From the NCBI GenBank assembly GCA_964353445.1, contig CAYGVN010000023.1, positions 1-10,314 on the forward strand: a stretch of 10,314 nucleotides of DNA, in the 5' to 3' direction. This document shows positions 1-10,314 of the stretch, in pieces. The notes beneath the pieces are model-generated. The model did no database searches. It had not been told where the DNA came from and saw nothing but the letters and a program-made list of their open reading frames with translations. The stretch is from Candidatus Woesearchaeota archaeon (GTDB lineage: Archaea > Nanobdellota > Nanobdellia > UBA10117 > CAYGVN01). Both the position numbers and the translations under genes were made by a program. The number at the start of each line of letters is the position of its first letter. Position 1 is the first letter of the stretch.

Positions 1-58
1 CTGGTAGAACGCTCGCATGGCATGCGAGAGGCCTCGGGTTCAAATCCCGACCAGTCCA
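1..58 (+). tRNA. tRNA-Ala (anticodon GGC), 5' part cut off by window edge
   Basis: Anticodon arm ctcgc-ATGGCAT-gcgag (12-28) with GGC at 19-21. Variable region aggcc (29-33). T arm tcggg-ttcaaat-cccga (34-50). Acceptor 3' strand ccagtcc (51-57) has U at position 70 (t55), the partner of the G3:U70 alanine identity pair. Discriminator A58; CCA not encoded. Confidence 0.85.
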
Positions 59-72
59 CTATTTAATGACAA

Positions 73-246
73 GCCGAGGTAGTTCAGTGGTAGAACACCA
101 GTCTCATACGGCAGCCTTTCTTTTTTGCGAAAGAAAGTCTCCCGGGCATCCAAAGAAAACGCTAGTGTATCGCTAACGCGATACACAAAGGATGCTCGCA
201 GAACTGAGTAAGCTGGATGTCGTGAGTTCGACTCTCACCCTCGGCA
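73..246 (+). tRNA. tRNA with CAU anticodon (elongator Met, or Ile2 if C34 is modified), interrupted by a 102-nt intron at 37/38
   Basis: Acceptor gccgagg (73-79) pairs fully with cctcggc (239-245). D arm gttc-agtggta-gaac (82-96). Anticodon stem ccagt (98-102) / gctgg (212-216), CAT at 105-107. Variable atgtc (217-221). T arm gtgag-ttcgact-ctcac (222-238). Discriminator A246. G1:C72 and the absence of a GGG/CCC anticodon stem argue against an initiator. Mature length is 72 nt after removing 109-210. Confidence 0.85.
109..210 (+). other. BHB intron of tRNA-CAU, 102 nt, internally structured
   Basis: 3-4-3 bulge-helix-bulge. The outer helix is the anticodon stem. 3' bulge taa (209-211), central helix ctca (103-106) / tgag (205-208), 5' bulge tac (107-109). 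Cutting after the second bulge nucleotide on each side gives 108|109 and 210|211. Internal helices: 116-123/130-137, 143-151/190-198, 165-173/178-186. Confidence 0.8.
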
Positions 247-252
247 TTAATC

Positions 253-1476
253 ATGGAACCCAAGACAGACATGGAGAAAACAAAGGAAAGGTGGGATATT
301 ACCAAGAAGTATCTCAAAAAAGCAGCAAAATTTACTAGGGACAAACTGATTCTTATCCGTCCCCTGAGCAAAAGGGAGGAATTTCAGCTTAGCAAAGTAA
401 ATCCTTACCTGTCTCCTAAAGAGCTTAAGCTATTGGTCAGTTTTATTAAACAGAAAAAGGCGAGCATAAACCTCAATAGGCTTGGCTGGTCTTTTCTTAT
501 AAGCGGAAAGGACTTGCTGCCTGAATTAATTTCAGATGCAAAAGAAATTCAGGAATTGAATGAGAAAATACAAAAAATATTTTACAAGGAAAGATTTGAG
601 GAATTTTCAGAGCGTGCTTTTGGAATCCTTCCTCAGCTTATTGCTCCTAATTTGGTTGGTTTATTGCATGCCAAGCAGGCTGCTGCTCTCCAGCTCTTTT
701 CTACAGAGCCGATTCACATTTTGCTCTTGGGAGACCCAGGAACAGGCAAGACAGAAATAATCCGCTCTGCAGCTGAACTTGCGCCGATTTCATCTTTCGG
801 GCTGGGAAGCGGAACATCTGGAGCAGGATTGTCAGCTACAGTTGAAGGAAAGAAGATTCTTCCAGGCCTTCTGCCTATGGCGCACAATGGAATCTGCTGC
901 ATTGACGAGCTTAACCTGATGAAAAAAGAAGACAGAGCTTCGCTGTACAATGCAATGGAAAAGGGCTTTGTTTCATACGATAAAGGCGGCAAGCACTATA
1001 AGTTTGATGCTAAGATTAAATTATTATCCACAGCAAATCCAGAAGGAGACAAATTTAAATCTTATAAACTTGAGGCAATTAAAGAACAGCTTCCTTTTGA
1101 TTCTGCTCTTCTCTCAAGATTTCATCTTATTTTGTTTATTAAAAAAGTAAGCCTGGAGAAATTTGCAGACATTGCTGAAAAGCTTATACTCAACGATAAA
1201 TCTCTGATAAATAAAGCAGATATTTCCTTTATTAAGAAATACATAGCATATGCAAGTAATTTGGACGCAAAGCTTCCTCATCACCTCAGCTCCAAAGTCA
1301 AAGAATTTGTAATGGAGTTAAAGAAAAATGAAGACAATCTGCCTTTTGAAATAACGCCGAGAACAATTCATGGAGTGCTTCGGCTTGCAAAAGCATCTGC
1401 GCTGATGGAACTGCGGGAAGAAATTGAGCCTAAGGATTTAGACAGAGTATTTAATATTTTTAACAAACAGCTTTAA
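253..1476 (+). CDS. MCM-family AAA+ ATPase, truncated form (AAA+ core only; no N-terminal OB/zinc domain, no C-terminal winged helix)
   Basis: 407-aa ORF. MCM-type motifs occur in canonical order: IAPNLVG..AKQAAALQLF, Walker A GDPGTGKT (aa 160-167, nt 730-753), SGAGLSA, Walker B CCIDELNLM with following DRASLYNAMEKG (aa 215 onward), sensor-1 STANP, arginine finger LLSRFHLI (aa 286-293), FIKKYIAYA, sensor-2 region ITPRTIHGVLRLAKA. Only about 125 aa precede the core and they contain no cysteine. An alternative start Met lies at nt 271. Confidence 0.8.
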   Translation: MEPKTDMEKTKERWDITKKYLKKAAKFTRDKLILIRPLSKREEFQLSKVNPYLSPKELKLLVSFIKQKKASINLNRLGWSFLISGKDLLPELISDAKEIQELNEKIQKIFYKERFEEFSERAFGILPQLIAPNLVGLLHAKQAAALQLFSTEPIHILLLGDPGTGKTEIIRSAAELAPISSFGLGSGTSGAGLSATVEGKKILPGLLPMAHNGICCIDELNLMKKEDRASLYNAMEKGFVSYDKGGKHYKFDAKIKLLSTANPEGDKFKSYKLEAIKEQLPFDSALLSRFHLILFIKKVSLEKFADIAEKLILNDKSLINKADISFIKKYIAYASNLDAKLPHHLSSKVKEFVMELKKNEDNLPFEITPRTIHGVLRLAKASALMELREEIEPKDLDRVFNIFNKQL

Positions 1477-1511
1477 TTATTATGAAAAAAATGTGTTGCA
1501 AAACTTCGCAC

Positions 1512-1517
1512 TTTTTT
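1512..1517 (+). terminator. Oligo-T (T6) tract, candidate archaeal terminator for the tRNA/MCM-like unit
   Basis: First run of at least 5 T downstream of the stop at 1474-1476. Archaeal RNA polymerase terminates at oligo-T tracts. No experimental support. Confidence 0.3.
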
Positions 1518-1577
1518 CCATTCCAACGACATTCGAAGAATTTCGTGGACCCACAAAAGCTTCGCTTTGGTTGGTTC

Positions 1578-1601
1578 CGAAAATTGGCTGCCCAATTTTC
1601 G
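1578..1601. repeat. Perfect 10-bp inverted repeat (hairpin or palindromic site) abutting the GT2 stop codon
   Basis: cgaaaattgg (1578-1587), loop ctgc (1588-1591), ccaattttcg (1592-1601). The GT2 stop codon is at 1602-1604. The repeat itself is certain; its function is unknown. Confidence 0.6.
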
Positions 1602-2294
1602 TTATTTCCAATACCCATTTGTTACAAGTTTTTGGCCTAATTTAATTCTGATATAATTTAGAATATAATATTTAAAGCTCATCAAATAGAAATTTTTTGC
1701 ATATCTTCTGTCAGATACCGGCATTTTAAGCTCTTTGAAAAATTTTACTCCTCCTTTTTTCCTTAGCCTATTACCCATGTCCCAATCTTCTAATATAGAT
1801 GTTTTAAATGGATTTTTCTCGAGAACTTCTTTTTTAAAAGTCATGTTTGCACCGCAGATAGACGGGCAATTAAAGTGTTGAAGAAATCTTGGAAGCCAAT
1901 TAGTGCATATTTTTAAAATACGCGCAACTTTTTTATTGCCACTATACGGAACAAGTGGACCACCTATGCAGATATTATTTTGCATCAAACTCAGGATTTT
2001 TTCTGTCCAGTCTGCAGGCGGTCTTGTGTCTGCATCGCAATAAGCAACAATATCCGCGGATGCCACTTTAAAACCCAGGTTGCGGGCATCGCATACACCA
2101 TTAGGCTTCAGCTCTAAGACTATTCTATCAGCATATTTTTTAGCAATTGAAAATGTTCTGTCAGAGGATTGACCGTCTACTACAATTATTTCAGGCCTTA
2201 TTTTTTGGCGGGCTATACATTTTAGGCACTCTTCTATCTCATTCTCTTCGTTTTTGGCAATTATCACTACTGAAAGTGCCGGTTGTTTTTCCAT
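1602..2294 (-). CDS. Family 2 glycosyltransferase (GT2)
   Basis: 230-aa ORF. N-terminus LSVVIIAKNEENEIEECL is typical of the GT-A fold. Also VVDGQSSDRT, a DxD-type CDADT motif, and a length typical of small GT2 enzymes. Confidence 0.85.
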   Translation of the reverse strand: MEKQPALSVVIIAKNEENEIEECLKCIARQKIRPEIIVVDGQSSDRTFSIAKKYADRIVLELKPNGVCDARNLGFKVASADIVAYCDADTRPPADWTEKILSLMQNNICIGGPLVPYSGNKKVARILKICTNWLPRFLQHFNCPSICGANMTFKKEVLEKNPFKTSILEDWDMGNRLRKKGGVKFFKELKMPVSDRRYAKNFYLMSFKYYILNYIRIKLGQKLVTNGYWK

Positions 2295-2302
2295 ACCTTT
2301 AC

Positions 2303-2335
2303 TTAAAAAGAGTTAAAAAACATAGTTTATAAATA
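2303..2335. promoter_or_regulatory. AT-rich divergent promoter region (candidate TATA boxes for tRNA-Thr and GT2)
   Basis: TTAAAAAA at 2313-2320 is centred about 28 nt upstream of the tRNA-Thr 5' end (2345). Palindromic TTTATAAA at 2326-2333 is centred about 35 nt upstream of the GT2 ATG (2294, minus strand). Assigned by sequence resemblance and spacing only. Confidence 0.35.
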
Positions 2336-2344
2336 TAATCTTAT

Positions 2345-2519
2345 GCCTCGGTGGCTCAGACGGTAGAGCGTTGCCTTGGTAACAGCAGCTTCTTTCTTTC
2401 GCGAAAGAAAGACGCTCCTGGGAATCTAGAAAGAAAGGCGTGCGACTTTTAGTCGCACAATACTGGGTTTCCACGGTCCAGAAAGGCAAAGGTCGCGAGT
2501 TCGATTCTCGCCCGGGGCT
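2345..2519 (+). tRNA. tRNA-Thr (anticodon GGU) interrupted by a 102-nt intron at 37/38
   Basis: Acceptor gcctcgg (2345-2351) / ccggggc (2512-2518) with one U-G pair. D arm gctc-agacggta-gagc (2354-2369). Anticodon stem ttgcc (2371-2375) / ggcaa (2485-2489), GGT at 2378-2380. Variable aggtc (2490-2494). T arm gcgag-ttcgatt-ctcgc (2495-2511). Discriminator U2519. Mature length 73 nt. Confidence 0.85.
2382..2483 (+). other. BHB intron of tRNA-Thr, 102 nt, related to the intron at 109-210
   Basis: The outer helix is the anticodon stem. 3' bulge aaa (2482-2484), central helix ttgg (2376-2379) / ccag (2478-2481) including one U-G pair, 5' bulge taa (2380-2382). Splice sites are 2381|2382 and 2483|2484; a one-nt shift gives the same product because of flanking A residues. 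Internal helices: 2391-2399/2404-2412, 2417-2427/2465-2476, 2440-2447/2451-2458. Confidence 0.8.
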
Positions 2520-2521
2520 TT

Positions 2522-3004
2522 CTATTTCAGAACTTTAATTGAAGGGTCTATGATTATTTCAATGCCTGCTTCCCTAAGCAGTTTTTCAGCCATTTCAAAA
2601 TTATATGGCTGATTGCGCAGTTTGGGAATAAGCTCATAAGTGTCTTTGTTCGAATATACTTCATCTGGAGTAATTAATTTAACCAGCCCCGCCTCGATAA
2701 TGGATTTTGCACAATCTGCACAAGGAAACCACTCATTTAAATATATATTTCCGCCTGAAGTTTTATAGCCAATTCGAGCAGCACGAGAGATTGCTCTTCT
2801 TTCTGCGTGAATTGTTGGGCAAAGATGCATCCCTTCTCCCGATGCATAGCCTTTTCTCAAACATTCACTGTGTTCAATTTTTATTGGAGGACCATTCCAT
2901 CCTGTAATATATCGCTGGTCAGCAGTTTCAATCAATGCGGCAACTGGATGCTTAAAACAAGCTCCTTCATCCAATGCTTCTTTTAGTAACTCATTGATTC
3001 TCAT
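2522..3004 (-). CDS. Deoxycytidylate (dCMP) deaminase, zinc-dependent cytidine/deoxycytidylate deaminase family
   Basis: 160-aa ORF with the catalytic signature HAERRAI followed by PCADCAKSI (HAE...PCxxC zinc ligands). The preceding CLRKG..SG...LC block is typical of dCMP deaminases. Its stop codon lies 2 nt from the tRNA-Thr 3' end (convergent). Confidence 0.85.
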   Translation of the reverse strand: MRINELLKEALDEGACFKHPVAALIETADQRYITGWNGPPIKIEHSECLRKGYASGEGMHLCPTIHAERRAISRAARIGYKTSGGNIYLNEWFPCADCAKSIIEAGLVKLITPDEVYSNKDTYELIPKLRNQPYNFEMAEKLLREAGIEIIIDPSIKVLK

Positions 3005-3029
3005 TACTACTTGTAATTCTAGAAGGGCA

Positions 3030-3040
3030 TTTATAAAAAT
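3030..3040 (-). promoter_or_regulatory. Candidate TATA box for the dCMP deaminase gene
   Basis: The minus strand reads ATTTTTATAAA. It is centred about 30 nt upstream of the ATG at 3004, which fits a leaderless or very short-leader archaeal mRNA. Confidence 0.45.
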
Positions 3041-3061
3041 TATTTAACAGAATAAAACAAA

Positions 3062-3676
3062 TTACTTCGCGCCGACTAATCTTTCCAAAGGACTTCTGCT
3101 CGTAGCGTGCTTAGTGAATGCCTGCTGGAAATCCTGCTTTTCAAGAATTTCTTCGTAGACTGAAATTGTTTCTTTCGGCACTAATTTTCGCCAAGGTCTC
3201 ACAGGTTTTTCATAAGCAGGTCGCTTGATAACATCTTGACAAGAATAATCAGGACGTTTAATTATATCATTGTAGAGAGATTCGCGAAATTCTGTTGCTG
3301 AAGTAAATGTACCTCTCTTGCGTTTTTTACATTTATAGTCATTAATTTTTGCAGCGAGTTTGTGAACAAAGTCTCCGCCATGATACACAGCATCTTGAGG
3401 CACATTAGATTTTATTCTATCTCGTCCTTCGATTATGTTTCTAGGGCTGGTCCATTTAATATAAAAAGAAAAAATATGAGCTTCATCTTCATCACAAAAA
3501 GCACGAATAACGTCATGAATCTCTTCGTATGTGAAAGGATTGTTAATGTTTCTTCCTTGAGGATGTACAATACCTATTGCAAATGGTTCAGGCATGGTTT
3601 TGAATAGATTTTCATGGTCTTTGTGGACCCCTTGGAATCTTCCTGTTGTCCACGACTTTATACTGGAAATATCCAT
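3062..3676 (-). CDS. Nucleotidyltransferase of the archaeal NMN adenylyltransferase (NMNAT)-like family, divergent
   Basis: 204-aa ORF. GRFQGVHKDH aligns to the archaeal NMNAT signature GRFQPFHKGH. NNPFTYEE aligns to ENPFTAGER, and TSATEFRE to the SxTxxR ATP-binding motif. The C-terminal approx 70 aa are basic and carry an imperfect repeat, DIIKRPDY / DVIKRPAY. Confidence 0.55.
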   Translation of the reverse strand: MDISSIKSWTTGRFQGVHKDHENLFKTMPEPFAIGIVHPQGRNINNPFTYEEIHDVIRAFCDEDEAHIFSFYIKWTSPRNIIEGRDRIKSNVPQDAVYHGGDFVHKLAAKINDYKCKKRKRGTFTSATEFRESLYNDIIKRPDYSCQDVIKRPAYEKPVRPWRKLVPKETISVYEEILEKQDFQQAFTKHATSRSPLERLVGAK

Positions 3677-3698
3677 AATTTATTGTCTAATAGTTATC

Positions 3699-3706
3699 TT
3701 TATAAA
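3699..3706. promoter_or_regulatory. Single palindromic TATA box (TTTATAAA) shared by two divergent genes
   Basis: Centre is at 3702.5. That is 26.5 nt from the minus-strand ATG (3676) and 27.5 nt from the plus-strand ATG (3730). It is the only strong TATA-like element in the 53-nt intergenic region. Confidence 0.5.
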
Positions 3707-3729
3707 TTGTATTTTTTTCTGTTAGAATT

Positions 3730-4050
3730 ATGGTAGTCAAAGTATACAAGGTTGAGAGAGCCAGTCTGAGCAAGCTGAAAGCTGTGCTGGAAGCCCAGGA
3801 GAAAGACGGCTTCATAAATGAATTTGCAAGGCACGGCTATAAACTCTGGGACGCAAAGACATTAGAGTTAGGCGGAGATGCATCATATCTTTACATAAAC
3901 GCTGAAAATGATTTTTTCAGCAGAAATGAAGGGAAACTGAAAATTACAGGTGTTCAGGCTCTCAGCGGAAAAGATTTGGAAAAAGTTAAAAAGAAAATAG
4001 AAGACGCAGAAGAAAGCGCTGAAGCTGGCTTGGGTGCTATATTCGGGTAA
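3730..4050 (+). CDS. Hypothetical 106-aa protein with a ribosomal-stalk-like acidic/hydrophobic C-terminal tail
   Basis: The ORF starts about 27 nt from the TATA box. The C-terminus EDAEESAEAGLGAIFG resembles the conserved tail of archaeal stalk proteins aP1/aP0 (acidic run followed by GLxALFG). I do not recognise the N-terminal approx 85 aa. Confidence 0.7.
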   Translation: MVVKVYKVERASLSKLKAVLEAQEKDGFINEFARHGYKLWDAKTLELGGDASYLYINAENDFFSRNEGKLKITGVQALSGKDLEKVKKKIEDAEESAEAGLGAIFG

Positions 4051-4063
4051 AAAAACATTTGTT

Positions 4064-4168
4064 GGGCCTGTGGTCTAGTGGTTATGACGTCGCCCTATAA
4101 AGTAAGCAAATTGTTTGCTTTAGGCGAGTACAAGGCGGAGGTCGCCAGTTCAAATCTGGCCAGGCCCA
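4064..4168 (+). tRNA. tRNA-Val (anticodon UAC) with a 32-nt non-canonical intron between positions 33 and 34
   Basis: Acceptor gggcctg (4064-4070) pairs fully with caggccc (4161-4167). D arm gtct-agtggtta-tgac. Anticodon stem tcgcc (4090-4094) / ggcgg (4134-4138). T arm gccag-ttcaaat-ctggc (4144-4160). Discriminator A4168. Removing 4097-4128 gives the loop CU-UAC-AA and a 73-nt mature tRNA. The exon sequence CCCUUACAAGGCGGAGGUC resembles archaeal tRNA-Val sequences as I remember them; I could not check this against a database. Confidence 0.75.
4097..4128 (+). other. Non-canonical BHB intron of tRNA-Val (32 nt)
   Basis: Inner helix taaag (4098-4102) / cttta (4118-4122). 5' bulge cta (4095-4097). 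Central 4-bp helix cgcc (4091-4094) / ggcg (4123-4126). 3' bulge agt (4127-4129). Outer helix is only 2 bp (4089-4090 / 4130-4131). Cuts after the second bulge nucleotide fall at 4096|4097 and 4128|4129. Confidence 0.7.
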
Positions 4169-4179
4169 CTTAAACAAAA

Positions 4180-4809
4180 ATGGACATAGGAAAATTGCTT
4201 TTTTCGTACAGCGAAAGAAAAGATGAAATTAAGGATAAACTAAAAGAATTCAGAGAAAATTGGAACAAGCCTGATAAGAAAATTTTTTCTGAGCTTTGCT
4301 TCTGCATCTGCGTTCCCCAGTCAAGAGCTGAGCTATGCGAAAAGGCAGTTTCAGAGCTTTCAAAAAGTGAAATTCTTTACACAGGCTCTGAAAAGCAAGT
4401 AAGAGACGGATTGAAAGGTGTGAGGTTTCCAAACAATAAAACGAGATTTATTCTGGAAGCAAGAGATTATTTTTCTTCTGGCAGCAAAATAAAAAGCAAG
4501 TTAAACACAGAAGATATTGCCGGCTTGAGAAACTGGCTAGCTGCCAATATCAGCGGGCTCGGCTACAAGGAATCCTCTCATTTTCTCAGAAATATAGGAT
4601 TTGGAAAAGATCTGGCGATTTTGGACAGGCACATTTTGAAAAACCTGAAACGTTATGGAATAATCAGTGCTATTCCAAAAACATTGACAAAGAAGAGATA
4701 TTTAGAAATCGAAGAAAAGATGGTAAAATTCTCTGAAAAAATCGGAATTCCCCTCGGAGAATTGGATTTAGTTCTCTGGTCAGAAGAAACAGGTAAAATT
4801 ATTAAATAA
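4180..4809 (+). CDS. ogg: 8-oxoguanine DNA glycosylase / AP lyase, archaeal Ogg2 family (HhH-GPD superfamily)
   Basis: 209-aa ORF, the length expected for Ogg2. It has FCICVPQS, the helix-hairpin-helix with catalytic Lys GLGYKESSHFLRNIG, and the Asp motif LAILDRHI. The start codon is 11 nt after the tRNA-Val 3' end. Confidence 0.85.
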   Translation: MDIGKLLFSYSERKDEIKDKLKEFRENWNKPDKKIFSELCFCICVPQSRAELCEKAVSELSKSEILYTGSEKQVRDGLKGVRFPNNKTRFILEARDYFSSGSKIKSKLNTEDIAGLRNWLAANISGLGYKESSHFLRNIGFGKDLAILDRHILKNLKRYGIISAIPKTLTKKRYLEIEEKMVKFSEKIGIPLGELDLVLWSEETGKIIK

Positions 4810-4823
4810 CTTAATCTTCTAAA

Positions 4824-5225
4824 CTATCTTTTCCATTTTTTAATAAAGGGTGAAAAATCGACTTGATATTTTGGTATTCCTATAGAAATTCCGTATTTTG
4901 TTGCTTCTGCATACTGCTGCTTACTTGCTCTATCTATTCTAAATATCTTATTTCTAAATATTATAAAATGTGTCTTATCATTCTTAAAATCCGCATACCA
5001 CTCACCATGTTTAGAGTCTAATGATTTGCTCAATTCTTCCGCAATTTTATCAGCTTGATTTTCTGGAACTTCAACAGTATGTAATGTCCATTGTTTTAGA
5101 TATGGTGTGTGATGCTTCTCGGTGACTTTTTCAATTTTGGTTTTGAGAATTTTAACTTTCTTCAGAACTTCTTTATTCTCAAGGCTTTCTTCAATTAGTA
5201 CGCCAATAAAACTTTTCTGTTTCAT
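4824..5225 (-). CDS. Hypothetical protein (133 aa), last gene of the minus-strand RNR/cobalamin run
   Basis: Long ORF with no competing frame. Its ATG is 12 nt downstream of the ferredoxin stop. I recognise no motif. Confidence 0.6.
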   Translation of the reverse strand: MKQKSFIGVLIEESLENKEVLKKVKILKTKIEKVTEKHHTPYLKQWTLHTVEVPENQADKIAEELSKSLDSKHGEWYADFKNDKTHFIIFRNKIFRIDRASKQQYAEATKYGISIGIPKYQVDFSPFIKKWKR

Positions 5226-5237
5226 GATTCAATTTAT

Positions 5238-5408
5238 TTAAGCTGTTATCGCCCCGACAGGGCAAGCCTCAGCAGCTGCCTTCAGGTCGCATTTGCCTTT
5301 TTGGTTTTTGACATGTGATTTGCCGTCTGGCCCGAGCTCAAAGACATTCGGGCAGAGAGCCACGCAGGCTCCGCATCCAATACATTTTGACTTATCAACT
5401 TTTACCAT
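5238..5408 (-). CDS. Small single-cluster ferredoxin (56 aa), not in the supplied ORF track
   Basis: Hand translation of the minus strand: MVKVDKSKCIGCGACVALCPNVFELGPDGKSHVKNQKGKCDLKAAAEACPVGAITA. CxxCxxC...CP plus a distal C...CP matches small Pyrococcus-type ferredoxins. GAGGA lies 5 nt upstream of the ATG. The ATG overlaps the upstream gene end as ATGGTAA. Confidence 0.8.
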   Translation of the reverse strand: MVKVDKSKCIGCGACVALCPNVFELGPDGKSHVKNQKGKCDLKAAAEACPVGAITA

Positions 5409-5920
5409 TCTATTCCTCTTTTGGCAGCCGGGAATTTCTTCGGCTGCTTAATCAGCTGTATTTCGTTTACGAAATCTGCTCTGTTTATTAATTCCTTTGT
5501 AGCATATCTGCCTGTTAAATAAACTGTTGTTGATGAAGGAACTATATTCAGAAAATCTATTATATCTTTTGTTTTCAGCAGGCCTCCGTGAACAGCAAGA
5601 TTAATTTCATCAAGAATCAGCAGAAACGGCTTCTTGTTAAGAGATTTGTAGGCAAATTCCAGACCTTTTTTTGCAAGCTGATAATCAACTGGCTTGAGAC
5701 TTTTTGGGTCTACAAATTCTTTTCTGCCAAACTGGTGTATTTCATAGTACGGACTGAGTTTTTTAGCAATTTTATACTCGCCAATATCCTTTCTTCCTTT
5801 CAGAAATTGAATAATAATTACTTTCCTGCCCTGGCCGACAGCACGCAGGGCAACTCCAAGGGCGCTGCTTGTCTTGCCAGCTCCCATTCCTGTCCATAAA
5901 TAAACTAATCCATGTTTCAT
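5402..5920 (-). CDS. cobA: ATP:cob(I)alamin adenosyltransferase, CobA/CobO/BtuR family
   Basis: P-loop GMGAGKTSSALG followed by RAVGQGRKVIIIQFLKG, then LLILDEINLAV, YLTGR and C-terminal GIEW. This order parallels Salmonella CobA. I prefer the start at 5920 (MKHGLVY), 1 nt after the nrdJ stop. The ORF-track start at 5980 would overlap the nrdJ 3' end by 59 nt. Confidence 0.8.
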   Translation of the reverse strand: MKHGLVYLWTGMGAGKTSSALGVALRAVGQGRKVIIIQFLKGRKDIGEYKIAKKLSPYYEIHQFGRKEFVDPKSLKPVDYQLAKKGLEFAYKSLNKKPFLLILDEINLAVHGGLLKTKDIIDFLNIVPSSTTVYLTGRYATKELINRADFVNEIQLIKQPKKFPAAKRGIEW

Positions 5921-5921
5921 C

Positions 5922-8015
5922 TTAAGCGTAAATTGGGCATGTTCCTGTCGGGCAGCCGCCTGCAAATTCTGACTCTGCATGCAGCATTTCTTTTTCTCCT
6001 ATATAGAGAACCTGCTCAGGCTTGCTGCCATAGCGGTAAACAGTTATGCCCTTGCACTTTAGGTTGTAAGCAAGCTCATAGGCTTTGGCGACATCAGCCA
6101 CGCCTGCTTTAGCCGGGAGATTTATTGTTTTTGACACAGAATTATCTGTGTATTTTTGGAAAGCAGCCTGCATCTTGACGTGCCATTCAGGCGCTATTTC
6201 AAGGGCTGTAACAAAAAGTTTTTGGATGTCTTTAGGCACGCCTTTCATTTTTTGAACAGAACCTTTTTTTGCGATGTCCATCATTAATTGGGCGGAGTAA
6301 AATCCTTTTTCTTTTGCTGTGTGCTCAAATATCCTGTTAATTTCAAGCAGCCTTCTGTCAGTCAGAACTTTTCTCACAAAAGAAATCGCAAACAACGGCT
6401 CGATTCCGGAAGAGACTCCGGCAATTATGCTCAGTGTTCCTGTCGGGGCTATAACTGTCGTTGTTGCATTTCTCATTGATTTATGTCCCTGCTTCTGCCA
6501 TAAAGATCCATGGAAGTTCGGGAAAGATCCTCTTGATGCTCCCAACTGCACCGACGCTTTACGGGATTCTTCGGCTATGAATTTCATTATTTTCTCTGCA
6601 GATTGCAGGGCTTTGGCTGAATTGTAAGGAATCTTCAGCAAGACAAACATGTCTGCAAGGCCCATAACGCCCAAGCCGATTCTGCGGTTTGCCTTTGTTG
6701 CACTTTCTATTTCAGGCAGCGGATAGACATTTGCATCTATTACATTATCTAAAAAGCGGACAGCTATTTGGACAGTTTTTTTCAATTTATCAAAATCAAT
6801 TTCATATCTCTGCCCTTTCTGTTTTAACATCTTGGTTAAATTAATAGAGCCAAGATTGCAGCTTTCATAAGGATGCAGATTTACTTCACCGCAAGGATTC
6901 GTGCTCTCAATCAGGCCTATGTTTGAAGTTGGATTTCTTCTGTTGATTTCATCGATGAATATAACCCCTGGGTCGCCTGTTTTCCAGGCAGACTCTGCAA
7001 TCAATTCCCAGACTTTTCTTGCATTTAATTTGCTGACAATTCTTCTATTTCTCGGGTTAATTAATTCATAATCTTTATTTTCCTTGACAGCCTGCATGAA
7101 TTTATCTGTAACTGCAGCTGAGATATTGAAATTGCTCAAGAAGCCCTTGCGCTGTTTTGCAGTTATAAATTCCAGAATATCCGGATGGTCTACTCTGAGA
7201 ACACCCATCATTGCTCCTCTTCTTTTTCCTCCTGCTTTAATAACATCTGTTGCTGTGTCAAAAACCCGCATGAAGCTTACAGGACCGCTGGCAACACCCA
7301 TTGTGCTCCTGACAATGTCGCCTTTTGGCCTCAGCCTTGAAAAAGAGTAGCCAACACCCCCGCCAGACTGCTCAATCAGTGCTGTTTGCTTTACAGCAGA
7401 AAAAATGCTGTCAAGCGAGTCTTCTATAGGAAGGACAAAACAGGCGGATAATTGCTTCAACGGCGCGCCTGCATTAAATAAAGTCGGGGAATTCGGCAGA
7501 AATTCAAGCTTGGACATTATTCTGAAAAAGTCGTCTTCTGCTTTGCGGGCATCTCCCTGATATTTTTTTTCAGCAGCTGCAACTGCCCGTGCAACTCTCC
7601 TGAACATCTGGCCTGGAGTTTCTATAATTTTTCCAGCTTCATTTCTTAAAAGATACCTGCGCTCGAGAACAGCCATTGCATTGTATGTAAGTTTTTCTTC
7701 AATGCCAAAAATCTCCCTTGCTCTCCTGATTTCAGCTTTCTTTTGCCTGAATTCAGCATAAATTTCTGCAACTCTTTTATTCCAGCCCTTAAGAACTTCT
7801 TCAACAATATTCTGCACGTCTTCTACAGAAGGAATTTTCTTTTCAAATCTGACAGCAAGTATGCTCACAACCCTGTCAGACAGCTTTTTTGAAGCCTTTC
7901 CGTCAGACACCCTTGCATCAAATAATGCCATATGAATTGCATGAGTGATTCTAGACTGGTCGAAATGGACTATACTGCCGTCTCGTTTTTTAATTTTTGT
8001 AAGTTTGGTGGCCAT
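5922..8015 (-). CDS. nrdJ: Class II (adenosylcobalamin-dependent) ribonucleotide reductase
   Basis: 697-aa ORF. ATP-cone-like N-terminus KIKKRDGSIVHFDQSRITHAI. Catalytic cysteine loop ESTNPCGEV. C-terminal redox tail GGCPTGTCPIYA. Overall class I/II large-subunit-like sequence with no separate radical-generating subunit gene nearby. Confidence 0.9.
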   Translation of the reverse strand: MATKLTKIKKRDGSIVHFDQSRITHAIHMALFDARVSDGKASKKLSDRVVSILAVRFEKKIPSVEDVQNIVEEVLKGWNKRVAEIYAEFRQKKAEIRRAREIFGIEEKLTYNAMAVLERRYLLRNEAGKIIETPGQMFRRVARAVAAAEKKYQGDARKAEDDFFRIMSKLEFLPNSPTLFNAGAPLKQLSACFVLPIEDSLDSIFSAVKQTALIEQSGGGVGYSFSRLRPKGDIVRSTMGVASGPVSFMRVFDTATDVIKAGGKRRGAMMGVLRVDHPDILEFITAKQRKGFLSNFNISAAVTDKFMQAVKENKDYELINPRNRRIVSKLNARKVWELIAESAWKTGDPGVIFIDEINRRNPTSNIGLIESTNPCGEVNLHPYESCNLGSINLTKMLKQKGQRYEIDFDKLKKTVQIAVRFLDNVIDANVYPLPEIESATKANRRIGLGVMGLADMFVLLKIPYNSAKALQSAEKIMKFIAEESRKASVQLGASRGSFPNFHGSLWQKQGHKSMRNATTTVIAPTGTLSIIAGVSSGIEPLFAISFVRKVLTDRRLLEINRIFEHTAKEKGFYSAQLMMDIAKKGSVQKMKGVPKDIQKLFVTALEIAPEWHVKMQAAFQKYTDNSVSKTINLPAKAGVADVAKAYELAYNLKCKGITVYRYGSKPEQVLYIGEKEMLHAESEFAGGCPTGTCPIYA

Positions 8016-8036
8016 TAAGAGGAAGAAGAAATTCCA

Positions 8037-8045
8037 ATTTATTAA
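8037..8045 (-). promoter_or_regulatory. Candidate TATA-like box upstream of nrdJ
   Basis: The minus strand reads TTAATAAAT, centred about 26 nt upstream of the nrdJ ATG (8015). It lies just downstream of the nrdG stop codon (8049-8051). This call is weak because the background is AT-rich. Confidence 0.3.
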
Positions 8046-8048
8046 GCT

Positions 8049-8771
8049 TTACTCAAGGGATGAAAATTTTCCTCTAAATTTTGTGTTTGGGACATTGTCC
8101 TGTGCTGCGTTTACAAAAGCTCTAATTTGTTTTTCATCAAAAGGCTTTAGGCTGGAGCAGCTTGCATCTAAAGTATTGTAGCTGACAAAATTTTGTATAA
8201 AATACCGGCGGCTACCTCTTATGTTGACTGAAATCTGCCTTATGTCTGCTGTGGTGTGCAGGCTGGGAACAACAGTTGTTCGGAATTCATAGTCTACAGG
8301 ATTTGTGAGCAAATATCTTGCGCTGTACTTAACTGCTTCAAAAAGCACTTCGCTCTTAATACCGCAGGCTTTTGAATAGGCGTTGAAATCCAACGGCGCC
8401 TTGATATCCATTGCAACATAGTCTACCAATTTAGAATTAACAAGCTGCTTGAGCATATTCGGATTTGTGCCGTTTGTATCAAGCTTTATGCTTATTCCTA
8501 TATCTTTTATTTTTCGGCAGAGTTCCGGCAAGTCAGGGTGAATAGTCGGCTCTCCGCCAGTTATGACCACACCATCGATAAAATCTTTATTAAATTCCAA
8601 AAACGTCTTGACTTTAGAAAATGGTATTGTCTGGAATTTTTTAGGCGCCTGTACAAGCTTGAAATTATGGCAGAAAGGGCATCTGAAATTGCAGCCAGGC
8701 AGGAAAATCACAGCTGAAACCTTGCCGTCCCAGTCTAAAAATGACGTTTCTAAAAAACCCTTAATTTCCAT
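8049..8771 (-). CDS. nrdG: Anaerobic ribonucleotide reductase activating protein (radical SAM)
   Basis: 240-aa ORF. The N-terminus MEIKGFLETSFLDWDGKVSAVIFLPGCNFRCPFCHN carries the CxxxCxxC radical-SAM cluster motif in the NrdG-type context. ITGGEP is also present. nrdD lies next to it. Confidence 0.85.
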   Translation of the reverse strand: MEIKGFLETSFLDWDGKVSAVIFLPGCNFRCPFCHNFKLVQAPKKFQTIPFSKVKTFLEFNKDFIDGVVITGGEPTIHPDLPELCRKIKDIGISIKLDTNGTNPNMLKQLVNSKLVDYVAMDIKAPLDFNAYSKACGIKSEVLFEAVKYSARYLLTNPVDYEFRTTVVPSLHTTADIRQISVNIRGSRRYFIQNFVSYNTLDASCSSLKPFDEKQIRAFVNAAQDNVPNTKFRGKFSSLE

Positions 8772-8792
8772 GTTATTTATTTGGACGTTAAA

Positions 8793-8802
8793 TTTTTAAA
8801 AA
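8793..8802 (-). promoter_or_regulatory. Candidate TATA box upstream of nrdG, inside a 14-nt AT palindrome
   Basis: TTTTTAAAAA (8793-8802) sits within the perfect palindrome aatttttaaaaatt (8791-8804). It is centred about 26 nt upstream of the nrdG ATG (8771). Confidence 0.35.
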
Positions 8803-8805
8803 TTC

Positions 8806-9090
8806 CTAAGCTGAACCGTGTTCAGCTTGGCCCATCGAAAGCAGAGCTTTCGATAGGGTTTCACTTGAAGGAATTTCTCCTCTCCAGCCAGTTACTTCCT
8901 GCTCTTTGTTGTCAACTATAATTATGCTGGGGGTGGATAGAACAGAAAAGAAAGCTGCTTCTGCGAGCCCGTCCCTGCCGCCGATATCCCAGTATTCTAC
9001 TTTTATGTTCTGCTTCTCTAACTCTGCGCCCAGCTCTTTTGCTGCCGGGCATTTCGGACATGTTTTTGAAACAAATATTTTTATTACCAT
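8806..9090 (-). CDS. Small thioredoxin-fold redoxin (glutaredoxin/NrdH-like), CPKC active site
   Basis: 94-aa ORF. MVIKIFVSKTCPKCPAAKE has the beta1-CxxC-alpha1 arrangement. STPSIIIV matches the cis-Pro loop region of the thioredoxin fold. Confidence 0.8.
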   Translation of the reverse strand: MVIKIFVSKTCPKCPAAKELGAELEKQNIKVEYWDIGGRDGLAEAAFFSVLSTPSIIIVDNKEQEVTGWRGEIPSSETLSKALLSMGQAEHGSA

Positions 9091-9093
9091 TTT

Positions 9094-9163
9094 AATTCAC
9101 TTCTCTTTTGCCTGTGAATTGAAACCAGCGAATTTGCACTGCAAATTCGTGCAGTTTATTCAC
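9094..9163 (-). promoter_or_regulatory. Structured intergenic element between nrdD and the redoxin gene (palindrome plus three mutually complementary heptamers)
   Basis: Perfect 10+1+10 palindrome cgaatttgca-c-tgcaaattcg (9129-9149). It is flanked by aaac (9122-9125) / gttt (9154-9157) and gtgaat (9114-9119) / attcac (9158-9163). A third copy, aattcac (9094-9100), is also complementary to gtgaatt (9114-9120). The structure is seen directly; its function is inferred. Confidence 0.4.
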
Positions 9164-10314
9164 CCAAAGTGTTCTGTACTCCTGTACCTGTCTCTAAGCT
9201 CAGCTATTTTGCCTTTGTTCCAGCTGCTCGTCTTCGAGAAAAACCCTGTTACTCTTGTAATCCCTTCAACTTTCTTTGAGCCGCAGAACTGGCATTTAGC
9301 CTTGATACCCCTGCCAACTTTCTGGCAGTCCAGACAGCTTGTAAATTCTGGGCTGAAAGCAATTTGGTCGTTCAATGTATTATAAAATGTCTTTTTGACA
9401 AAGTTTGCAATTGATTCTGGATTAGGCGAGCTTTCTCCGAGCCAGACATGAGAGAGCGAGCCTGCTTCTATCATAGGATGGAAAAGTCCTTCTGATTTTA
9501 CTCTTTCTATCGGGCTAATTGGAGTGGATATATTCAGGTATGTAGAATTTGTGTAGTACACTTCATTCTTTCCTACATTCCCTTTTACAACCTGGCTGGC
9601 CTGTATTGGAGAGCTCTTAAGGTCAAGCTTAGCCAGTCGATAGGCAGTTGATTCTGCAGGGGTTTGCTCTAGGACAAAATGCATGCTGTGTTCTTTTTCT
9701 AAGCGCTCGCATTCTTTTTTCATATGTGCAATTACTTTGAGCCCGAACTTGAGGGCTTCTGTTGATTCGTGCATCTGCTGCCCAAAGTGATATTGTACTA
9801 ATTCATTCAGGCCCAGCATGCCAATCAAGAAAGTTGCTCTGTGCAGCCTTAGATAGCGCTCGCCATCAAGATTCATTGCCAAAAGATTAAGAGGGCCTTT
9901 GTTTTCTAGATTAATCAGCTTTTCTATGAATTTCTTTTTTTGCTCGTGCGCTTTTGCAGCCAGCTCCATCCGCTGGGTTATTATCTCAAACAATCTGTTG
10001 TCATCCCTGTCTGCTTCAAATGCTGCTCTCGGCAGATTGATTGTTACATTCTGCAGTGCAGAAAATCTCATTTTCCAAGGCTGTTTCGCATCTTCTATGT
10101 CAGAGCGCTCCAGCTTGAAGGCTAAACGGCAGCACTCGGAAATTTTTGCTGTCTGGCCCCTGTCAAAAACGTAATAGGTGTTGCCTTTTTCTGCTGATAC
10201 ACTTGAAATTAAATTCAAGAATTCTTCATGCCCTTCTGTATTGAAAAATCGCTCTGTCATGTGAACTTCCGGCTTTGGGAAGAAAAACGGACGGCCGACA
10301 GCATCTCCTTTATA
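9160..10314 (-). CDS. nrdD: Class III (anaerobic, glycyl-radical) ribonucleoside-triphosphate reductase, C-terminal 384 aa; 5' end lies beyond the window
   Basis: The frame stays open from 10260 to the window edge (YKGDAVGRPFFFPKPEVH precedes the ORF-track Met). C-terminal zinc ribbon CLDC...CQFCG, followed by the glycyl-radical motif ITRVTGFFS. ISECCRL is a probable catalytic Cys loop. Confidence 0.9.
   Translation of the reverse strand, partial: YKGDAVGRPFFFPKPEVHMTERFFNTEGHEEFLNLISSVSAEKGNTYYVFDRGQTAKISECCRLAFKLERSDIEDAKQPWKMRFSALQNVTINLPRAAFEADRDDNRLFEIITQRMELAAKAHEQKKKFIEKLINLENKGPLNLLAMNLDGERYLRLHRATFLIGMLGLNELVQYHFGQQMHESTEALKFGLKVIAHMKKECERLEKEHSMHFVLEQTPAESTAYRLAKLDLKSSPIQASQVVKGNVGKNEVYYTNSTYLNISTPISPIERVKSEGLFHPMIEAGSLSHVWLGESSPNPESIANFVKKTFYNTLNDQIAFSPEFTSCLDCQKVGRGIKAKCQFCGSKKVEGITRVTGFFSKTSSWNKGKIAELRDRYRSTEHFG

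Follow-up and report, generated by a model that had tools for sequence, protein, structure and literature searches.

Archaeal BHB introns can circularise after excision. How archaeal tRNA genes gain introns has been a standing question since the report of transposed tRNA introns in the Thermoproteales (Fujishima, Sugahara, Tomita and Kanai 2010, Mol Biol Evol 27:2233; as described in PMC4090602 and PMC10714607), whose mechanism of movement is not established (PMC4090602). DPANN archaea are reported to have broad-specificity (L3-loop) splicing endonucleases and many disrupted tRNA genes (PMC5829648). Here, we analyse a complete Woesearchaeota MAG contig of 10,314 nt (the window), in which two tRNA genes each carry a 102-nt intron. 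Based on sequence comparison, we consider it likely that these introns, at 109–210 (copy W1) and 2382–2483 (copy W2), are members of a multicopy family of structured BHB introns that has moved between the tRNA genes of DPANN archaea (Woesearchaeota / 'Nanoarchaeia').

Interrupted tRNA genes and the fold of their introns

The tRNA(CAU) gene of the window is interrupted at 37/38 by W1, and the tRNA-Thr(GGU) gene is interrupted at the same position by W2. The Rfam tRNA model matches both 73–246 (55.3 bits, with a 104-nt insertion) and 2345–2519 (50.5 bits, with an insertion likewise), and deletion of the two introns leaves normal tRNAs of 72–73 nt with anticodons CAU and GGU. The Rfam match, the spliced tRNA and the fold described below confirm the original prediction of a 102-nt structured intron at 37/38 of tRNA-CAU. 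The parts of the two genes are as follows (R1 and R2 are covariance models of the family, and L numbers are our handles for the sequences compared).

73–108, + strand: 5′ exon of tRNA(CAU), positions 1–37 (elongator Met or Ile2, not initiator-like); Rfam, spliced tRNA of 72 nt, synteny with intron-less orthologues in L016 and L017
109–210, + strand: BHB intron, copy W1, subfamily A, 102 nt; model R1 72.5 bits (E 4e-13), model R2 69.1 bits (E 3e-15), fold z -4.76
197–210, + strand: variable tail of W1; 205–208 (UGAG) with exon 103–106 (CUCA) gives the 4-bp central BHB helix, as read from the sequence
211–246, + strand: 3′ exon of tRNA(CAU); Rfam tRNA match, spliced-sequence check
2345–2381, + strand: 5′ exon of tRNA-Thr(GGU); Rfam, orthologues at L020 11315–11386 (intron-less), L017 12004–12087 and L022 11297–11406
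2382–2483, + strand: BHB intron, copy W2, subfamily B, 102 nt; model R1 97.2 bits, model R2 92.8 bits, fold z -4.12
2484–2519, + strand: 3′ exon of tRNA-Thr(GGU); Rfam tRNA match, spliced-sequence check

On the 3′ side, the splice junctions are conventional. The 3′ bulge of W1 comprises U209, A210 and A211, with the predicted cut after A210, and leads into the stem at 212–216. In W2, the tail CCAG (2478–2481) pairs with exon UUGG (2376–2379) to give the central helix, and A2382, the first base of the intron, is the third nucleotide of the 5′ bulge. A 3-nt 3′ bulge and a 4-bp central helix are present in all 37/38 copies of the family, and in every one of them positions 32–35 of the copy's own host tRNA are complementary to the intron tail. 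The 5′ side is another matter. The 5′ bulge of W1 would consist of U107, A108 and C109; covariation indicates, however, that C109 pairs with G144, and a helix, P0, begins with the third bulge base, which covaries with its partner, in W1 and five further 37/38 copies. By this criterion the 5′ bulge has 2 nt, rather than the canonical 3 nt, in most 37/38 copies including W1; in W2, L005b and the T-loop copies it has 3 nt and is directly followed by P0. The intron ends do not pair as a conventional outer helix h′, and P0 forms instead a hairpin arm of a three-way junction. The 3-4-3 BHB that had been read here is textbook on its 3′ side and departs from that form on its 5′ side. Several T-loop and D-loop copies depart further: their central helix has just three clean base pairs (plus a mismatch), or an internal loop replaces the bulge. 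These relaxed bulges and central helices imply that splicing would require a broad-specificity endonuclease.

Folded alone with RNAfold, each intron adopts the same arrangement as both its MFE and its centroid structure: a hairpin P1 (116–124/129–137 in W1), a long-range helix P2 and a hairpin P3 (165–173/178–186). The minimum free energies are -37.4 kcal/mol for W1 and -36.1 kcal/mol for W2 (z = -4.76 and -4.12; 0 of 200 shuffles are as stable), and circular folding of the intron leaves the predicted fold the same. In the context of the host, the combination of cloverleaf, BHB and P0–P3 has a free energy of -64.8 kcal/mol, compared to an unconstrained minimum of -67.2 (a gap of 2.4). The original prediction had drawn P1, P2 and P3 by eye and named computed folds as a check; all three helices are recovered. 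Its count of three was short by one, P0 having been missed, which family covariation reveals. Its 9-bp P2 also holds as a helix, if not in length. Two of the nine pairs are taken by P0, which competes with the bottom of P2, so a 7-bp P2 (145–151/190–196) is more likely as the family consensus. The elements of the fold are listed below.

109–115, + strand: P0 5′ strand (CGG-C-AGC); 109–111 with 142–144 and 113–114 with 139–140, hand and machine alignments agreeing
116–137, + strand: P1 hairpin, with pyrimidine strand 116–124, loop 125–128 and purine strand 129–137; RNAfold
138–144, + strand: P0 3′ strand (UCUCCCG); covariation in hand and machine alignments
145–151, + strand: P2 5′ strand (GGCAUCC), partner 190–196; covariation
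152–164, + strand: purine tract R2 (AAAGAAAA) and linker, forming the 5′ strand of the internal loop between P2 and P3; conserved in all copies
165–186, + strand: P3 hairpin, 9 bp, loop UAAC; RNAfold and covariation
190–196, + strand: P2 3′ strand (GGAUGCU); RNAfold and covariation
2383–2385/2418–2420 and 2387–2389/2414–2416, + strand: P0 of W2
2390–2399/2404–2413, + strand: P1 of W2
2421–2429/2463–2471, + strand: P2 of W2
2430–2439, + strand: purine tract R2 of W2
2440–2447/2451–2458, + strand: P3 of W2

A family of introns with covarying helices

To collect the family, two scans with conserved-block patterns were followed by searches with covariance models R1 and R2. The pattern scans found the element in L002, L004, L005, L006, L011, L013 and L014, all of them DPANN MAGs or groundwater and sediment metagenomes. 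Pattern matches in L001, L003, L007–L010, L012 and L015 were discarded as chance hits in unrelated, mostly GC-rich coding DNA, and a scan of viral contigs with the family pattern gave 0 matches. In total there are 17 copies on 9 contigs, 16 of them clear (43.6–105.6 bits with model R2 and 36–108 bits with model R1) and one diverged. All 17 lie within tRNA genes, at one of three sites: the anticodon loop at 37/38 (in tRNAs CAU, Thr, Asn, Lys, Gly, Asp and Ala), the T-loop at about 59/60 (five copies) or the D-loop (three copies). Host tRNA species number at least ten (CAU, Thr, Asn, Lys, Gly, Asp, Ala, Pro, Tyr and others). Several subfamilies occur together in single genomes; W1 and W2 belong to different ones, and for each of them copies in other MAGs are closer than its counterpart in the window. 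The element is always preceded by A. The occurrence of homologous introns at non-homologous sites of long-diverged tRNAs implies that the family spread between tRNA genes. We found no match to the family in Rfam 15 and no paper describing it, and it is apparently undescribed. The original prediction had proposed a covariance-model search, which indeed brings in further homologues, and its "first of two copies" falls short of a family with 17 or more members, even though both copies are real. Its suggestion of a mobile intron family is well supported by the range of hosts and contigs, by the three non-homologous positions, and by presence and absence at orthologues (see below).

A plain MAFFT alignment of the copies misaligned the 3′ half, and a hand-made, N-padded structural alignment (A3) was used instead, with an independent Infernal alignment (A4) as a check. 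In A3, whose P2 and P3 columns were hand-fitted from per-sequence folds, 96.5% of 483 cells are paired, compared to 77% in shuffles and 38–53% in slid registers. Both sides change in 22 of its 38 pairs, amounting to 102 cells versus 33.7 in shuffles, and 0 of 500 shuffles reach 102. In A4, 93.7% of cells are paired and 14 of 23 pairs covary, against at most 2 in slid registers. Covariation, the second check that had been proposed, thereby supports four helices, P0 among them. The outer pairs of P0 vary as C-G (12 copies), A-U, G-C, U-A and U-G (one each) at the first position, G-C (11), A-U (4) and U-A (1) at the second, and G-C (14), A-U (1) and G-U (1) at the third, with the same pattern in the machine alignment; in W2, for example, A2384/U2419 replaces the usual G-C, a compensatory change. 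P2 is found in 14 of 16 copies (L005b and L004b lack it), with exchanges of C-G for A-U, A-U for G-C and U-A for C-G. In P3, every cell is paired in 16 copies, and 8 of 9 pairs are double-changed, flips included. G-U pairs are frequent (six at the first P2 pair, for example), which argues that the fold is specific to the tRNA sense strand.

Within P0, C112 lies opposite C141, and this C/C mismatch is invariant in 16 of 16 aligned copies, as is the AGC/GCU step. P1 consists of U-A, C-G and U-G pairs only in 16 copies, its strands never flipped, around a loop of variable sequence. The purine tract is left unpaired in the internal loop, and lies within a hairpin loop in the diverged L020 copy; in L004a and L006a, it is able to pair locally. 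Mean identity is 62% in the core versus 30% in the remainder. The sequence blocks noted originally as common to W1 and W2, in the same order, are real, with 78% mean column identity, mostly in the 5′ half. In L002a and L006a, which are orthologous T-loop copies, the first 55 nt differ by one indel and one substitution (about 96% core identity), yet the P3 region is unalignable. As judged from these alignments, conservation is strong in the 5′ half; in the 3′ half the sequence varies freely, but pairing is maintained.

Two smaller features were considered and set aside. The CCCGGG palindrome, as a functional site, proved to be the junction of the P0 3′ and P2 5′ strands, and varies to CUUGGA, CUACGA, CCCAGG and CCUGGG along with its pairing partners. 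The two alternative pairings of the CTTTCTTT tract that had been pointed out are present in the sequence, but they show no copy-specific covariation. The second purine tract is more complementary to the P1 pyrimidine strand than is shuffled composition (-3.3 +/- 2.1); the duplex with the tract of the same copy, however, has an energy of -7.0 kcal/mol versus -7.6 kcal/mol across copies (permutation p = 0.94). Alternative pairing or a triplex of these strands is thus possible but unsupported.

What might such conservation be for? One idea is that the excised intron, probably circularised by RtcB, is a functional non-coding RNA for which the tRNA genes are mainly an expression and processing platform. 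It could act as a protein-binding scaffold, or as a regulator whose exposed AAAGAAA pairs with pyrimidine-rich targets. The core is conserved beyond what a splicing arm needs, most clearly in the orthologous copies with unalignable P3; the P1 strands never flip while those of P3 flip freely; the C/C mismatch, the AGC/GCU step and the unpaired purine tract are all kept; and relatives make do with introns of 12–37 nt. There is precedent in archaeal BHB introns that can circularise and in the tRNA-Trp intron, a box C/D guide that acts in trans (PMC4090602). On the other hand, the absence of P2 from two copies and the local pairing of the purine tract in two others would be unexpected for an essential trans-acting RNA, and no known guide or ribozyme signature was found in the element. 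We regard this idea, which is compatible with a mobile cassette, as unlikely. It is also conceivable, if improbable, that the core (the C/C mismatch of P0, the unflipped P1 and AAAGAAA) is a sensor or protein-binding domain that gates the splicing of many tRNAs as a regulon, or the source of a circular regulatory RNA.

Another reading, in which the intron carries a modification guide (box C/D or H/ACA) or is a self-cleaving or self-splicing ribozyme, is effectively refuted. The tRNA-Trp precedent speaks for it, as does a CUGA near the 3′ end in three copies. That CUGA is the exon-pairing tail, however, and 15 of 16 copies lack a C box at up to one mismatch. Nor is there a conserved ACA or a pseudouridylation pocket, and about 100 nt is far below the size of group I or group II introns. 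Rfam 15 returned only tRNA for the window element at E <1; for L014 and L002, where the search extended to E 10, an antisense wcaG match (E 2.7) is the sole weak match to the element. The initial view that the intron is not of the box C/D class holds up, with no match to a C/D family.

Presence and absence at orthologous tRNA genes

The order tRNA-Ala, tRNA-CAU, MCM-like gene, tRNA-Thr is kept in relatives whose MCM-like proteins are 57–64% identical. At these syntenic loci, tRNA-CAU and tRNA-Thr (L016, L017, L020 and L022) are intron-less or contain unrelated introns of 12–37 nt. Model R1 found no copy in the relatives' syntenic loci (L016–L023, 135 kb); a subsequent search with model R2 detected a single diverged copy there, in L020. 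The tRNA-Gly(GCC) gene is similarly mixed: position 37/38 carries the element in L011 (subfamily A), L014 (subfamily B) and L020 (diverged), and an unrelated 28-nt intron in L022, and in L004 the element is in the D-loop with the anticodon loop intact. Sequence comparison thus shows presence and absence of the element at orthologous tRNA genes. In addition, near-identical 5′ cores occur in L011 and in the MAG of L005/L028, though RpoB″ is only about 70% identical between them.

It could be argued that these are old, vertically inherited introns, the product of an ancient burst, no longer mobile and with a core kept for splicing in cis only. The occupation of tRNA-Gly(GCC) 37/38 by diverged members in three lineages fits this account, as do the orthologous T-loop copies L002a and L006a, and the several subfamilies per genome suggest age. 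The account sits poorly with the intron-less syntenic genes of the relatives, with the D-loop position of the L004 tRNA-Gly copy, and with 5′ cores that are almost identical between MAGs as distant as L011 and that of L005/L028. Moreover, an ancient burst also needs movement between non-homologous sites. We therefore find it quite unlikely as a general explanation. Part of the pattern could nevertheless reflect vertical descent and loss, tRNA-Gly 37/38 being a case in point.

A mobile element at the DNA level, such as a palindromic MITE or an IS200/IS605-like derivative, would be read by a transposase through its hairpins and would survive in tRNA genes through BHB removal. P1 is a long perfect palindrome in DNA (26 bp in L006b), the base before the insertion is always A, both ends have a hairpin nearby, and intron gain in the Thermoproteales was suggested by a review to occur at the DNA level (PMC4090602). 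Set against this are a 3′ end that is not constant and is tailored to the host loop, and the lack of terminal inverted repeats, target-site duplications or an associated transposase. No copy lies outside tRNA genes in 242 kb of related DNA. In addition, the frequent G-U pairs and G-U intermediates would correspond to A-C mismatches in the opposite strand, which points to selection on the sense RNA. A DNA element of this kind is very improbable.

The explanation that we prefer is a mobile BHB intron cassette of about 88–105 nt, made up of a conserved 5′ core and a short variable 3′ tail. In the core, P0 starts 0–1 nt past the 5′ splice site and runs into the polypyrimidine/polypurine hairpin P1; P2 abuts P0/P1 without a linker and encloses the purine tract (AAAGAAA) and hairpin P3. 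Four bases of the tail are paired to the bases that open the host loop, which creates the 3′ bulge and the central helix of the BHB. By analogy with established archaeal BHB splicing, the tRNA splicing endonuclease would then cut both bulges, and ligase would join the exons. P0 and the core may take over the role of the outer BHB helix h′, and such a substitution would make one cassette spliceable from the D-loop, the anticodon loop or the T-loop. Either transposition or a conversion-like process would have spread the family between tRNA genes. Neither a reverse transcriptase nor a homing endonuclease was found linked to the element. A few base pairs suffice for an outer helix, as the short introns of the relatives illustrate, and the cassette idea leaves the pyrimidine/purine asymmetry of P1, the C/C mismatch, the purine tract and P3 unaccounted for.

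Significance and comparison with known introns

A conserved module joined to a variable targeting tail offers a concrete substrate for testing reverse-splicing versus DNA-level models of intron gain. There are practical consequences as well. Owing to the element, tRNA genes escape the standard tools: ARAGORN detected 0 of the 4 tRNA genes in the window, and a default Rfam scan missed multi-intron host tRNAs. Predicted tRNA sets are incomplete in some DPANN lineages (PMC5829648), and searching with a covariance model built for the family would bring some of the hidden tRNA genes to light and improve estimates of MAG completeness. The conservation beyond splicing need points to a bound protein or to a role for the excised RNA, in very small genomes. 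Were the core a sensor domain, one factor would gate the splicing of a set of tRNAs; were it the source of circular RNA, these would be a family of circular regulatory RNAs in genome-reduced symbionts. In either case, the element would be more than a selfish cassette.

Among known introns, the canonical hBHBh′ type shares with the family the 37/38 site, a 4-bp central helix formed by tRNA 32–35 and the intron tail, a 3-nt 3′ bulge cut after its second base, and a removal that restores the cloverleaf. Unlike in the canonical type, the two ends of the intron do not pair with each other, and a self-contained P0/P1 hairpin starts from the 5′ splice site. The first base pair of P0 mostly includes the first intron base, the junction is made of the central helix, P0 and P2, and the family introns are 5–8 times longer than typical hBHBh′ introns.

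The box C/D intron of tRNA-Trp, in Haloferax and other Euryarchaeota, is likewise about 100 nt and conserved for reasons beyond splicing, and shows that an intron can carry a functional RNA able to circularise. The DPANN family differs in lacking C, D, C′ and D′ boxes or a K-turn signature, and occurs in many tRNAs and three loops, whereas the tRNA-Trp intron is tied to one tRNA. Metazoan tricRNAs (PMC4536317) are eukaryotic, have no conserved core fold, and are not repeated across tRNA genes and positions, in contrast to the DPANN family.

The closest parallel is with the Thermoproteales, where homologous introns are similarly found in tRNA genes of different identity and position. In both sets of carriers, the lineages have splicing endonucleases of broad specificity and tRNA genes that are heavily disrupted, although the hosts here are DPANN rather than Crenarchaeota. 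Reportedly, the Thermoproteales introns are far shorter, and sequence similarity was the sole basis for grouping them. By comparison, the DPANN family is about 100 nt long, has a four-helix covarying core with a conserved 5′ and a variable 3′ module, and is found in several MAGs. From the sequences compared here, it looks like the first family of BHB introns with a covarying, sequence-conserved fold that is spread over three tRNA loops and many genomes.

Host tRNAs and fold of the window introns

The gene content of the window is archaeal (MCM AAA+ core, archaeal-type N-glycosylase/DNA lyase, NrdJ and NrdD ribonucleotide reductases), and the nearest homologues are labelled DPANN, Nanoarchaeia or Woesearchaeota. 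ARAGORN reports none of the four tRNA genes found by the Rfam tRNA model:

1-58: 3' part of tRNA-Ala(GGC); no insertion seen
73-246: tRNA(CAU); 104-nt insertion in the model alignment
2345-2519: tRNA-Thr(GGU); 104-nt insertion in the model alignment
4064-4168: third tRNA (55.5 bits); ~35-nt insertion

When 109-210 and 2382-2483 are taken out, normal 72-73-nt tRNAs remain, which bears out the coordinates, the 37/38 splice position and the 102-nt intron length originally predicted. The product of the gene 7 nt downstream of tRNA-CAU (253-1476) has 407 aa and consists of the MCM AAA+ core and lid only, with the N-terminal domain missing; it is one of a large conserved DPANN family (~380-440 aa, 809 homologues at E <= 1e-20). 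The tRNA at 4064-4168 carries a ~33-35-nt intron with an 11-bp hairpin, and its anticodon is ambiguous, the model putting CUAU before the insert. Because its 5' stem strand UCGCC has two candidate 3' partners, GGCGA within the insert and GGCGG past it, this intron may lie at a non-canonical position.

Folded alone with RNAfold, the introns at 109-210 (W1) and 2382-2483 (W2) adopt helices P1, P2 and P3, first drawn by eye, as both minimum-energy and centroid structure (-37.4 and -36.1 kcal/mol; z = -4.76 and -4.12); all 200 dinucleotide shuffles fold less well. A further helix, P0 (109-111/142-144 plus 113-114/139-140), had been overlooked. The lowest two pairs of the proposed 9-bp P2 are in competition with it, so the consensus P2 is 145-151/190-196. 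The two introns share 78% column identity, mostly in the 5' half; their P3 hairpins are unrelated in sequence. For the whole tRNA-CAU, a cloverleaf with BHB and P0-P3 is predicted at -64.8 kcal/mol, versus -67.2 for the unconstrained minimum.

A family of covarying tRNA introns

The original prediction counted two copies. That pair is real, but covariance-model searches bring the total to 17, with the anticipated further homologues in DPANN MAGs and metagenomes. Among one genome per GTDB species, a conserved-block pattern matched four DPANN MAGs (labelled Woesearchaeota, 'Nanobdellati' and Nanoarchaeota UBA10117) plus two chance loci; a three-block pattern gave three further real loci in JGI and ENA metagenomes and no match in viral contigs. 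The same element was read in the T-loop (loci L002, L006/L013), in the D-loop (L004) and at 37/38 of tRNA-Asn, tRNA-Lys and tRNA-Gly. R1, a covariance model derived from nine of the copies, added more diverged ones at the same loci (tRNA-Asp, tRNA-Ala, another T-loop, another D-loop and a tRNA-Gly D-loop), and two more in an L011 relative retrieved via its RpoB'' protein. A second model (R2), run over 242 kb, confirmed 16 copies at 43.6-105.6 bits and gave one marginal match (21.8 bits) in the window's relative L020; on reading, this proves to be a diverged family member, 88 nt long, at 37/38 of tRNA-Gly(GCC).

All 17 copies lie inside tRNA genes, several of which hold two or three introns. 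The default Rfam scan overlooked such multi-intron hosts in L002, L004, L005 and L006; given this and the ARAGORN misses, standard annotation will under-count tRNAs in carrier genomes, and the practical value of the family lies in finding hidden tRNA genes. Disrupted tRNA genes are numerous in Woesearchaeota and Pacearchaeota, and predicted tRNA sets are incomplete in some DPANN lineages (PMC5829648).

Elements of the intron, in order along the RNA
P0: 3 bp, an invariant C/C mismatch, then a conserved AGC/GCU step; begins 0-1 nt past the 5' splice site
P1: 9-12 bp; 5' strand always pyrimidines, 3' strand always purines; loop unconserved
P2: 6-11 bp; directly after the P0 3' strand, without linker
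Purine tract: consensus AAAGAAA; 5' side of the P2/P3 internal loop
P3: hairpin of 5-10 bp; UNC triloop common
J3/2: short, A-rich
P2 3' strand: pairs back with the P2 5' strand
Tail: variable, 7-17 nt

The purine tract is not always exposed, as it can pair with an adjacent pyrimidine stretch in two copies: GAAAGCG-UA-CGCUUUC in L006a (L006 3836-3940) and GCUUCGCUUC in L004a (L004 3066-3169).

In a structural alignment of 16 copies (gaps as N; returned unchanged by MAFFT), 96.5% of 483 cells hold standard pairs, against 77.2 +/- 1.1% in column shuffles and 38-53% in slid registers. Both sides change in 22 of 38 pairs (102 cells), against 33.7 cells in shuffles and at most 16 in slid registers, and none of 500 shuffles matches this. 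The P0 columns, placed by sequence anchors with no folding used, give pair counts of CG12/AU1/GC1/UA1/UG1, GC11/AU4/UA1 and GC14/AU1/GU1, W2 itself supplying one exchange (A2384-U2419 replacing G-C). P3 is 100% paired, with eight of nine pairs covarying, strand flips among them; P1 pairs are limited to U-A, C-G and U-G, and the flipped pair is never seen. Because the P2 and P3 columns were hand-fitted, the count was repeated on a machine alignment (Infernal; 14 copies, P0+P1+P2 only): pairs fill 93.7% of its cells, and both sides change in 14 of 23 pairs, against 6.4 in shuffles and at most 2 in slid registers. The expectation that the helices covary is upheld. G-U pairs are frequent, which makes the fold specific to the tRNA sense strand and points to the RNA, not a DNA palindrome, as what selection acts on.

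Several other identities were considered. The CCCGGG palindrome is merely the P0/P2 junction and covaries away in other copies. A box C/D guide, already excluded in the original prediction, finds no C box within one mismatch in 15 of 16 copies, and CUGA as a D box is confined to tails that have to match an exon of the CUCA or UUCA type. Besides tRNA, Rfam gave no family at E <= 1 on the window element and no sense-strand match at E <= 10 on the element in two other loci. Two mutually exclusive pairings had also been envisaged, with the pyrimidine strand switching between two purine tracts. The purine tract is indeed more complementary to that strand than its shuffled composition, but the complementarity is not copy-specific (own-pair duplex -7.0 versus cross-copy -7.6 kcal/mol, p = 0.94), and neither switching nor a triplex has copy-specific support.

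Splice sites and spread among tRNA genes

In every 37/38 copy, four bases of the tail are complementary to positions 32-35 of its own host tRNA.

Host tRNA, bases 32-35 and tail
CAU: CUCA, UGAG
Thr: UUGG, CCAG
Gly: UUGC, GCAG
Asp: CUGU, ACAG
Lys: CUUU, GAAG
Ala: UUUG, CAGA

The BHB had been called textbook. This holds for the 3' half of 37/38 copies, where two intron bases and nucleotide 38 form the bulge beside the anticodon stem, but not for the 5' half, whose bulge leads directly into P0. A 3-nt bulge is seen in L005b, W2 and the T-loop copies; for W1 and five others, the third bulge base is also the first P0 base, and it covaries with the base it pairs with. The intron ends form no helix with one another, and the splice region is modelled as a three-way junction of central helix, P0 and P2. 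Geometry is relaxed in T- and D-loop copies (the central helix has 3 bp and an A/A mismatch, or the bulge gives way to an internal loop), which would fit the broad-specificity splicing endonucleases reported in DPANN (PMC5829648).

Cores are 60-90% identical at non-homologous positions of host tRNAs that diverged before the last common ancestor; on these sequences, the family must have spread among tRNA genes. Such homologous introns in different tRNAs and positions, together with presence and absence at orthologues, favour the mobile intron family that was one of the options first raised. Relatives of the window (MCM-like proteins 57-64% identical) keep the order tRNA-Ala(GGC), tRNA-CAU, MCM-like gene, glycosyltransferase, tRNA-Thr(GGU), and introns vary within it and at tRNA-Gly(GCC).

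Introns at orthologous tRNA genes
tRNA-CAU: L016 and L017, intronless; L020, not found; L022, unrelated 34-nt intron
tRNA-Thr: L016, not found; L017, 12-nt intron; L020, intronless; L022, 37-nt intron
tRNA-Gly(GCC), 37/38: L011, subfamily A copy; L014, subfamily B copy; L020, diverged copy; L022, unrelated 28-nt intron
tRNA-Gly(GCC), L004: D-loop copy; anticodon loop uninterrupted

The cores cluster into at least three subfamilies, coexisting within genomes; W1 and W2, of subfamilies A and B respectively, are each nearer to copies of other MAGs than to each other. Conservation is a mosaic, with mean pairwise identity of 62% in the core and 30% in the remainder. Over 55 nt, only a single indel and a single substitution separate L002a from L006a, its T-loop orthologue, and their P3 is unalignable.

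Other introns were seen at these loci. At L005 1937-2128, a short 37/38 intron shares its tRNA with a T-loop intron of another kind, GC-rich and ~103 nt long. Site and ends (A|CGG ... CCGAGAAAG|UCUCG) of the latter are as in L002a and L006a and its interior is unrelated; site-specific ends are therefore common to other long intron families. The tRNA-Ala(UGC) at L005 2129-2358 has three introns. The 22-nt one in its D-loop, CGGCUUUCAAAGCCGCAGGAAA, occupies the site of L004's 104-nt D-loop copy with common ends CGGC...AAAGCCCGCAGGAAA; it has the look of a long element shortened by deletion, a hint that long cassettes may decay to minimal BHB introns. A separate ~37-nt family in the window's relatives (L017 9355-9468; L022 8115-8226 and 11297-11406) sits at 37/38 of different tRNAs (UCGCGAAAAGUUCCUUUUGCGGGACUGUCUGCGACAGU and variants with common GUCUGCGACA) and is the second family here with related introns in more than one tRNA gene. 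In relatives of the window, ORFs with weak LAGLIDADG_3 (homing-endonuclease-like) matches adjoin tRNA genes at L016 8153-8839 and L017 12094-12738, the latter directly downstream of tRNA-Thr(GGU), and also in L018 and L019.

Function and precedent

Probably, in our view, the element is a BHB intron present as a multicopy cassette that has travelled from gene to gene. Its P0-P1-P2-P3 structure, an autonomous fold beside the 5' splice site, would replace the outer BHB helix, the tail would give a site-specific central helix, and host splicing endonuclease and ligase would remove the element. The comparisons above establish the family, its fold, its several insertion sites and its gain and loss at orthologues. 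Splicing is expected from what is established for BHB introns; the core's role and the route of movement we infer. The cassette does not account for P1 keeping its strands strictly asymmetric, for a C/C mismatch that never varies, for the exposure of the purine tract or for the retention of P3, and the relatives' 12-37-nt introns splice without any of these. There is thus real room for a bound protein, or for the excised intron as a trans-acting, possibly circular RNA. A full-text literature search found no description of the DPANN intron family, which is relevant to archaeal RNA processing.

The tRNA introns of Thermoproteales are shorter than those of the DPANN family. For the cassette reading, their transposition between tRNA genes, reported by Fujishima et al. 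2010 (summarized in PMC4090602 and PMC10714607), is the closest precedent. The DPANN family differs in that it belongs to a different superphylum, spans several MAGs and has a covarying four-helix core, a conserved module joined to a variable tail.

Follow-up and report, generated by a model that had tools for sequence, protein, structure and literature searches.

We characterized the intron that interrupts the tRNA-Thr(GGU) gene of the window, i.e., of the entire 10,314-bp contig that was analyzed. With a probability of roughly three in four, this intron is a member of a family of structured introns that is proliferating in groundwater DPANN archaea, the individual introns being about 85-105 nt in length. 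The family is previously undescribed, in that neither an Rfam family nor a paper was found for it: Rfam scans (gathering thresholds and E<=5) returned no families other than tRNA over the window's intron regions, and no specific description of this intron family in DPANN or Woesearchaeota was found in the literature. Comparison of the copies at the level of sequence and co-variation establishes the fold of the core, the pairing of a host-specific tail and the distribution of copies over many tRNA genes and three loops.

Two 102-nt introns in the window

The features of the two introns and of their host genes are as follows (all on the + strand).

73-246, +: tRNA-Met(CAU) gene, host of the second copy in the window (RF00005, 55.3 bits)
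109-210, +: 102-nt intron at position 37/38 of tRNA-Met, of a different subfamily (model R1, 70.4 bits; strict BHB; fold), with core 109-199, P1ext 109-144, P2 145-151/190-196, R2 152-159, P3 165-186 and tail 197-210
2345-2519, +: intron-interrupted tRNA-Thr(GGU) gene (exon 1, 2345-2381; exon 2, 2484-2519; anticodon GGU, 2378-2380)
2382-2483, +: BHB-type intron of 102 nt at position 37/38 of tRNA-Thr(GGU) (unique strict BHB solution)
2383-2474, +: conserved family core (model R1, 90.7 bits, E about 7e-16)
2383-2420, +: P1ext hairpin, CAGCAGC-UUCUUUCUUUC / GAAAGAAAGA-CGCUCCUG (RNAalifold on MAFFT-only alignment; pair counts)
2421-2427, +: P2 5' strand GGAAUCU, pairing with 2465-2471 (MFE fold; family pair counts)
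2428-2438, +: purine strand R2, AGAAAGAAAGG, earlier called a linker (parallel complementarity; 2x2 table; run lengths)
2440-2458, +: P3 hairpin, GUGCGACU-UUU-AGUCGCAC (MFE fold; compensatory changes in the family)
2465-2471, +: P2 3' strand GGGUUUC (MFE fold; family pair counts)
2472-2483, +: host-specific 3' tail, in which CCAG 2478-2481 pairs with exon UUGG 2376-2379 as the BHB central helix

A strict BHB search, in which a 4-bp central helix and an exon helix were required, gave exactly one solution for each window intron, 102 nt in both cases, confirming the earlier note's placement of a 102-nt intron at 37/38 of tRNA-Thr(GGU). The central helix of the Thr intron (UUGG2376-2379/CCAG2478-2481) is accompanied by a 5-bp anticodon stem (2371-2375/2485-2489) and by the bulges UA|A (2380-2382) and AA|A (2482-2484), and that of the Met intron (CUCA103-106/UGAG205-208) by a 5-bp anticodon stem and the bulges UA|C and UA|A. 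Runs of A leave the boundary at 2382 ambiguous by 1-2 nt, with no effect on product or length. The equal length of the two introns, pointed out in the earlier note, is genuine but coincidental, since family introns at 37/38 measure 97-106 nt (one 139 nt).

Both Rfam tRNA matches carry an insertion of ~104 nt in the anticodon loop; the match to the Thr gene scored 50.5 bits and was full-length (1-71), with a 104-nt insertion. When the insert is skipped, the exons alone form a cloverleaf in the Thr and the Met gene, spanning positions 1-71 of the Rfam tRNA model end to end. ARAGORN detected 0/4 of the window's tRNA genes. Introns of this family account for the failure of tRNA finders to detect tRNAs in DPANN genomes, and a covariance model of the core could reveal hidden, multiply interrupted tRNA genes. 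A third window intron, in the tRNA at 4064-4168, gave no match to the family covariance model R1.

The Thr and Met introns are homologous, and their resemblance exceeds chance: a formal alignment contained 61 identical columns out of 105, and model R1 scored them at 90.7 bits (E about 1e-16) and 70.4 bits (E about 1e-11), respectively. With an identity of 64%, their mutual similarity ranks only 52nd of 63, implying that neither arose by recent copying from the other; for each, copies hosted by different tRNAs of other genomes reach 95% identity over a 56-nt core. By these comparisons, the two window introns are members of different subfamilies.

A conserved core in DPANN tRNA genes

A core-pattern search of GTDB genomes gave 18 matches, 11 of them in DPANN and the other ~7 bacterial, the latter number being close to a chance expectation of about 6 (estimated by hand), and the same approach in metagenomes yielded 36 stretches. 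With model R1, we obtained 65 matches at E<1e-5, of which 64 were distinct, in 40 DPANN (Woesearchaeota/Nanoarchaeota-type) loci. The hosts comprise at least 15 tRNA isoacceptors, including those for Thr, Met, Gly, Lys, Arg, Ser, Pro, Ala, Asn, Asp, Ile, Val, His, and Leu, and the insertions lie at 37/38, in the D-loop, or in the T-loop. A tRNA gene may carry up to three copies, as does one tRNA-His gene. Recurrence of the same core in >=15 isoacceptors and at three insertion hot-spots upholds the view, already expressed in the earlier note, that the similarity belongs to the intron and not to the exons. Thirteen copies at 37/38, the two window introns included, satisfy the strict BHB rule. 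The rule fails on most D-loop and T-loop copies, whose boundaries are inexact, and splicing followed by ARAGORN was too noisy for defining boundaries, many hosts having two or three introns. For copies that did not look tRNA-borne, no rRNA, SRP, or RNase P hosts were found with Rfam, and two pattern scans of IMG/VR for viral carriers returned 0 matches.

The family core spans ~90 nt and consists of P1ext, which starts from the first conserved intron base, followed by P2 enclosing R2 and P3. P1ext is a hairpin of 16-17 bp whose distal half is a homopyrimidine/homopurine helix and whose 3' end is the G after CUCCY; P2 directly abuts it with no unpaired nucleotide between, and P3 is a variable hairpin. 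In the Thr intron, P1ext contains a conserved C2386.C2417 mismatch. MFE folds of the two window introns (Z-scores of -4.1 and -4.8) reproduced every helix of the P1/P2/P3 architecture proposed in the earlier note, including P2 at 2417-2427/2465-2476 with its bulged C2474, but P1 proved longer than described there, the pairing of 2391-2399 with 2404-2412 being only the middle part of P1ext. An alignment derived from a covariance model is biased toward the structure of that model; RNAalifold on an alignment made with MAFFT alone returned the same helices as the covariance-model fold.

Among the 64 copies, 92.0% of cells were paired, compared to 40-55% when partners were slid, and compensatory double changes occurred in 22/30 pairs; 0/500 shuffles reached the observed values. 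The copies are not phylogenetically independent, and the shuffle statistics therefore overstate significance. In P1ext, 95% of cells were paired over 16 pairs, 11 of which showed compensatory changes, and in P3 such changes were seen in 7/7 modeled pairs across the family. One of the two P2 substitutions reported earlier, C147-G194 to A2423-U2469, is present and belongs to a family-wide N-N' co-variation in P2 (C-G 33, A-U 16, G-U 5). The other, C143-G198 to U2419-A2473, exists in the sequence but competes with a pair that has far better support: the pair of intron nucleotide 2 with Y is formed in 64/64 copies, and that with the partner assigned in the earlier note in only 41/64. Co-variation is perfect at pair 2-100 (64/64), and the pairing assigned earlier corresponds to an alternative extension of P2 by C2472/A2473 of the Thr tail. 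The non-repetitive blocks CRGCAGC and GGCUCCYGGGNAUC are conserved, and hardly any variation affects GGCUCC, the C.C mismatch (62/64), or the purine strand between genomes with a protein identity of only ~60%. Frequent G-U pairs in P1 and P2 imply selection on the sense RNA strand.

The purine strand and a possible triple helix

The stretch gaaagaaagg (2429-2438), previously regarded as a linker, is a purine strand and not a passive one, since it co-varies with P1. Read in parallel, R2 is complementary to the P1 5' strand (2391-2400), and it mirrors the purine strand of P1; in the Met intron, R2 (AAAGAAAA) shows parallel complementarity to UUUCUUUU at 117-124. Parallel complementarity between R2 and the P1 5' strand was 0.938 vs. 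0.839 +/- 0.010 after permutation (0/2000); antiparallel complementarity (0.846 vs. 0.851) gave no signal. When 49 classes were compared, the parallel register beat the antiparallel one in 32 and lost in 0 (32:0:17), with 13 mismatches in 455 positions as opposed to 62 in 459. The first run lengths of P1 and R2 match 3 to 3, 4 to 4, and 5 to 5, swaps never having been seen, and in one lineage the parallel match reaches the apical region of P1, where UUC is matched with AAG. A Watson-Crick switch between the linker and the P1 5' strand was considered and rejected, the antiparallel register being without co-variation.

We interpret this pattern, from co-variation only, as the putative signature of a purine-motif triple helix. 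A homopurine/homopyrimidine Watson-Crick helix of >=8 bp is available in distal P1 (UCUUUCUUU/AAAGAAAGA), whose conservation includes double changes from U-A to C-G. Co-variation of the third strand occurs only in the purine-antiparallel polarity, with A over A-U and G over G-C. The tRNA core triples 9-23-12 and 46-22-13 follow this A.A-U/G.G-C rule. We suggest tentatively, and with somewhat less than even confidence, that the core contains a natural intramolecular purine-motif RNA triplex, in a mobile tRNA intron and possibly also in a stand-alone gene. In such a structure, R2 would dock on P1 as a third strand of 8-12 nt, antiparallel to the P1 purine strand, for which there is no physical evidence. 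Docking might compact or stabilize the intron, which would keep it from misfolding with the tRNA exons and from rapid degradation.

As in the triple helices of ENE/MALAT1, telomerase, and riboswitch pseudoknots, a single strand would read a Watson-Crick helix with three-way co-variation. Unlike R2, which is purine-rich and antiparallel, nearly all RNA triple helices known from nature are of the pyrimidine motif (U.A-U, C+.G-C, parallel). All-RNA purine-motif triplexes are disputed in vitro, and the contiguous type is not established (PMC7583470). If the proposal holds, this would be the first long RNA triplex of the purine motif to be seen in nature; the very existence of this type is disputed.

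Several observations on geometry and regularity count against the third-strand contact. The triplex geometry is demanding, with a joint of 0 nt between P1ext and P2 and only 3-5 nt returning from P3 to P2. The first R2 bases can extend P2 instead in some copies (CAAAG/CUUUG), and one copy (L029:2649) violates the mirror rule.

Splicing, spread, and alternative explanations

Four tail bases pair with four exon bases lying 2-3 nt upstream of the insertion point, giving a 4-bp BHB central helix with a 3-nt bulge on each side. Position 37/38, the 4-bp central helix, the two 3-nt bulges, and the anticodon stem as outer helix are shared with canonical BHB tRNA introns cleaved by EndA. In contrast to these, the intron ends form no outer helix here: the contiguous intron-side helix of a strict hBHBh' is absent from the window introns (only 0-1 bp), and P1ext starts at the bulge while its partner strand leads into P2, creating a three-way junction. 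As predicted from sequence alone, the splice motif is a relaxed (BHL-like) BHB or a three-way junction. T-loop copies have an alternative 4-bp helix between intron nucleotides 1-4 and the tail. A relaxed motif implies that cleavage would depend on a broad-specificity endonuclease. None was identified in this genome, and the 10.3-kb window contains no EndA gene; a broad-specificity EndA (alpha4 with an L3 loop) has been reported for DPANN lineages (PMC5829648). The splicing endonuclease would cut in the two bulges and a ligase would join the exons, although the splice sites are predictions unaccompanied by expression or junction data. By starting at the 5' bulge, the core may supply the intron-side helix at any landing site, and only the tail would need to match the host. 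It is conceivable that this combination allows one element to occupy the anticodon loop, the D-loop, and the T-loop.

When syntenic loci were compared, the tRNA-Met upstream of the MCM-like gene was found to be intron-less in L001, L002, L004, and L005 (L003 duplicates the L004 locus, and its tRNAs were left out of the scan). Absence from these orthologous genes, a comparison suggested in the earlier note, supports a gain of the tRNA-Met intron. The tRNA-Thr that follows the GT2 gene carries an insert of 42 nt in L001 and of 12 nt in L004 and L005; none was found at this place in L002. Model R1 had no match in the 21-kb loci L001-L005. The 42-nt tRNA-Thr intron of L001 was considered as a degenerate relative on account of a similar Py/Pu hairpin, but it too is unmatched by R1.

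We infer that the family spread by transposition between tRNA genes, by an unknown mechanism. The transposed tRNA introns of Thermoproteales (Fujishima et al. 2010, as summarized in PMC4090602) imply that introns can be gained by transposition; the junctions need to satisfy no more than the BHB motif, and the mechanism is unknown. The parallel with Thermoproteales drawn in the earlier note is apt insofar as highly similar introns again occupy tRNA genes of different identity and position, and the criterion for a transposed cluster, presence or absence at orthologous tRNA genes, is met (for tRNA-Met). It does not extend to the host lineage, our family residing in DPANN/Woesearchaeota-type archaea and not in Crenarchaeota. 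Introns of Thermoproteales are mostly short, whereas those described here measure 85-105 nt, with a three-helix core of ~90 nt, a separable host-specific tail, and up to three copies per gene. To our knowledge, no conserved tertiary-structure signal has been reported for the Thermoproteales introns. Acquisition of archaeal tRNA introns remains an open question, transposition having been inferred only from sequence clusters in Thermoproteales. The present family offers a much richer handle: its large core can clearly be told apart from a tail adapted to the host, many insertions in loops of three types look recent, some genes hold three copies, presence and absence vary among syntenic loci, and there may be stand-alone copies. 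How targets are chosen and what the core contributes thereby become directly testable.

The earlier note had left a choice between a spreading intron and a selected RNA, and both halves hold, as attested by 64 copies on the one hand and compensatory changes on the other. It remains possible, though unlikely, that the core is a functional small RNA acting in trans, released by splicing (probably as a circle) or transcribed from its own gene, and that the introns are merely its vehicle. The core is strongly conserved in sequence as well as in structure; the excised intron would be expected to circularize, as archaeal tRNA introns are known to do (PMC3326292). Two or three copies look stand-alone, and the copies L040:93-195 and L045:2931-3009 lie outside any tRNA; each is preceded, at a distance of about 30 nt, by a TATA-like box and has an extended P2 that a T6 run directly follows. 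These copies fit a functional RNA better than a purely selfish element, although their promoters and terminators were identified by eye only. The C/D-bearing tRNA-Trp intron and the tricRNAs of metazoans are likewise structured RNAs of ~100 nt that are conserved for themselves and released by tRNA splicing, but our family occurs in many tRNA species and positions and lacks C/D boxes and guide complementarity. Moreover, no target complementarity, no known protein-binding motif, and no Rfam match, even at E<=5, were found for it. Dozens of copies per clade, with up to three in a tRNA gene, would be needless for a housekeeping RNA and are typical of a selfish element, and the element is wholly absent from the 21-kb loci of syntenic relatives.

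A less probable explanation is that the mirror symmetry of the linker with the purine strand of P1 operates in DNA, where H-DNA would stimulate recombination or insertion, and does not reflect an RNA tertiary contact. On a single strand, the purine tracts R1 and R2, 13-16 nt apart, make up a homopurine mirror repeat, which is what H-DNA requires in sequence; H-DNA is known to be recombinogenic (PMC11667243). The element is clearly mobile at some level, and the L040 copy lies antisense, flanked on both sides by an 18-nt direct repeat derived from a tRNA 3' end, suggesting an event at the DNA level. However, a spacer of 13-16 nt is long for H-DNA, and this element, unlike H-DNA mirror repeats, has a complementary pyrimidine tract on the same strand. 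That third partner (Y1) and the G-U-tolerant helices indicate a structure selected in the sense RNA, and the apical UUC/AAG extension fits a single RNA strand carrying all three tracts.

There is very little room for the view that the window introns are ancient and vertically inherited, with a likeness due to low-complexity tracts and generic hairpins and with neither family nor mobility behind it. The P1 and R2 tracts are of low complexity, and tRNA-Thr(GGU) has an intron at 37/38 in every relative examined in which the gene was found, so the position itself may be old. This view is refuted by covariance-model E-values of 1e-11 to 1e-16, by the conserved non-repetitive blocks and the unbroken pair 2-100, and by the presence of the same core at the D-loop, T-loop, and 37/38 of unrelated tRNAs and its absence from orthologous tRNA-Met; the DPANN:other ratio of the pattern search (about 11:7) also stands against a hand-estimated background of ~6. 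Finally, a box C/D guide for 2'-O-methylation of the intron's own tRNA, as in the pre-tRNA-Trp intron of Haloferax and other euryarchaea, which at about 100 nt is similar in length to the window introns, can be dismissed despite a CUGA at 204-207, toward the 3' boundary of the tRNA-Met intron: neither window intron has a RUGAUGA box, no snoRNA or sRNA matched in Rfam at E<=5, the CUGA falls in the host-specific tail and lacks conservation across the family, and the conserved fold is incompatible with the k-turn architecture of C/D RNAs.

tRNA genes and introns of the window

The Rfam tRNA model identified four tRNA genes in the window, none of which (0/4) was detected by ARAGORN. Three of the genes are interrupted:

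1-58: 5'-truncated tRNA gene (Rfam tRNA model)
73-246: tRNA-Met gene (Rfam tRNA model, 55.3 bits) with a ~104-nt anticodon-loop insertion; anticodon CAU at 105-107, read from sequence
109-210: Met intron; central helix CUCA103-106/UGAG205-208; outer helix, the 5-bp anticodon stem
2345-2519: tRNA-Thr gene (Rfam tRNA model, 50.5 bits) with a ~104-nt anticodon-loop insertion; anticodon GGU at 2378-2380, read from sequence
2382-2483: Thr intron; central helix UUGG2376-2379/CCAG2478-2481; outer helix, the 5-bp anticodon stem
4064-4168, + strand: third interrupted tRNA gene (Rfam tRNA model, 55.5 bits); intron of ~32 nt

A strict bulge-helix-bulge (BHB) search, which demanded that exon and intron tail form a 4-bp central helix and that the exons pair with each other in a further one, gave exactly one solution for the Met and for the Thr intron, each 102 nt long. 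Formal pairwise alignment of the two introns yielded 61 identical positions in 105 columns, mostly within the first 45 nt, and their minimum free energy folds were 4-5 SD more stable than shuffles. These folds contained helices P1, P2 (with C2474 bulged) and P3 as drawn in an earlier note made from the sequence alone, whose proposal that homologous 102-nt introns interrupt the two genes was thus confirmed. The equal length to which it drew attention is a coincidence, since the 13 copies at position 37/38 that satisfy the strict BHB rule, both window introns included, span 97-106 nt, with one of 139 nt. The intron of the third interrupted gene lies outside the family (no match to model R1, described next); by eye, its mature anticodon loop reads CU|UACAA, which suggests a tRNA-Val(UAC) with an intron at the non-canonical position ~33/34.

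A first scan for a conserved-block pattern over one genome per GTDB species returned 18 matches, 11 of them in DPANN (several per genome) and ~7 in bacteria, the latter near the chance number of ~6 that we estimated. A second pattern found 36 stretches in JGI/ENA groundwater and sediment metagenomes. Model R1, a covariance model of the intron core built from 17 MAFFT-aligned copies, gave 65 matches at E<1e-5 (64 distinct, 40 loci), and both window introns are homologous to this 64-copy family. They were its only matches in the window, which is the entire contig (2383-2474, 90.7 bits; 109-199, 70.4 bits). Being 64% identical, they rank 52/63, among the least similar family pairs. Over the 56-nt core, the Met intron shares 95% identity with one of tRNA-Lys(UUU) in another genome, and the Thr intron shares 95% with those at 37/38 of tRNA-Gly(GCC) and in a tRNA-Met D-loop. 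Because their mutual similarity is low and closer relatives exist elsewhere, the two copies represent two old subfamilies rather than a local duplication. No Rfam family other than tRNA matched, even at E<=5, no copies were found in IMG/VR viral contigs, and a literature search returned no description of a conserved intron family in DPANN. A box C/D guide RNA was rejected, as neither window intron has a C box. The closest precedent is the transposition of introns on a large scale that has been inferred for Thermoproteales (PMC4090602). In DPANN lineages, EndA variants (L3 loop) are reported to go along with extensive disruption of tRNA genes, and predicted tRNA sets to be incomplete (PMC5829648).

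Anatomy of the family fold

The family fold was established on the 64 distinct sequences against partner-slid and shuffled controls: 92.0% of cells were paired vs. 40-55% with partners slid, 22 of 30 pairs showed double changes, and none of 500 shuffles reached the observed value. RNAalifold independently predicted the same helices from a MAFFT-only seed alignment. The P1 hairpin of the earlier note is real, but its extent was underestimated; the full helix (P1ext) starts at the first conserved intron base, where C-R-G pairs with the C-Y-G of CUCC[Y]G (GUA/UAC, UGG/CCA or AAG/CUU in more divergent members). Pair 2-100 is A-U in 33 copies, G-C in 26, U-A in 3 and G-U in 2, and unpaired in none, and 62/64 copies retain a C.C mismatch between columns 4 and 98. 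P2, which encloses the purine strand R2 and the P3 hairpin, joins GGNAUC(C) to a 3' GAUN'YY. Its N-N' pair covaries family-wide, bearing out the double change from C147-G194 to A2423-U2469 first noticed between the window introns. The other P2 pair proposed there, between Y and the base after P2, forms in only 41/64 copies and competes with pair 2-100; it may belong to an alternative conformer that leaves the opening bases of the intron available to the 5' bulge. All seven modelled P3 pairs (7/7) covary, and the frequent G-U pairs in P1 and P2 indicate selection on the RNA of this strand.

The 3' tail after P2 (8-15 nt) varies by host and carries a stretch complementary to four exon bases that lie upstream of the insertion site, demonstrating host-specific tail pairing. 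The canonical intron-side BHB helix is missing (0-1 bp), and central helix, P1ext and P2 meet in a three-way junction. In T-loop copies, intron nt 1-4 also pair with the tail to give an extra 4-bp helix (CAGC/GCUG, GUAC/GUAC, AGGC/GCCU). Many D-loop and 37/38 copies end in ..GCAG(A/G)A.., where the GCAG of the conserved 5' CRGCAGC recurs as a direct repeat; T-loop copies have the complement of intron nt 1-4 in its place.

Several variations were also observed. Three copies (L046:1341-1490, L043:367-518 and L058:10158-10297; L numbers denote loci) carry a 54-64-nt two-hairpin expansion in the P1 apical loop, closed by CCAGAG/CUCUGG, and model R1 mis-starts on three more P1-expansion copies (L036:7333, L029:258, L047:5006). 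In alignment A4 (columns 6/106), U or C for G at core position 6 (CAUCC/CACCC) occurs almost always with GGCACC, not GGCAUC, in P2, which may reflect a tertiary contact or mere subfamily linkage. Copies combine 5' module subtypes and P3 types in varying ways; the GUGCGAU...AUCGCAC P3, for example, is found with four P1 subtypes. This mixing suggests that copies have recombined with one another.

The purine strand R2

R2, between P2 and P3, had been described as a linker, but it varies together with P1: U4-C-U3 in the P1 5' strand is matched by A4-G-A3 in R2, U5-C-U3 by A5-G-A3, U3-C-U4 by A3-G-A4, and U4-C-UU-C-U-C by A4-G-AA-G-A-G. This makes R2 a complement, in parallel orientation, of the pyrimidine strand and the mirror, not a repeat, of the P1 purine strand. 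Over 49 distinct (P1, R2) classes, with R2 permuted among classes 2000 times as the null, parallel complementarity was 0.938 vs. 0.839 +/- 0.010 (0/2000), demonstrating three-way covariation of both P1 strands and R2. Antiparallel complementarity gave no signal (0.846 vs. 0.851 permuted). The parallel register was better in 32/49 classes, with 17 ties and no losses, and had mismatches at 13/455 positions vs. 62/459 in the antiparallel one. First run lengths matched as 3-3 (29 classes), 4-4 (8) and 5-5 (5) and were swapped in none. With the parallel register fitting and no antiparallel covariation, an alternative Watson-Crick hairpin between R2 and P1 is excluded.

The mirror relation is meaningless to a sequence-reading protein and is just what a purine-motif triple helix prescribes, a rule that the tRNA core triples 9-23-12 and 46-22-13 also obey. 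In such a helix the third strand is antiparallel to the purine strand of the duplex, A lying over A-U and G over G-C (PMC7583470). We infer that R2 docks on P1 as a third strand. In the geometry we envisage, P2 (7-8 bp) would fold back along the 8-bp G+C-rich base of P1ext, and R2 would begin level with the Py/Pu tract and head toward the P1 loop, which would account for its observed polarity. However, the return from P3 to P2 spans only 3-5 nt, the existence of purine-motif triplexes made wholly of RNA is disputed, the first bases of R2 can extend P2 in some copies, and one copy breaks the mirror rule. An H-DNA role of the mirror repeat, at the DNA level, cannot be excluded.

Insertion sites and inferred gain

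The flanks of all copies define three hot-spots, namely 37/38, the D-loop and the T-loop (at least 10 copies). Hosts at 37/38 are Thr (four lineages), Met, Gly, Lys, Arg, Ser, Pro, Ala, Asn, Asp, Ile, Val, His and Leu tRNAs. The tRNA-His(GUG) at L055:299-633 (-) has family introns at all three sites, each of a different subtype, or ~335 nt of intron inside a ~73-nt tRNA; tRNA genes with two copies occur in L018, L028 and L050.

The order tRNA-Ala, tRNA-Met, MCM-like gene and GT2 gene is shared with the syntenic loci L001-L005 (61-64% protein identity), followed by tRNA-Thr in L001, L004 and L005; L003 duplicates the L004 locus and its tRNAs were left out of the scan. The window derives from a DPANN archaeon; its MCM-like protein (253-1476) has its best matches at 57-64% identity in Nanoarchaeia/Woesearchaeota/DPANN MAGs. 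Its gene (+ strand) encodes a 407-aa MCM-family AAA+ protein with P-loop and lid domains only (Pfam), and is kept beside the tRNA-Ala/tRNA-Met pair and the GT2 glycosyltransferase in related DPANN genomes. Among these syntenic relatives, tRNA-Met is intronless in L001, L002, L004 and L005, the tRNA-Thr inserts in L004/L005 and L001 are only 12 or 42 nt, and model R1 had no match anywhere in L001-L005. Further tRNA-Met orthologues are interrupted by a family intron of another subtype, which lies at 37/38 in one (L018:925) and in the D-loop in another (L019:3082). Several insertion sites and presence/absence at orthologous genes are thus established, and the tRNA-Met presence/absence with its differing subtypes is the pattern expected of repeated gain.

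We propose that the core is a self-contained, self-folding cassette that would provide an intron-side helix at any site and keep the intron from disturbing tRNA folding, that a broad-specificity EndA would excise the intron at both bulges, and that the family spread through transposition, the mechanism of which is unknown. A rival reading that is still live, and compatible with such a cassette, is that the RNA acts in trans once it has been excised or transcribed separately; in its favor, two copies (in L040 and L045) resemble genes of their own, each bearing a TATA-like box and a T-run terminator and convergent with tRNA genes. These copies, at L040:93-195 (-) and L045:2931-3009 (+), lie outside any tRNA, with the TATA-like box (TTTATAAA and CATAAAAAA, respectively) ~30 nt upstream. 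Directly after their extended P2 come GGGTTTTTT and a hairpin, which ends a convergent tRNA gene as well, and they may be stand-alone genes for the family RNA. The L040 insert (~135 bp) sits between 18-nt direct repeats of a tRNA 3' end (ATCCCTCCGCGCCCGCCA), an arrangement that resembles insertion at the DNA level or duplication of an att site.

The window has no LAGLIDADG_3-type ORF. An ORF with a weak LAGLIDADG_3 match lies directly downstream of tRNA-Thr at L003/L004:12094-12738 and L005:2317-2961, and another (L002:8153-8839) overlaps an interrupted tRNA on the opposite strand. Exon 1 of the tRNA-Thr(GGU) at L001:6427-6541 is identical to that of L053, a locus with a family copy. Its 42-nt intron has a P1-like Py/Pu hairpin (CCUUUUGC-UAGC-GCAAAAG) without P2 or P3 and may be a deletion derivative of the L053 family intron.

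Follow-up and report, generated by a model that had tools for sequence, protein, structure and literature searches.

What is a small archaeal protein doing with the factor-docking tail of the ribosomal stalk when its gene lies outside the stalk cluster? The question is raised by an open reading frame (ORF) of 106 residues in a window of 10,314 nucleotides, by which we mean the whole stretch of DNA that was analysed (positions 1 to 10,314 of contig CAYGVN010000023.1, from a Candidatus Woesearchaeota archaeon). To our knowledge, all the translational GTPases and ABCE1 are recruited to archaeal and eukaryotic ribosomes by a single element, the C-terminal peptide found on P0, P1 and P2 of the stalk, and in the literature searched, as far as we know, this docking peptide has been described on stalk proteins alone. 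A preliminary description, made from the letters of the DNA, had regarded the product as an orphan and had offered a pair of readings: a highly divergent stalk protein, or a free-standing stalk-tail mimic. What appears to be new here is the known docking motif on a new and widespread scaffold, with a putative function that lends itself to direct test.

The gene and its setting in the window

The locus displays the following features:

3062..3676, reverse strand: nucleotidyltransferase-like gene, upstream and divergent (weak NCBIfam and PHROG matches)
3699..3706, forward strand: candidate archaeal TATA box, TTTATAAA (read from the sequence)
3730..4050, forward strand: protein-coding ORF of 106 aa, ATG to TAA, stop codon included (ORF list and sequence)
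3730..3966, forward strand: residues 1-79, predicted ferredoxin-like α/β domain (AlphaFold2 and a tail-less HMM)
3817..3867, forward strand: residues 30-46, conserved patch NEFARHGYKLWDAKTLE (column conservation in a 219-sequence alignment)
3967..4044, forward strand: residues 80-105, predicted continuous C-terminal helix (DSSP on the AlphaFold2 model)
4000..4047, forward strand: residues 91-106, stalk-type tail EDAEESAEAGLGAIFG (hhalign to aP1, PSSM and tail census)
4064..4168: intron-containing tRNA, downstream (Rfam, 55.5 bits)

The ORF list and the sequence bear out the position of the ORF, its length and the placing of its last 16 residues at nucleotides 4000-4047, while the NCBIfam, PHROG and Rfam matches agree that the gene sits between a nucleotidyltransferase-like gene and a tRNA, outside a stalk cluster. 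The ORF, the tail and the flanking genes are thus all recovered, and the preliminary description was accurate on these points. The translation ends in …KKKIEDAEESAEAGLGAIFG. The TTTATAAA box is centred about 27 nt 5' of the ATG and, from the usual archaeal spacing between TATA box and start, would act as the promoter. Reading of the sequence between box and ATG found no Shine-Dalgarno sequence; since a TATA-like box is followed by an ATG in this manner, the mRNA is probably leaderless.

The product of the divergent upstream gene is indicated by two weak matches, to an NCBIfam NMNAT subfamily (E=1.6e-5) and to a PHROG cytidyltransferase (E=5.7e-4). The downstream tRNA was missed by ARAGORN, and an attempt to type it by brute-force intron excision had an ambiguous outcome. 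It is followed by the gene for an Ogg-type DNA glycosylase (PF22175, E=3.4e-59), giving the order nucleotidyltransferase-like gene, 106-aa protein gene, tRNA and Ogg. The pairing with Ogg is common to the window and two 'Nanobdellati' loci (L023 and L054), where the Ogg proteins are 55–56% identical to that of the window. A search of the window for Ribosomal_60s (PF00428) gave no match even at E<=1, and it is thus without a canonical aP1.

A widespread family and its tail

The view of the protein as an orphan is contradicted by homology searches. A word-indexed search returned one 99% copy, one 45% homolog and nothing more, and the 99%-identical protein is present on two independent metagenome contigs. 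An exhaustive phmmer search of 1.84 billion representatives yielded 70 clusters, mostly of 95–160 aa and with end-to-end alignments; one match of 6164 aa (P0003) is a low-complexity repeat artefact and not a relative. A profile search gave 83 clusters. Those among the latter with a taxon name are labelled Ca. Diapherotrites, Micrarchaeota, Anstonellales, Norongarragalinales or just 'archaeon', and those with a functional name are nearly all 'hypothetical protein', other than two evidently spurious JGI names. More than 100 further relatives lie in named genomes, and all searches together amount to about 250 homologs. The closest named relatives of the window protein come from Pacearchaeota and Nanobdellati, at about 40% identity; a single-sequence scan of the GTDB genomes with the window protein gave no match.

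The distribution was further extended with a degenerate DNA pattern for the tail, E-x-x-A-x-x-G-h-G-x-I-F-G-stop (h, hydrophobic), scanned in one genome per GTDB species. It occurs at no fewer than 120 loci (at least 120); among the 120 listed, the encoded protein has the layout of the family and a length of 93–130 aa in about 110 cases, a few loci are fortuitous bacterial matches, and none encodes aP1 or aP0. The members so recovered belong to Micrarchaeota, Woesearchaeota, Pacearchaeota and Aenigmatarchaeota, and further to Thermoplasmata/Thermoplasmatales, DHVE2/Aciduliprofundum, Methanoperedens (including the RefSeq strain BLZ2) and Methanocellales. Besides BLZ2, carriers of the family whose genomes are complete or nearly so include CP058998.1 (Ca. 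Fermentimicrarchaeum limneticum), CP066684.1, CP070662.1, CAZYJW010000001.1 and JAWABJ010000001.1. An HMM restricted to residues 1–90, and hence devoid of the tail, matches roughly 105 of the ~120 ORFs found with the tail pattern (E 1e-5 to 1e-31) and traces the family to at least seven archaeal lineages. As the tail-less model recognises proteins found by their tail, the domain and the tail have been co-inherited across a large part of Archaea.

The outcome is a widespread archaeal family, so far unannotated, for which an anonymous arCOG, eggNOG or InterPro cluster identifier may exist. The Pfam-A and NCBIfam models match no branch of the family, PHROG and PADLOC gave no match to the family protein, and searches of PDB sequences with the single protein or with a profile returned nothing meaningful (the matches to a streptococcal adhesin, DnaK and YfiR were judged to be without meaning). 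There is no support for a viral or mobile origin, or for a role in defence: zero relatives and zero matches to the tail pattern were found in 2.9 million viral contigs, in addition to the blank PHROG and PADLOC results. The literature searched yielded no description of the family, nor of a non-stalk archaeal protein with such a tail. A recent paper on an archaeal hibernation factor (HibA) concerns an HPF-CBS protein unrelated to the family. The family proteins are acidic, about 100 aa long and probably cytosolic.

To place the tail on a quantitative footing we built a PSSM from the C-terminal 12 residues of the best 120 among 7999 aP1 matches; these 120 are genuine aP1 proteins, all belonging to Thermococcales, Sulfolobales, Halobacteria or similar groups. 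On this matrix the score of the window protein is +13.2, whereas 4830 unrelated ORFs, taken from about 1 Mb of archaeal DNA, have a median of −44 and reach +1.1 at most. When the family profile was set against an aP1 alignment in hhalign, columns 92–106 fell onto aP1 residues 95–108 with 60% identity (pairwise E=4.8e-4), and nothing outside the last 15 residues was aligned. By these two sequence measures the resemblance of the tail to aP1 is beyond chance. A further short match to aP1, 'LKAVLEA', had been pointed out in the preliminary description; since hhalign aligns nothing there, its homology is not supported.

The conservation of the tail was assessed in an unbiased census of 151 members from sequence search, from which the finds of the tail pattern were left out. 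Loss of the tail among homologs had been named beforehand as evidence that would count against the stalk-tail reading; the tail is kept in 141 of the 151. These fall into two types, the motif following an acidic run in each: type A (G-Φ-G-x-[ILVM]-F-G), with 110 members including the window protein, and type B (G-Φ-[AS]-[LM]-F-[GD], where Φ is I, V or L), which is one residue shorter and accounts for 31 members, about a fifth. The other 10 have degenerate or truncated tails. In the phmmer-only alignment, the positions with 90% conservation or more (>=90%) are just Y37, G100 and F105, two of the three being in the tail, which is the best conserved part of the protein.

The family tail nevertheless differs from that of the stalk in a consistent manner. 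Among type-A members the residue before the Phe (position -2) is Ile in 77%, the Gly at −4 is invariant, and the equivalent of aP1 L103 is most often Phe; the sites equivalent to L103, L106 and F107 carry hydrophobic residues in the whole family. Canonical aP1 genes sampled from metagenomes (77 genes with 52 distinct tails) have Leu before the Phe without exception (52/52 of the distinct aP1 tails), as do the aP0 genes next to them, and their consensus is G-L-[GSA]-[AS]-L-F-G. The term 'stalk-tail mimic' hence needs qualifying: the likeness to aP1 stands, but the tail is not a copy, as it has its own conserved signature of Ile before Phe and an invariant Gly at -4.

The best reference for individual positions is aP1 of Pyrococcus horikoshii, with structures 3A1Y for the N-terminal domain and 3WY9 for the C-terminal peptide with aEF1A; its sequence was checked in the PDB, where residues 1–58 are identical to 3A1Y and residues 77–108 match the 3WY9 peptide. 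The correspondence with the window protein is:

aP1 E96, window E94: matched
aP1 L100, window E98: differs, not hydrophobic
aP1 L103, window L101: matched
aP1 L106, window I104: conservative change
aP1 F107, window F105: matched
aP1 G108, window G106: matched, at the true C-terminus

In aP1, any one of the substitutions L103S, L106S and F107S is enough to abolish the binding of aEF1A, and aEF2 relies on the same residues; the effect of L100S is moderate, E96 is a conserved residue, L106 is described as 'strictly conserved', and a salt bridge links the terminal carboxylate of G108 to aEF1A (Ito et al., 2014; PMC4267659). The C-terminal 18 residues of aP1 suffice for binding ABCE1 via the same three residues, single mutations of which also abolish ABCE1 activation, and the docking motif has been named L/GXXLF (Imai et al., 2018; PMC6125642).

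Fold, neighbourhoods and the relationship to stalk proteins

The AlphaFold2 model of the window protein, obtained with a 62-sequence alignment as input, has a mean pLDDT of 93.4. The modelled elements are: β1 (2–8), α1 (10–20), a short helix (31–35), β2 (38–41), β3 (52–58), α2 (60–70), β4 (75–77) and an uninterrupted helix (80–105) that carries the tail. By DSSP on the model, successive blocks of this last helix have pLDDT values of 97, 89 and 74. A model of the type-B subfamily, the most divergent one submitted, has the same topology, with the helix at 74-95 and the last 6 residues below a pLDDT of 50. The KDLEKVKKKIEDAEESAEA segment contains no Pro and no Ala/Gly run, and in the models the C-terminal helix is seen to run straight from the domain into the tail without an Ala/Pro-rich flexible hinge.

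Within the N-terminal domain the most conserved patch is that of residues 30-46, with the motif D-x-F-A-R-x-G-Y-x-L-[RK]-[DE]-[GA]-x-x-L-G; it takes the variant forms '[LIV]SRQSI' in Thermoplasmata and Aenigmatarchaeota and 'FFKRLGY' in Methanoperedens. In the 219-sequence alignment R34 is conserved at 80%, G36 at 74%, Y37 at 73% and G46 at 84%. The family core captured by the tail-less HMM, D-x-F-A-R-x-G-Y...Y-L-Y-I, is present in the window protein, which seeds the family. A Foldseek search against the PDB recovered generic ferredoxin-like neighbours of the ACT/PII-like kind only (best E=0.018, TM 0.43–0.54), and no P1/P2 chains occur among the best 50 of 668 matches with E<=10. The ACT/PII-like proteins (TM1266, PDB 2NZC; GlnK/PII) share the beta-alpha-beta-beta-alpha-beta topology with residues 1-79; the likeness appears to lie at the level of the fold, with 16% identity, sequence searches gave no relationship, and none of them has a stalk-type tail. 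The small archaeal protein aEF1B (EF1_GNE, PF00736; about 90 aa) likewise has a split beta-alpha-beta topology resembling that of the family domain. aEF1B is the nucleotide-exchange factor of aEF1A and binds it. Homology to aEF1B was rejected, with an hhalign probability of 0.1 and no Pfam match, and in the locus L013 aEF1B is encoded by a separate gene about 6 kb from the family gene.

How do these proteins then compare with the stalk protein aP1 (L12e/P1; PF00428 Ribosomal_60s; arCOG04287)? Both are about 100 aa and acidic, and both share a C-terminus with an acidic run followed by Gly-hydrophobic-x-x-hydrophobic-Phe-Gly-COOH. The N-terminus of aP1 is a four-helix dimerisation domain (MEY[IV]YAALLL...) that binds the aP0 spine. 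The family instead has a four-stranded α/β ferredoxin-like domain in place of this helical one, and its tail extends a rigid helix, whereas aP1 has a long, flexible hinge of 30–40 residues rich in Ala, Pro, Gly, Glu and Lys. The earlier observation that the protein has neither an aP1-type N-terminus nor an Ala/Pro hinge is thus upheld, with Pfam, hhalign, AlphaFold2 and Foldseek in agreement on the N-terminus. The tails of aP0 (uL10) and of eukaryotic P1/P2/P0 belong to the same L/GXXLF class of C-terminal docking motif as that of the family; however, the family lacks the L10 rRNA-binding domain and the spine helices of aP0. In the metagenome sample aP0 lies directly upstream of aP1 and has a tail of the form ...GLGALFG. 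In one family member the C-terminus weakly resembles the NCBIfam model of archaeal L10 over the final 46 positions of that model (E=0.015).

The gene neighbourhoods point in the same direction. The aP1 gene is found immediately downstream of aP0 in the L11-L1-aP0-aP1 cluster, whereas the family gene lies elsewhere: in none of about 120 loci did it neighbour aP0 or L11/L1. The aP1 N-terminal domain is absent from 1.04 Mb of family flanks, where only about 0.5 would be expected by chance, and the family gene is absent from 0.49 Mb around 80 canonical aP0-aP1 loci. Of the pair of readings offered at the outset, the highly divergent stalk protein fails on domain, hinge and locus, that is, on every testable defining feature of aP1 except the tail; the free-standing protein with a stalk tail survives, given the conservation of that tail.

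No neighbour is universal across the family loci, and most neighbours are not translation genes. Counting same-strand neighbours within 200 nt as likely operon partners, we observe the following: the gene for ribosomal protein S8e (rps8e) 5 nt upstream of the family gene in 6 loci; the gene for the small-subunit rRNA methyltransferase EMG1/Nep1 immediately downstream in 9 loci of Thermoplasmatota; the CCA-adding enzyme (4 loci); an RMKL-like RNA methyltransferase (3 loci); and aIF2β (1 locus). In one lineage (loci L015 and L016) the family gene is directly upstream of an rpoH-rpoB-rpoA-L30e-NusA-S12-S7-aEF2 cluster, and in L013 it lies about 6 kb from aEF2 as well as aEF1B. The operon partners thus likely include a share of translation and RNA-maturation genes, the links being clade-specific rather than universal.

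Candidate partners of the tail

The reading that we place first, at a confidence a little short of even, is that of a free-standing protein whose stalk-type tail docks on aEF1A, aEF2, aIF5B and/or ABCE1, as a competitor or an adaptor. The terminal helix would insert L101, I104 and F105, together with the free carboxylate, into hydrophobic pockets of the factor, namely those normally taken by the C-terminal helix of aP1 or aP0. With a rigid helix instead of a long flexible hinge behind the tail, the protein would bind its factor off the stalk in a defined 1:1 complex, with no 'fishing' for factors. Two outcomes may be envisaged: the protein could be a competitor or buffer that sets the amount of factor available to the stalk; or it could be an adaptor that takes the factor to whatever the N-terminal domain binds. 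The factor binding and the two proposed roles, competitor or adaptor, are what we infer from the tail and its context. In favour of the reading are the significant likeness of the tail to aP1, its place at the true C-terminus, its conservation together with the domain, and the share of translation and RNA-maturation genes among the likely operon partners. Given that an 18-residue aP1 peptide suffices for ABCE1, a short tail on a foreign scaffold is a plausible functional module. The counterpoint is that the likeness spans only about 15 residues, that the neighbourhoods vary and mostly hold genes other than those of translation, and that a different partner may be indicated by Ile in place of Leu106, the invariant Gly, the non-hydrophobic residue at the L100 site and the shorter type B, in which the hydrophobic residues are spaced differently.

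If docking of this kind occurs, it would amount to a level of control over the pool of translation factors that has so far gone unrecognised, by way of a decoy or buffer, and an adaptor role could reach into ribosome biogenesis and tRNA maturation. Access to the stalk might be regulated by competition for factors, by buffering of their pool or by bringing them to pre-ribosomes, and for this the family would provide both a natural tool and a testable hypothesis. The consistent Leu-to-Ile and Gly differences also present a ready-made experiment on the specificity of tail-factor recognition. For annotation, there would be the gain of a prediction for a protein labelled 'hypothetical' in hundreds of genomes.

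The first alternative, which we consider rather unlikely, is that the tail is convergent or repurposed: an amphipathic helix meant for another partner, for self-association or for regulation of the protein's own domain, with a likeness to the stalk that is functionally uninformative. The similarity is confined to just those 15 residues, the neighbourhoods are heterogeneous, and the stripe L83-V86-I90-A93-A97-L101-I104-F105 on one helix could equally support coiled-coil self-association; the signature G-Φ-G-x-I-F-G, distinct from the G-L-x-x-L-F-G of the 52 distinct canonical aP1 tails, and the type-B tail, shorter by one residue, leave room for an entirely different partner. On the other hand, an acidic run and Gly-hydrophobic-x-x-hydrophobic-Phe-Gly at the exact carboxyl terminus are a very specific combination: a single other protein among the 4830 unrelated ORFs comes near the tail score, and roughly 110 of the about 120 listed pattern matches are the family itself, the rest being bacterial chance matches. 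Translation and RNA genes also recur as operon partners. One form of repurposing, a membrane-targeting helix, was judged unlikely, since the stretch before the tail is acidic and not basic.

A second alternative retains the binding of factors by the tail, in common with the free-standing protein favoured above, and differs in placing the protein on the ribosome and not in the free cytosol. The N-terminal domain would anchor it to the ribosome or pre-ribosome, as an accessory ribosomal protein confined to certain lineages or as a factor in small-subunit biogenesis, and the tail would be an extra factor-recruiting arm, bringing for instance aIF5B or ABCE1 to the small subunit. Given the linkage to S8e and Nep1, a location on the small subunit or on a pre-ribosome deserves serious consideration, and the small size of the protein, the strong TATA-like box of the window gene and the positions of L015 and L016 upstream of genes for transcription and ribosomal proteins speak for it. 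However, this acidic protein contains nothing recognisable as an RNA-binding domain, the neighbour links are restricted to clades, and no archaeal ribosome in the PDB offers a match by sequence or fold, though the lineages with solved ribosomes may lack the family; we thus hold this placement to be improbable.

Finally, a replacement stalk protein, that is, a divergent aP1 with a swapped dimerisation domain that binds aP0 in place of the canonical one, would account for the size, the acidity, the aP1-like tail and a window without canonical aP1, but is very improbable in view of the α/β domain in place of four helices, the lack of aP1 signal in Pfam, hhalign and Foldseek, the missing flexible hinge, the consistent separation from aP0 and L11/L1 in about 120 loci, and the occurrence of the family in Methanoperedens, Methanocellales, Thermoplasmata and DHVE2, lineages in which aP1 is regarded as universal. 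aP1 (arCOG04287) is reportedly a universal archaeal ribosomal protein.

Returning to the free-standing protein that docks on translation factors, it may be an instance of a broader phenomenon, which we put forward with more reserve than the docking itself: a trans-acting stalk-tail system in which small non-ribosomal archaeal proteins capture aEF1A, aEF2, aIF5B or ABCE1 off the stalk. This family, and possibly others, would display variant docking peptides, and the stalk tail would then work as a portable short linear motif. A candidate for such a further protein is found in the locus L041, where an unrelated zinc-ribbon protein has a similar tail, which suggests that the stalk-type tail is a portable module.

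A stalk-like tail outside the family and a possibly GTPase-related neighbor

The contig of Aenigmatarchaeota WJKS01000015.1 (locus L041) contains two genes of relevance to the C-terminal tail:
4192..4422, (-) strand, zinc-ribbon protein with a stalk-like tail, 76 aa
7176..7469, (-) strand, family member, 3 kb from the zinc-ribbon protein gene

The 76-aa protein displays four CxxC motifs, constituting a double zinc ribbon, and ends in ...EEDVISGFSAMFG after an acidic linker; it ranks second among 4830 non-family ORFs when these are scored with the aP1-tail PSSM (a matrix from the last 12 residues of 120 genuine aP1 proteins). A Pfam search with it returned no match. While this protein is unrelated to the stalk-tail family, it nevertheless possesses a stalk-like tail, which suggests that the tail is a portable motif.

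A different neighbor is seen in the Ca. Diapherotrites loci L011/L012, as the second gene upstream of the family member:
8377..9267, (+) strand, EF-Tu domain 2 protein, 296 aa

Its sole Pfam match is to EF-Tu domain 2 (PF03144, E=7e-9) and a G domain is not detectable. It may be a truncated translational GTPase paralog encoded beside the stalk-tail protein. The 196-aa protein encoded next after it has no match.

Architectural variants of the family

Family variants of 190-194 aa, found in Aenigmatarchaeota (L056 and L125; CP066684.1), appear to have the N-terminal domain twice in tandem, followed by a single tail. In other variants (e.g. protein clusters P0010, P0013 and P0024), helix 1 is followed by an inserted CxxC...CxC zinc ribbon. 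A helical insert with the signature 'DPYLDP...' typifies clusters P0056, P0065 and P0069; these are the family members adjoining rps8e. A 154-aa member on contig JAVYSI010000008.1 (L042), which is binned as Methanothrix sp., is near-identical to the Micrarchaeota version of this 'DPYLDP' variant (L072, L114). This is probably a mis-binned DPANN contig, with the family gene on it not being from Methanothrix.

Other genes of the window

The window codes for four tRNAs within 4.2 kb, an MCM-like protein and a dense nucleotide-reduction cluster:
1..58, (+) strand, tRNA gene (Rfam), cut by the window edge
73..246, (+) strand, tRNA gene (Rfam)
253..1476, (+) strand, MCM-like protein, 407 aa (PF00493, PF17855)
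2345..2519, (+) strand, tRNA gene (Rfam)
4064..4168, (+) strand, tRNA gene (Rfam)
5402..10260, (-) strand, nucleotide-reduction cluster

Rfam detects all four tRNA genes; ARAGORN, run on the window, detected none of them. Three contain introns, of ~104, ~104 and ~35 nt, and the Rfam alignment suggests the anticodon CAU for the tRNA at 73..246 and GGU or UGG for that at 2345..2519. A conserved segment of ~55 nt, reading …GCAGC-TT-T-TTT-GCGAAAGAAAG…TCC-GGG-ATC…, is common to the 5' halves of both ~104-nt introns (approximately 108..165 and 2381..2440). These introns belong to different tRNAs, and the conservation implies a common origin or intron mobility.

The MCM-like protein comprises just the MCM P-loop (PF00493, E=1.8e-37) and lid (PF17855) domains, without the usual MCM N-terminal domain; among PHROGs, it best matches a DNA helicase (E=2.7e-55).

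The nucleotide-reduction cluster encodes a cob(I)alamin adenosyltransferase, a class II RNR (696 aa, with an ATP-cone), a radical-SAM activase, a thioredoxin-like protein and an NrdD ORF. As the last matches only positions 219-560 of the 562 in the model, its N-terminal third is either missing or separately encoded past an in-frame stop codon close to the end of the window.
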